Of a stretch of DNA of 11,426 nucleotides, positions 1 to 11,426 are shown one piece after another. The number at the start of each line of letters is the position of its first letter. Positions within the stretch are counted from its first letter, which is position 1. The stretch is from the IMG/VR virus record IMGVR_UViG_3300029126_000035. One strand, 5' to 3'. The notes below the pieces were generated by a model. The model did not search any database. It was not told the origin of the DNA and saw only the letters and a program-made list of their open reading frames with translations. The DNA comes from a virus. Lineage: Duplodnaviria > Heunggongvirae > Uroviricota > Caudoviricetes. Position numbers and translations under genes: made by a program.

Positions 1-12
1 GATGCGCTGAAT

Positions 13-309
13 ATGGCCCGTGCCGAGCAGGGGAAAACGACGCAGCAACACCACTACACAAACGAGAGCAATATGATTTCTCGTATCGTTCTTGGTGGGC
101 TAACTGCTAAGCAGTGGGCGCGGATAAATGGCTATTCTGGCGAACCTCGCGACCATATGAACGCAGAACAGCTTGAGCACCTCTCATATCTCGAAAGCAC
201 CAATATCACGTTAATTGATATGGGCATGGAATATGAGCAGCGCAAAGGAGAACTCACCCGCCTGTCGCAACGCTGGCTCGCCAAGCGTCTGGAGGCGGTC
301 CATGTTTAA
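13..309 (+). CDS. small putative DNA-binding protein with HTH-like segment; true N-terminus may lie upstream of the window or at ATG 73
   Basis: Frame is open from base 1 with ATG at 13 and 73; segment LTAKQWARINGYS fits a helix-turn-helix pattern; stop TAA 307-309 overlaps the next gene start. Confidence 0.5.
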   Translation: MARAEQGKTTQQHHYTNESNMISRIVLGGLTAKQWARINGYSGEPRDHMNAEQLEHLSYLESTNITLIDMGMEYEQRKGELTRLSQRWLAKRLEAVHV

Positions 310-484
310 GCCGACAGGAACACCACAACCTCAAAAACGCTACAAAGATGCCCACGGAGCACTCGTTACTGTCGAAAGCGTGTCTCACAACCGAGTGACG
401 TTTTATCGCGACGGGTATCAATCGCCATGCGTGCAACCGCTGGCACGTTTCATGAAGGAGTTCGTGGAGGTTAACAAATGCTAA
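302..484 (+). CDS. hypothetical small protein (60 aa), translationally coupled to upstream gene
   Basis: ATG 302-304 preceded by GGAGG at 291-295 (6 nt spacer); overlaps upstream stop; the longer ORF from 215 is an in-frame shadow inside the previous gene. Confidence 0.5.
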   Translation: MFKPTGTPQPQKRYKDAHGALVTVESVSHNRVTFYRDGYQSPCVQPLARFMKEFVEVNKC

Positions 485-1100
485 CCGCCCAGAAGAAGAT
501 ATTTTCACTGGCTGGTATGTCGCCAAAATCCGGCAATATGACAGCAAAGTCTGGCATTAATACAGCAGATACAAGCAAAGTTTATCATTTTCTGGTGGTA
601 GGAGCGGATACCTTAACTATGTCAGAAATTACGGTCGATGGTGTTAGCGTTGAGAAGGTCAGCGGCTGCGCCAGAGAATTTCTGGTCGTAGATCACCTGT
701 TCTGCTCGTGTAGTGACTCCACAAAAACATTCGTCCACGCGCGTGACGTTAACGAAATGAGCGCGATGTACTGTGCTTCTGGTTCTTCCAATAGTGAGTT
801 TTCGGAGTCCATAAAAAAGAGCTTGCCGTTATGCGGCAACACGGTTTATGGTTATAAGGCACCTCATAAAACGGGTGCCGGGATTAGGACCCCGCAGGCA
901 ATCGAGGCGATACATGACGCGCCAGCGTCTTTTTTTGTATCGGCGCACACGCACACCTTATCAATGGTGGGCTGTATGGGGCTGACTTCGGTCAGGCTGG
1001 TTTCCTTGATTGCCAGTAGTCCTAACCCTGTACAGTCCACCGCCAGCGAGCTTAGGACCTCCGGCGGTGGCTATAAACCATCAATCAAGGAGGCTGCCAC
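478..1100 (+). other. stop-free frame with strong RBS, coding status unresolved; structured leader region upstream of the small-gene operon
   Basis: ATG 478 preceded by GGAGG 465-469 (7 nt spacer); frame 1 has no stop from 478 to 1506, but beyond 1101 that frame is rich in rare codons (CTA, TTA, ATA, AGG) while the overlapping frame of 1101-1295 has good codon usage; region 850-1070 contains several stems and complementary motifs. Confidence 0.25.
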
Positions 1101-1295
1101 ATGCTGGCTACTACCCCTACCCAAAAACCGCAATTTATCTGGATTATCGCCGCAGTTCGCCGCGATTGCCCGACAATTACCGCCAAAATTCATCATATTG
1201 CTGCCGAGTCTGAACGCGATGCTCGCCGTTCTCTGGTGCGCGATCACGTCTGCTTTTTTGTTGGTCGTATCCGCATGGAGGTGGCACATGATTAA
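1101..1295 (+). CDS. hypothetical small protein (64 aa)
   Basis: Strong RBS AAGGAGG at 1087-1093, 7 nt before ATG 1101; codon usage in this frame is E. coli-like (CTG, CGC, CCG, GCC) and free of rare codons. Confidence 0.7.
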   Translation: MLATTPTQKPQFIWIIAAVRRDCPTITAKIHHIAAESERDARRSLVRDHVCFFVGRIRMEVAHD

Positions 1296-1506
1296 AACCT
1301 ACGATGTGCATATGGACCCCCTCGAACGCACAAGCCAGATCATCACACTGACAGAAGTGATTAATGACATTCTGGTGAGCAGCTCTCCCTCACGAGACGA
1401 AAAACTGAAGGCGTTGCTCGCGATATTGGATCTCGCCGTTCGTGACGTTCATTTCCTGCTGGAAGGTGGCGAAATGCCAGGAAAGACGGGGGCAACCAAT
1501 GAATAA
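1288..1506 (+). CDS. hypothetical small protein (72 aa)
   Basis: ATG 1288 preceded by GGAGG 1277-1281; overlaps upstream stop (1293-1295), indicating translational coupling. Confidence 0.6.
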   Translation: MIKTYDVHMDPLERTSQIITLTEVINDILVSSSPSRDEKLKALLAILDLAVRDVHFLLEGGEMPGKTGATNE

Positions 1507-1693
1507 CTCAATTAATACCCCTCGCCTTACGTCCGCACTTCAATTAATCGAGCAAGCAGCGGCTGTCCTGGTTGCTGTCAGCCTTTCGGCTGAAGAAATG
1601 GACGCTGCTGATGTCGTGGATGCGATTAAAGCGTGCTCATCTTTGGTTAACGATGCCCGTGCAGAGCTGGTAATTCTTGGGGGTGAAAAATGA
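1499..1693 (+). CDS. hypothetical small protein (64 aa)
   Basis: ATG 1499 overlaps upstream stop as ATGAATAA; Ala/Leu-rich helical-looking protein; the ORF-track start at 1442 is an in-frame extension inside the previous gene. Confidence 0.6.
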   Translation: MNNSINTPRLTSALQLIEQAAAVLVAVSLSAEEMDAADVVDAIKACSSLVNDARAELVILGGEK

Positions 1694-1953
1694 ATATCAA
1701 CTTAATTTATCGTCATCCGTGTGAGCTGGAAATTGAATCATTGCTGGGGCGCGAAGAGCCATATCCAGACACATTCACTCCCGCAGATTGCGCGACTGAA
1801 CGGCTTACCAGAGCACGCACAGGTCTGGTTCATGTGATGAATGAGATTGTTCCCTCGGTGGGAGGGGAACAGGCGACAGTAATCAATAGCTGGCTACAAA
1901 AAGTTACCTCCCTGATAGATATCAGTTTAATCGATGTGGAGAGTGCGAAATGA
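1690..1953 (+). CDS. hypothetical small protein (87 aa)
   Basis: ATG 1690 overlaps upstream stop (ATGA); purine-rich GGGGGTGA just upstream. Confidence 0.65.
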   Translation: MNINLIYRHPCELEIESLLGREEPYPDTFTPADCATERLTRARTGLVHVMNEIVPSVGGEQATVINSWLQKVTSLIDISLIDVESAK

Positions 1954-2171
1954 CCAACATCCAGCTCATTGAAGCGCAATGTCGCATCGAACAGGTTCAG
2001 ACTGTTTTAGGGTTCTGGCTTGAAGGGGCCAGCCCCAGCAACAGAGACAAGTTAATGATTGGCGCGGTTATGTCACTGCTCAATGGCGTACCAGAAGCTA
2101 TTCAGGAAGCGGACGAATTGTTGGGCAAATATGAGTTACAGAATCATTCAGGCGAGGCGAAACATGAATAA
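1950..2171 (+). CDS. hypothetical small protein (73 aa)
   Basis: ATG 1950 overlaps upstream stop (ATGA); GAGAG/GTGCGAAA purine-rich region upstream. Confidence 0.65.
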   Translation: MTNIQLIEAQCRIEQVQTVLGFWLEGASPSNRDKLMIGAVMSLLNGVPEAIQEADELLGKYELQNHSGEAKHE

Positions 2172-2766
2172 TTTCTTAACTTTCCATGCAGAAGCAACGC
2201 CTGACGGCGTAAACATCATGTACCGCAGCAACGATGGCATGACAGAACGCGTTGAGACCGTCTCATATATTGATGCCGTAAATCGTCTGGATGCCGGGGA
2301 TTATGACGATAAACCAGATGAAGGCATGTTTATACATCTCGCTATTGCCAGTGGCGGCAACCAGGGATATTTCGATTACACATCACAGCATCACGTGATT
2401 ATGTGGCGCTGGCTGATAGCAACAGCATTCATCAATGAAATGAGAAAGGAAAACGGCACCGTCAGCATTATTGATGACAGTGGCAATCATTCCGTGGTTT
2501 CTGTTTATTCCAATGGCATCGTCGCCATGCCGCTGTATCCAGTAGCAGAGCGCCTCGCTATGGCAAACAACATTGAGGGCGCAATGATCGAGAAATATGG
2601 TGTTGATGTCGGAACAAAGAATGCCATCATTTTTTACAGCAACATGTTCGATGTCGAACAGGGAACACTCACTTCGTTTGGGCGAGAAGTGCTTGCCGAT
2701 CTTCACAACAGCTTTATTGCCGAACTAAACGAAAACGGCATCCCAGAAGCACCAGTGACGCACTAA
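2164..2766 (+). CDS. hypothetical protein (200 aa) immediately upstream of primase
   Basis: ATG 2164 overlaps upstream stop as ATGAATAA; the ORF-track start at 2059 is an in-frame extension inside the previous gene; stop 12 nt before the primase start. Confidence 0.7.
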   Translation: MNNFLTFHAEATPDGVNIMYRSNDGMTERVETVSYIDAVNRLDAGDYDDKPDEGMFIHLAIASGGNQGYFDYTSQHHVIMWRWLIATAFINEMRKENGTVSIIDDSGNHSVVSVYSNGIVAMPLYPVAERLAMANNIEGAMIEKYGVDVGTKNAIIFYSNMFDVEQGTLTSFGREVLADLHNSFIAELNENGIPEAPVTH

Positions 2767-2778
2767 ACGGGGGCCAGA

Positions 2779-5535
2779 ATGCGAAACATTGATCTTATCC
2801 GTCAGGTTATCAGTGCGTCTGAAAACAACTGGCCTCATGTGCTGGGCTGCCTGAACATAAATGTCCCTGACTCTCCGCGCCGTCATGCTCCCTGCCCTGC
2901 ATGTGGGGGCAAAGATCGATTCCGGTTCGATGACAACGGGCGCGGTAGCTTCATCTGTAATCAGTGCGGCGCTGGTGATGGGCTGGATTTAATTAAACGC
3001 GTAAATAACTGCGACACAACAGAGGCGGCGCTTCTTGCCGCTGATGTTCTGGGTATTGATTACCGGACAACGGAAACACCAGAAGCCACCAGCCAGAAAC
3101 GGGAACAACTGGAAACCGAGCGCCAGCGACGCGAACAGGAGCGCCTGAAAAGGGCAGAGAAGGACGAACAACAAAGACGGGATACGTTTTCCCGTCAGTT
3201 TGATGACATGCGCAGAAAGGCTGTAAACGGCAAATCTGATTATCTGGTTGCGAAAGGGGTAGGTGATTTTACATTCCCCGTGTTGCCCGATGGATCTCTG
3301 TTGCTGGCGCTGGTGGATAAATCCGGCGCAGTCACAGCAGCACAGACTATTACCTCACATGGTGAAAAAAGACTCCTGACAGGTTCAGCAAAGCGGGGGG
3401 CATATCACGCCATAAACGCACCAGAAACAACACAGAGCATCTTAATCGCAGAAGGTCTGGCAACGGCATTATCTGCCCATTTAATTCGTCCAGAGGCGCT
3501 GACAGTGGCGGCGATTGATGCCGGGAACCTGTTATATGTCGCCCAGGTACTGCGGGATAAATTTCCTTCAGCACAAATCATCATTGCTGCGGATAACGAC
3601 CACAGCGAAGGAAGACAAAACACGGGGAGAATAGCAGCAGAAAAAGCAGCTTTATCTGTTTCTGGATGGGTGGCATTACCCCCGACAGATCACAAAGCAG
3701 ACTGGAATGATTACCACCAAAAACACGGCATTAAATGCGCCACAGAAGCGTTCAATAAGTCAATGTACCAACCACAGGGTAATGGCGTGAAACAGGAGCC
3801 ACAGACCATTGAGGGAAGCGATTTTAAGGTTATGGATACCGACCCACTGAAACCAAGAATAGAAAGCCGCGAGGATGGTATTTATTGGGTATCTCCGAGA
3901 GCTGACAGCCAGAGTGGAGAAATCATCAATAACGAAAGCTGGTTATGTTCTCCGTTAAGCGTTATCGGTACTGGCAGAGACGATAAAGACCAGTATCTCA
4001 TTCTTCGCTGGCTGTCGTTTGGTTCTGAAACGCCGACAACCGCTGCCATTCCACTGGCTGATATTGGTGAACGTGAAGGATGGCGCACACTTAAAGCTGG
4101 TGGGGTAAATGTCACGACCAAAAGCAGCCTCAGAGCAATACTGGCAGACTGGCTACAACGCAGTGGCTCTCGTGAATTGTGGCGTGTTGCTCATGCCACT
4201 GGCTGGCAATGCGGAGCGTACATCATGCCTGATGGGGAAATCATCGGAACACCTGAAAATCCTGTGCTGTTCAGCGGGAGAAGCTCAGCCGCAGCCGGAT
4301 ATACCGTCTCAGGGAGCGCGAAAAGCTGGCGTGATAACGTGGCGCGTCTGGCCTTTGGTAACTATTCAATGATGACCGGGATCGGCGCAGCACTGGCAGC
4401 GCCATTGATTGGGCTGGTGGGCGCTGACGGGTTCGGCATTCATTTCTATGAGCAGTCGAGCGCAGGTAAGACCACCACGGCAAACGTGGCGAGCAGCTTA
4501 TACGGCAACCCTGATTTACTGCGGCTGACGTGGTACGGAACCGCGCTGGGGCTGGCAAATGAGGCCGCCGCCCACAATGACGGACTAATGCCGCTTGATG
4601 AAGTTGGTCAGGGCGCTGATCCTGTCAGCGTTTCACAGTCTGCCTATGCGTTATTTAACGGTGTAGGGAAACTGCAAGGCGCTAAAGATGGTGGAAACCG
4701 GGATCTAAAACGCTGGCGTACAGTGGCAATCAGCACCGGAGAAATGGATTTAGAAACATTTATCGCTACTTCCGGGCGAAAAACCAAAGCCGGGCAACTG
4801 GTGCGACTGCTGAATATTCCGTTGAGTAAAGCAGTACGCTTTCACGATTACCAGAACGGAAAACAGCACGCAGACGCACTGAAAGACGCTTACCAGCATC
4901 ACCACGGCGCGTCCGGGCGTGAGTGGATTAAATGGCTGGCACACCACCAGCAACAGGCTATTAAAACCGTTCGTGATTGCGAAAGCAGATGGAGAAGCCT
5001 GATCCCATCCGATTATGGTGAGCAGGTTCACCGTGTAGCCGCGCGATTTGCCATTCTGGAGGCAGCATTGCTGTTAGGCGAAGTTGTAACAGGCTGGGAT
5101 GCTCAGACATGCCGTGATGCGATACAGCACAGCTATAACGCATGGTTGCGCGAGTTCGGCACAGGTAACAAAGAACATCAGCAGATTATTGAACAAACGG
5201 AGGCATTTCTTAATGCCTATGGGCTTAGCCGTTTTGCACCATTTCCATACAGCCCGGCAGATTTGCCCATCAAAGATTTAGCCGGATACCGTCAGCGTGG
5301 AGAACATGACGAAAGCCCAATGATTTTCTACACATTCCCGGCCACATTTGAAAAGGAGATCGCATGTGGTTTCAACGCAAAACAGTTTGCTGAAGTGTTG
5401 AAAAAAGCCGGGATGCTAACCCCACCAAACAGCGGTCGTGGATACCAAAGAAAATCACCACGTATTCAGGGACGACAAACAAACGTTTATGTACTCAATT
5501 ACCAGCCAGGAGATTATAACTCATCTGAAGAATGA
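2779..5535 (+). CDS. P4 alpha-type DNA primase-helicase (zinc-ribbon + Toprim primase, P-loop helicase, C-terminal domain)
   Basis: CPAC...CNQC zinc-ribbon pattern (nt 2893-2967); Toprim-like IAEG (E225) and AADNDH (D272/D274, nt 3592-3600); Walker A SSAGKTT (K564 at nt 4468-4470); Walker B-like LMPLDE; 918 aa; iterons immediately downstream. Confidence 0.93.
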   Translation: MRNIDLIRQVISASENNWPHVLGCLNINVPDSPRRHAPCPACGGKDRFRFDDNGRGSFICNQCGAGDGLDLIKRVNNCDTTEAALLAADVLGIDYRTTETPEATSQKREQLETERQRREQERLKRAEKDEQQRRDTFSRQFDDMRRKAVNGKSDYLVAKGVGDFTFPVLPDGSLLLALVDKSGAVTAAQTITSHGEKRLLTGSAKRGAYHAINAPETTQSILIAEGLATALSAHLIRPEALTVAAIDAGNLLYVAQVLRDKFPSAQIIIAADNDHSEGRQNTGRIAAEKAALSVSGWVALPPTDHKADWNDYHQKHGIKCATEAFNKSMYQPQGNGVKQEPQTIEGSDFKVMDTDPLKPRIESREDGIYWVSPRADSQSGEIINNESWLCSPLSVIGTGRDDKDQYLILRWLSFGSETPTTAAIPLADIGEREGWRTLKAGGVNVTTKSSLRAILADWLQRSGSRELWRVAHATGWQCGAYIMPDGEIIGTPENPVLFSGRSSAAAGYTVSGSAKSWRDNVARLAFGNYSMMTGIGAALAAPLIGLVGADGFGIHFYEQSSAGKTTTANVASSLYGNPDLLRLTWYGTALGLANEAAAHNDGLMPLDEVGQGADPVSVSQSAYALFNGVGKLQGAKDGGNRDLKRWRTVAISTGEMDLETFIATSGRKTKAGQLVRLLNIPLSKAVRFHDYQNGKQHADALKDAYQHHHGASGREWIKWLAHHQQQAIKTVRDCESRWRSLIPSDYGEQVHRVAARFAILEAALLLGEVVTGWDAQTCRDAIQHSYNAWLREFGTGNKEHQQIIEQTEAFLNAYGLSRFAPFPYSPADLPIKDLAGYRQRGEHDESPMIFYTFPATFEKEIACGFNAKQFAEVLKKAGMLTPPNSGRGYQRKSPRIQGRQTNVYVLNYQPGDYNSSEE

Positions 5536-5560
5536 GCTTCTTCATGTGCGTAGAAAAGGT

Positions 5561-5672
5561 GTTGGTTCAGTTGGTTCAGTTGGTTCAATTTGCAAAGAGT
5601 ATTGTTTTGTAAGGATTTTATTCTTTTTATTGAACCAACACTGAACCAACAACACGGTATTTTGAACCAACA
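5561..5672. repeat. iteron array, probable replication origin: 3 direct GTTGGTTCA copies, AT-rich spacer, 3 inverted TGAACCAAC copies
   Basis: Perfect 9-mers at 5561-5569, 5570-5578, 5579-5587 and inverted copies at 5631-5639, 5642-5650, 5664-5672; 43-bp AT-rich spacer at 5588-5630; starts 25 bp after the primase stop. Confidence 0.75.
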
Positions 5673-5767
5673 CAATGTGACTGAATTGATGAGCACAACA
5701 TCTGGCTGGCATTAGAGAGTGTTTTACGAAATCTGAACACCACATCACTGGTTTCAGTGGGAGATTG

Positions 5768-6226
5768 ATGATGAAGATAATCGCAAAGGCTTTTCATCAT
5801 GTATTTGGCAAAGTATCCGATTTGCCATCTGTAATACCGATGAACAACAGAAGGGAGATGCTGCTTGATGTGGTTGTGTTCCCATACATAGACCTTTCTG
5901 AACCAATGAAAGCAACTCTTTTCAGAAAGTATCTTGGCGACTTTAAACGCCGTTTTACAGGCGTTAACGGGATGGTTGATATCTGCTCCATCAGAGATAT
6001 TGTTGAACTTGCAGGGATTAATTTGTGGGGAGAAGCGGCAGCAGCATACAAATGGCTTGAACGCCTGCACTGTGTTTCATTCAGTGACATGAGTGCTGAT
6101 ATCGCTTTAATGGTTCCTCACAAAATCAATATGGTCTTTGCTGGTGGCAATTACACTTATCCATGGAACCAGGAACAAAGAGAGAACAGGAAAGCTCACG
6201 CCATGAAGAGTAATGCGACTCCATAA
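5768..6226 (+). CDS. hypothetical protein (152 aa), AT-rich gene between origin and cargo operon
   Basis: ATG at 5768/5771 preceded by GGGAG 5759-5763; followed by a rho-independent terminator; the antisense 147-aa ORF is Cys/His/Trp-rich and looks spurious. Confidence 0.6.
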   Translation: MMKIIAKAFHHVFGKVSDLPSVIPMNNRREMLLDVVVFPYIDLSEPMKATLFRKYLGDFKRRFTGVNGMVDICSIRDIVELAGINLWGEAAAAYKWLERLHCVSFSDMSADIALMVPHKINMVFAGGNYTYPWNQEQRENRKAHAMKSNATP

Positions 6227-6279
6227 ATATAGTTTTTAGAGTCCATAAAAAAACTGTCAAAACCTGACATACAGAACGA

Positions 6280-6311
6280 TGCCACCAGCTACTGAACGGT
6301 GGCATTTTTTT
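6280..6311 (+). terminator. rho-independent terminator
   Basis: Stem TGCCACC (6280-6286) / GGTGGCA (6298-6304) followed by a T7 run at 6305-6311. Confidence 0.7.
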
Positions 6312-6367
6312 GTGCTATTTGTTTCATATTTTGCAATCACAATGATGAATGTTGCGTTTTATGAAAC

Positions 6368-6391
6368 TATAATGACTGTTGTTTTATACAG
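6368..6391 (+). promoter_or_regulatory. candidate SOS-regulated promoter: -10 TATAAT followed by LexA-box-like CTGT-N8-ACAG
   Basis: TATAAT at 6368-6373; CTGTTGTTTTATACAG at 6376-6391 matches the LexA consensus CTGT-(AT-rich 8)-ACAG; RBS AAGGGGG at 6396-6402 and ATG at 6407; -35 is weak. Confidence 0.5.
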
Positions 6392-6406
6392 TTCTAAGGG
6401 GGCGTT

Positions 6407-6580
6407 ATGGCTATTTCAGTAAAGCCAGTATTGATAAGTGAGAAGCAAATGGAAGCGATAAAGAAAATTCAGGAGGAGCAGCGTAAAAAATCAGAGGTAG
6501 GAGTTGCGCCAACGATCCACGAAATTGCTCGGGGATTAATGGATAAGGCGCTGGCTTACACTTTAACTGGACGTGGGTAA
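6407..6580 (+). CDS. small protein (57 aa), possible ribbon-helix-helix DNA-binding protein
   Basis: Not in the ORF track (under 60 aa) but a clean ATG-to-TAA frame with RBS; N-terminal strand-like VKPVLIS followed by two helical segments fits an RHH layout; first gene after the SOS-box promoter. Confidence 0.5.
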   Translation: MAISVKPVLISEKQMEAIKKIQEEQRKKSEVGVAPTIHEIARGLMDKALAYTLTGRG

Positions 6581-6584
6581 ATTT

Positions 6585-8051
6585 ATGGCTACGTGGCAAC
6601 AGGGTATTAATTCTGGTGGTTTTCTGGCTGGCATCGGTACGCAAAATGAGAATGCGCCAAAGGCAAGCGACATTAACGCAACGCTTGGTCTGATCCGCGA
6701 AAACAATGAACTGGCTCGCTCAGGTGCAAATAACGTTGCTCTGACAGGTCTTCGTGGTCTGGCTGGAGTTGCTGATATTTATAAGCAGCAGCAACAGCAG
6801 GAGCGTAAAGCGGCATTCCAGAAAGGTTATGCAGATGCTTATGCGTCCGGTGACAGGGAGCAGATGCGTAATCTTATTACAGCATTCCCAGAAGAGTTTG
6901 AGGAAGTCCGTAAAGGGATGAGTTATGTCGATGATGCTCAAAGGGATGATTATGGCAATCTGGCGCTCAAAGCACAGGTAGCCTCATCGCTTGGTCCGGG
7001 CGCATTTGGCAGGTTCATGATAGATAATGAGCAGGAGATGCGTCGTTTAGGTATCCCTCCAGAAACTATTGCTGAAATGCAGGTTAATGACCCGCAGGGC
7101 TTCCAGCATTTCGCAGGTAATCTGGCGCTGTTTTCTCTCGGTCATGAGAAGTATTTCGATATCAAAGATCAAATGGAAGGTCGGGATATTGAGCGTGGCA
7201 AGTTGGCAGAGACAATCCGCAGCAATCAGGCCAGCGAAGCACTTCAGGCGAGAGGGCAGGATATTAGCCGAGCAAATGCGTTAACGTCAGCATATGCACC
7301 AACAGCAGCAATGCAGAATTACAATCAGTACGCGCAAATGTTAAAGGTGGATCCAGAGGGGGCGGCGGCATTTGCGGCAGCGGCTGGAATTAATACAAAC
7401 GCCAAAAAATTAATGAGTGTTAGAGAAAACGATGATGGCACTGTCACAAAATACTACACAGACGGAAGTGAAGAGCAGGGAAAACTAAACCAGCCAATAT
7501 CTGGAGATGGGTTTCGTCCAATAGCTTTGCCAACAGCCCAAAAGATCATGGAAAAGTCGCCAGAAGGGGCTAAAAAAGCTGCTGGATTTGCATACAGGGT
7601 TAGGGATGCTCTTGATTCAATGGATACACTGAAAGACCAGCTTAGCCCACAGCGAGTGGCGGTCATTAATAATGCTTTGGGTAATGGGACGCTGGCTAAC
7701 TTAACGCTCAGCCCAACAGAGCAGCAATACGTTGTTAATGCTAATGACGCAATAATGGCAATACTCCGTCAGGAAACAGGGGCAGCTATCGTACCTGCTG
7801 AAATGTCAAAATATTATCAAATGTATTTCCCTCAGCCTGGCGACTCCACAAAAACCATTGATACCAAGCGCCGGAAGATGGAAAACCAGTTCAATTCGCT
7901 GAAAGCTGCTTCTGGTCGAGCTTATGATGCTTTGCGGGTTATTTCAGCAGTTGACAGAGGAACTTCTTCTTCGTCGCAGACATTGCCGCAATCTGAGCAG
8001 GTATCACAGCCAGCAGCCAGCAGTAACTTTTCTTCACTATGGGGTGATTAA
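6585..8051 (+). CDS. hypothetical large helical protein (488 aa), Ala/Gln/Glu-rich, unknown function
   Basis: ATG 6585 lies 4 nt after the stop of the small gene (alternative GTG at 6573); polyQ run KQQQQQ; no P-loop or catalytic motif I recognise; stop overlaps the next start (TAATG). Confidence 0.8.
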   Translation: MATWQQGINSGGFLAGIGTQNENAPKASDINATLGLIRENNELARSGANNVALTGLRGLAGVADIYKQQQQQERKAAFQKGYADAYASGDREQMRNLITAFPEEFEEVRKGMSYVDDAQRDDYGNLALKAQVASSLGPGAFGRFMIDNEQEMRRLGIPPETIAEMQVNDPQGFQHFAGNLALFSLGHEKYFDIKDQMEGRDIERGKLAETIRSNQASEALQARGQDISRANALTSAYAPTAAMQNYNQYAQMLKVDPEGAAAFAAAAGINTNAKKLMSVRENDDGTVTKYYTDGSEEQGKLNQPISGDGFRPIALPTAQKIMEKSPEGAKKAAGFAYRVRDALDSMDTLKDQLSPQRVAVINNALGNGTLANLTLSPTEQQYVVNANDAIMAILRQETGAAIVPAEMSKYYQMYFPQPGDSTKTIDTKRRKMENQFNSLKAASGRAYDALRVISAVDRGTSSSSQTLPQSEQVSQPAASSNFSSLWGD

Positions 8052-10156
8052 TGGCTAAAGCATGGAAAGATGTTATCGCCTCTCCACAGTATCAGGCGTT
8101 AGCACCAGAACAAAAAGCGCAGGCTCAGGAGCAATACTTCAATGAAGTCGTTGCCCCGCAAGCCGGAGAAAGTGTAGAGCAGGCTAAGCAGGCTTTTTAT
8201 GCTGCCTATCCACTACCATCAACGAATGAAATAGACCGATACCAATCAGCAACTCAAAATATTCAACATACATCATCTGATAATTCTCTTGCGTCAGGGT
8301 ATGCAAAGTTAGCTACTCAGCAAAGAGAGGGGCTTGAGCGTTCAGCAGAACAGGGAGCCAGTCTTGGGGCTGCGATGCGCGATGCTATAACAGGCGAAAG
8401 CCGAATGACTCCAGAGATGGAGAGACTGCAAAATGTCGACCTTGCCCCAGAGTTAACCTCACTCAGCATGGATGCTCTAAAAGCTCGATGGTCTCAACTT
8501 TTCGGCTCTGACGCATCTCAGGAAAAGATTCTTCAGAGCATGGGAGCGAAATTAAGGCAGGATGAGAAGGGTAACACTATCGTTTCCCTGCCATCCGGTG
8601 ATTATGCTCTGAACAAGCCGGGTTTATCGCCGCAAGACGTGGCATCGTTTCTGGCTAATGCGCTGGCGTTTACACCAGCGGGCAGGGCCGGAACGGTGCT
8701 GGGGGCCATAGGGAAATCAGCAGCTACAGATTTAGCACTACAGGGAGCCACCAGCCTTGCTGGTGGAGAAGATATTGATCCGTTACAAACGGTAATTTCT
8801 GCTGGCATTGGCGGCATTGGTAAGGGGCTGGAGAATACAGCGAGTGCGGTTTCGAGGGCTGTTCGTGGTGATATGGCACCGGAAGCGAAAGCTGCTGTTG
8901 ATTTTGCATCGGAAAGAAACCTGCCGTTAATGACCAGTGACGTACTGAAAGATAAAAACACTGTGCAGAGTCTGGCCCAGAAAACAGGCGAAAAAATCCC
9001 TTTTTTTGGAACGGGTACGAACAGGTTGAATCAACAACAGGCACGGGAAAATCTGGTCAGAACATATAACGATGGTCTGGGAGGCATTTCAGATAAACAG
9101 CTTTATGAATCTGCGACTAAAGGGCAGCAAAAATTCATTGAGGCCGCAGGAAAGCGATATAACCGCATAATTGACGCTATGGGGGATACCCCTGTCGATC
9201 TCTCAAACACGGTAAAAGCTATCGACAATCAGATTGCCGTGTTAAGCCGCCCGGGCAAATCTCAGGATAGAGCCGCGGTAAAAGTCTTGCAGCAATTTAA
9301 AGACGATATCACCAGCGGACCAAATGACCTGCGTCTGGCGAGAGAAAACAGAACTGACCTTCGAAAGCGGTTCATGAATTCAAACGAGACAGTTGATAAA
9401 GACACGCTCCAGAAAGCCAGCGATATTGTCTACAAGGCATATACGCTGGATATGAGAAGGGCAGTAGCCCAGAAACTGGGTTCAGAAGAAGCAGCCAATA
9501 TGGCAAGGGTCGATCGCTCATGGTCTAAATTCAATGACATGATGGGAAGAACGCGCGTTCAGAAGGCAATAGCCAGCGGCAAGGCTACGCCTGAGGATGT
9601 AACAAAACTCGTTTTTAGCCAAAGCTCATCAGAACGTTCTCAGCTTTACAGGCTTCTGGATGACAACGGCAGGCAGAACGCACGGGCAGCCATAATACAG
9701 AATGCTGTAGATAAGGCGACTGATTCGGCGGGGAATATCAGCGTTGAGAAGTTTATTAACACGCTACACCGGAACAGAAAGCAATCCGCAACGTTCTTTA
9801 AGGGCGTGCACGGAAAGGAACTGGACGGCATTATTAAATACCTCAACGATACCAGACAGGCGGCAAAGGTTGACGGTCAGAAATTAAACAGCCAGAAACT
9901 TTATGGCCTGCTGGTTGGTGGAGGCGCTATAAATGCGGCAGTTCTGGCGGGGATGCTGAAAACGGCTGCGTTTGTTGTTCCTGCTGCAGGTGCCGTAGGC
10001 GGAGCAGCGAAGGCATACGAAAGCCCTGTTATACGAAATGCCTTGTTACGTCTGGCAAATACGCCAAAAGGTAGCACAGCATATGACAGAGCGATCAGTA
10101 CGGTCACACAATCACTGACCACAGCAGCACAAGCATCGCAAAAGGAAGCTCAATAA
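8051..10156 (+). CDS. hypothetical large protein (701 aa) with C-terminal Gly/Ala-rich hydrophobic hairpin, unknown function
   Basis: ATG 8051 overlaps upstream stop; Ala/Gln/Lys-rich helical composition; hydrophobic segment LYGLLVGGGAINAAVLAGMLKTAAFVVPAAGAVGGAA at residues ~616-656 (nt 9896-10018); no canonical Walker A. Confidence 0.85.
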   Translation: MAKAWKDVIASPQYQALAPEQKAQAQEQYFNEVVAPQAGESVEQAKQAFYAAYPLPSTNEIDRYQSATQNIQHTSSDNSLASGYAKLATQQREGLERSAEQGASLGAAMRDAITGESRMTPEMERLQNVDLAPELTSLSMDALKARWSQLFGSDASQEKILQSMGAKLRQDEKGNTIVSLPSGDYALNKPGLSPQDVASFLANALAFTPAGRAGTVLGAIGKSAATDLALQGATSLAGGEDIDPLQTVISAGIGGIGKGLENTASAVSRAVRGDMAPEAKAAVDFASERNLPLMTSDVLKDKNTVQSLAQKTGEKIPFFGTGTNRLNQQQARENLVRTYNDGLGGISDKQLYESATKGQQKFIEAAGKRYNRIIDAMGDTPVDLSNTVKAIDNQIAVLSRPGKSQDRAAVKVLQQFKDDITSGPNDLRLARENRTDLRKRFMNSNETVDKDTLQKASDIVYKAYTLDMRRAVAQKLGSEEAANMARVDRSWSKFNDMMGRTRVQKAIASGKATPEDVTKLVFSQSSSERSQLYRLLDDNGRQNARAAIIQNAVDKATDSAGNISVEKFINTLHRNRKQSATFFKGVHGKELDGIIKYLNDTRQAAKVDGQKLNSQKLYGLLVGGGAINAAVLAGMLKTAAFVVPAAGAVGGAAKAYESPVIRNALLRLANTPKGSTAYDRAISTVTQSLTTAAQASQKEAQ

Positions 10157-10218
10157 CAGATGGCCATGGATGGTTGGTTATAATAGTAATTAGTATTTTT
10201 TTCAAATAGTTATGAACA

Positions 10219-10617
10219 TTAACACTTGCCTTTAACATTGCCGACAAATGAGCCTGTAAATGAGCCTATATCAGATCGACTAATTGTTCGTGTATGGATC
10301 ACTTTTCCGTCATTTGAGATTGCCCATGTGACAAGCGTCAGTTGACCATCTCGATAGCTTCTTCCCATCATGGCATTCGGAGATAGCGGGTAATAATCAA
10401 TACCTCCACCTATACCATCTTTTGCCAAGATAAGATCCGCCTTCTCTTTACTTATTACCAAATGAAAGGTATCTGGTATAGATGATAACTTATAGTTATA
10501 CCCATCTGAACTTGAGGCTTCTTGTCCTTTCAGATCACCAATAATCCAGCATTCAGCGTTCGCTCCAAAAGAAGCAAATAATAAACCGGAGACAACCAAT
10601 CGCTTCAATTGATTCAC
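10219..10617 (-). CDS. small Sec-exported (periplasmic) protein, mature ~111 aa, with N- and C-terminal cysteines
   Basis: GTG start at 10617 preceded by AGGGAGG; signal peptide MNQLKRLVVSGLLFASFGANA with ANA-E cleavage motif; no transmembrane stretch in mature part; the longer in-frame ORF up to 10905 is a probable shadow. Confidence 0.65.
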   Translation of the reverse strand: MNQLKRLVVSGLLFASFGANAECWIIGDLKGQEASSSDGYNYKLSSIPDTFHLVISKEKADLILAKDGIGGGIDYYPLSPNAMMGRSYRDGQLTLVTWAISNDGKVIHTRTISRSDIGSFTGSFVGNVKGKC

Positions 10618-11086
10618 ACCAACCCTCCCTTTAGCGTTGTTTAGAATGGCAATCATCATATATCCAAGACATGGCATTTGGTACATAGCTTGGGTCGGGA
10701 TTTCAAATCCGCCCCCGTTGATGGGGTCGTTACAGTACGCGCATATCCGCTTTATGTGAAACAGGAAGATTTTTCTGATATCACTGCCACAGCAAAACAC
10801 CAATTTCGAGACAAGTACGCGCACGATGGAGGGGAGTACCATAAAACTGTTCTCTACATAAGTCAGAGTGGTGGCGATGTGTTGATTATCGGCGTATATG
10901 CGCACAGGACGCGCTATGACAATGTTTTATGCGGGTACACCAATCACATGTATCTGGTGTGATAAATCGCGTTACATGACATCTCATGTTGTGCTGGTGG
11001 TTATCACGACGTTCTGAATCTGGCCTTTGCCTGATATTTTGCGACAAGTACGCGCGCGTAGCATCGACAGCATACACATTGGATAT

Positions 11087-11287
11087 TCATTTTGTGACCA
11101 ATGCGATAAGTAGCGGGATAAGAATTGATAAAATCAACAGGACGATGATCCACTTTTGATTCTCGTCCATCTTATCTGCTAGGCGACGCTCCATTCCGTG
11201 CATATCACCGCGAATGGCAATCATCTCATTGCGAACATCCGAGAAGTGGTTGGCTTGATGTTCAATGTGTGGCGTTCTGCCTTTCAT
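11087..11287 (-). CDS. small C-terminally anchored membrane protein (66 aa), topology like XhlA-type phage proteins
   Basis: ATG 11285-11287 with GAGGA RBS upstream on minus strand; polar/charged N-terminal half then a single hydrophobic helix WIIVLLILSILIPLLIALV at the C-terminus. Confidence 0.55.
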   Translation of the reverse strand: MKGRTPHIEHQANHFSDVRNEMIAIRGDMHGMERRLADKMDENQKWIIVLLILSILIPLLIALVTK

Positions 11288-11426
11288 GTCTGATCCTCAC
11301 CTATCGTCACCACCTGCTGGTGTATAAAGGTATTGGCCCAAGCAGCTTCCCAATGGGCACTCATGTTTATACGCTGACCTTACAATCAATCACCGCTTTT
11401 AACTTTTCAGCATTGCTTCCCTGACG

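What the first reader, a model, noticed from the sequence alone, without database searches (positions are those of the whole stretch)
478..1100. Stop-free 600-bp leader with nested complementary motifs: candidate P4-type RNA immunity region
Frame 1 has no stop from 478 to 1506, which is very unlikely by chance, yet beyond 1101 it is full of rare codons while the overlapping gene 1101-1295 has clean codon usage and a strong RBS. So 478-1100 is either a degraded/unusual ORF or a structured leader. It contains TTAGGAC(C) at 884-891 and 1052-1059 flanking its complement GTCCTAA at 1019-1025; GGCAAT at 897-902 complementary to ATTGCC at 1009-1014; an 8-bp GC stem CCACCGCC (1037-1044) / GGCGGTGG (1063-1070) whose loop holds the second TTAGGACC; a CUGAC-UUCG-GUCAG tetraloop hairpin (982-995); and a GGCACC/GGTGCC stem (858-879). 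P4 immunity is known to work through a small CI RNA pairing with complementary sequences upstream and downstream (seqA/seqC); this A-B-C arrangement is reminiscent of that.
Basis: partly seen in the sequence, partly recalled or inferred. Interest (0 to 1): 0.5.

Follow-up and report, generated by a model that had tools for sequence, protein, structure and literature searches.

The report
P4-type RNA immunity cassette in PICI
The region is the antisense-RNA immunity switch of a phage-parasitic island, of the kind known from satellite phage P4, and the puzzling stop-free frame is the P4 "eta"-type ORF that reads straight through the RNA genes.

Summary
Every motif and the stop-free frame are confirmed. 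Rfam places an isrK/seqA-type RNA at 859-935 (63 bits) and a C4/CI antisense RNA at 960-1047 (80 bits). Both sit just upstream of an Icd/Kil-like gene (1101-1295).

The window comes from an EcCIMP1-family PICI inserted at tRNA-Thr in E. coli. The same Rfam models hit seqA and cI in P4 itself.

Across 66 distinct relatives, the two C4 antisense segments co-vary with an upstream target in isrK. They also co-vary with a downstream target that covers the icd Shine-Dalgarno sequence. There are 34 specificity types, and cognate duplexes are about 10 kcal/mol stronger than non-cognate ones.

Frame 1 is not an accident:
- It is open across the RNA block in 68 of 69 relatives; the other two frames never are.
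- Seven different isrK-C4 spacings all preserve the frame.
- Its ATG overlaps the upstream gene's stop codon in 63 of 66 loci.

Unlike in P4, the ORF here reads the icd gene in its +1 frame. That frame is stop-free in 35 of 35 loci of this architecture, but in only 6 of 34 of the P4-like one.

So the region is both a structured RNA region and a translated ORF. It is a new member of a known system with one modest variation. No expression data were available.

The parts
302..484 (+). DUF4222 gene. Its stop codon (TAA 482-484) overlaps the ATG at 478 (ATGCTAA), so ribosomes can pass directly into the long ORF.
   Evidence: Pfam DUF4222, 86 bits. PGAP annotates it in identical islands. The same kind of start/stop overlap with an upstream ORF is seen in 63 of 66 relatives.
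478..1506 (+). Eta-like ORF of 342 codons, annotated as 'Ash family protein'. SD GGAGG lies at 466-470. The ORF reads through the internal promoter, isrK, C4, the seqC leader and the icd gene (in icd's +1 frame). It ends in frame with the 72-codon gene at 1288-1506.
   Evidence: No stop from 478 to 1503. Pfam Phage_ASH matches aa 124-219, which is nt 847-1134, i.e. the RNA block; the same family matches P4 eta but not P4 epsilon. The frame is open in 68/69 relatives and the other frames in 0/69. All spacer lengths are congruent to 2 mod 3. The +1 frame over icd is open in 35/35 loci versus 6/34.
823..852 (+). Inferred constitutive promoter, the equivalent of P4 PLE. -35 is TTGCCG at 823-828, the spacer is 18 nt, -10 is TATGGT at 847-852. 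An A-run lies upstream at 813-818. The predicted start is G859.
   Evidence: The consensus AAAAAGGGCTTGnnG-N17/18-TATGGT, 7 nt before isrK position 1, is conserved in 54 distinct upstream sequences while the spacer varies; P4 has TTGCCT...TATAGT at the same place. It was not picked up by the consensus scan, because it matches only 8/12. Function is inferred.
859..935 (+). isrK / seqA-type RNA. Hairpin 859-878. Hairpin 879-894, whose loop carries target UUAGGAC (884-890). Second target GGCAAUCGAGG (897-907). Intrinsic terminator with stem 916-929 and a T-run at 930-936.
   Evidence: Rfam RF01394, 63 bits against a gathering score of 50. Terminator scan. Helices 97-99% paired with compensatory changes. 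Pairing to C4 is 86.7% versus 62% in shuffles, and 15 of 18 pairs change on both sides.
960..1047 (+). C4 / CI antisense RNA. Basal stem 965-981 with 1026-1042. Hairpin 1 at 982-995 (UUCG loop). Hairpin 2 at 996-1017 with antisense loop UUUCCUUGAUUG (1001-1012). Single-stranded antisense GUCCUAA (1019-1025). CCA at 1043-1045.
   Evidence: Rfam RF01695, 80.2 bits against a gathering score of 45, E = 7.5e-15. MFE -42.4 kcal/mol, z = -4.4. 99.2% of cells paired and 21 pairs with double changes.
1037..1070 (+). seqC hairpin. The stem CCACCGCC/GGCGGUGG presents downstream target 1, UUAGGAC (1052-1058), in its loop. Its 5' arm is shared with the C4 basal stem, so the two structures are alternatives.
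   Evidence: 99.8% paired in 66 relatives, with 4 pairs showing compensatory change. The loop pairs with C4 1019-1025 in 100% of cells, and 6 of 7 pairs co-vary.
1082..1093 (+). Downstream target 2, CAAUCAAGGAGG. It is complementary to the C4 loop at 1001-1012 and contains the Shine-Dalgarno sequence (AAGGAGG 1087-1093) of the icd/kil-like gene.
   Evidence: Helix 86.9% paired, with 8 of 12 pairs changed on both sides. Cognate duplex energy -37.4 versus -27.2 kcal/mol for non-cognate.
1101..1295 (+). Icd / Kil-like gene of 64 aa. It is the first gene that must initiate on its own on transcripts from the internal promoter, and it is the predicted direct target of C4.
   Evidence: NCBIfam phage_ICD_like, 70 bits. 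Clear similarity to the C-terminal 65 aa (Kil) of P4 eta. Best codon usage in the region.
1288..1506 (+). 72-codon gene with its own SD (GGAGG 1277-1281). It overlaps the icd stop and lies in frame 1, so the eta-like ORF ends at its stop. The next gene starts at 1499 (ATGAATAA overlap).
   Evidence: Read from the sequence. PGAP calls it separately where 'ash' is marked as a pseudogene. No family match.

Best explanation
Positions 823-1100 are the immunity switch of an EcCIMP1-family phage-inducible chromosomal island (PICI). It is built like the P4 PLE-seqA-cI-seqC-kil region.

Repressed state:
1. A constitutive promoter inside the long ORF starts transcription at about 859 (inferred).
2. Many transcripts stop at the isrK terminator (916-936). 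This gives a short seqA/IsrK-like RNA.
3. Read-through RNA is processed to a stable C4/CI RNA of about 80 nt, roughly 965-1045. Processing by RNase P is inferred from P1 and P4.
4. C4 exposes two antisense segments, the loop at 1001-1012 and the single strand at 1019-1025. They pair with 1052-1058 and with 1082-1093. The second site is the ribosome-binding site of the icd/kil-like gene. The pairing is shown by sequence and covariation.
5. With icd untranslated, the RNA is exposed and Rho terminates before the replication genes, including the primase at 2779 (inferred from P4 and P1).
6. The same C4 segments also pair with 884-890 and 897-907 in isrK. This is either a second target site, as in P4, or a decoy, as proposed for Gifsy-1.

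Induced state:
1. When the helper phage switches on the upstream alpA operon, transcripts arrive already carrying ribosomes.
2. The ATGCTAA overlap at 478-484 passes ribosomes from the DUF4222 gene into ORF 478-1506.
3. The ORF is translated through the promoter, the terminator, C4, the seqC leader and the icd gene (in icd's +1 frame).
4. Translating ribosomes prevent terminator folding, C4 pairing and Rho loading, so induced transcription ignores immunity. This is the published role of P4 eta.

On this reading, selection keeps the frame open for the act of translation rather than for a folded protein.
For: Identity of the parts:
- Rfam C4 80.2 bits and isrK 63 bits in the window. The same models hit P4 cI and seqA.
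- Icd-like/Kil homologue downstream.
- Window 1-5729 is collinear with EcCIMP1 at 92-99% identity. That PICI is induced by helper phage Kapi1 through alpA (PMC11773190).

Pairing:
- C4-seqA is 86.7% paired and C4-seqC 91.7% paired, against 62-69% in shuffles and 33-45% when the partner is slid.
- Cognate duplexes are -34 and -37 kcal/mol; non-cognate ones are -25 and -27 kcal/mol, over 34 specificity types.
- The downstream target includes the icd SD.

Promoter and terminator:
- Conserved hexamers 7 nt before isrK position 1.
- Terminator at 916-936.

ORF:
- The ash frame is open in 68/69 loci that were chosen through the Icd protein only; the other frames are open in 0/69, and the three minus-strand frames in 13, 0 and 4 of 66.
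- Seven different isrK-C4 spacings are all congruent to 2 mod 3. The single exception is the one broken ORF.
- The start codon overlaps an upstream gene's stop in 63/66 loci.
- The +1 frame over icd is stop-free in 35/35 loci where the ORF uses it. It is stop-free in only 6/34 where it does not, with stops at 11 different positions.
- The N-terminal 123 aa have only close relatives and no domain. pN/pS is 0.47, against 0.16 for the neighbouring gene.

Published mechanism for P4 eta, kil and CI: PMC10111431 section 20. IsrK = seqA and C4 = CI: PMC3632133 and PMC4825925.
Against: - There are no expression, processing or termination data for this element. Promoter activity, RNase P processing, Rho dependence and translation of the ORF are all inferred by homology.
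- The promoter matches the sigma-70 consensus at only 8 of 12 positions, and the generic scan missed it.
- The window lacks the ~39-nt hairpin with a TATAAT loop that 49 of 66 relatives carry between isrK and C4. C4 supply here would therefore depend on terminator read-through.
- Some database variants have the ORF truncated by length changes in the T-run of the terminator or the A-run at 813-818. L091 is also broken. Openness is therefore not absolute, or these may be sequencing errors.
- The loci are phylogenetically related, so counts such as 68/69 overstate the number of independent events.
- In Gifsy-1 the isrK element acts as an activator, not as a repression target (PMC4825925).
Confidence: 0.75

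Rival explanations
1. IsrK-type positive switch, as in Gifsy-1. The short isrK RNA made from 859-935 acts in trans on read-through transcripts. It opens an inhibitory fold and activates translation of the first downstream ORF and the genes coupled to it. The C4-like RNA is a by-product, or is titrated by isrK. This is not exclusive of the main explanation.
For: isrK is hit above its gathering score and keeps its own promoter and terminator. The full leader 859-1110 folds with seqA paired to the C4 antisense segments in cis (-105 kcal/mol, z = -4.5). That resembles the inactive 'structure A' described in PMC4825925. The window variant has no separate element between isrK and C4, as in Gifsy-1.
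Against: The gene downstream here is Kil/Icd-like and sits ahead of replication genes, as in P4, rather than orf45-anrP. The C4 element scores higher than isrK, and its pairing with the icd SD co-varies, which argues for a repressing antisense role. In P4 the same parts give immunity (PMC10111431, PMC3632133).
Confidence: 0.15
2. A purely non-coding leader. Frame 1 is open by chance or by descent, and 'Ash family protein' is an annotation artefact produced by translating conserved RNA genes.
For: The Pfam and PHROG matches of the ORF coincide exactly with the RNA block. Amino acids change freely wherever the RNA specificity loops change. Frame 1 over icd has poor codon usage. The N-terminal part has no distant homologues.
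Against: The frame is open in 68/69 loci against 0/69 for the other frames. Indels are always multiples of three across seven spacer lengths. Start/stop overlap with the upstream gene is present in 63/66 loci. Stop avoidance in the +1 frame of icd occurs only where the ORF uses that frame. Nonsense mutations in P4 eta cause termination (PMC10111431, citing Forti 1999).
Confidence: 0.07
3. An ordinary regulatory protein gene (a Bro-network 'Ash' regulator) whose product acts as a protein. The RNA-like motifs are incidental.
For: PGAP, Pfam and several PHROGs label it as a regulator. The N-terminal 478-858 has island-typical codon usage and pN/pS below 1.
Against: The RNA structure and the intermolecular pairings show strong compensatory change, which protein constraint does not explain. 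The 'conserved domain' is exactly the RNA block. Half of the family reads the C-terminal third in a different frame, so no common protein is conserved. The labels trace back to the old c4/cI 'repressor protein' ORFs, now known to be RNAs (own knowledge: Citron & Schuster 1990; the P4 record still calls the ORF 'cI gene product').
Confidence: 0.03

Closest known systems
Satellite phage P4 immunity region (PLE - seqA - cI RNA - seqC - kil, nested in eta)
   Same: - Same order of parts, and the same Rfam models hit both.
- The promoter lies inside the ORF.
- The long ORF is in the same codon phase relative to C4 and is coupled to the upstream gene.
- Kil and the Icd-like protein are homologous.
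- Replication genes lie downstream.
   Different: - In P4, kil is the in-frame C-terminus of eta. Here the ORF reads the icd/kil gene in its +1 frame and ends with the next gene.
- The N-terminal extension before seqA is 127 codons here and 25 in P4.
- The seqA-cI spacing is 101 nt here and 185 nt in P4.
- The host element is a PICI without psu, sid or delta.
Phage P1/P7 immI region (a1 b1 - c4 - a2 b2 - icd - ant)
   Same: A C4 antisense RNA is cotranscribed with its targets. Two short complementary pairs lie on each side, and the downstream one covers the icd ribosome-binding site (own knowledge of Citron & Schuster 1990).
   Different: No antirepressor gene lies downstream. The AntA/AntB-family gene is upstream, and the controlled genes are replication genes. 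The a1b1 model (RF03163) scores only 14.8 bits here, whereas isrK passes.
Gifsy-1 isrK - orf45 - anrP locus of Salmonella (IsrK and STnc1160)
   Same: An isrK RNA with its own promoter and terminator is followed directly by a C4-like RNA on the read-through transcript, with alternative folds (PMC4825925).
   Different: There, IsrK was shown to activate translation of a 45-codon ORF coupled to an antirepressor, leading to AntQ expression. Here the downstream genes are icd/kil-like and replication genes. Nothing has been tested.
EcCIMP1, the E. coli PICI at tRNA-Thr mobilised by phage Kapi1
   Same: Same insertion site and the same gene order: int, alpA, AntA/B, DUF4222, ash, icd, small genes, primase. 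Identity is 92-99% over window 1-5729 (PMC11773190).
   Different: In the sections I read and searched, the paper mentions an 'Ash family protein', and a search of its text for 'antisense' and 'Icd' found nothing. The late region with the ejection-protein genes differs. The immunity specificity was not compared for MP1 itself; islands with the same AntA/B protein (L006) carry a different type from the window.

Membership tests
C4 antisense RNA / P4 CI RNA (Rfam RF01695) | Covariance-model score at or above the curated gathering score | tested here: met
   80.2 bits against 45, E = 7.5e-15, full-length match to model positions 1-87 at 960-1047.
C4 antisense RNA / P4 CI RNA (Rfam RF01695) | Long basal stem enclosing two hairpins, supported by compensatory changes | tested here: met
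   99.2% of cells paired in 66 relatives. 21 pairs change on both sides, and 0 of 500 shuffles reach this. MFE z = -4.4.
C4 antisense RNA / P4 CI RNA (Rfam RF01695) | Two exposed segments complementary to sites upstream (a1b1/seqA) and downstream (a2b2/seqC) on the same transcript | tested here: met
   Pairings co-vary: covariation score 0.62 and 0.56, against 0.14 and 0.12 in shuffles. Cognate duplexes are about 10 kcal/mol stronger than non-cognate ones.
C4 antisense RNA / P4 CI RNA (Rfam RF01695) | The downstream target overlaps the ribosome-binding site of an icd/kil-type ORF | tested here: met
   1082-1093 contains AAGGAGG, 7 nt before ATG 1101. The gene matches NCBIfam phage_ICD_like at 70 bits.
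C4 antisense RNA / P4 CI RNA (Rfam RF01695) | A stable RNA of about 77-80 nt released from a longer transcript by RNase P, which represses downstream genes | not testable with these tools
   The only hint is the conserved ACCA after the basal stem (1042-1045), which resembles a tRNA end.
isrK / seqA RNA (Rfam RF01394) | Covariance-model score at or above the gathering score, with two 5' hairpins and an intrinsic terminator | tested here: met
   63 bits against 50 at 859-935. Terminator at 916-936. Helices 97-99% paired.
isrK / seqA RNA (Rfam RF01394) | Primary transcript with its own promoter immediately upstream | tested here: inconclusive
   Conserved -35 and -10 hexamers with a variable spacer lie 7 nt before model position 1 in 54 distinct sequences. 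The match to consensus is weak, and there are no transcription start data.
P4 eta-type ORF (Pfam PF10554 Phage_ASH) | An ORF spanning the internal promoter, seqA, cI and seqC in a fixed codon phase, with a Pfam match | tested here: met
   PF10554 scores 54 bits against a cut-off of 26 on aa 124-219. The codon phase relative to C4 is the same as in P4 eta.
P4 eta-type ORF (Pfam PF10554 Phage_ASH) | Start codon coupled to the stop codon of the upstream gene | tested here: met
   ATGCTAA at 478-484, with GGAGG at 466-470. The same pattern is found in 63 of 66 relatives and in P4.
P4 eta-type ORF (Pfam PF10554 Phage_ASH) | kil nested in frame as the C-terminus of eta | tested here: not met
   icd/kil (1101-1295) is in a different frame. 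The ORF reads its +1 frame and ends at 1506. 35 of 69 relatives share this arrangement.
P4 eta-type ORF (Pfam PF10554 Phage_ASH) | Translation of the ORF prevents transcription termination | not testable with these tools
   Support is indirect only: frame-specific stop avoidance and indels in multiples of three.
P4-like satellite (int, alpA, alpha primase, epsilon, psu, delta, sid) | Presence of the capsid-size and helper-control genes psu, delta and sid | tested here: not met
   None is annotated in the complete island or found in the window's ORFs. The late zone carries P22-type ejection-protein genes instead.
EcCIMP1-family Gram-negative PICI | Integrase at tRNA-Thr next to proA, alpA, Bro zone, primase, and collinearity with EcCIMP1 | tested here: met
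   Context in identical islands. Window 1-5729 aligns to EcCIMP1 at 92-99% identity.
P1-type immI operon (c4-icd-ant) | An antirepressor gene translationally coupled downstream of icd | tested here: not met
   Downstream are five small ORFs and the primase. The AntA/AntB-family gene is upstream.

The most novel reading that the evidence does not exclude
The 'Ash/Eta' ORF may be selected only for being translated, not for its protein. Evolution keeps some frame open from the upstream gene's stop codon through a promoter, a terminator, an antisense-RNA gene and, in half of the family, the whole kil/icd gene in its +1 frame. A single-base change in the SD-ATG spacer switches between the two layouts. 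Ribosomes would then act as a mobile shield that makes helper-induced transcription blind to RNA immunity. On this view Pfam PF10554 and several PHROG 'regulator' families are protein families whose conservation is imposed by RNA genes.
Probability: 0.5. Interest if true: 0.5.

Novelty: new member of a known kind. Interest (0 to 1): 0.35.

Why it matters
- It gives a concrete, testable regulatory model for a very common E. coli island. Islands covering at least 80% of window 1-2400 occur in 479 of 5426 complete genomes. Its experimentally studied relative, EcCIMP1, has been described with an 'Ash family protein', with no RNA switch mentioned in what I read.
- It exposes inconsistent annotation. 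PGAP either swallows the Icd-like gene into a 342-aa 'ash' protein or marks 'ash' as a pseudogene, and it never annotates the RNAs.
- The many co-varying specificity types among near-identical islands suggest that immunity classes matter for competition between islands.
- The frame-specific stop avoidance is comparative evidence for the P4 idea that translation itself is the anti-termination signal.

Tried and rejected
- The literature search for P4 eta/kil/timm returned noise. The original Forti 1999 paper is not held, so the mechanism is cited through PMC10111431 and my own recall.
- Minus-strand ORFs across the region have no meaningful family matches. They match only two tiny PHROGs of unknown function, probably antisense calls on the RNA block. 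Their frames are not conserved. Rejected.
- A homologue search with the N-terminal 123 aa found only close 'ash' ORFs from Escherichia and Salmonella and no domain. I therefore dropped the idea of an independent N-terminal protein domain.
- The sigma-70 scan proposed only a weak site at 650-679. It is not conserved in position in relatives, so it was not used.
- The Rfam MIR8562 hit at 5560-5651 (23.7 bits against a gathering score of 211) is noise. It is caused by the iteron repeats.
- A P1-type immI reading was rejected because no antirepressor gene lies downstream.
- Membership in P4-like satellites in the strict sense was rejected because psu, sid and delta are absent.
Full report
**Observation.** Frame 1 is free of stops from the ATG at 478 to the TAA at 1504-1506. 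Frames 2 and 3 carry 15 and 22 stops over the same span. Composition gives P of about 8e-8 for 342 open codons, and none of 20000 shuffles of 478-1100 stayed open. The codon-usage remark also holds (codon table from memory). Across 1102-1287, frame 1 uses 14% rare codons, whereas the overlapping 1101-1295 frame uses none and has AAGGAGG 7 nt before its ATG.

**What the pieces are.** A scan of both strands against Rfam gives two hits above the curated thresholds. The first is isrK (RF01394) at 859-935 with 63 bits. The second is the C4 antisense RNA (RF01695) at 960-1047 with 80.2 bits and E = 7.5e-15.
- 858-879 is isrK hairpin 1.
- TTAGGAC at 884-890 sits in the loop of isrK hairpin 2.
- The CUGAC-UUCG-GUCAG hairpin is C4 hairpin 1.
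- ATTGCC lies at the 3' edge of the C4 hairpin-2 loop.
- GTCCTAA at 1019-1025 is the single-stranded joint of C4.

The gene at 1101-1295 matches NCBIfam 'host cell division inhibitor Icd-like'. Pfam Phage_ASH matches residues 124-219 of the long ORF, which is nt 847-1134. The 'Ash domain' is therefore the translation of the RNA block itself. Several PHROG 'transcriptional regulator/repressor' families behave the same way.

**Context.** The same 2.4 kb occurs at 98-99% identity in many E. coli chromosomes; 479 of 5426 complete genomes hold at least 80% of it. In a complete copy the element sits at tRNA-Thr next to proA. Its gene order is integrase, small HTH (AlpA-type), hypothetical, AntA/AntB-family, DUF4222, 'ash family protein', small ORFs, primase, P22-type ejection proteins, PerC. 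Window 1-5729 is collinear with EcCIMP1 at 92-99% identity. EcCIMP1 is a PICI of E. coli MP1 that is mobilised by phage Kapi1 and controlled by alpA (PMC11773190).

**Comparison with P4.** In the P4 genome the same two Rfam models hit the known seqA and cI positions. A single ORF at 8168-8812 on the minus strand spans both. Its MMM start matches the published 197-199-aa eta, and it overlaps the stop of the upstream alpA-type gene. Its last 65 residues (Kil) are plainly homologous to the window's Icd-like protein. Pfam Phage_ASH matches this eta ORF and not epsilon. Published text states that IsrK and C4 are the structural homologues of seqA and CI (PMC3632133, PMC4825925). It also states that both profiles hit Gram-negative PICIs, that a constitutive promoter lies inside eta, that CI/seqA interactions terminate its transcript, and that eta translated from an upstream late promoter, coupled to the alpA homologue, prevents termination (PMC10111431, section 20).

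**Comparative tests of the RNA model.** I collected 99 loci through the Icd-like protein alone: 19 species genomes and 80 viral contigs. This selection does not depend on the upstream frame. With the E. coli variants and P4, this gave 69 distinct loci, 66 of them with isrK. All carry C4 about 54 nt before icd.

On an alignment of the 66 (A2), the results were:

| Structure tested | Cells paired | Notes |
|---|---|---|
| Internal isrK and C4 helices | 99.2% | 21 pairs changed on both sides |
| C4-seqA pairing | 86.7% | shuffles 62%, slid registers 33-45%; 15 of 18 pairs changed on both sides |
| C4-seqC pairing | 91.7% | shuffles 69%; 14 of 19 pairs changed on both sides |

In both the seqA and the seqC pairing, the 7-bp UUAGGAC/GUCCUAA helix is paired in 100% of cells. 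The GC stem shares its 5' arm with the C4 basal stem, so the two folds are alternatives.

There are 34 distinct C4 antisense segments. Cognate duplex energies average -33.9 kcal/mol (seqA) and -37.4 kcal/mol (seqC). Non-cognate partners average -24.7 and -27.2 kcal/mol. Among E. coli islands that are otherwise 93-98% identical, at least five specificity types occur, and all three sites change together. Folded alone, C4 has z = -4.4. The whole leader 859-1110 has z = -4.5, with seqA paired to the C4 antisense segments in cis.

**Comparative tests of the ORF.**
- Taking the codon phase relative to C4 position 1, the 'ash' frame is open from upstream of isrK to the icd ATG in 68 of 69 distinct loci. 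The other two plus-strand frames are never open. The minus-strand frames are open in 13, 0 and 4 of 66.
- The isrK-to-C4 distance takes seven values (98, 101, 125, 128, 131, 140 and 185 nt), all congruent to 2 mod 3. The single exception, at 139 nt, is the one locus with a broken ORF.
- In 63 of 66 loci the ORF's start codon overlaps the stop codon of an upstream ORF of at least 45 codons (ATGA, ATGnnTAA, ATGCTAA or TAATG). It usually has a GGAGG-like SD. The N-terminal extension before isrK varies from 25 to 144 codons.

The loci fall into two architectures. In 34 of them, including P4, icd is in frame with the ORF. In 35, including the window, the ORF runs in the +1 frame of icd and usually ends at the stop of the next gene. 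One extra base between SD and ATG separates the two layouts. The +1 frame across icd is stop-free in 35 of 35 loci of the second kind. It is stop-free in only 6 of 34 of the first kind, where stops sit at 11 different positions. The +2 frame has more than two stops on average in both kinds.

In the window, the N-terminal part 485-792 shows a weak coding signature. Variable sites by codon position are 21, 8 and 23, and pN/pS is 0.47, against 0.16 for DUF4222. It has island-typical codon usage. It has only close relatives and no domain.

**Promoter and terminator.** Immediately upstream of isrK, 54 distinct sequences share AAAAAGGGCTTGnnG, then a variable 17-18 nt, then TATGGT, which ends 7 nt before model position 1. 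P4 has TTGCCT...TATAGT at the same place. In the window this gives a -35 at 823-828 and a -10 at 847-852. The generic scan missed it because it matches only 8 of 12 positions. The same scan did find the isrK terminator at 916-929 plus the T-run.

**Interpretation.** The region is both a structured RNA region and a translated ORF. What is shown here:
- the identity of the RNA elements;
- their pairing scheme, including occlusion of the icd SD;
- conservation of the reading frame and of its coupling to the upstream gene.

What is inferred from P4, P1 and Gifsy-1:
- promoter activity;
- RNase P processing;
- Rho-dependent termination when icd is not translated;
- shielding by ribosomes on helper-induced transcripts.

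The role of isrK remains open: it could be a second target, as in P4, or a decoy or activator, as in Gifsy-1.

**Caveats.** There are no expression data. The loci are related by descent. A few database ORFs are truncated by length changes in the terminator T-run or the A-run at 813-818. The window also lacks the ~39-nt element that most relatives have between isrK and C4.

**Novelty.** The system is known from P4, P1/P7 and Gifsy-1. Its presence in Gram-negative PICIs has been noted in general terms. For the EcCIMP1 family, what I read of the literature mentions only an 'Ash family protein'. I rate this as a new member of a known kind. Its one modest variation is that the eta-type ORF crosses kil/icd out of frame, with frame-specific stop avoidance.

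Noticed in passing
window 5559-5590 and 5629-5673: Three tandem copies of GTTGGTTCA(G/A)T at 9-nt spacing, followed by three inverted copies (TGAACCAAC), lie just downstream of the primase stop. This is likely the island's replication origin. A similar segment occurs in inverted orientation upstream of perC in EcCIMP1. The weak Rfam MIR8562 hit here is an artefact of these repeats.
   Followed up: partly
window 6573-10156: P22-type DNA ejection genes sit in the late zone of a PICI: Pfam Inj_translocase (gp20-like) at 6573-8051, followed by a 701-aa ORF. They are about 87% identical to Salmonella P22-like phages. This module differs from the one in EcCIMP1.
   Followed up: partly
L006-L009, L011 and most other loci, between the isrK terminator and C4 (alignment A2 columns ~160-200); absent from window 937-959: 49 of 66 relatives carry an extra ~39 nt that forms a co-varying hairpin with TATAAT in its loop. 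It could be a second promoter for C4 or a processing signal. The window type and a few others lack it. The length difference is a multiple of three.
   Followed up: partly
window 884-907, 1001-1025, 1051-1093, compared with L005, L006, L008 and L031: At least five immunity specificity types exist among E. coli islands that are otherwise 93-98% identical. The changes at all three sites are coordinated. In L005 there is also a compensated double change in C4 hairpin 1. This suggests frequent exchange of, or selection for, new immunity classes.
   Followed up: partly
L010 (P4) 8168-8812 and 7888-8175: Pfam PF10554 (Phage_ASH) matches P4 eta (the old 'cI' ORF), not epsilon, which is PF25738. A published P4-like satellite detection scheme lists PF10554 as its epsilon marker (PMC8628076). 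That component may therefore really report the immunity-RNA region.
   Followed up: partly
window 478-1506; L003, L004, L007, L110: PGAP treats identical or near-identical sequence in two ways. It either calls a 342-355-aa 'ash family protein' that swallows the Icd-like gene, or it calls a pseudogene 'ash' fragment plus a separate Icd-like gene. No ncRNA feature is annotated in any of them.
   Followed up: yes
window 302-2766: Every gene junction from the AntA/B gene to the gene before the primase has overlapping start and stop codons (302/309, 478/484, 1288/1295, 1499/1506, 1690/1693, 1950/1953, 2164/2171). This makes one long chain of translational coupling.
   Followed up: partly
proteins P0001, P0006, P0007, P0010, P0016; locus L091: Some database variants have the long ORF cut short by one-base length changes in the terminator T-run (window 930-936) or the A-run (813-818). 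These could be real frameshift variants or homopolymer sequencing errors.
   Followed up: no
L001, L002 (Stx phages), locus positions 3000-3889: In Stx2 phages the same isrK-C4 block (about 90% identical to window 860-1122) precedes a Rha-family gene. The Ash frame runs in frame into Rha: one annotated 261-aa ORF carries Phage_ASH followed by Phage_pRha.
   Followed up: partly
window 823-839: A perfect 6-bp hairpin, TTGCCG-TTATG-CGGCAA, overlaps the predicted -35 and spacer. The scan reported it as a minus-strand terminator-like site. Some relatives have a different palindrome at the same place. Its meaning is unknown.
   Followed up: no

What the first reader, a model, noticed from the sequence alone, without database searches (positions are those of the whole stretch)
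5561..5672. Iteron origin: 3 direct plus 3 inverted 9-mers around an AT-rich spacer
GTTGGTTCA occurs three times in tandem (5561-5587) and three times as the reverse complement TGAACCAAC (5631-5672), flanking a 43-bp AT-rich spacer, starting 25 bp after the primase stop. Converging iterons around a DNA-unwinding element is the classic architecture of satellite ori/crr sites bound by the replication protein C-terminus. The 9-mer differs from the P4 type I octamer (TGTTCACC as I recall), suggesting a distinct replicon specificity.
Basis: partly seen in the sequence, partly recalled or inferred. Interest (0 to 1): 0.45.

Follow-up and report, generated by a model that had tools for sequence, protein, structure and literature searches.

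The report
Replication origin of a phage satellite
The repeats are real and are almost certainly the replication origin of an E. coli phage satellite (an EcCIMP1-type PICI), read by the winged-helix tail of the neighbouring primase-helicase; this is a known kind of origin, but it turns out to be one half of a two-part origin that cargo genes have split apart.

Summary
Observation confirmed. GTTGGTTCA occurs three times in tandem (5561-5587) and three times inverted (5631-5639, 5642-5650, 5663-5671). The two sets flank a 43-bp, 21% GC spacer, and the array starts 25 bp after the stop of a 918-aa Zn-ribbon/Toprim/DUF927 primase-helicase.

The window is an EcCIMP1-family PICI; its primase is 912/918 identical to EcCIMP1's. 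The layout matches the published PICI/SaPI origin: opposed iteron sets around an AT-rich centre, immediately 3' of rep.

P4 is an analogue, not the family. A mirror-image second iteron module lies ~6.4 kb downstream in near-identical E. coli islands (8.5 kb in EcCIMP1), beyond the window end, and is adjacent in 30 of 60 loci. No experiment has been done on this element. Verdict: new member of a known kind.

The parts
2779..5535 (+). Pri-Rep initiator: 918-aa primase-helicase with an N-terminal Zn-ribbon plus Toprim primase, a central DUF927 helicase and a C-terminal domain
   Evidence: Pfam Zn_Ribbon_Prim, Toprim_3 and DUF927. PDB 8tch, a SaPI Rep, E 1.8e-11 over residues 402-813. Residues 7-361 are 33% identical to P4 alpha. 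912/918 identical to the EcCIMP1 primase.
5116..5532 (+). C-terminal domain (residues 780-918), predicted to contain a winged-helix domain; putative recognition helix at residues 867-876
5446..5466 (+). Codons for QRKSPRI (residues 890-896), the wing segment that changes with iteron class; candidate specificity determinant
   Evidence: All 37 class A proteins have Q-R-K-S-P-R-I. The GTTGTCTCA class has Q-G-R-V-R-E, and other classes differ again. It is the only strongly diverged coding stretch (40% identity, with an indel) in the L008/L010 DNA alignment.
5561..5587 (+). Left arm: three contiguous direct iterons GTTGGTTCA
   Evidence: Mean column conservation 0.95 across 40 class A sequences. 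The middle copy is often degenerate in relatives.
5588..5630 (.). AT-rich spacer (43 bp, 21% GC), the presumed melting site. Its core, about 5602-5622 (TTGTTTTGTAAGGATTTTATT), is partly conserved even across iteron classes.
   Evidence: among the 0.25% least stable windows. (conserved core TTTATAAGGwTTTTATT). A weak IHF-like match lies at 5610-5622 on the - strand.
5631..5672 (-). Right arm: three inverted iterons TGAACCAAC(A) at 5631, 5642 and 5663, spaced 11 and 21 bp (one and two helical turns)
   Evidence: Column conservation is 0.98-0.99, against 0.54 for the DNA between them. The same offsets from the stop codon recur in relatives down to 61% primase identity.
5702..5710 (+). CTGGCTGGC motif that follows module L regardless of iteron class. 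It marks the point after which cargo genes are inserted in split elements. Function unknown.
   Evidence: the 8-mer CTGGCTGG is present in exact form downstream in 24 of 59 loci, across classes A, B, C, D and F. Its reverse complement CCAGCCAG lies at 5502-5509 inside the primase 3' end.

Best explanation
Window 5561-5672 is the proximal half (module L) of the replication origin of an EcCIMP1-family phage-inducible chromosomal island.

Proposed mechanism:
- After the helper phage induces the island and it excises, the island's Pri-Rep protein (2779-5535) recognises the 9-10-bp iterons through the winged-helix domain at its C-terminus. The beta-hairpin wing (QRKSPRI, residues 890-896) contributes to reading the central bases of the repeat.
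- Six iterons, three on each side and pointing towards each other, position the hexameric DUF927 helicase around the 43-bp AT-rich spacer.
- The spacer melts without a separate loader (self-loading).
- The N-terminal Zn-ribbon/Toprim domain of the same polypeptide lays down the primers.

Shown here: the anatomy, its conservation, the protein/iteron covariation, the predicted fold, and homology to SaPI Rep.

Inferred by analogy with SaPI Reps and EcCICFT073: binding, melting, self-loading and origin firing.

A mirror-image module R with the same iterons lies ~6.4 kb downstream in near-identical E. coli islands (8.5 kb in EcCIMP1) and probably co-operates with module L.
For: (a) Layout. The array lies immediately 3' of the initiator gene, with opposed iteron sets and an AT-rich centre. 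This is how PICI origins are defined in PMC6092414 and SaPI origins in PMC9371898.

(b) Element identity. The gene order is int, HTH, AntA/B, DUF4222, Ash, Pri-Rep, cargo, PerC, between yicC and dinD. The primase is 99% identical to that of EcCIMP1. EcCIMP1 has been shown to excise and to be transferred by phage Kapi1 (PMC11773190).

(c) Selection. In 40 class A sequences the iterons are 0.95-0.99 conserved, the spacer 0.60, the inter-iteron DNA 0.54, and the last 30 nt of the primase coding sequence 0.50. The identical 9-mer sits at the same offsets in many genera, down to 61% primase identity.

(d) Specificity covariation. At least eight iteron classes occupy the same scaffold. Classes B and C match class A as well as class A members match each other everywhere except residues ~871-918: within-class 0.77-0.80, against 0.56-0.66 (B) and 0.32-0.38 (C).

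(e) Not a block swap. In L008 versus L010 the scaffold is colinear at ~70% identity. All 11 iteron positions carry the same 2-nt change. Only the wing-coding stretch is strongly diverged. The intervening 86 bp stay at 67-83% identity.

(g) Episomal forms. Circular 12.2-kb and 19.2-kb records carry int plus this replicon and are deposited as plasmids.
Against: No binding or replication experiment exists for this element or for EcCIMP1; the EcCIMP1 paper does not mention an origin or iterons.

The experimentally validated Gram-negative PICI origin (EcCICFT073) uses an unrelated Pri-Rep and a different iteron, so the functional precedent is by architecture and not by homology.

The covariation rests on a limited number of independent lineages; the five class B members are nearly identical in this region. 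Physical linkage of the gene's 3' end to the origin could inflate it.

The winged-helix fold is a prediction. A first model with a shallow alignment failed (pLDDT 39).

Contiguous 9-bp repeats are tight for one winged-helix domain each, so the stoichiometry is uncertain. The middle tandem copy is often degenerate in relatives.

Sequence alone cannot say whether initiation occurs at module L, at module R, or at both.
Confidence: 0.85

Rival explanations
1. The repeats do bind Rep, but module L is an auxiliary cis site (a P4 crr-like enhancer, or a copy-number 'handcuffing' or autoregulatory site) and not the place where DNA is opened. Initiation would occur at the distal module R, or would need both modules looped together.
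For: A second cluster with the same iterons exists in 44 of 60 related loci and is kept even when 0.6-9 kb away. In P4 the iteron site immediately 3' of the alpha gene is crr, not ori. Module R also has an AT-rich spacer and ends in a conserved TTTTGCTTATATATA box.
Against: Module L has the full canonical layout of opposed iterons plus the least stable duplex nearby. It sits where SaPI and PICI origins are defined. Eleven loci with at least 9 kb of downstream flank have only module L.
Confidence: 0.1
2. The inverted repeats act as an RNA or DNA hairpin (a transcript stabiliser, processing site, attenuator or cruciform) at the 3' end of the primase mRNA, and not as protein-binding iterons.
For: The transcript 5545-5690 can fold into a long hairpin: -49.6 kcal/mol, z = -5.4, with 0 of 200 shuffles as stable. 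Changes of iteron class preserve arm complementarity (helices 1-3 are 81-87% paired).
Against: The arm pairing follows automatically from both arms being copies of one motif. The only independent stem, in the spacer, is paired in just 58% of cells. The degenerate position of the middle tandem copy is unpaired in 12 of 35 sequences without compensation. The arms are asymmetric: contiguous 9-bp repeats against 11/21-bp spacing. Tandem copy number varies (2, 3 or 7) without matching changes in the other arm. Module R contains direct-only arrays at 21-bp spacing. There is no T-run terminator and no Rfam family here. A hairpin would not explain the covariation with the protein wing.
Confidence: 0.03
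3. The repeats are binding sites for a different protein, such as an island regulator (AlpA-type HTH, Ash, PerC), the helper phage's small terminase (a pac site), or a host factor.
For: The island encodes several DNA-binding regulators. EcCIMP1's packaging signal is unknown. The class-independent CTGGCTGGC motif and the conserved spacer core show that something other than iteron-specific recognition also acts here.
Against: Iteron class tracks a specific segment of Pri-Rep, while the rest of Pri-Rep and the origin scaffold stay at background identity. I did not check whether other island proteins also track iteron class. No DnaA boxes or GATC sites are present, and there is only one weak IHF-like match. 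The 9-mer cluster is absent from the phage collection, apart from one Klebsiella record that itself carries the homologous primase.
Confidence: 0.02

Closest known systems
PICI / SaPI replication origins with self-loading Rep (Pri-Rep) initiator-helicases: SaPI1, SaPIbov1 and SaPI5 (PMC9371898), and the Gram-negative PICI origins of Fillol-Salom et al. 2018 (PMC6092414)
   Different: The iterons are 9-10 bp instead of 5-6 bp. One arm is a gapless tandem array. The primase domain is the P4-alpha-type Zn-ribbon/Toprim. The origin is bipartite, with a mirror-image second module that can lie kilobases away. The host is a Gram-negative bacterium and the helper is a P22-like podovirus.
EcCIMP1, a PICI of E. 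coli MP1 mobilised by phage Kapi1 (PMC11773190)
   Same: Same gene order. The primase is 912/918 identical. The same 9-mer forms the same module L after the primase and the same module R upstream of perC.
   Different: The integrase and attachment site differ (tRNA-Thr next to proA, against yicC/dinD here). The cargo between the modules differs in part. In EcCIMP1 the three inverted iterons of module L are spaced 21/21 bp, against 11/21 bp here. The paper does not describe the origin.
EcCICFT073 pri-rep-ori, the only Gram-negative PICI origin tested functionally (PMC6092414)
   Same: Same layout in the 289-bp gap after pri-rep: tandem direct iterons, an AT-rich stretch, inverted iterons, further sets, and a final tandem inverted pair.
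   Different: Its Pri-Rep (584 aa) has no significant similarity to this protein. Its iteron is CTGTCTACC. The origin is compact and not split.
Satellite phage P4 ori/crr with the alpha protein
   Same: The N-terminal primase domain is homologous (33% identity, E 2e-41). Short iterons occur in both orientations. Two separate iteron sites lie kilobases apart, one of them immediately 3' of the primase-helicase gene (P4 crr). A C-terminal origin-binding domain is the proposed reader.
   Different: P4's iteron is TGTTCACC, not GTTGGTTCA. The helicase and C-terminal domain are not detectably related, and the P4 alpha origin-binding domain is not among the top fold matches. The island annotation and Pfam scans of the window ORFs show no sid, delta or psu genes; cos was not searched for. 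P4 crr is a pair of 120-bp direct repeats, not a mirror image of ori.
SCCmec Cch / MCM-like self-loading helicases
   Different: To my knowledge (not checked here), no iteron origin of this architecture has been defined for Cch, and it has no fused primase. The element type also differs.

Membership tests
PICI/SaPI-type Rep-iteron origin | [quoted passage not shown] | tested here: met
   The first iteron starts 25 bp after the TGA at 5533-5535. The same offset recurs in 37 relatives.
PICI/SaPI-type Rep-iteron origin | Two sets of iterons, at least two per side, in opposite orientation and flanking an AT-rich region | tested here: met
   Three plus three exact copies around a 43-bp spacer of 21% GC.
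PICI/SaPI-type Rep-iteron origin | The cognate initiator is a Rep helicase homologous to SaPI Reps | tested here: met
   phmmer against the PDB: 8tch 'Pathogenicity island protein', E 1.8e-11, over residues 402-813; Pfam DUF927 E 3.5e-47.
PICI/SaPI-type Rep-iteron origin | Rep carries a C-terminal winged-helix domain that reads the iterons | tested here: met
PICI/SaPI-type Rep-iteron origin | Rep binds the origin specifically, and rep plus ori drives autonomous replication | not testable with these tools
   Indirect evidence only: the covariation, and circular 12.2-kb and 19.2-kb episome records that carry the replicon.
PICI/SaPI-type Rep-iteron origin | The host element is a PICI: int, alpA-type regulator, pri-rep, no complete virion or lysis gene set, helper-dependent mobilisation | tested here: met
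   Annotation of the ~16-kb island between yicC and dinD. Synteny with EcCIMP1 and a 99% identical primase. Mobilisation has been shown for EcCIMP1 only (PMC11773190).
P4 ori/crr system | Type I iteron TGTTCACC | tested here: not met
   The P4 repeats were read from NC_001609. GTTGGTTCA is absent from P4, and the window's iteron differs.
P4 ori/crr system | Alpha-type protein: primase plus P4-type helicase plus alpha C-terminal origin-binding domain | tested here: not met
   Only residues 7-361 align (33% identity). The helicase and C-terminus do not. hhalign of the C-terminal profile against the alpha C-terminus gives probability 0.1.
P4 ori/crr system | Two separate cis-acting iteron sites, both needed for replication | tested here: inconclusive
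   Two iteron modules ~6.4 kb apart are present in near-identical islands (8.5 kb in EcCIMP1), but whether both are needed is unknown. Eleven relatives show only one.
P4 ori/crr system | P4 gene set (sid, delta, psu, cos) | tested here: not met
   No sid, delta or psu genes appear in the island annotation or in Pfam scans of the window ORFs. cos was not searched for.
Iteron plasmid origins (RepA/Pi/TrfA type) | Tandem 17-22-bp direct iterons with adjacent DnaA boxes, and a Rep_3-type initiator that recruits host DnaB | tested here: not met
   The repeats are 9-mers in opposed sets. There is no DnaA box with up to 1 mismatch in 5500-5800. The initiator is a primase-helicase, not Rep_3.

The most novel reading that the evidence does not exclude
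The origin of this PICI lineage is bipartite. It would consist of two mirror-image six-iteron modules, each with its own AT-rich centre. Each module might load one Rep hexamer, giving 6 + 6 iterons for two oppositely oriented helicases.

The junction between the modules, just after a conserved CTGGCTGGC motif, would serve as a cargo slot into which 0.6-9 kb of genes have repeatedly been inserted without loss of either module. The cargo includes helper-matched DNA-delivery proteins: P22-type ejection proteins here, and tape-measure proteins elsewhere.

Replication would then depend on long-range co-operation between the two half-origins, a functional parallel to P4 ori and crr that arose in an unrelated helicase lineage.

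The natural series of iteron variants paired with wing variants would give a readable recognition code for this winged-helix domain.
Probability: 0.3. Interest if true: 0.6.

Novelty: new member of a known kind. Interest (0 to 1): 0.35.

Why it matters
This places the so far undescribed origin of the EcCIMP1 family of satellites. The module L DNA is present in 365 of 5,426 complete E. coli genomes, and the replicon occurs widely across Enterobacterales.

It assigns the cognate initiator and proposes a specificity determinant only seven residues long, which can be tested by a simple swap. Because related Reps with different iterons share one scaffold, the family is a natural system for studying how self-loading initiator-helicases choose their origins, and how co-resident satellites might avoid cross-talk or incompatibility.

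If the two-module arrangement is functional, it would show that a satellite origin can be split by kilobases of cargo and still be maintained. That would affect how satellite boundaries, cargo hotspots and minimal replicons are defined. It would also provide compact, orthogonal Rep/ori pairs for engineering.

Tried and rejected
- AlphaFold2 on residues 780-918 with a shallow alignment (28 sequences at 75% identity or more) gave pLDDT 38.8. I discarded that model and did not use it for fold search.
- A sequence profile of the C-terminal domain against all PDB sequences found no hit at E up to 10. hhalign against the C-terminal 119 residues of P4 alpha gave probability 0.1. Homology to the P4 origin-binding domain is therefore not supported.
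- The phage collection has no close relative of the window, apart from the P22-type ejection genes and one Klebsiella record.
- A full-text search for the 9-mer returned only unrelated papers.
- Consensus promoter and terminator scans found nothing in module L or module R. A terminator reading is rejected.
- There are no DnaA boxes or GATC sites, and only one weak IHF-like match.
- The RNA-hairpin reading was tested and not supported beyond what the repeats imply by construction. Rfam finds nothing at the origin.
- Block recombination as the cause of the covariation was considered and rejected for the A/B pair, because the DNA between the wing codons and the first iteron stays at background identity.
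- The small ORFs that overlap the repeats (5438-5644, 5514-5696, 5542-5748, 5590-5715) are treated as spurious. The conservation pattern follows the repeat units, not codons.
- A simple one-residue code (S893T for the T-to-C iteron variant) was considered. It was rejected because L046 and L058 keep RKS while having GTCGGTTCA iterons.

Full report
**1. The observation.** The sequence is as described. GTTGGTTCA occurs at 5561-5569, 5570-5578 and 5579-5587 on the + strand. Its reverse complement occurs at 5631-5639, 5642-5650 and 5663-5671. These are the only exact copies in the 11,426-bp window. With up to one mismatch there are 11 matches against 2.7 expected, and none of 200 shuffles reaches 11. 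The inverted copies are spaced 11 and 21 bp start to start. Four of the six copies extend to the 10-mer TGTTGGTTCA. The 43-bp spacer 5588-5630 has 20.9% GC against 48.1% for the window, and ranks among the 0.25% least stable duplex windows. The array begins 25 bp after the TGA of ORF 2779-5535.

**2. What surrounds it.**
- ORF 2779-5535 encodes a 918-aa protein with a T7/P4-type zinc ribbon, a Toprim domain and DUF927.
- Its central part is homologous to a staphylococcal pathogenicity-island Rep (8tch, E 1.8e-11) and more weakly to the SCCmec Cch helicase (5dgk).
- Only residues 7-361 resemble P4 alpha (33% identity).
- The window matches E. coli chromosomes at 98% or more.
- In strain ISHS7 it is part of a ~16-kb island between yicC and dinD. 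The genes are integrase, HTH regulator, AntA/B, DUF4222, Ash, four small ORFs, the primase, P22 gp20/gp16-like ejection proteins and PerC.
- The gene order and the primase (912/918 identical) are those of EcCIMP1, a PICI of E. coli MP1 shown to excise and to be transferred by the P22-like phage Kapi1 (PMC11773190). That paper does not describe an origin.
- Two circular records deposited as plasmids (12.2 kb in E. coli, 19.2 kb in Klebsiella) carry an integrase plus this replicon, and look like excised islands.

**3. Comparison with the literature.**
- Fillol-Salom et al. [quoted passage not shown] They showed that EcCICFT073 rep-ori maintains a plasmid, while a rep deletion does not and an ori deletion is impaired (PMC6092414).
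- Qiao et al. 2022 describe SaPI Reps as self-loading initiator-helicases. A C-terminal winged-helix domain reads 5-6-nt iterons. Six to twelve iterons lie just downstream of rep, half on each side of an AT-rich centre and pointing in opposite directions (PMC9371898).
- The window's feature fits this definition point by point.
- I fetched EcCICFT073. Its Pri-Rep is unrelated by BLASTP and its iteron is CTGTCTACC, but the layout is the same. So the architecture belongs to the PICI class as a whole, and this is a different Rep/iteron lineage within it.

**4. Comparative evidence.** A scan of one genome per species returned 77 loci with relatives of the primase, from 99% identity down to about 30%; the 60 loci surveyed for iterons (including two E. 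coli islands fetched separately) span 52-99%.
- In 37 of 58 loci analysed, across many genera and down to 61% protein identity, the identical 9-mer sits at nearly the same offsets from the stop codon.
- In an alignment of 40 such sequences, the iteron columns are 0.95-0.99 conserved. The spacer is 0.60, the DNA between the inverted iterons is 0.54, and the following DNA is 0.34.
- Other relatives carry a different repeated word in the same scaffold: GTTGTCTCA, GTCGGTTCA, ACGGGTTA, GTGGGTTA, GTCGGGTA, TGGGATAAG and GGTCGGTT.

**5. Who reads the iterons.**
- Windowed identity along the protein shows that classes B and C are as similar to class A as class A members are to each other everywhere except the last ~50 residues. 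Within class A the value is 0.77-0.80. A against B is 0.56-0.66 and A against C is 0.32-0.38.
- All 37 class A proteins have QRKSPRI at 890-896. Class B has QGRVRE, and other classes differ again.
- The gene's 3' end adjoins the origin, so I checked for a simple block swap. L008 (class A) and L010 (class B) are colinear at ~70% identity across 660 bp.
- All 11 iteron positions in that pair carry the same change, TGAACCAAC to TGAGACAAC. The only sharply diverged coding stretch (40% identity, with an indel) is the one that encodes the 890-896 segment. The 86 bp between it and the first iteron stay at 67-83% identity. This is coordinated change, not co-transfer of one block.
- A second AlphaFold2 run with a 46-sequence alignment gave pLDDT 80.3 for residues 780-918.
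- The covarying segment falls in the hairpin ('wing') after the putative recognition helix 867-876.
- No similarity to the P4 alpha C-terminal domain was found.

**6. A second module.**
- The same 9-mer forms a second cluster about 6.4 kb downstream in near-identical E. coli islands, some 500 bp past the window end and just upstream of perC. It consists of three direct copies at 21-bp spacing, an AT-rich spacer, and three contiguous inverted copies. It is a diverged mirror image of module L.
- EcCIMP1 has it 8.5 kb away, and the 12.2-kb circular form has it 1.9 kb away.
- Among 60 loci, a second cluster is adjacent (under 500 bp) in 30 and distant (0.57-9 kb) in 14. It is absent within at least 9 kb in 11, and undetermined in 5. 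Both modules typically have six iteron hits.
- Module R ends in a conserved TTTTGCTTATATATA box.
- Where the modules are apart, the insert starts after a class-independent CTGGCTGGC motif (5702-5710 here). It holds variable cargo: ejection proteins here, and tape-measure proteins, SLT-domain proteins, Fic and a P4 beta-like protein elsewhere.
- This is reminiscent of P4, where the annotated crr lies immediately 3' of alpha and ori lies 4.7 kb away. Whether both modules are needed here cannot be decided from sequence.

**7. Rivals.**
- A long hairpin is thermodynamically possible (-49.6 kcal/mol, z = -5.4). Only the iteron-iteron helices are maintained, and that is true by construction. The independent spacer stem is paired in 58% of cells. 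The degenerate position of the middle tandem copy is left uncompensated in 12 of 35 sequences. The arms are asymmetric and tandem copy number varies.
- No terminator, promoter, Rfam family, DnaA box or GATC site is present.
- Binding by another protein is made unlikely by the covariation with one specific segment of Pri-Rep.

**8. Verdict.** The feature is the Rep-recognised iteron origin (proximal module) of an EcCIMP1-type PICI, and most likely works like SaPI origins. It is not a member of the P4 ori/crr system, although it shares P4's primase domain and, intriguingly, a two-site arrangement. It is a new member of a known kind. The bipartite, cargo-split organisation and the natural wing/iteron specificity series are the parts that go beyond what has been published, and they are directly testable.

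Noticed in passing
L001 30970-31098 (about 500 bp beyond the window end); L002 8436-8550; L083 10736-10856: A second, mirror-image iteron module with the same 9-mer lies just upstream of perC, 6.4 kb (L001), 1.9 kb (L002) or 8.5 kb (EcCIMP1) from the module in the window. It is followed by a conserved TTTTGCTTATCTATATAAT box.
   Followed up: partly
window 859-935 and 960-1047 (+): Rfam gathering-level hits to the isrK Hfq-binding RNA (63 bits) and the C4 antisense RNA (80 bits, E 7.5e-15). Both lie inside the long ORF 478-1506 annotated as 'ash family protein'. Related islands annotate an Icd-like protein in this stretch. This suggests a P1 immI-like or P4 CI-RNA-like immunity module, and that the ORF may be over-called.
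   Followed up: no
window 6573-8051 and 8051-10156 (+): The satellite carries P22 gp20- and gp16-like DNA ejection proteins (Pfam Inj_translocase; PHROG 917 and 770) between the two origin modules. Relatives carry tape-measure proteins, SLT-domain proteins, Fic or a P4 beta-like protein in the same slot. Satellites may bring their own DNA-delivery proteins matched to the helper type.
   Followed up: partly
window 5702-5710 (+) and 5502-5509: CTGGCTGGC follows module L in elements of several iteron classes; the 8-mer CTGGCTGG is exact in 24 of 59 loci. Its reverse complement CCAGCCAG lies in the primase 3' coding end (40 of 59 loci have it within 120 nt of the stop). Function unknown. It marks the cargo insertion point.
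   Followed up: partly
window 5602-5622: The spacer core TTGTTTTGTAAGGATTTTATT (consensus TTTATAAGGwTTTTATT) is partly conserved even between iteron classes. It overlaps a weak IHF-like match (AATAAAATCCTTA on the - strand, one mismatch at the conserved C).
   Followed up: partly
L002 (NZ_CP148430.1, 12,152 bp circular) and L003 (CP031370.2, 19,229 bp circular): Records deposited as non-mobilizable plasmids contain an integrase plus this replicon and PerC. They are probably excised circular PICIs and not plasmids. In L003 the primase gene appears frameshifted.
   Followed up: partly
L004 (Klebsiella phage P12620-1, PQ569648.1, record 98.6-101 kb): A 106.5-kb 'phage' record carries a homologous primase, followed by the same 9-mer array (11 copies) near its end. 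This may be a satellite co-assembled with a phage, or a phage that acquired the replicon.
   Followed up: no
L036 (Yersinia pekkanenii), L064, L059, L007: L036: the primase match is ~1.1 kb longer and a fragment is annotated as having an HNH endonuclease domain; three origin-like clusters lie within 6 kb. L064: seven tandem iterons instead of three. L059: its Rep has TGGGATAAG-type iterons, but a GTTGGTTCA-type cluster lies 6.1 kb downstream. L007: an Enterobacterales-like PICI in a 'Chryseobacterium' assembly, possibly contamination.
   Followed up: no

What the first reader, a model, noticed from the sequence alone, without database searches (positions are those of the whole stretch)
6340..6406. 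LexA-box-like operator just downstream of a perfect -10: the cargo operon looks SOS-inducible
CTGTTGTTTTATACAG (6376-6391) fits the E. coli LexA box pattern CTGT-N8-ACAG with an AT-rich core, and sits 3 bp after TATAAT (6368-6373) and just before the RBS, the usual position for LexA repression. GTTTTAT direct repeats (6354-6360 and 6381-6387) also flank the -10. An SOS-controlled cargo operon on a satellite would tie its expression to DNA damage or prophage induction.
Basis: partly seen in the sequence, partly recalled or inferred. Interest (0 to 1): 0.7.

Follow-up and report, generated by a model that had tools for sequence, protein, structure and literature searches.

The report
LexA box on satellite ejection-protein operon
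A high-quality binding site for the DNA-damage repressor LexA sits on the start of a promoter that drives phage DNA-ejection protein genes carried by a phage-satellite-like island found in about 9% of E. coli genomes, so these genes are probably switched on by the same SOS signal that wakes resident prophages.

Summary
TATAAT (6368-6373) is followed after 2 bp by CTGTTGTTTTATACAG (6376-6391). Read as a 20-mer on the minus strand (AACTGTATAAAACAACAGTC) it scores HI 6.24 on a matrix of 18 published E. coli LexA boxes. That is inside the range of real sites, with 0.002 expected per window.

The operon it controls encodes a 57-aa protein plus homologues of the P22 ejection proteins gp20 and gp16. 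It lies on an int/AlpA/primase island with no capsid or terminase genes.

In 57 related loci with P22-type cargo, 56 keep a canonical box. There are four sequence variants, which differ only at positions LexA tolerates. A Leclercia lineage with different cargo has a decayed box.

Caveats:
- Most lineages with other cargo (tape-measure or internal virion proteins) carry a conserved look-alike with a spacer one base shorter (CTG-N9-CAG), which should not bind LexA.
- Two conserved 15-bp palindromes upstream (O1, O2) point to a second regulator.

Verdict: a probable genuine SOS operator, analogous to LexA control of SaPI operon I. It is untested experimentally.

The parts
6280..6311 (+). Intrinsic terminator that closes the upstream unit: stem TGCCACC/GGTGGCA followed by a run of seven T. 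It makes the operon below a separate transcription unit.
   Evidence: Terminator scan, inverted repeat I2, conserved in relatives.
6322..6336 (.). O1, an imperfect palindrome TTTCA-N5-TGCAA centred near -51. Probably an operator for an island regulator.
   Evidence: Pattern found only at this promoter in every locus. It is always 30 bp (start to start) from O2 and is conserved across all lineages.
6352..6366 (.). O2, a palindrome TTGCG-N5-TGAAA centred near -21. It abuts the -10 and occupies the place of the missing -35.
   Evidence: No -35 of 4/6 or better at 16-18 bp spacing was found (and direct reading).
6368..6373 (+). The -10 hexamer TATAAT.
   Evidence: Invariant in clades A and B/C and nearly invariant in the N9 lineages (pi 0-0.026).
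6374..6393 (.). LexA box as a 20-mer, GACTGTTGTTTTATACAGTT. The 16-bp core CTGT-N8-ACAG is at 6376-6391. It covers about -6 to +14 if transcription starts near 6380-6381 (start site inferred).
   Evidence: HI 6.24 and p 8.4e-8. Invariant core in 26 distinct promoters of clades A and B/C. Four box variants in P22-cargo lineages.
6397..6402 (+). Shine-Dalgarno sequence AGGGGG for the small gene.
6407..6580 (+). First gene of the operon, encoding a 57-aa protein. Its layout (extended N-terminus, then two helices) is compatible with a ribbon-helix-helix DNA-binding fold, but this is unproven.
   Evidence: The family is found only in Enterobacterales. AlphaFold model. No family or structure match.
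6585..8051 (+). Homologue of the P22 ejection protein gp20.
   Evidence: PF16928 Inj_translocase, E 1.5e-84. phrog_917. RefSeq start in EcPF7.
8051..10156 (+). Homologue of the P22 DNA transfer (ejection) protein gp16. Its start overlaps the stop of the gene before it.
   Evidence: phrog_770, E 2.4e-155. Relatives carry SLT plus Phage_P22_gp16. 66% identical to phages N7 and HZ41, and 33% to Sf6.

Best explanation
The 20-mer at 6374-6393 is a genuine operator for the host LexA repressor. It lies across the start site of a sigma-70 promoter that has a perfect -10 and no recognisable -35.

How it most likely works:
- In undamaged cells a LexA dimer on the box blocks RNA polymerase.
- On DNA damage, RecA-stimulated LexA self-cleavage frees the promoter.
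- The operon is then transcribed: the 57-aa protein, a gp20-like protein and a gp16-like protein. Sister islands also carry gp14-like and gp7-like genes.
- The same SOS signal induces resident P22-like prophages. The island would therefore make its own ejection proteins just as helper procapsids are being assembled.
- A second layer of control is likely. The conserved palindromes O1 and O2 lie over the -35 region and are probably bound by an island protein, possibly the 57-aa product itself.

Shown: sequence fit, position, and the conservation pattern.
Inferred: LexA binding, the transcription start site, SOS induction, the O1/O2 ligand, and incorporation of the proteins into helper virions.
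For: Fit to LexA:
- HI 6.24, within the range of 18 published E. coli sites. 17 of 20 bases are identical to the polB box and 16 of 20 to the yebG and umuD boxes.
- 0.0019 such sites are expected per window.
- Positive control: the same scan recovers the dinD box next to a sister island in L003 (HI 2.65).

Position:
- The core begins 2 bp after the invariant -10 and ends 15 nt before the ATG. Strongly LexA-controlled Salmonella genes have boxes 15-21 bp from the ATG that overlap the start site.

Evolution:
- 56 of 57 loci with P22-type cargo have a canonical box.
- There are four variants: CTGT-TGTTTTAT-ACAG, CTGT-ATCGTTAT-ACAG, CTGT-ATCGTTAT-CCAG and CTGT-GTCTATAT-ACAG. Changes are confined to positions that vary in real boxes.
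- Per-position conservation tracks the information content of the LexA matrix (Spearman 0.70 for the P22-cargo set, p 5e-4).
- In clade B/C, 2 of 20 box columns vary against 43 of 100 overall (P 6e-4).
- In Leclercia islands the cargo is podovirus internal virion proteins, and the box has decayed to TTGT-ATCGATAT-AGAG.

Context:
- LexA boxes recur in this island family. Tandem boxes precede a PDC-M18 candidate defence cassette in L140, L114, L058 and L067.
- Precedent: SaPI operon I is LexA-controlled (PMC5052747).
Against: - There is no experimental evidence of LexA binding or SOS induction for this promoter. No paper in the library contains the box sequences.
- In 47 loci with non-P22 cargo the same position holds CTGTATAAATATCAG-type elements with a CTG-N9-CAG spacing (HI 12.7-17). 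These should not bind LexA, yet they are fairly conserved. Something other than LexA can therefore constrain this stretch.
- One P22-cargo locus (L107) has the N9 form.
- The association of the canonical box with P22 cargo is confounded by shared ancestry.
- The promoter lacks a -35 and carries O1 and O2. Removing LexA may not be enough for expression.
- HI values come from my own 18-site matrix, not the published one.
Confidence: 0.68

Rival explanations
1. The palindrome is the operator of an island-encoded or helper-phage-encoded regulator, for example the 57-aa protein. Its resemblance to a LexA box is incidental.
For: A related element with a spacing that does not fit LexA (CTG-N9-CAG) is retained at the same place in most lineages with other cargo. 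A small protein that may bind DNA is encoded immediately downstream.
Against: - The invariant bases in the P22-cargo lineages are exactly the LexA contact bases, and the tolerated A/C change at position 15 mimics real SOS boxes.
- The N-terminal VKPVL segment of the small protein is the same in N9 and N10 lineages. A change in half-site spacing would not suit one fixed dimeric binder.
- O1 and O2 are constant in all lineages and are better candidates for its operator.
- The protein has no detectable relation to known DNA-binding families.
Confidence: 0.14
2. LexA does bind, but the promoter is held off mainly through O1/O2 or needs a helper-phage-encoded or island-encoded activator. SOS induction alone would then give little or no expression, and LexA would be only a minor second lock.
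For: There is no usable -35. O2 covers -28 to -14 and O1 is centred near -51, with an exact 30-bp register in all lineages. Many lineages manage without a canonical LexA box.
Against: The box is maintained under purifying selection across Escherichia and Serratia lineages and decays when the cargo changes. That argues that LexA control matters for fitness.
Confidence: 0.15
3. The match is a chance or decaying LexA-like sequence, or an RNA hairpin in the leader, with no regulatory role.
For: The bare CTGT-N8-ACAG pattern is not rare (27 of 200 shuffles). The region is AT-rich.
Against: The full-matrix probability is 0.002 per window. The core is invariant in all 26 distinct promoters of clades A and B/C, and two further P22-cargo lineages keep a canonical box with other spacers. 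The RNA hairpin is no better than shuffled sequence (z -0.71), and its left arm probably lies upstream of the start site. There is no Rfam match.
Confidence: 0.03

Closest known systems
LexA control of operon I (the packaging module) of Staphylococcus aureus pathogenicity islands (Ubeda et al. 2007, as cited in PMC5052747)
   Same: A phage satellite places an operon of virion-related genes under the host SOS repressor. Expression then coincides with SOS induction of the helper prophage.
   Different: The host here is Gram-negative, with the CTGT-N8-ACAG box rather than the Firmicutes motif. The genes are P22-type ejection proteins, not terS/cpm/pti, and share no homology with them. Extra operators O1 and O2 are present. 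Nothing has been tested experimentally here.
Chromosomal E. coli SOS boxes, especially polB (dinA), yebG and umuDC
   Same: Same 20-bp motif: 17 of 20 bases match polB and 16 of 20 match yebG, umuD, sbmC, dinD and istR2. The box overlaps the start site and lies about 15 nt from the ATG.
   Different: It sits on a mobile island present in only 9% of E. coli genomes, and the genes it controls are not DNA-repair genes.
LexA-repressed accessory promoters of other mobile elements: coliphage 186 tum, Gifsy antirepressors, and colicin operons with boxes just after the -10 (from my own knowledge, not checked here)
   Same: A mobile element uses host LexA directly, rather than a cleavable repressor of its own, to sense DNA damage. 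In colicin promoters the box follows the -10 in the same way.
   Different: Those promoters drive antirepressors or toxins. This one drives structural proteins that are ejected from virions.
Gram-negative phage-inducible chromosomal islands (EcCICFT073 type; PMC6739421) and P4-like satellites
   Same: Integrase, AlpA-family regulator and primase. About 17 kb, with no capsid or terminase genes.
   Different: These islands carry DNA-delivery proteins matched to a phage type behind a dedicated promoter module. Four full-text searches found no description of this. No sid/psu/delta and no rpp was identified. Mobilisation has not been shown.
Phage P22 ejection proteins gp7, gp20 and gp16, and the assembly protein gp14
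   Same: The gp20-like protein matches PF16928. The gp16-like protein matches phrog_770, and relatives match the P22_gp16 and SLT families. Sister islands add P22_gp7 and DUF2824 in the P22 gene order.
   Different: In P22 these genes lie inside the late operon with no promoter of their own. Here they form a stand-alone unit guarded by LexA on a non-phage island. Identity to known phages is only 33-66%.

Membership tests
Gammaproteobacterial LexA operator (SOS box) | 16-bp CTGT-N8-ACAG (CTG-N10-CAG) palindrome with an AT-rich spacer | tested here: met
   CTGTTGTTTTATACAG at 6376-6391.
Gammaproteobacterial LexA operator (SOS box) | Heterology index or matrix score within the range of experimentally validated sites | tested here: met
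   HI 6.24, against 0.27-9.29 for 18 published sites, using my own matrix built from PMC3009722. p 8.4e-8.
Gammaproteobacterial LexA operator (SOS box) | Overlaps the promoter or transcription start of the regulated gene | tested here: met
   The core begins 2 bp after the conserved -10 and ends 15 nt before the ATG. The start site itself is inferred, not mapped.
Gammaproteobacterial LexA operator (SOS box) | The critical bases are conserved in orthologous promoters | tested here: inconclusive
   Met in 56 of 57 loci with P22-type cargo, with four box variants. Not met in most lineages with other cargo, where spacing is N9 or the box is decayed.
Gammaproteobacterial LexA operator (SOS box) | LexA binds in vitro or in vivo, and expression is induced by DNA damage in a way that depends on recA and lexA | not testable with these tools
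   Needs EMSA or ChIP and reporter or RNA assays. No publication was found.
LexA-controlled virion-gene operon of a phage satellite (SaPI operon I type) | The element is a phage satellite: integrase plus replication genes, no capsid or terminase genes, mobilised by a helper phage | tested here: inconclusive
   The gene content fits. The small protein is absent from 50,697 phage records. Mobilisation by a helper is not testable here.
LexA-controlled virion-gene operon of a phage satellite (SaPI operon I type) | Homology to the SaPI operon I genes (terS, cpmA/B, pti) | tested here: not met
   The operon encodes gp20-like and gp16-like ejection proteins. The resemblance is in regulatory logic only.
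P22-type ejection protein set | gp20 (Inj_translocase) and gp16 homologues, adjacent and in P22 order | tested here: met
   PF16928, E 1.5e-84; phrog_770, E 2.4e-155. gp7 and gp14 homologues are absent from this window but present in sister islands.
Ribbon-helix-helix regulators (Arc/Mnt/CopG) | Strand-helix-helix fold, or a significant sequence or profile match | tested here: inconclusive
   The AlphaFold monomer model shows coil 1-11, helix 12-28 and helix 37-53 (pLDDT 74). There is no match in Pfam, PDB HMM search, Foldseek, or hhalign against Arc and CopG.

The most novel reading that the evidence does not exclude
A widespread family of AlpA/primase satellites in Enterobacterales carries its own helper-matched DNA-delivery proteins. 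These are P22-type ejection proteins, siphovirus or myovirus tape-measure proteins, or podovirus internal virion proteins.

In every lineage these genes follow one conserved regulatory cassette: a terminator, two operators, a -10 and a small protein gene. In the lineages that parasitise P22-like phages the cassette has additionally been wired to LexA.

On this reading, satellite-made ejection proteins are produced at prophage induction and loaded into hijacked capsids. They might replace the helper's own proteins, for example to get past superinfection exclusion in recipient cells or to spoil helper virions. A single-base change in spacer length would switch the LexA control on or off between lineages.
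Probability: 0.33. Interest if true: 0.8.

Novelty: new variant of a known kind. Interest (0 to 1): 0.55.

Why it matters
If LexA really gates this operon, it would be a Gram-negative counterpart of LexA control of SaPI operon I. No description of one turned up in my searches. It would give a simple, testable account of how these islands time the production of virion components to the induction of an SOS-inducible helper.

It also draws attention to an apparently undescribed habit of a common island family, present in 499 of 5426 complete E. coli genomes. These islands carry the very proteins that phages inject to get DNA across the cell envelope. That bears on satellite host range, on evasion of superinfection exclusion, and on interference with helper phages.

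The pair of canonical and one-base-shorter boxes offers a natural on/off experiment.

Tried and rejected
- **Bare pattern.** The count of CTGT-N8-ACAG alone is not significant. The full matrix was needed.
- **Promoter scan.** The consensus scan did not call this promoter because no -35 exists. I rely on conservation of the -10 instead.
- **GTTTTAT direct repeats.** The first copy is at 6356-6362, lies inside the O2 spacer, and reads GATTTGT in most close relatives. Rejected as a feature.
- **RNA explanation.** The hairpin has dG -7.3 kcal/mol and z -0.71, and there is no Rfam family. Rejected.
- **Second LexA-like site at 7580-7599 (HI 8.0).** It lies inside the gp20-like gene, encodes AGFAYR, varies with the coding sequence, and is absent from EcPF7. 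There is no evidence of function.
- **Weak site upstream of the AlpA gene in L001 (HI 10.6).** About 0.3 such sites are expected by chance in that locus. Not pursued.
- **Ribbon-helix-helix assignment of the 57-aa protein.** No support from Pfam, PHROGs, PADLOC, PDB HMM search, Foldseek or hhalign. Kept only as a compatible topology.
- **The N9 element as a hidden LexA site.** No alternative register and no other box lies within 75 nt. Inserting one base restores HI 6.5-8.4 in three of the four forms tested.
- **Literature.** Searches for the box sequences, and for satellites carrying ejection or tape-measure proteins, found nothing relevant.

Full report
**1. The observation**

Reading 6100-6700 confirms the following:
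- TATAAT at 6368-6373.
- A 2-bp gap (GA).
- CTGTTGTTTTATACAG at 6376-6391.
- AGGGGG at 6397-6402.
- ATG at 6407.

A rho-independent terminator lies at 6280-6311 (stem TGCCACC/GGTGGCA plus seven T). What follows is therefore its own transcription unit. The first is at 6356-6362, not 6354-6360.

**2. Is it more than chance?**

The bare pattern CTGT-N8-ACAG is not rare. There is one hit against 0.14 expected, and 27 of 200 shuffles have at least one.

I therefore built a position matrix from 18 E. coli LexA boxes printed in a table of PMC3009722. I scored 20-mers with the heterology-index formula of Berg-von Hippel and Lewis.
- The site reads AACTGTATAAAACAACAGTC on the minus strand and scores HI 6.24.
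- The 18 real sites score 0.27-9.29, and up to 12.8 when each is left out of the matrix.
- It is the best site in the window.
- Exact enumeration gives p = 8.4e-8 per 20-mer per strand. That is 0.0019 expected in the window and about 0.8 in 5 Mb.
- It matches the polB box at 17 of 20 positions, and the yebG, umuD, sbmC, dinD and istR2 boxes at 16 of 20.
- As a positive control, the same scan of a sister locus recovers the box of the neighbouring host gene dinD (HI 2.65).

Published work places LexA-dependent genes at HI of about 6.3 in Salmonella, with boxes 15-21 bp from the ATG and over the start site. It also places a low-HI mode at about 7.3 in E. coli K-12. Those values come from other matrices, so the comparison is only approximate.

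**3. What the box controls**

The operon has three genes:
- A 57-aa gene at 6407-6580.
- A gp20-like gene at 6585-8051 (PF16928 Inj_translocase, E 1.5e-84; phrog_917).
- A gp16-like gene at 8051-10156 (phrog_770 DNA transfer protein, E 2.4e-155).

The gene junctions are tight or overlapping.

The window is 100% identical over 5600-7000 to E. coli EcPF7. There the element is a roughly 17-kb island between yicC and yicG. It contains a tyrosine integrase, an AlpA-family regulator (PF05930), an AntA antirepressor, an ash pseudogene, an Icd-like protein, a TOPRIM/DUF927 primase and PerC. It has no capsid, portal or terminase genes. That is the gene content of a phage satellite of the PICI or P4-like kind, although mobilisation has not been shown.

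Sister islands carry the full P22 set in P22 order: DUF2824 (gp14-like), P22_gp7, gp20 and gp16. The closest phage relatives of the gp16-like protein are the P22-like podoviruses N7 and HZ41 (66%) and Sf6 (33%).

The promoter plus small gene is present in 499 of 5426 complete E. coli genomes. The small protein is absent from 50,697 phage records.

**4. Comparative test**

I collected relatives of the small gene from three sources:
- Species-representative genomes: 10 loci from Escherichia, Leclercia, Chimaeribacter, Lonsdalea, Rahnella, Serratia, Pantoea and Pectobacterium.
- Metagenomes: 79 loci.
- IMG/VR: 48 loci.

Six more loci came from exact-protein look-ups. From the 141 sequences then in hand (the loci fetched up to plus the window) I obtained 135 upstream regions and 80 distinct promoters. 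The six look-up loci were examined separately.

The architecture is the same everywhere: a terminator, then two 15-bp palindromes of the form TT(T/G)C(A/G)-N5-(T/C)G(C/A)AA, then TATAAT, two bases, a CTGTAT-type element, the Shine-Dalgarno sequence, and the small gene. The palindromes are exactly 30 bp apart (O1 at 6322-6336, O2 at 6352-6366). They occur only at this promoter in each locus examined, apart from three isolated pattern matches elsewhere in L012.

The state of the box depends on lineage.

| Cargo | Canonical CTGT-N8-ACAG box | CTG-N9-CAG | Neither |
|---|---|---|---|
| P22-type (57 loci) | 56 | 1 (L107) | 0 |
| Other (63 loci) | 3 (L007, L137, L013; siphovirus tape-measure cargo) | 47 | 13 |

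The canonical boxes in P22-cargo loci come in four versions:

| Lineage | Box | HI |
|---|---|---|
| E. coli clade | CTGT-TGTTTTAT-ACAG | 5.1-6.2 |
| Clades B and C | CTGT-ATCGTTAT-ACAG | 6.9-8.6 |
| Lineage of P0018 | CTGT-ATCGTTAT-CCAG | 7.35 |
| Serratia lineage | CTGT-GTCTATAT-ACAG | 4.19 |

The N9 forms have a spacer one base too short (HI 12.7-17). The Leclercia islands belong by their small protein to the same group as the window, but they carry podovirus internal virion proteins. Their box is a visibly decayed copy, TTGT-ATCGATAT-AGAG.

**5. Does the pattern of change look like LexA?**

Across the canonical boxes, positions 3-6 (CTGT) and 16-18 (CAG) never change. Positions 1-2, 7-15 and 19-20 do change. 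This includes the A/C alternation at position 15 that is common in real boxes.
- Per-position conservation correlates with the information content of the LexA matrix. Spearman rho is 0.70 (p 5e-4) for the P22-cargo boxes, which were not selected by pattern. It is 0.74-0.89 when the three pattern-selected tape-measure loci are added.
- In clade B/C, only 2 of 20 box columns vary, against 43 of 100 columns overall (hypergeometric P 6e-4).
- In clade A, 1 of 20 box columns varies against 21 of 100 (P 0.04).
- In the window the better half-site is on the right (TATACAG). In most other lineages it is on the left (CTGTATA). This points to constraint on the palindrome rather than simple inheritance of one sequence.

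**6. What speaks against**

The N9 element is itself less variable than its flanks: 7 of 20 columns vary against 69 of 100. However, its CTG and CAG invariance in that set follows from how I selected the sequences, and about 15% of loci in the largest such cluster have lost CTG or CAG. Its CAG is part of the CAGGAGG Shine-Dalgarno region, and its CTGTAT covers the predicted start site. That may explain part of the constraint.

I cannot say what, if anything, binds the N9 element. No alternative register or nearby box rescues LexA binding there. Inserting one base would restore HI 6.5-8.4 in three of the four forms tested. The simplest reading is that a single-base indel in the A/T-rich spacer separates LexA-competent from LexA-incompetent versions, and that LexA control is maintained mainly where the cargo is P22-type. 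Shared ancestry confounds that association, and L107 is an exception.

**7. Other regulators**

No -35 exists at 16-18 bp spacing. O2 covers about -28 to -14, and O1 is centred near -51. Both are constant in all lineages, and so is the N-terminal VKPVL segment of the small protein. I therefore infer that O1 and O2, not the LexA-like box, are the operator of an island regulator, possibly this protein.

The AlphaFold model of the protein (pLDDT 74) has an extended N-terminus and two helices. That is compatible with a ribbon-helix-helix fold. Pfam, PHROGs, PADLOC, a PDB profile search, Foldseek, and hhalign against Arc and CopG give no support. The idea stays a guess.

**8. Rejected alternatives**

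- The RNA hairpin formed by the palindrome is no more stable than shuffles (z -0.71). There is no Rfam family.
- The GTTTTAT repeat is not conserved.
- A second LexA-like site at 7580-7599 (HI 8.0) lies inside the gp20-like gene, follows the coding sequence, and is absent from EcPF7.

**9. Mechanism proposed**

LexA bound at -6 to +14 blocks the promoter. SOS induction removes it, and the island then makes ejection proteins at the time when an SOS-inducible P22-like helper prophage is building procapsids, which is the stage at which ejection proteins are incorporated (established P22 biology, from my own knowledge).

The sequence, position and conservation are shown. Binding, induction, the start site, the role of O1/O2 and incorporation into particles are inferred.

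The closest precedent is LexA control of SaPI operon I (PMC5052747). It is the same logic with unrelated genes and a different LexA motif.

**10. Wider context seen on the way**

Behind the same regulatory cassette, other lineages carry:
- Siphovirus tape-measure proteins (L013, L007, L006, L011, L137).
- A myovirus-type tape-measure protein with a baseplate hub (L126).
- Tape-measure-like transglycosylase proteins (L109, L113).
- Podovirus internal virion proteins (L005, L012).

In every case examined these are proteins that leave the virion to conduct DNA into the cell. Four full-text searches found no description of satellites with such cargo. This does not prove that none exists.

LexA boxes also recur elsewhere in the family. 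Tandem boxes (HI 2.4-3.5 and 5.7-8.1, 22 bp apart) precede a PDC-M18 candidate defence cassette in L140, L114, L058 and L067.

**11. Verdict**

This is a new variant of a known kind: an SOS-gated virion-gene operon on a satellite. Interest is moderate for the box itself and higher for the cargo pattern it exposed. I put about 0.68 on functional LexA repression.

Noticed in passing
window 6407-10156; L002, L005, L006, L007, L011, L012, L013, L109, L113, L126, L137 downstream of the small gene: Behind the same conserved promoter and small-gene cassette, different island lineages carry different virion DNA-delivery proteins. These are P22 ejection proteins, siphovirus tape-measure proteins, a myovirus tape-measure protein with a baseplate hub, or podovirus internal virion proteins. 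I found no published description.
   Followed up: partly
window 6322-6336 and 6352-6366: Two 15-bp palindromes, TTTCATATTTTGCAA and TTGCGTTTTATGAAA, lie exactly 30 bp apart. This spacing holds in every lineage, and the pair occurs only at this promoter. O2 replaces the -35. They are probably the operator of an unknown island regulator.
   Followed up: partly
L109 5965, L126 5961, L008 5966, L006 5962 and about 45 further loci: A conserved CTGTATAAATATCAG-type element (CTG-N9-CAG) sits where the LexA box is in the window. It is one base short of LexA spacing (HI 12.7-17). What constrains it is unexplained.
   Followed up: partly
L140 4038-4079 (also L114, L058 262-303, L067 267-308): Tandem strong LexA boxes 22 bp apart lie about 60 nt upstream of a two-gene cassette. 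The cassette matches the PADLOC candidate defence system PDC-M18 A and B. It occupies the slot between SSB/primase and the small-gene module.
   Followed up: partly
window 7580-7599 (minus strand CCCTGTATGCAAATCCAGCA): This is the second-best LexA-like site in the window (HI 8.0, 0.012 expected). It lies inside the gp20-like gene and encodes AGFAYR. It varies with the coding sequence in relatives and is absent from EcPF7.
   Followed up: yes
window 6254-6274: The sequence CTGTCAAAACCTGACATACAG contains the inverted repeat TGTCA-N5-TGACA. It lies between the stop of ORF 5765-6226 and the terminator and is conserved in L002-L004. Its function is unknown.
   Followed up: no
L001 7112-7131 (outside the window, 45 nt upstream of the AlpA-family gene); also L003 1095: A weak LexA-like site, TACTGTATGGGCAACCACTA (HI 10.6), with a perfect left half only. 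About 0.3 such sites are expected by chance in that locus.
   Followed up: no
L006, L010, L011, L086, L089 and the N9 lineages, about 20-40 nt upstream of O1: A GATC-rich conserved motif (TTCGATCGAAACGATCAAAT, or AACGATCGAA) lies upstream of the operators in many lineages but not in the window. It might be a Dam/SeqA-related or replication-related site.
   Followed up: no
window 5250-6750: A low-GC stretch (0.40-0.43, against about 0.50 elsewhere). It spans the end of the primase gene, an unassigned 153-aa ORF (5765-6226, no family in Pfam, PHROGs or PADLOC) and the promoter module.
   Followed up: partly
L011 11565-11606: A very strong LexA box, TGCTGTATATTTAAACAGTA (HI 2.9), with a weaker neighbour (HI 10.6), lies about 5.5 kb downstream of the module. 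The gene it precedes was not examined.
   Followed up: no
window beyond about 7000, compared with L001: The window is identical to EcPF7 over 5600-7000. The ejection-protein genes differ downstream: gene lengths differ and the 7580 site is missing in EcPF7. This suggests mosaic exchange within the cargo.
   Followed up: partly

What the first reader, a model, noticed from the sequence alone, without database searches (positions are those of the whole stretch)
6407..10156. Candidate undescribed three-gene cargo module: RHH-like protein plus two large helical proteins
A 57-aa ribbon-helix-helix-like protein is followed by tightly coupled 488-aa and 701-aa proteins (stop/start overlap TAATG at 8049-8053). 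Both large proteins are Ala/Gln/Glu/Lys-rich and look helical. I see no P-loop, nuclease, protease, methyltransferase or reverse-transcriptase signature, and I do not recognise them as any characterised defence, toxin or structural family. The location, right after the origin in a satellite accessory region under an SOS-like promoter, is where anti-phage or competition systems are often carried. Hypotheses: an SOS-triggered membrane-active effector (abortive-infection or bacteriocin-like), or unusual capsid/helper-redirecting scaffold proteins.
Basis: inference. Interest (0 to 1): 0.8.

Follow-up and report, generated by a model that had tools for sequence, protein, structure and literature searches.

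The report
Satellite island carrying P22 ejection-protein genes
The two large "unknown" proteins are clear relatives of the phage P22 ejection proteins gp20 and gp16, which build the DNA-injection channel; the unusual part is that they sit in a small phage-parasite island with no other virion genes, so the parasite probably fits its helper phage's particles with its own injection channel.

Summary
The ORFs are real: 57 aa at 6407-6580, 488 aa at 6585-8051, 701 aa at 8051-10156, with a TAATG overlap. The "undescribed family" reading is wrong. The 488-aa protein is a P22 gp20 homologue (Pfam PF16928, E=1.5e-84). The 701-aa protein is a gp16 homologue, 89% identical over residues 61-701 to gp16 of an intact E. 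coli P22-like prophage. RefSeq already names both as ejection/injection proteins.

The context is the interesting part. The genes lie in a ~16.5 kb PICI-like island (integrase, AlpA, AntA, isrK/C4 RNAs, DUF927 primase, iteron origin) with no capsid, portal, terminase or tail genes. They follow a promoter carrying a LexA-box-like site.

In 81 related loci the conserved small gene always heads a swappable cassette. It holds DNA-delivery or tail-tip proteins of different phage types: P22 ejection proteins, T7-gp14-like internal virion proteins, or tape measure and baseplate hub, sometimes with a small terminase.

Best reading, by inference: this is the satellite's virion operon, supplying its own injection conduit to helper particles. 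The closest precedent is Vibrio PLE satellites, which substitute their own tape measure protein. Known protein families in a new satellite variant; moderately interesting.

The parts
6332..6356 (.). Imperfect inverted repeat TGCAAT-N13-GTTGCG over the -35 region of the operon promoter; candidate operator
   Evidence: Conserved as GCAAT...ATTGC in 5 aligned loci from 3 genera (alignment A1). A strict regex found it in only 11 of 81 loci.
6368..6373 (+). -10 hexamer TATAAT of the operon promoter
   Evidence: Read from the sequence. Invariant in alignment A1. TATAAT is present upstream of the small gene in 66 of 81 loci.
6376..6391 (+). LexA-box-like site CTGTTGTTTTATACAG, between the -10 hexamer and the ribosome-binding site
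   Evidence: Only match in the window. The same position holds CTGT-N8-ACAG with 4 different spacers in 25 of 81 related loci. LexA binding was not tested.
6407..6580 (+). Conserved 57-aa leader gene of the cassette; function unknown, possibly a DNA-binding regulator
   Evidence: 45 homologues in Escherichia, Serratia, Klebsiella, Erwinia, Raoultella and Salmonella. 17-21 invariant columns. Always the first gene of the cassette. No homologue in 50,697 phage records.
6585..8051 (+). P22 gp20-type ejection protein (periplasmic tube of the injection conduit)
   Evidence: PF16928 E=1.5e-84; phrog_917 full length. Residues 1-67 differ from phage ST104 gp20 at one position. dN/dS is 0.31-0.35 between island variants.
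8051..10156 (+). P22 gp16-type ejection protein (inner-membrane part of the conduit)
   Evidence: phrog_770 full length. 89% identity over residues 61-701 to gp16 of an intact prophage. N-terminal ~60 aa nearly identical to ST104 gp16. Hydrophobic segment at about residues 617-650; dN/dS 0.08-0.16.
6230..6253 (+). Second copy (20 of 24 positions; 14-nt core GAGTCCATAAAAAA exact) of a motif shared with small-terminase genes of P22-like phages; candidate pac-like or regulatory site
796..819 (+). First copy of the 24-nt motif GAGTTTTCGGAGTCCATAAAAAAG; the exact identity spans 25 nt (795-819) with the terS genes of phages CUS-3, N7 and phiv205-1
   Evidence: Lies just upstream of the isrK promoter region.
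6280..6310 (+). Intrinsic terminator separating orf153 from the cassette promoter
   Evidence: the stem and T-run are conserved in alignment A1.
5561..5673 (.). Origin-like iterons: 3x GTTGGTTCA and 3x inverted TGAACCAAC around an AT-rich spacer
2779..5535 (+). Zn-ribbon/Toprim/DUF927 primase-helicase (island replication gene)
   Evidence: A homologue lies upstream of the small gene in 74 of 81 loci.
859..1047 (+). isrK (859-935) and C4 antisense RNA (960-1047): RNA-based immunity region of the island
   Evidence: Rfam matches at 63 and 80 bits, both above gathering score.

Best explanation
Window 6407-10156 is the virion operon of a PICI-like phage satellite that parasitises P22-like (Lederbergvirus) podophages.

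Shown:
- The operon encodes a conserved small leader protein plus full-length, selectively maintained homologues of ejection proteins gp20 and gp16.
- It sits behind a promoter with a LexA-box-like site, directly after the island's primase and origin.
- The island has no capsid, portal, terminase or tail genes.

Inferred:
- When the SOS response removes LexA, which is also when a helper prophage is induced, the satellite makes its own gp20 and gp16.
- Their phage-like N-termini let them enter helper procapsids by the scaffold-dependent route used by the phage's own ejection proteins. They are packaged alongside island DNA.
- On the next cell they are ejected and, together with helper gp7, form the periplasmic tube (gp20) and inner-membrane channel (gp16) through which the island DNA enters.
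- The likely benefit is a satellite-chosen conduit. It could resist superinfection exclusion of the SieA kind, which acts on the C-terminal parts of gp16 and gp20, or resist factors aimed at the helper's own conduit.

This parallels Vibrio PLE satellites, which replace the helper's tape measure protein with their own.
For: Identity of the proteins:
- PF16928 at E=1.5e-84, phrog_917 at 1e-143 and phrog_770 at 2.4e-155, both PHROG matches full length.
- gp16 is 89% identical to that of an intact argW P22-like prophage carrying terL, portal, coat, gp4, gp10, gp26, gp14 and gp7.
- RefSeq names them 'phage DNA ejection protein' and 'injection protein'.

Satellite context:
- The ~16.5 kb island between yicC and dinD holds an integrase, AlpA (PF05930), AntA, a DUF927 primase and PerC, plus isrK and C4 RNAs and iterons.
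- None of the 81 related loci has a P22-type terL, portal, coat, gp10 or tailspike.
- The same backbone also occurs at tRNA-Thr.

Maintenance:
- About 300 E. coli genomes carry at least 80% of the module.
- dN/dS is 0.08-0.16 for gp16 and 0.31-0.35 for gp20.

Assembly competence:
- gp20 residues 1-67 and gp16 residues 1-55 are nearly identical to those of phage ST104 while the rest diverges.
- In P22, N-terminal fragments of gp20 suffice for incorporation, and each ejection protein is incorporated independently (PMC8402733).

A dedicated slot:
- In 81 loci the conserved small gene is followed by P22 ejection proteins (24 loci), T7-gp14-like plus SLT internal virion proteins (13), tape measure plus a small upstream ORF (7), tape measure-SLT plus Dit or baseplate hub (18), or hub proteins. 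Some cassettes include a small terminase.
- Near-identical backbones carry different gp16 allele classes.

Regulation:
- The LexA-like box is conserved with variable spacers.
- SaPI operon I, the packaging operon of staphylococcal satellites, is LexA-controlled (Ubeda 2007, listed in the references of PMC6739421).

Link to a helper:
- A 25-nt exact match to the terS gene of CUS-3, N7 and phiv205-1.

Precedent and rationale:
- PLE-encoded TMP, TAC and hub are incorporated into chimeric tails and are needed for transduction (PMC12987554).
- SieA escape mutations map to the C-terminal regions of gp16 and gp20, and foreign ejection proteins work in P22 (PMC10883804).
Against: - Nothing here shows induction, packaging, virion incorporation or transfer, and no helper has been identified experimentally.
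- The window variant lacks gp7 and gp14, so it would depend on the helper for both.
- The island has no small terminase. At ~16.5 kb it would need multimer packaging in a ~43 kb headful capsid.
- The pac-mimic idea is unproven. The codon-level test was weak: 5 of 7 identical codons inside the motif against 27 of 72 outside.
- The exact LexA box is present in only 25 of 81 loci.
- Some copies are disrupted: L004 has a deletion, L030 a short gp20, L032 a split gp16.
- The slot after pri is also a known defence hotspot (Tai systems, PMC11364771).
- Satellite and helper particles assemble in the same cell, so how the satellite proteins would be used selectively is unexplained.
Confidence: 0.6

Rival explanations
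1. Interference or defence by poison subunits. The island's gp20 and gp16 are incorporated into the progeny of infecting or induced P22-like phages and make them non-infectious. This would be population-level protection, like Tai, Tab or Rta, and not a benefit to island transfer.
For: - The slot directly after the PICI pri gene is a documented defence hotspot that holds Tai tail-assembly inhibitors (PMC11364771).
- Neighbouring variable genes in relatives include Abi_2 and RnlAB.
- The conserved N-termini would allow incorporation into foreign procapsids.
- The C-terminal parts are divergent and mosaic.
Against: - Sister islands carry the complete functional set gp14-gp7-gp20-gp16.
- gp16 is 89% identical to the gp16 of an intact prophage, so it looks like a working ejection protein and not a defective one.
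- P22 tolerates very different foreign ejection proteins (PMC10883804).
- In related islands the same operon carries a small terminase, which points to a packaging and transfer operon.
- There is no PADLOC match.
Confidence: 0.2
2. Inert remnant. The genes are a leftover piece of a P22-like prophage that recombined into a P4/PICI-type island and is carried along without function.
For: - Only 2 of the 4 genes of the P22 14-7-20-16 block are present.
- Some relatives are visibly decaying (L004, L030, L032).
- Many of the E. coli copies could be clonal.
Against: - Both genes are intact, with dN/dS well below 1 across variants that differ by dS 0.14-0.33.
- The same arrangement occurs at two integration sites and in Serratia, Leclercia and other genera.
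- Delivery-protein cassettes from unrelated phage types occupy the same slot behind the same conserved gene and promoter.
Confidence: 0.07
3. One reading: an SOS-triggered membrane-active effector (abortive infection or bacteriocin-like) that uses repurposed ejection proteins to permeabilise the producing or a target cell.
For: - A LexA-like box sits in the promoter.
- gp16-family proteins associate with membranes (PMC10883804), and this one has a hydrophobic C-terminal segment.
Against: - There is no signal peptide, lysis gene, immunity gene or toxin domain.
- Full-length collinearity with virion proteins is conserved, including the assembly-related N-termini.
- Other cassettes in the slot are tape measure and hub proteins, which make sense only inside virions.
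Confidence: 0.05

Closest known systems
Phage P22 ejection proteins gp20 and gp16 (genes 20 and 16 of Lederbergvirus phages)
   Same: - Clear sequence homologues: PF16928, phrog_917 and phrog_770.
- Same gene order with an overlapping stop and start.
- Nearly identical N-termini, and 89% identity of gp16 to a prophage allele.
- The same mosaic pattern of variation described for P22-like phages (PMC10883804).
   Different: - They are encoded outside any virion gene cluster, in an integrase/AlpA/primase island.
- In this variant there is no gp7 or gp14.
- They sit behind their own LexA-box-like promoter and a small island-specific gene, not in a phage late operon.
Vibrio cholerae PLE satellites that encode their own tape measure protein, chaperone and baseplate hub (PMC12987554)
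   Same: - A satellite with no virion of its own carries replacement copies of the helper's DNA-delivery or tail-core proteins.
- Relatives of this island carry exactly TMP plus a baseplate hub in the same slot; a 108-aa ORF (phrog_19131, function unknown) that precedes some of the TMPs could be a chaperone, but this was not shown.
   Different: - A different satellite family and host.
- The helper is a temperate podophage, not the lytic myophage ICP1.
- The proteins are internal ejection proteins, not a tape measure.
- No Rta-like inhibitor was identified.
- Nothing has been shown experimentally here.
Gram-negative PICIs such as EcCICFT073 (PMC6739421, PMC11364771)
   Same: - Integrase, AlpA, pri with the origin after it, then a post-origin region with packaging, interference or accessory genes.
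- About 15 kb in size, with no capsid or tail genes.
- Two packaging-site copies in EcCICFT073, against two motif copies here.
   Different: - No rpp or terS gene and no cos site was identified.
- It carries virion-internal proteins, which PICIs 'typically do not encode' (PMC10085698).
- It has an isrK/C4 RNA immunity region.
SaPI operon I (LexA-controlled packaging operon of staphylococcal satellites; Ubeda 2007, cited in PMC6739421)
   Same: A satellite morphogenesis and packaging operon placed under SOS control.
   Different: - Gram-positive, with unrelated genes (terS, capsid-size proteins).
- LexA binding is not shown here.
P4-like satellites
   Same: - An enterobacterial island with a P4-type integrase arm domain, AlpA, a Toprim primase and a C4-type antisense RNA.
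   Different: - No psu, delta or sid genes are annotated.
- The primase is DUF927-type.
- The inferred helper is P22-like and not P2-like.

Membership tests
P22 gp20 / Inj_translocase (PF16928) | N-terminal Inj_translocase domain above the Pfam gathering score | tested here: met
   283.5 bits against a cutoff of 29.7; profile positions 1-217 of 218.
P22 gp20 / Inj_translocase (PF16928) | Full-length collinearity with phage gp20 proteins | tested here: met
   phrog_917 covers positions 1-504 of 509, E=1.1e-143. BLASTP to individual phages aligns only the N-terminal half (53-54%). The best match to the C-terminal part is APSE phages at 51%.
P22 gp20 / Inj_translocase (PF16928) | Encoded in a P22-type virion cluster, after genes 14 and 7 and before gene 16 | tested here: not met
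   Gene 16 follows, but genes 14 and 7 and all other virion genes are absent from the window and the island. Sister islands L003 and L006 do have genes 14 and 7.
P22 gp20 / Inj_translocase (PF16928) | Incorporated into virions and forms a periplasmic tube after ejection | not testable with these tools
   Needs virion proteomics or cryo-EM.
P22 gp16 ejection protein | Full-length sequence homology to phage gp16 | tested here: met
   phrog_770 covers positions 3-667 of 668, E=2.4e-155. 89% identity over 646 aa to gp16 of an intact prophage. 32% full-length identity to ST104 gp16. No NCBIfam HMM hit.
P22 gp16 ejection protein | Membrane-associating segment | tested here: inconclusive
   There is a hydrophobic stretch at about residues 617-650 (Kyte-Doolittle 19-residue maximum 1.73). 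In P22, however, residues 476-609 were reported as not needed for membrane association in vitro (PMC10883804).
Ribbon-helix-helix regulators (Arc/MetJ/CopG) | Detectable sequence or profile similarity to RHH families | tested here: not met
   No Pfam hit, no hit in a PDB profile search, hhalign against phage N7 Arc gives probability 0.1%.
Ribbon-helix-helix regulators (Arc/MetJ/CopG) | Strand-helix-helix fold | tested here: inconclusive
   The AlphaFold monomer shows helices at 12-28 and 37-53 and an extended N-terminus, pLDDT 74. Foldseek gave no significant match. The ribbon forms only in a dimer, which could not be modelled.
PICI (phage-inducible chromosomal island) | Integrase, AlpA-type regulator and pri-rep followed by an origin, all in one orientation | tested here: met
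   (AlpA PF05930 at 26.5 bits against a cutoff of 21).
PICI (phage-inducible chromosomal island) | No phage structural or lysis genes | tested here: not met
   Two virion-internal protein genes are present. Otherwise there are no capsid, portal, terminase or tail genes. SatelliteFinder treats tail genes as forbidden (PMC10085698).
PICI (phage-inducible chromosomal island) | Induced, packaged and transferred by a helper phage | not testable with these tools
   The only indirect hint is a 25-nt identity to the terS gene of CUS-3/N7-type phages.
P4-like satellite | Capsid-size and helper-control genes psu, delta and sid | tested here: not met
   None is annotated in the whole island. No explicit HMM search for them was run.
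LexA (SOS) regulon promoter | CTGT-N8-ACAG box overlapping the core promoter | tested here: met
   Box at 6376-6391, 2 nt after TATAAT. Conserved with 4 different spacers in 25 of 81 loci.
LexA (SOS) regulon promoter | LexA binding and SOS induction | not testable with these tools
   Needs a gel-shift assay or a reporter in a non-inducible lexA background.
Known anti-phage defence systems (PADLOC) | Match to any defence-system protein model | tested here: not met
   No hit for the three proteins or for seven other proteins of the island.

The most novel reading that the evidence does not exclude
A widespread family of enterobacterial PICI-like satellites keeps a dedicated, often SOS-controlled slot for a swappable 'genome-delivery cassette'. 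Depending on the helper type, the cassette holds podophage ejection proteins, T7-like internal virion proteins, or tape measure and hub proteins. With it the satellite re-equips helper-built particles with its own trans-envelope conduit. One likely payoff is entry into cells whose resident helper prophage blocks injection by SieA-type exclusion. This would be the first case for short-tailed phages, and would make replacement of delivery proteins a general satellite strategy beyond Vibrio PLEs.
Probability: 0.35. Interest if true: 0.75.

Novelty: new variant of a known kind. Interest (0 to 1): 0.6.

Why it matters
Satellites are known to steal capsids, redirect packaging and, very recently, swap the helper's tape measure protein (PLE, Nature 2026).

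This locus and its 80 relatives suggest the same logic applies to short-tailed phages and to a large enterobacterial satellite family. Current satellite finders may miss that family because they forbid tail genes or do not expect structural genes.

If the satellite really installs its own gp20/gp16 conduit, there are three consequences:
- It would give a natural system for asking what determines ejection-protein incorporation and SieA sensitivity.
- It would explain part of the extreme mosaic diversity of genes 16 and 20.
- It would affect how far such islands, and the defence genes next to the cassette, spread among E. coli, Serratia, Klebsiella and related genera.

Tried and rejected
- **RHH assignment of the 57-aa protein.** Pfam, a PDB profile search, hhalign against Arc and Foldseek all gave nothing. 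It remains 'possible, not shown'.
- **Hidden gp7.** Neither the 57-aa ORF nor the 153-aa ORF shows similarity to gp7.
- **Defence annotation.** PADLOC matched none of 10 island proteins. NCBIfam matched neither gp20 nor gp16.
- **Solved structures.** No PDB sequence relative of either large protein.
- **24-nt motif as target of the C4-like antisense RNA.** Rejected. The C4 region contains AGTCC in the same sense, with no complement of the motif (read).
- **DNA-level constraint on the motif inside terS genes.** 5 of 7 identical codons inside against 27 of 72 outside among three diverged terS genes. Suggestive, but the numbers are too small.
- **Island genes after gene 16 compared with phage N7's genes after its gene 16.** No similarity.
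- **Literature.** Ten full-text searches found no report of satellite-encoded podophage ejection proteins. The library lacks most subscription journals, and the Casjens papers on P22-like mosaicism and terS/pac could not be read, nor could the 2026 P22 channel preprint.
- **Genome-contig scan with the 57-aa protein.** Only 4 loci were returned; the IMG/VR scan was far more productive.

Full report
**1. Observation**

The three ORFs are present as described:
- 6407-6580, 57 aa.
- 6585-8051, 488 aa. The mechanical ORF starts at GTG 6573, but ATG 6585 gives the N-terminus MATWQQGINSGG shared with phage gp20 and is the start used in RefSeq.
- 8051-10156, 701 aa, overlapping the previous stop as TAATG.

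The proteins are Ala/Gln-rich. Upstream lie an intrinsic terminator (6280-6310), a TATAAT (6368-6373) and CTGTTGTTTTATACAG (6376-6391).

A single CTGT-N8-ACAG in 11.4 kb is not significant on its own (expected 0.14). What gives it weight is its placement between the -10 hexamer and the ribosome-binding site, and its conservation at that position with four different spacers in other genera.

**2. What the large proteins are**

The 488-aa protein matches Pfam PF16928 (DNA/protein translocase of the P22 injectosome, gp20) at E=1.5e-84. It matches PHROG 917 over its full length.

The 701-aa protein matches PHROG 770 ('DNA transfer protein', gp16) over its full length at 2.4e-155. Other comparisons:
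- Against Salmonella phage ST104, gp20 residues 1-67 are identical at all but one position, identity is 53% over the first 236 residues, and the rest is unalignable by BLASTP.
- gp16 is 32% identical to ST104 gp16 over its full length, with a nearly identical first ~55 residues.
- gp16 residues 61-701 are 89% identical to gp16 of an intact P22-like prophage at argW. That prophage has terL, portal, scaffold, coat, gp4, gp10, needle, gp14 and gp7. Its gp16 N-terminus is of another type.
- The best isolated-phage matches are E. coli phage N7 (66%, gp16) and APSE phages (51%, gp20 residues 50-455).

This is the mosaic pattern described for genes 16 and 20 of P22-like phages (PMC10883804). RefSeq already calls these genes 'phage DNA ejection protein', 'injection protein' or 'P22-gp16 family'.

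**3. Context**

The window is part of a ~16.5 kb island between yicC and dinD. Gene order is: tyrosine integrase, a hypothetical, AlpA (PF05930), a hypothetical, AntA/B, DUF4222, an 'ash' region, four small genes, a Zn-ribbon/Toprim/DUF927 primase, origin-like iterons, orf153, the three-gene module, three minus-strand hypotheticals and PerC.

The 'ash' region contains Rfam isrK (859-935) and C4 antisense RNA (960-1047).

There is no capsid, portal, terminase, tail or lysis gene. The same backbone also sits at tRNA-Thr. About 264 complete E. coli genomes hold at least 80% of the window, and about 300 hold at least 80% of the module. This is a PICI/P4-like satellite architecture.

**4. The module is maintained**

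Between island variants, dN/dS is 0.08-0.16 for gp16 and 0.31-0.35 for gp20, at dS up to 0.33. The primase is at 0.05-0.09.

Sister islands in E. coli, Leclercia and unnamed IMG/VR hosts carry the full P22 block: gp14 (DUF2824), gp7 (PF25688), gp20 and gp16. The window type and the Serratia islands carry only gp20 and gp16. These two are the variable, SieA-relevant pair, whereas gp7 is the conserved one (PMC10883804).

Near-identical backbones carry different gp16 allele classes. For example, L027 carries an Sf101-like allele. A minority of copies are disrupted (L004, L030, L032).

**5. A swappable slot**

The 57-aa protein has 45 database homologues in six genera and none in 50,697 phage records. 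In 81 loci it is always the first gene of a cassette. A DUF927 primase lies upstream in 74 of the 81, and the remaining loci are cut by contig ends.

| Genes after the small gene | Loci |
|---|---|
| P22 ejection proteins | 24 |
| T7_gp14-like protein, an 840-900-aa SLT protein and two more internal virion proteins, related to Stenotrophomonas, Pseudomonas and Pelagibacter podophage proteins | 13 |
| A 108-aa protein plus a ~1,050-1,170-aa tape measure protein (7 loci; only a 210-aa N-terminal fragment in L008, 857 aa in L067) | 7 |
| A 666-694-aa tape measure-SLT protein plus Dit-like, hub and further tail proteins | 9 |
| A 566-aa TMP-like SLT protein plus baseplate hub, and in at least 5 of the 9 loci a 247-aa ORF that in L076 matches small-terminase phrog_1482 | 9 |
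| A 605-aa TMP/transglycosylase-like protein plus a terS-like protein | 8 |
| Hub-like 337-aa protein plus a 238-aa protein | 7 |
| Other | 3 |
| Cut by contig end | 1 |

The small gene therefore heads the island's virion and packaging operon, and the cargo is almost always a genome-delivery or tail-core component.

**6. Mechanism**

Established knowledge:
- P22 gp7, gp20 and gp16 are packaged in the head.
- They are ejected first and build the trans-envelope conduit.
- Each is incorporated independently and depends on scaffold, through N-terminal parts.
- Foreign ejection proteins function in P22.
- SieA escape maps to the C-terminal regions of gp16 and gp20.

(PMC8402733; PMC10883804)

My inference is that the satellite expresses its own gp20 and gp16 when SOS and helper induction occur. 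They enter helper procapsids through the phage-like N-termini and form the conduit for island DNA in the next cell.

The closest experimental precedent is Vibrio PLE. PLE-encoded TMP, TAC and hub are selectively built into chimeric tails and are needed for transduction, and PLE11 additionally blocks the helper's TMP (PMC12987554). That paper also notes tmp genes in cf-PICIs, and EPIP satellites carry a TMP (PMC12822802).

LexA control of a satellite packaging operon has a precedent in SaPI operon I (Ubeda 2007, cited in PMC6739421).

None of the functional steps is shown here.

**7. Link to a helper type**

A 25-nt stretch (795-819) is identical to part of the small-terminase gene of the E. 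coli P22-like phages CUS-3, N7 and phiv205-1. Its 14-nt core recurs at 6239-6252; two copies against 0.01 expected.

Both copies are conserved in position and strand in Escherichia, Leclercia, Serratia and Erwinia islands. P22-like phages carry pac inside terS (my own knowledge), so a pac mimic is attractive.

The alternative is a regulatory site, since both copies lie just upstream of promoters. The codon-level test was inconclusive.

**8. Rivals**

- Dominant-negative interference is plausible because the post-pri slot is a defence hotspot (PMC11364771). It fits poorly with complete, prophage-like ejection-protein sets and with a co-encoded terS.
- An inert remnant is contradicted by purifying selection and by the recurrent, cross-genus slot.
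- A membrane toxin or Abi has no specific support.

**9. Verdict**

The proteins are ordinary members of known families and are already annotated as such. Their residence in a satellite, and the family-wide delivery-protein slot, were not found in any paper I could search (ten searches). They extend a concept published only in 2025-2026 for PLEs. I rate this a new variant of a known kind, interest about 0.6.

Noticed in passing
window 478-1506 (isrK 859-935, C4 960-1047): The 342-aa ORF that RefSeq calls 'ash family protein' overlaps two Rfam RNA genes. Its only Pfam match (PF10554 Phage_ASH, residues 124-219, which is window 847-1134) coincides with isrK plus C4. The ORF is Cys/Ser-rich and overlapped by many other ORFs. 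The 'Ash' domain here may be a translated RNA-immunity region and not a protein. A separate 64-aa ORF with a strong ribosome-binding site lies at 1101-1295.
   Followed up: partly
window 795-819 and 6230-6253; also L003, L005, L006, L009-L011, L014, L015: The motif (G/T)AGTTTTYRGAGTCCATAAAAARG occurs twice per island, always on the + strand. One copy lies just upstream of the isrK promoter region and one ~170 nt upstream of the small gene. The first copy is 25/25 identical to the terS gene of phages CUS-3, N7 and phiv205-1, and 22-23/24 identical to terS of Acinetobacter, Salmonella NM-3 and Klebsiella phages. It could be a pac mimic or a regulator site.
   Followed up: partly
window 5561-5673: Three direct GTTGGTTCA repeats and three inverted TGAACCAAC repeats flank an AT-rich spacer immediately after the primase stop. 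This is a typical iteron origin.
   Followed up: partly
window 10219-10617 (- strand): A 132-aa protein lies convergent with gp16. It has an apparent N-terminal signal sequence (…LLFASFGANAEC…), matches phrog_2651 (function unknown), and is 100% identical in the thrW island L003. Its position mirrors that of sieA after gene 16 in P22, but no homology to anything known was found.
   Followed up: partly
L004 (E. coli E272) 11934-14466; L009-L011, L014 downstream regions: One island copy has a deletion that fuses primase codon 25 to the last 119 codons of gp20. The region after gp16 is a variable hotspot holding Abi_2, RnlA/RnlB and other genes in relatives.
   Followed up: partly
window 5768-6226: orf153 lies between the origin and the cassette. 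It has no hit in Pfam, PHROG, NCBIfam or PADLOC, but is 52% conserved in Leclercia (L006). It is followed by its own terminator.
   Followed up: partly
window 8051-8230 versus L084 10425-10500: The island gp16 is a clean mosaic. Its first ~60 residues are the P22/ST104 type. The rest is 89% identical to a prophage gp16 that has a different N-terminus. This suggests at least two interchangeable N-terminal modules in P22-like gp16.
   Followed up: partly
L012/L013 7348-9330 (-), L016 7384-9310 (-): In the Klebsiella and Raoultella relatives, an AAA_15/AAA_21 ATPase gene pair on the opposite strand sits between the primase and the small gene. It looks like a defence-type insertion.
   Followed up: no

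Follow-up and report, generated by a model that had tools for sequence, protein, structure and literature searches.

The window, meaning the whole stretch of 11,426 nucleotides that was analysed, carries on its plus strand a short operon which begins with a 57-aa leader ORF from the ORF list (orf57, 6407..6580) and continues with a 492-aa ejection protein of the P22 gp20 type (6573..8051) and a 701-aa protein (8051..10156). The 492-aa product matches PF16928 Inj_translocase with an E-value of 1.5e-84 and PHROG 917 with 1e-143. No family match was obtained for the leader ORF in the Pfam, PHROG and NCBIfam scans; such an ORF also lies ahead of the ejection genes in the variants L001, L007 and L021 of the island described below. 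The stop codon of the gp20-type gene overlaps the start codon of the following gene by one base (TAATG, 8049-8053), and the two genes are translationally coupled. SOS-like control of the locus had been predicted from the sequence, and a candidate SOS-regulated promoter is indeed present on the plus strand at 6368..6391: a TATAAT element (6368-6373) is followed after 2 nt by an exact LexA-box core CTGT-N8-ACAG (6376-6391), the single match within the window. The combination TATAAT-NN-CTGT-N8-ACAG is found in L001 and L007 as well. A terminator-like hairpin at 6288-6310 lies between the candidate promoter and the upstream gene.

Downstream of the operon a convergent gene on the minus strand (10219..10659) encodes a protein of about 146 aa belonging to the Sf6 gp38 / phage 434 Hex family (PHROG 2651, E 5e-22). 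The expectation that this neighbour is convergent and does not encode a multi-pass membrane immunity protein holds, as the product has one N-terminal signal-peptide-like segment. By tblastn it shows 29–34% identity to Sf6 gene 38, to the 'repressor protection protein' of phage 434 and to Emek orf129. In phage Emek, and judging by coordinates also in ST-35, a homologue of this gene is located directly after the gp16-type gene and is convergent with it. The convergent genes found in L004, L006 and phage N7 showed no similarity to the window gene. We also considered the gene as a SieA homologue and rejected this, as it has no similarity to P22 SieA.

The 701-aa protein is, judged by homology and synteny, a full-length P22 gp16-type phage DNA-ejection ("DNA transfer") protein. 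The profile of PHROG 770, 'DNA transfer protein', matched it with an E-value of 2.4e-155, aligning aa 19-700 with profile positions 3-667 of 668, and BLASTP against P22 gp16 gave 30% identity over aa 210-683 (E 7e-53). Relatives are numerous, with 1375 representatives of 50%-identity clusters at E <= 1e-3. Those with 68–86% identity reside in canonical P22-like prophages behind genes 14-7-20 and are tagged PF26808 (Phage_P22_gp16), an assignment that reaches the window protein through these homologues. A scan of genome contigs yielded 14 loci, which were mostly canonical P22-like prophages together with one island variant, L007. An NCBIfam scan of six local proteins returned zero matches. ORF13 of Lederbergvirus N7 (66% identity) and the 'injection proteins' of 663–671 aa from P22-like prophages of Salmonella, Citrobacter and E. 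coli are 66–86% identical over aa 61-701, and their genes follow gp7 and gp20 in complete P22-like genomes; the N-terminal 60 residues differ, with 3% identity there.

Compared with P22 gp16 itself, the start codon overlaps the stop of gene 20 in the same manner, the gene order is the same and a convergent prophage-type gene lies directly downstream. In P22 this gene is sieA, which is not the case in the window, and P22 gene 16 is part of a complete prophage whereas the window gene is part of a primase island. P22 gp16 is also shorter (609 aa versus 701 aa). The N-terminal ~200 residues of the window protein are mosaic, with aa 1-56 resembling the HK620 type.

Near the C-terminus of the protein a Gly/Ala-rich hydrophobic hairpin had been predicted, and translation and hydropathy both confirmed it. 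Nucleotides 9896-10018 of the plus strand translate to exactly KLYGLLVGGGAINAAVLAGMLKTAAFVVPAAGAVGGAAKAY, which corresponds to aa 616-656 of the ORF; the C-terminus is reached 45 residues further on. Gly and Ala make up 49% of this segment, Asp, Glu, Arg, Gln and Ser are missing altogether and Lys occurs three times, so that four residues are polar or charged (DEKRHNQ) whereas 41-aa windows taken along the whole protein have a median of 16 such residues. Kyte-Doolittle averages over 19 residues exceed 1.2 only in the hairpin region, with a peak of 1.73 at residue 631. In a purpose-written TopPred-style scan on the GES scale the hairpin was scored as a 'certain' membrane segment (1.39) with window centres from 623 to 648. 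This span fits two adjacent helices, arm 1 at aa 617-636 (nt 9899-9958) and arm 2 at aa 638-653 (nt 9962-10009), with Lys637 between them as the turn.

Other statements of the original prediction on this segment fared less well. The proposed small-xxx-small spacing is explained sufficiently by composition: nine such pairs were observed, 8.6 ± 1.6 are found in shuffled sequences (P = 0.52). The remainder of the protein, described as hydrophilic, is not uniformly so, since a second Gly/Ala-rich and moderately hydrophobic region exists at about aa 191-260. It falls largely within a first conformationally uncertain region at aa 201-270 (8651..8860, plus strand; pLDDT 34–45), whose hydrophobic peak at 201-221 was scored 'putative' in the GES scan. 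The counterpart of this region in P22 gp16 is a Gly/Ala-rich region with the strongest hydrophobic peak of that protein, aa 128-148; in P22 gp16 the best peak is therefore not in the hairpin region as it is in the window protein. Taken as a single sequence, the hairpin is only modestly unusual: its 41-aa hydropathy maximum of 1.18 compares to 0.69 ± 0.21 in shuffles and was reached by 49 out of 2000 of them. The stronger argument is the conservation of the hairpin at the same position throughout the family. With the Hessa scale, the position-independent sum for the best 19-mer of the hairpin is +3.3 kcal/mol (family median +5.7), and since this value is positive, classical transmembrane insertion is not predicted.

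We compared 128 diverse full-length representatives of the family in a multiple alignment. The segment aligned with the hairpin has a mean Gly/Ala content of 39% and a median length of 34 aa, and in 64% of the representatives it includes the hydropathy maximum of the whole protein. With 41 aa the hairpin of the window protein is the longest, and it ranks 9th of 128 in hydrophobicity. The family shares a common frame: a (P)TGQ motif is followed by about 34 Gly/Ala-rich residues and then by R-x-YES-xx-VRN, and the arms of typical members comprise about 12–15 residues each with a polar D/N-P turn between them. P22 gp16 displays the same frame of TGQ, Gly/Ala-rich segment and R-x-YES-xx-VR, with the difference that its segment is 32 aa long and amphipathic with Arg, Lys and Glu, whereas the 41 aa of the window protein are strongly hydrophobic.

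In the window protein YES, R and the Gly/Ala-rich segment are retained and TGQ is changed to NSQ. The diverged copy, LNSQ, precedes the hairpin at aa 612-615 (9884..9895, plus strand). In the column of Ser614, Gly is found in 123 of the 128 representatives; the near-invariant Gly532 of P22 gp16 belongs to this column. LNSQ also occurs in the clusters P0001 and P0002, which are 97–99% identical to the window protein, and other listed relatives with the same type of hairpin carry LNGQ, including P0005 and P0003 (short orf57-gp20-gp16 contigs). Directly behind the hairpin the conserved motif K/R-x-Y-E-S-x-x-V/I-R-N is located at aa 654-663 (10010..10039, plus strand), with Tyr656, Glu657, Ser658 and Arg662 conserved to at least 90% in alignment A1.

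Between these conserved flanks two discrete types of hairpin were found. The window protein has type 1, as does P0005 from a P22-like prophage (86% identical); N7 and the Salmonella proteins have type 2 (PLTGQ...AGPAAL...). In comparison with P0028 and P0099 the hairpin is 30–32% identical, whereas other compared segments, apart from the swapped aa 1-60, reach 52–79%. The alignments thus describe the hairpin as a family-wide and locally hypervariable feature of P22 gp16-type proteins.

AlphaFold predicted the full 701-aa protein with a mean pLDDT of 81.9, values below 50 being confined to 68-78, 201-270 and 623-639. In the C-terminal model the low scores recurred, with pLDDT under 50 for aa 614-649 between flanks that exceed 90. 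The hairpin was not buried in a soluble core, and AlphaFold therefore did not return the outcome that the original prediction had named as evidence against it. Low pLDDT in the hairpin may equally reflect an interface with other protomers or a partner.

Owing to the hairpin, the original prediction had likened the protein to the pore domains of colicins and to some secretion translocators. The second part comes close, given an ejection protein; the first is unsupported. It is true that pore-forming colicins of the A/E1/Ia type (PF01024) are water-soluble helical proteins with a helical hairpin of about 40 residues rich in Ala, Gly, Val and Leu, and that they have to move into the cytoplasmic membrane post-translationally from its periplasmic side, but this likeness is a functional analogy only, as is the way in which P22 SieA blocks the conduit much as a colicin immunity protein would. 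Fold comparison gave no match to colicin pore domains. In colicins the hairpin is buried in a globular ten-helix bundle; the window hairpin was not modelled in this way. Colicins are imported through Tol/Ton, whereas a gp16-type protein is ejected from a virion, and they are accompanied by a multi-pass immunity gene and a lysis gene, neither of which lies beside the window gene.

We consider it highly improbable that the 701-aa protein is a colicin-like pore-forming toxin that serves bacterial competition with an SOS promoter and an immunity-like downstream gene. Such a toxin would agree with three observations: the long helical protein has a hydrophobic hairpin of helices close to its C-terminus, the promoter of the operon has a candidate LexA box, a feature not specific for colicins, and the convergent gene downstream encodes an exported protein. 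Against this stand the clear full-length homology to a virion ejection family and the synteny with gp20, and an hmmscan against Pfam-A at E <= 1 which found no colicin domain (PF01024) in the protein but only a weak match to Htt_bridge; phmmer against all PDB chains gave no match at E <= 1. Furthermore, the locus lies on the chromosome, neither the ORFs of the window nor the island annotation revealed a lysis gene and no Tol/Ton-type translocation domain appeared in the family scans. The resemblance to a colicin operon likewise dissolves with the coupling to gp20 and with the downstream gene, a phage moron of the Sf6 gp38 / 434 Hex type also found after gene 16 in phage Emek. Identity with a colicin or toxin was rejected in the absence of Pfam, PDB sequence and fold matches, and the colicin-like reading is largely refuted. 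Since a hairpin of this kind is found throughout the P22 gp16-type proteins and is by itself nothing out of the ordinary, this lead can be closed.

What the family does is described for P22. Its gp16 is packaged in virions, ejected at infection and required for DNA entry, as is known for P22 only (PMC10461980, PMC8402733). The head contains about a dozen copies, which leave through the tail ahead of the DNA and, with gp7 and gp20, form a conduit spanning the cell envelope; gp16 is its cytoplasmic-membrane end. The literature likewise places the family at this end of the conduit and reports association with membranes in vitro (PMC10461980; PMC8954989; PMC13622523), and gp7*, gp20 and gp16 are reported to form a channel of about 50 nm that reaches the cytoplasm (PMC13622523). 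Gp16 binds membranes and helps DNA uptake into liposomes, and release of K+ needs all three ejection proteins (PMC10461980). Putative C-terminal transmembrane helices have been reported for all gp16-like homologues (PMC8954989). By homology to P22 gp16, the window protein would be packaged and take the same place in a conduit; against this, its gene lies in an island that lacks gp7 and all head and tail genes.

T7 gp16, the inner-membrane component of the T7 DNA ejectosome, is a functional analogue, although none of the searches detected similarity between the sequences. This mostly helical protein leaves the head by ejection, and its putative transmembrane regions are folded and soluble before ejection and have been proposed to refold into the cytoplasmic membrane (PMC8954989). 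The two Gly/Ala-rich, low-confidence regions of the window protein parallel these regions. T7 gp16 differs in its length of 1318 aa and its N-terminal lytic transglycosylase domain; no such domain was found in the window protein.

The hairpin is the conserved, marginally hydrophobic and conformationally labile C-terminal module of the family, and we think it fairly probable that during injection of the DNA it refolds and either enters the cytoplasmic membrane or assembles there. In the virion it would be soluble or masked; after ejection it would refold and insert into or pack at the cytoplasmic membrane from the periplasmic side, where several copies could cluster by packing of helices through small residues and thereby open the pathway for DNA and K+. 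Among the candidate membrane segments of the protein, the hairpin ranks first in the window and N7 types; in P22 it is surpassed by the N-terminal Gly/Ala-rich region, and the P22 hairpin segment is too weakly hydrophobic to score as a transmembrane segment.

In P22 the inner-membrane exclusion protein SieA blocks the gp16/gp20 conduit, and the substitutions G532W and P546S in gp16 allow escape (PMC10461980). G532W aligns to the glycine of the TGQ motif that immediately precedes the hairpin or, in the pairwise alignment, to Gly623, and P546S to the central turn of the hairpin (Ala633-Lys637). The functional parallel with immunity survives in part, as the escape sites align to the hairpin region. 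In P22-like phages SieA-type exclusion proteins would act on this same hairpin surface, which would explain why the hairpin is hypervariable and swappable between conserved flanks.

The hairpin might instead be a protein-protein interface that is not inserted into the membrane, through which gp16 would oligomerise or bind gp20 (or, within the head, the portal or scaffold), and the SieA-escape changes would then map to it because SieA blocks assembly of the interface. We regard this as rather unlikely, although several observations are in its favour. Phages escape SieA only when gp16 and the C-terminal part of gp20 are both changed, and gp16 and gp20 function only when they come from the same phage (PMC10461980). 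The arms are short and marginally hydrophobic in most family members, and segments that fold upon binding a partner typically receive low pLDDT when modelled as a monomer. P22 gp16 lacking aa 476-609 was still membrane-associated in vitro (Perez et al. 2009, as cited in PMC10461980), and the C-terminal segment is thus dispensable for membrane binding of the P22 protein in that assay. On the other hand, the hairpin is devoid of charged or aromatic interface residues and forms the hydropathy maximum in the 64% of representatives given above. L006 and L021 share the type-1 hairpin (86–92% identity) with the window protein, but the C-terminal halves of their gp20 proteins are only 17–30% identical to that of the window; the hairpin type therefore does not track the gp20 type. 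This lack of co-variation weakens the idea of a specific docking site for the gp20 C-terminus. We retain refolding at the membrane as the preferred reading of the hairpin.

The ejection genes reside within a 16.5-kb satellite-like E. coli island of the integrase-AlpA-primase type, behind the TATAAT-LexA-box promoter candidate. The full island, L001, is inserted between yicC and dinD and is flanked by 24-nt direct repeats 16,482 bp apart. Its order begins with int, a hypothetical gene, AlpA, a hypothetical gene, AntA/AntB, DUF4222, ash (a pseudogene), an Icd-like gene and several small ORFs, and continues with a TOPRIM/DUF927 primase, a 153-aa ORF, orf57, the two ejection genes, small genes on the opposite strand and PerC; iteron-like repeats follow the primase gene. 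Integrase, AlpA, primase-replicase and direct repeats without capsid or terminase genes are the features of a P4-like or Gram-negative PICI-like satellite. In the RefSeq annotation of the island no product is named as P4 sid, psu or delta or as a PICI capsid-redirection or packaging gene, and gp7, coat, portal and tail genes are absent from both the window and L001, in contrast to the loci of the 68–86% identical relatives. The cassette varies between islands: L007 has 14-7-20-16, and L023 has gp14 and a gp7::gp16 fusion without gp20. The literature searched held no report of satellites or integrase-AlpA-primase islands carrying genes for ejection proteins.

A speculative reading, to which we assign a low probability, is that the island is a satellite of P22-like helpers which provides its own SOS-induced gp20 and gp16 (in variants also gp14 and gp7), that hijacked virions carry these proteins and that the hairpin, together with the Ser at the position of G532W, permits entry past SieA-type exclusion. 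Helper lysogens are exactly the cells that SieA-type superinfection exclusion protects. If this reading is true, the hairpin would be the specificity determinant in an arms race between exclusion and ejection proteins that includes the satellite. We find it similarly doubtful that the ejection genes of the island were captured as a piece of a P22-like late operon and are now decaying cargo, with a hairpin that currently has no function there irrespective of its role in phages. Decay would account for the missing gp7, coat, portal and tail genes of the window and for the different states of the cassette in the related islands L007 and L023, and the gp20-like gene differs between window and L001 by seven non-synonymous versus five synonymous codons. 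However, both ejection ORFs are intact and still coupled. In the gp16-like gene 15 synonymous stand against four non-synonymous codon differences, none of them in the hairpin, a pattern which suggests purifying selection. The element is also widespread: at least 80% of window positions 5500-11426 were found in 150 out of 5426 complete E. coli genomes, and a protein cluster with 2417 members shows 97% identity. The dedicated LexA-box promoter candidate is kept in two island variants.

In summary, the only unusual point about the gene is that it is located, downstream of a candidate SOS box, within a small satellite-like island of E. coli. For the gp16 family, the Gly/Ala-rich module framed by TGQ and YES varies more than any other internal part of the protein, is left unfixed by AlphaFold and is the site to which the SieA-escape changes align, which points to a zone of contact where the conduit for injection meets the cytoplasmic membrane and exclusion proteins. 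The module represents a defined target for mutagenesis and for the interpretation of new in situ structures of the P22 channel. For the island, it means that intact and, given the candidate box, apparently SOS-controlled ejection genes are carried inside a widespread integrase-AlpA-primase element; provided that these genes work, a satellite is able to refit the injection machinery of the virions that it steals.

The 701-aa protein encoded at 8051..10156 (+) matched PHROG 770 ('DNA transfer protein') end to end (E 2.4e-155) and is 30% identical to P22 gp16 (E 7e-53). ORF13 of Escherichia phage N7 (Lederbergvirus), which comes after gp7 and gp20, shares 66% identity with it, and canonical P22-like prophages hold homologues of 68–86% identity, which bear the precomputed Pfam tag PF26808 Phage_P22_gp16 and lie in the gene order portal, coat, gp4, gp10, gp26, gp14, gp7, gp20, gp16. 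Upstream, ORF 6573..8051 encodes a homologue of gp20 (Pfam Inj_translocase, E 1.5e-84); its stop overlaps the start of the gp16-type gene, as is likewise the case for genes 20 and 16 of P22. Judged by sequence similarity, the protein adds a new member to the known P22 gp16 family, of which we counted 1375 cluster representatives (50% identity) at E ≤ 1e-3. No solved structure similar in sequence was matched. Within aa 1–60 (window 8051–8230) the N-terminal ~56 residues are ~75% identical to the gp16 N-terminus of HK620 / vB_EcoP-611R6 and unrelated (3% identity) to the otherwise closest relatives P0005, P0011 and P0028; from the alignments this switch is a mosaic joint typical of ejection proteins.

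Translation of nt 9896–10018 (+) yields the hairpin sequence KLYGLLVGGGAINAAVLAGMLKTAAFVVPAAGAVGGAAKAY, corresponding to aa 616–656 with 45 residues remaining C-terminal. Translation and hydropathy bear out the predicted Gly/Ala-rich hydrophobic segment near the C-terminus: Gly and Ala make up 49% of it, D, E, R, Q and S are all absent, and it contains 4 polar or charged residues compared to a median of 16 per 41-residue window of the protein. When the whole protein was scanned, the 19-residue Kyte-Doolittle mean exceeded 1.2 only here, with a peak of 1.73. Taken over 41 residues, the hydropathy maximum was matched by 49 of 2000 shuffles of the query and is thus only modestly beyond chance. 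The remainder had been described as hydrophilic but is not uniformly so, as a second Gly/Ala-rich region of weaker hydrophobicity is found at aa ~191–260. The small-xxx-small spacing named in the original observation is accounted for by composition alone (9 observed, 8.6 expected). In our own implementation of a TopPred-style GES scan the hairpin was scored 'certain' with window centres 623–648, a span that fits two adjacent helices (617–636 and 638–653) separated by Lys637.

Across an alignment of 128 full-length representatives the hairpin sits in a fixed frame consisting of (P)TGQ, the Gly/Ala-rich stretch and R-x-Y-E-S-x-x-V-R-N-x-L-L-R-L. The (P)TGQ motif is nearly invariant (Gly in 123 of the 128), and Y, E, S and R of the following motif are at least 90% conserved. 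The stretch has a median length of 34 residues, on average 39% G+A and some 2 charged residues, as a rule with a central polar D/N-P turn, and represents the hydropathy maximum of the whole protein in 64% of the representatives. At 41 aa, the segment of the query is the longest of all and the 9th in hydrophobicity, whereas P22 gp16 marks the opposite extreme, with an amphipathic segment and its strongest hydrophobic peak at aa 128–148. Position-independent Hessa-scale sums stay positive (+3.3 kcal/mol in the query, family median +5.7), so that the segments are predicted to be marginally hydrophobic, unlike classical Sec-type transmembrane helices. Among close relatives the hairpin comes in two discrete types, set between flanks that hardly differ. 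Compared with P0028 and P0099 the hairpin is only 30–32% identical versus 52–79% in the other segments compared, and only the swapped N-terminal 60 residues diverge more.

A full-length AlphaFold2 model built from a 140-sequence alignment is all-helical (mean pLDDT 81.9, pTM 0.62), with pLDDT below 50 at three sites only: 68–78, 201–270 (the first Gly/Ala-rich region) and 623–639 in the hairpin. In a separate model of aa 490–701 the pLDDT was 34–47 over aa 614–649 with flanks above 90. Since pLDDT falls below 50 in both models, AlphaFold2 confidently places the hairpin nowhere, and hence does not predict it to be a helix buried in the core of a soluble fold, the outcome that would have spoken against the original prediction. 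No fold relatives were found (best Foldseek E against the PDB 0.13). The proposed likeness to colicin pores found no support: the protein gave no Pfam colicin match at E ≤ 1 and a colicin pore domain was absent from every fold-search list. Of the earlier interpretation, a membrane-active translocator stands, as a member of the P22 gp16 family, and a colicin-like system does not.

The convergent gene following the gp16-type gene (10219–10659, (-)) encodes about 146 aa with a signal-peptide-like N-terminus (...LLFASFGANA/EC...) and is 29–34% identical to Sf6 gene 38, the phage 434 'repressor protection protein' (Hex; PMC3564112) and Emek orf129. P22 has sieA as the convergent gene immediately behind gene 16, and relatives carry unrelated small membrane proteins at this position. 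A gene of the Sf6 gp38/434 Hex type occupies exactly the same convergent position in phage Emek and, judged by coordinates, a matching one in ST-35. We therefore rejected a toxin-immunity pair; the gp20-gp16-convergent-gene block is, by gene content and position, a P22-like module. Members of the family are found beside cI or, behind gene 16, where P22 has sieA, so this one may be expressed from the prophage and serve in exclusion or conversion.

The window is part of a ~16.5 kb E. coli element between yicC and dinD (10855–27360 of L001, the locus with the full island), flanked by 24-nt direct repeats. The element encodes an integrase, a hypothetical gene, AlpA, a hypothetical gene, AntA/AntB, DUF4222, ash (pseudogene), Icd-like, several small ORFs, a TOPRIM/DUF927 primase, a 153-aa ORF, a 57-aa ORF and the two ejection genes, followed by small genes on the opposite strand and PerC. 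With its integrase, AlpA, AntA/AntB, ash pseudogene, Icd-like gene and primase it resembles a satellite of the P4 or PICI type; apart from the P22-type ejection genes gp20 and gp16 it has no virion-related genes. We found no report of satellites with ejection-protein genes in the literature searched. At least 80% of window 5500–11426 is found in 150 of 5426 complete E. coli genomes, and the gp16-type gene differs from that of L001 by 15 synonymous and 4 non-synonymous codons. Island variants carry gp14-gp7-gp20-gp16 after a 99% identical primase (L007, 7200–11236), gp14 and a gp7::gp16 fusion without gp20 (L023, 9368–11953), or orf57-gp20-gp16 (L021, 552–4274, and L022), where gp20 of L021 has a different C-terminal half; this points either to cassettes exchanged repeatedly with P22-like phages or to partial decay. 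Right behind the primase gene, at 5561–5673, three tandem GTTGGTTCA repeats, spaced by 9 nt, and three inverted copies (TGAACCAAC) face each other over an AT-rich spacer and look like a candidate iteron-type replication origin. In the leftward gene set a 66-aa ORF (11087–11287, (-); PHROG 6324 of unknown function, E 3e-15) with the C-terminal hydrophobic segment WIIVLLILSILIPLLIALV probably encodes a small tail-anchored membrane protein. The ejection operon (57-aa ORF, gp20, gp16) begins after a terminator-like hairpin. Its candidate promoter at 6368–6391 shows a perfect -10 hexamer TATAAT and, 2 nt further on, an exact match to the LexA-box core, CTGT-N8-ACAG (ACTGTTGTTTTATACAGT), which lies 16 nt upstream of the start codon (ATG) of the 57-aa ORF. 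Kept in L001 and L007, this arrangement could place virion-protein genes of an island directly under SOS control.

In P22 three ejection proteins leave before the DNA and form a trans-envelope conduit, K+ release needs all three, and gp16 itself associates with membranes and helps DNA to enter liposomes; injection is prevented by SieA, a protein of the inner membrane, and escape requires gp16 G532W and P546S plus changes in the C-terminal part of gp20 (PMC10461980). On the multiple alignment, Gly532 corresponds to the invariant Gly in the TGQ motif that immediately precedes the hairpin, and Pro546 shares a column with query A633 at the central turn, while pairwise BLAST places them on G623 and K637. 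We infer from either alignment that both escape substitutions fall within the hairpin or right beside it, a mapping of our own, as the source says only 'C-terminal regions'. The motif itself reads NSQ in the window (9884–9895, aa 612–615) and in clusters P0001/P0002 (97–99% identical to the window), its Ser aligning with P22 Gly532, the residue at which a change to Trp contributes to SieA escape; NGQ is kept in other relatives with the query's type-1 hairpin, including P0005 (P22-like prophage) and P0003 (short orf57-gp20-gp16 contigs).

Putative C-terminal transmembrane helices have been reported in all gp16-like homologues, and for T7 gp16 such regions were proposed to be folded in the virion and to refold into the cytoplasmic membrane (PMC8954989). 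A 2026 preprint describes sequential assembly of gp7*, gp20 and gp16 into a ~50 nm channel reaching the cytoplasm (PMC13622523). The best-supported reading, which we consider fairly likely, is that the hairpin is a refolding module, which would enter the cytoplasmic membrane from the periplasm or pack at it from there, and would also be the surface contested by exclusion proteins. Against a membrane hairpin count the marginal insertion energy, the short hairpin arms in most family members and membrane binding in vitro by P22 gp16 without aa 476–609 (Perez et al. 2009, as cited in PMC10461980). The main rival, a protein-protein interface, is weakened because loci whose type-1 hairpins are 86–92% identical have unrelated gp20 C-terminal halves (17–30% identical). 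The hairpin is a known kind of feature, of which this analysis contributes a sharper map.

What the first reader, a model, noticed from the sequence alone, without database searches (positions are those of the whole stretch)
10219..10617. Convergent gene for a small exported protein directly after the operon: possible partner or immunity factor
The true start is most likely GTG 10617 (RBS AGGGAGG), giving a textbook signal peptide; the 288-nt in-frame extension to 10905 looks non-coding. The mature ~111-aa protein has no membrane span, begins with Cys (ECW...) and ends with Cys (...KGKC), suggesting a disulfide-stapled periplasmic domain. A periplasmic protein placed convergently 62 bp beyond a putative membrane-active effector is the kind of arrangement seen for periplasmic immunity or inhibitor proteins. 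Repeat AAATGAGCCT occurs twice at 10244-10266.
Basis: partly seen in the sequence, partly recalled or inferred. Interest (0 to 1): 0.5.

Follow-up and report, generated by a model that had tools for sequence, protein, structure and literature searches.

The report
Exported Hex-family protein in sieA slot
The small gene is real and encodes an exported beta-barrel protein related to phage 434 Hex, sitting in a swappable slot of a phage-satellite island that in other E. coli strains holds a SieA-like phage-exclusion gene, so it is most likely a phage-exclusion factor, not an immunity partner of its neighbour.

Summary
The ORF at 10219-10617 (-) is real. The product has a 21-residue signal peptide (ANA|ECW) and a 111-residue mature part. 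AlphaFold2 (pLDDT 92) predicts a small soluble eight-stranded beta-barrel. Its two family-conserved cysteines lie at mature position 2 and at the C-terminus.

It belongs to a small family (PHROG 2651, no Pfam, NCBIfam or PADLOC model) that includes phage 434 Hex and Sf6 gp38. The "operon" next door is not a toxin system. It encodes P22-type DNA-ejection proteins gp20 and gp16, inside an EcCIMP1-like phage-inducible island at tRNA-Thr.

The gene is not a fixed partner of gp16. Most relatives sit after 434-type cI repressors, including in siphophages with no gp16. In E. coli the conserved leader occurs in 545 genomes but this gene in only 126. A 116-aa membrane protein (229 genomes) or a SieA-like protein (103) replaces it elsewhere.

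Best reading: a periplasmic superinfection-exclusion cargo in the sieA slot. The function is inferred, not shown. It is a new member of a known kind, of moderate interest.

The parts
10219..10617 (-). CDS of the Hex-family exported protein (132 aa precursor, GTG start, TAA stop at 10219-10221)
   Evidence: ORF and sequence. phrog_2651 at 1.3e-22 over residues 17-132. tblastn to 434 Hex, Sf6 gp38 and Emek orf129 at 30-33% identity, E 1e-11 to 5e-15, 95-98% coverage. 40 clusters found by exhaustive HMMER.
10555..10617 (-). Signal peptide coding part (21 codons, MNQLKRLVVSGLLFASFGANA, predicted cleavage ANA|ECW)
   Evidence: Heuristic n/h/c-region analysis; 32 of 33 family members obey the -3/-1 rule at the same aligned position. 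Modelled as a separate N-terminal helix 3-18. No lipobox is present.
10222..10554 (-). Mature domain, 111 aa, predicted soluble 8-stranded beta-barrel. Cys23 and Cys132 lie in the first and last strands.
10624..10630 (-). Shine-Dalgarno AGGGAGG, 6 nt before the GTG
   Evidence: Read from the sequence. Conserved in the islands carrying the Hex-like gene or the 116-aa membrane-protein gene; in the SieA-like islands it reads AAAGG--GGG with 2 nt missing.
10618..11085 (-). Conserved non-coding leader upstream of the cassette. It contains GCGCGTACT three times (10734, 10814, 11047).
   Evidence: Present in 545 of 5426 complete E. coli genomes at 90-100% identity. Homology ends at the start codon. 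A 54-nt indel in relatives breaks the ORFs on both strands. Motif count. No Rfam hit and no consensus sigma-70 promoter on the - strand of the leader.
10157..10218 (.). 62-nt AT-rich spacer between the convergent stop codons. The downstream cassette boundary lies near CCATCCATGG.
   Evidence: GC 29%. No terminator-like hairpin found. Homology between cassette types resumes here.
10246..10269 (-). 12-nt in-frame tandem (AAATGAGCCTGT/AAATGAGCCTAT on + strand) encoding GSFT-GSFV
   Evidence: alignment
8051..10156 (+). Context: P22 gp16-family DNA-ejection (E) protein, 701 aa
   Evidence: phrog_770 'DNA transfer protein' 2.4e-155. 29% identity, E 7e-47, to Emek gp16 homologue. RefSeq names for close relatives: 'P22-gp16 family phage DNA ejection protein' and 'injection protein'.
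6573..8051 (+). Context: P22 gp20-family ejection protein, 492 aa
   Evidence: Pfam Inj_translocase 1.5e-84; phrog_917 1.1e-143

Best explanation
The gene encodes a Sec-exported protein of the 434 Hex / Sf6 gp38 family. Its 21-residue signal peptide is removed after Ala21. The 111-residue mature part folds in the periplasm into a small soluble eight-stranded beta-barrel, whose first and last strands are probably tied by a Cys23-Cys132 disulfide.

It is an accessory (moron-type) cargo of an EcCIMP1-like phage-inducible chromosomal island. It occupies the slot just after the P22-type ejection-protein genes, the slot where P22 carries sieA. It lies on the opposite strand, behind its own conserved leader.

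I infer that it is made by the resident island and protects the cell from superinfecting phages, most plausibly P22-like podophages. The likely action is in the periplasm, at the stage when the ejection proteins (gp7/gp20/gp16) build the DNA conduit.

Shown here: the gene, its start, family membership, the export signal and Cys pattern (by sequence rules), the fold (predicted) and the allelic cassette structure. Inferred: expression from the resident island, the disulfide, the exclusion function and its target.

The confidence of 0.55 is for the exclusion function. That the protein is an exported Hex-family barrel I put at about 0.9.
For: 1. Family: phrog_2651 at 1.3e-22. There is full-length similarity to 434 Hex, Sf6 gp38 and Emek orf129.

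2. Published genetics: lambda-imm434 lysogens of Salmonella exclude P22 and hex- lysogens do not. This work of Susskind and Botstein (1980) is known here only as cited in PMC3564112. hex is transcribed from PRM in lysogens.

3. Export features hold across the family, and the model is confident.

4. Allelism with sieA: one leader, present in 545 genomes, is followed by one of three cassettes. These are this gene (126 genomes), a 116-aa polytopic membrane protein (229 genomes), or a 203-aa membrane protein (103 genomes). The last one hits phrog_7745 'SieA-like' at 4.4e-4 and carries RYPGEA, matching the SieA motif FxRYPxEAxxFNK (PMC10883804). The junction is exactly at the GTG.

5. The same convergent position, about 10-60 nt after a gp16 homologue, recurs in four divergent lineages: the window type, Emek type, L010-L012 and P0008.

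6. SieA is known to block the gp16/gp20 conduit of P22-like phages (PMC10883804).

7. Other family contexts are classic moron or defence spots: after cI, beside RexAB, and between lysis and terminase genes. One member lies in an array of small co-directional genes that looks like an integron cassette array, which was not checked.

8. The cassette GC is 40%, against 46-49% in the flanks.

9. The island class is reported to add superinfection immunity against its P22-like helper Kapi1, with no known defence system found (PMC11773190).
Against: - No experiment exists on this protein, and none of the tools can test exclusion.
- The only biochemistry on a family member assigns Hex a cytoplasmic role: blocking RecA-stimulated cleavage of the 434 and P22 repressors. 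A signal-less fragment partly complemented hex- (PMC3564112).
- The mechanism of P22 exclusion by Hex is unknown, and I could not read the 1980 paper.
- The published EcCIMP1 of strain MP1 lacks this gene, so its phenotype cannot be credited to it.
- The SieA-like assignment of the allelic cassette rests on a weak HMM hit plus a short motif.
- No promoter was recognised in the leader.
- Some distant family members are chromosomal with no phage context.
- Signal peptide prediction was heuristic.
Confidence: 0.55

Rival explanations
1. Cognate partner or immunity protein of the adjacent 701-aa protein: it neutralises that protein's membrane activity in the producing cell.
For: The convergent position directly after a gp16 homologue recurs in four lineages. 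gp16-family proteins act on membranes during DNA delivery (PMC10883804).
Against: - Most family members are unlinked to gp16: about 63 of 80 viral loci sit after cI.
- A member occurs in siphophage HK446, whose structural gene region has no annotated P22-type ejection-protein genes.
- Only 126 of 300 genomes with the same gp20/gp16 pair carry the gene.
- A 94%-identical gp16 is paired with a different cassette.
- gp16 is a packaged virion protein, not a secreted toxin.
Confidence: 0.04
2. Repressor-protection factor as published for 434 Hex: a cytoplasmic protein that hinders RecA-stimulated autocleavage of a LexA-like repressor and so stabilises the resident element or its helper prophage.
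For: PMC3564112 reports a 30-fold higher, RecA-dependent spontaneous induction in hex-. The sHex fragment inhibited cleavage of 434 and P22 repressors in vitro. The family is tightly linked to 434-type cI in most phages.
Against: - All members carry a signal peptide and a conserved Cys pair typical of periplasmic proteins.
- Here, and in the P22-like phages, the gene is not next to any LexA-like repressor.
- It is interchangeable with membrane proteins, including a SieA-like one.
- Full-length Hex stopped growth when overexpressed.
- The purified fragment began at E43, which is exactly the predicted signal-peptidase site ANS|ECW. That suggests the native protein is processed for export.
Confidence: 0.1
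3. A periplasmic host-fitness factor unrelated to phage exclusion. Examples: an inhibitor of lysozymes or lytic transglycosylases (MliC/PliC-like), or a small-ligand binding calycin-type barrel.
Against: - No Pfam hit for any of 32 members, so no match to any Pfam inhibitor family.
- The contexts are overwhelmingly prophage moron slots.
- A family member has a genetic exclusion phenotype.
Confidence: 0.2
4. An outer-membrane beta-barrel (one phage record labels a homologue 'PagP') that masks or alters a receptor.
Against: - The mature protein has only 111 aa.
- Several strands have 5-6 residues, too short to span a membrane.
- It is hydrophilic, GRAVY -0.22 with 22% charged residues.
- It ends in Gly-Lys-Cys rather than an aromatic beta-signal, and has a conserved Cys pair.
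Confidence: 0.03

Closest known systems
Phage 434 Hex ('heterologous exclusion', annotated 'repressor protection protein') and Shigella phage Sf6 gp38 (PHROG 2651)
   Same: Homologous over the full length, at about 30% identity. They share length, signal peptide, x-C-W start of the mature protein, the FVGxVxGxC end and the LSxN and (E)TW motifs. All are carried by temperate elements of enterobacteria as non-essential cargo.
   Different: Hex and gp38 lie directly after the cI repressor, on the PRM transcript. This gene lies after the ejection-protein genes of a satellite island, behind its own leader. The published biochemical role of Hex (anti-RecA, cytoplasmic) does not fit the export features and was not tested for this protein.
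P22 SieA superinfection-exclusion protein (Leavitt et al. 2024, PMC10883804)
   Same: Same genomic slot, just after gene 16. In sister islands a SieA-like gene is the direct allelic alternative behind the same leader and start codon. It is expected to act in the cell envelope.
   Different: There is no sequence or structural relation. [quoted passage not shown] This protein is a soluble exported barrel without membrane spans.
Exported or surface exclusion proteins of other phages: P1 Sim (processed periplasmic protein), T4 Sp (periplasmic inhibitor of the gp5 lysozyme) and Streptococcus phage TP-J34 Ltp (surface lipoprotein). Named from my own knowledge, except Ltp, which also appeared.
   Same: The working principle I propose: a small protein placed outside the cytoplasmic membrane by a resident phage that stops DNA entry of an incoming phage.
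   Different: No homology was tested or expected, and the folds differ (Sp and Ltp are helical). The resemblance is recalled from memory and is not a test.
MliC/PliC/PhiA periplasmic lysozyme inhibitors
   Different: It ranks only 44th among generic barrels. There is no sequence similarity and no Pfam match.

Membership tests
434 Hex / Sf6 gp38 family (PHROG 2651) | Significant full-length sequence similarity to family members | tested here: met
   phrog_2651 at 1.3e-22, profile positions 1-116 of 117. tblastn gives 95-98% coverage at E 1e-11 to 5e-15. phmmer finds 40 clusters.
434 Hex / Sf6 gp38 family (PHROG 2651) | N-terminal signal peptide, Cys at mature position 2 and Cys at or near the C-terminus | tested here: met
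   Alignments A1 and A2. Heuristic signal-peptide check passes in 32 of 33 members.
434 Hex / Sf6 gp38 family (PHROG 2651) | Excludes a heterologous phage (P22) when expressed from the resident element | not testable with these tools
   Known only for 434 Hex, through PMC3564112 citing Susskind and Botstein 1980.
434 Hex / Sf6 gp38 family (PHROG 2651) | Co-transcribed with the cI repressor from PRM | tested here: not met
   Here the gene follows gp16 on the opposite strand, with no repressor nearby. This is a property of the 434 subgroup, not of the whole family.
P22 SieA | Integral inner-membrane protein with 3-4 transmembrane helices | tested here: not met
   The mature protein is hydrophilic and all-beta.
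P22 SieA | Conserved motif FxRYPxEAxxFNK; match to the SieA-like profile | tested here: not met
   There is no phrog_7745 hit for this protein. The motif and the hit are found in the alternative cassette instead.
P22 SieA | Gene located just downstream of gene 16 of a P22-type ejection module | tested here: met
   slot definition from PMC10883804.
Toxin/effector with cognate immunity protein | Strict co-occurrence of the two genes | tested here: not met
   126 versus 300 genomes. A 94%-identical gp16 is paired with another cassette. Most family members are far from any gp16.
Toxin/effector with cognate immunity protein | The neighbour is a toxin or effector | tested here: not met
   It is a P22 gp16-family virion ejection protein.
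MliC/PliC lysozyme inhibitors | Sequence or profile match to the family | tested here: not met
   No Pfam hit for the protein or for any of 32 relatives.
MliC/PliC lysozyme inhibitors | Eight-stranded barrel fold specifically closest to MliC/PliC | tested here: inconclusive
Outer-membrane 8-stranded barrels (PagP/OmpX/NspA type) | Membrane-spanning strands, C-terminal aromatic beta-signal | tested here: not met
   Strands of 5-6 residues, a C-terminus of ...KGKC and a hydrophilic composition.

The most novel reading that the evidence does not exclude
Hex-family proteins are a distinct, soluble periplasmic class of superinfection-exclusion factor. They jam the P22-type ejection-protein conduit (gp7/gp20/gp16) from the periplasmic side and are functionally interchangeable with the membrane protein SieA. 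Satellites of the EcCIMP1 type swap such cassettes behind one shared leader. The published cytoplasmic anti-RecA role of Hex would then be secondary or an artefact of expressing a signal-less fragment.
Probability: 0.35. Interest if true: 0.6.

Novelty: new member of a known kind. Interest (0 to 1): 0.45.

Why it matters
Three things follow if the reading holds.

1. It gives a concrete candidate for envelope-level phage exclusion carried by a very common E. coli satellite. The leader is in about 10% of complete genomes. The one studied member of this island class shows unexplained superinfection immunity against its P22-like helper.

2. It shows that the only characterised relative, 434 Hex, has all the marks of an exported protein. 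This is not mentioned in the paper that assigned it a cytoplasmic role, so that function deserves re-examination.

3. The three-way cassette exchange at a fixed start codon is a clean natural experiment. It allows different exclusion proteins to be compared against the same ejection machinery.

Tried and rejected
- Longer ORFs (228 aa from 10905; PGAP's 155 aa from ATG 10686; the 145-207 aa calls in databases) are rejected. Homologues lack the extension, the cassette junction is at the GTG, and a 54-nt indel breaks the extension in relatives.
- The + strand ORF 10678-10962 (94 aa) in the leader has no family hit and is broken by the same indel, so it is rejected as a gene.
- Pfam, NCBIfam, PADLOC and PDB sequence searches found nothing for the protein.
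- Foldseek against PDB and against viral models gave only generic barrels or unnamed proteins. The AlphaFold database library was not available.
- The genome-contig scan with a family alignment confirmed no locus. The full alignment was too divergent to derive patterns.
- The word-indexed protein search recovered few relatives even with a profile. The exhaustive HMMER search was needed.
- I asked whether the published EcCIMP1 phenotype could be pinned on this gene. It cannot: strain MP1's island lacks it and has a different ejection module followed by a lipoprotein.
- No terminator was found between the convergent genes, and no consensus promoter in the leader.
- Rfam found no RNA family in the leader.

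Full report
**The observation.** The - strand ORF ends with TAA at 10219-10221. It can start at GTG 10615-10617, preceded by AGGGAGG at 10624-10630 with a 6-nt spacer. Two independent lines fix this start.

- Homologues from phages Emek, 434 and Sf6 begin within three residues of it and lack any extension.
- In sister islands the upstream DNA is virtually identical up to and including the GTG. It then diverges completely into unrelated coding sequences, and homology resumes near the end of the gp16 gene.

The longer starts are therefore wrong. These are PGAP's 155 aa from ATG 10686 and the 145-207 aa database calls. The 288-nt in-frame extension is non-coding: relatives carry a 54-nt insertion there that breaks the long ORFs on both strands.

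The precursor begins MNQLKRLVVSGLLFASFGANA|ECW. By simple n/h/c-region rules this is a type I signal peptide without a lipobox. The same pattern holds at the same aligned position in 32 of 33 relatives. The mature protein has 111 residues and is hydrophilic. It has Cys at position 2 and as its last residue, and both are conserved across the family. The spacing to the 701-aa gene is 62 nt. The short repeat is a 12-nt in-frame tandem at 10246-10269, slightly off the stated coordinates.

**What the protein is.** There is no Pfam, NCBIfam, PADLOC or PDB sequence match. It matches PHROG 2651 (unknown function) at 1.3e-22. It is about 30-33% identical over its full length to phage 434 Hex (annotated "repressor protection protein"), Sf6 gp38, Emek orf129 and relatives in HK446, HK633 and Sf101.

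An exhaustive HMMER scan of 1.84 billion representatives finds only 40 clusters. Nearly all are 126-137 aa proteins with the same architecture. This is a small, patchy family, not a housekeeping protein.

Several features argue for a soluble periplasmic barrel and against an outer-membrane one: short strands, hydrophilic composition, a Cys pair and no aromatic C-terminus. The first and last strands pair antiparallel, which would bring the two cysteines together. The disulfide is an inference.

**What the neighbourhood is.** The "operon" encodes P22-type ejection proteins. The 492-aa product hits Pfam Inj_translocase (gp20) at 1.5e-84. The 701-aa product hits phrog_770 "DNA transfer protein" at 2.4e-155 and aligns with the Emek gp16 homologue (29% identity, E 7e-47).

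The window is part of an island at tRNA-Thr between proA and yagU. It carries an integrase, AlpA-type regulators, an antirepressor, ash, a 918-aa primase, and Abi and PerC genes. Its left part is 92-99% identical to EcCIMP1 of E. coli MP1. EcCIMP1 is a phage-inducible chromosomal island mobilised by the P22-like phage Kapi1. It adds superinfection immunity against that phage, with no recognised defence system (PMC11773190).

- Of 80 viral loci carrying a family member, about 63 have it directly after a 434-type cI repressor, co-directional (the rex position of lambda).
- About 12 have it convergent after a gp16 homologue, and 3 lie elsewhere.
- HK446, which carries a member, is an HK97-like siphophage. 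Its structural gene region has a tape measure and no annotated P22-type ejection-protein genes.
- Other members are antisense inserts in a siphophage tail operon (once beside RexAB), or lie between lysis and terminase genes. One is in an array of small co-directional genes that looks integron-like, which I did not check, and others are in chromosomal spots.
- Within complete E. coli genomes the gp20+gp16 pair is present (at least 80% coverage) in 300 genomes but this gene in only 126.

**The cassette slot.** The 468-nt leader upstream of the gene occurs in 545 of 5426 complete E. coli genomes. Behind it, starting at the same GTG, lie alternative genes:

- this Hex-like gene, in 126 genomes;
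- a 116-aa polytopic membrane protein, in 229 genomes;
- a 203-aa polytopic membrane protein, in 103 genomes.

The third carries ...NRYPGEARRARK... and hits phrog_7745 "superinfection exclusion SieA-like" at 4.4e-4. Leavitt et al. (PMC10883804) report FxRYPxEAxxFNK as the conserved SieA motif. They also report that sieA always lies between genes 16 and 9, and that SieA blocks DNA injection through the gp16/gp20 conduit. A gp16 that is 94% identical to the window's is followed by this SieA-like cassette.

The same convergent placement of a Hex-family gene right after gp16 recurs in four divergent lineages. The gene's GC content (40%) is lower than its flanks (46-49%). The slot is thus the sieA slot, and this gene is one of its interchangeable cargos.

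**Mechanism.** I commit to a periplasmic superinfection-exclusion factor made by the resident island. It probably acts on P22-like phages at the stage of conduit assembly. Support comes from the following:

- the genetic phenotype that gave Hex its name: P22 is excluded by lambda-imm434 lysogens of Salmonella and the exclusion is lost in hex- (cited in PMC3564112);
- expression of hex in lysogens;
- the allelism with a SieA-like gene;
- the export features.

The exclusion function and the target are inferred. The main contrary datum is the report that Hex, as a signal-less fragment, blocks RecA-stimulated cleavage of the 434 and P22 repressors. That paper does not mention a signal sequence. 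The purified fragment began at Glu43 of their 158-aa ORF. This is exactly the residue after the predicted cleavage site ANS|ECW. Full-length Hex also arrested growth when overexpressed. I read both as hints of export, but this is my inference. MP1's own EcCIMP1 lacks the gene and has a different ejection module followed by a lipoprotein, so its phenotype cannot be assigned to this gene.

**Comparison and verdict.** The protein is a member of the Hex/gp38 family by sequence and architecture. It is not a SieA homologue, not an MliC/PliC member, not an outer-membrane barrel and not a cognate immunity protein. It may work like SieA, P1 Sim or T4 Sp, that is by exclusion from outside the cytoplasm, but that is analogy only.

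It is a new member of a known but poorly understood kind. Interest is moderate. The gene itself is ordinary moron cargo. However, the evidence that the Hex family is exported, and the three-way cassette exchange with a SieA-like gene in a very common satellite, open direct experiments.

Noticed in passing
window 859-935 and 960-1047 (+): Rfam gathering-level matches to isrK Hfq-binding RNA (63 bits) and C4 antisense RNA (80 bits). Both lie inside the long ORF that PGAP calls 'ash family protein' (478-1506). This suggests a P1/P7-type antisense immunity module in the island's regulatory region.
   Followed up: no
window 10618-11085 (-): The 468-nt leader is conserved in 545 complete E. coli genomes, yet no promoter, terminator or Rfam family was recognised in it. 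It holds GCGCGTACT three times. Relatives have an extra 54 nt carrying a fourth copy-like element and a hairpin, GTTGCAAAA..TTTTTGCAAC. Its function is unexplained.
   Followed up: partly
window 11087-11287 (-): A 66-aa ORF with a C-terminal hydrophobic anchor lies just upstream of the leader on the same strand (phrog_6324 at 3.3e-15; weak holin-like hit). It is annotated as a 73-aa hypothetical protein in some genomes and left unannotated in others.
   Followed up: no
window 5536-8051; L085 7553-10284; L099 8198-10827: The island carries helper-type virion ejection genes in varying completeness. The window has gp20 and gp16 homologues only. Sister islands also have gp14 (DUF2824) and gp7 homologues. 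MP1's EcCIMP1 has a different 908-aa ejection protein with a lytic transglycosylase domain. It is not explained why a satellite keeps its own ejection proteins.
   Followed up: partly
L099 4632-5330 (E. coli MP1 EcCIMP1): In the published EcCIMP1 the gene after the ejection module is a co-directional 232-aa predicted lipoprotein (LLAGC lipobox) with no family match. This is another envelope protein in the same region, and a possible candidate for the reported superinfection immunity.
   Followed up: partly
L003 2938-3417 (phage 434): The experimentally purified 'sHex' fragment of Shkilnyj et al. starts at Glu43 of their 158-aa ORF. This coincides with the predicted signal-peptidase cleavage site (ANS|ECW) of the 134-aa protein.
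   Followed up: partly
proteins P0007, P0024, P0025, P0032, P0034: Several very long proteins (700-2342 aa) match parts of the query in 4-12 separate stretches. This could mean tandem arrays of a related barrel module, or it could be compositional noise.
   Followed up: no
L091 6001-7822: A family member sits antisense in a siphophage tail operon, just before the tape-measure gene and next to RexA/RexB genes. This is another apparent defence hotspot.
   Followed up: no
L001 21337-22314 (just beyond the window's right end): An Abi-family gene (phrog_2158 abortive infection, 1.6e-56) follows the leader region. The accessory end of the island therefore stacks several likely anti-phage genes.
   Followed up: no
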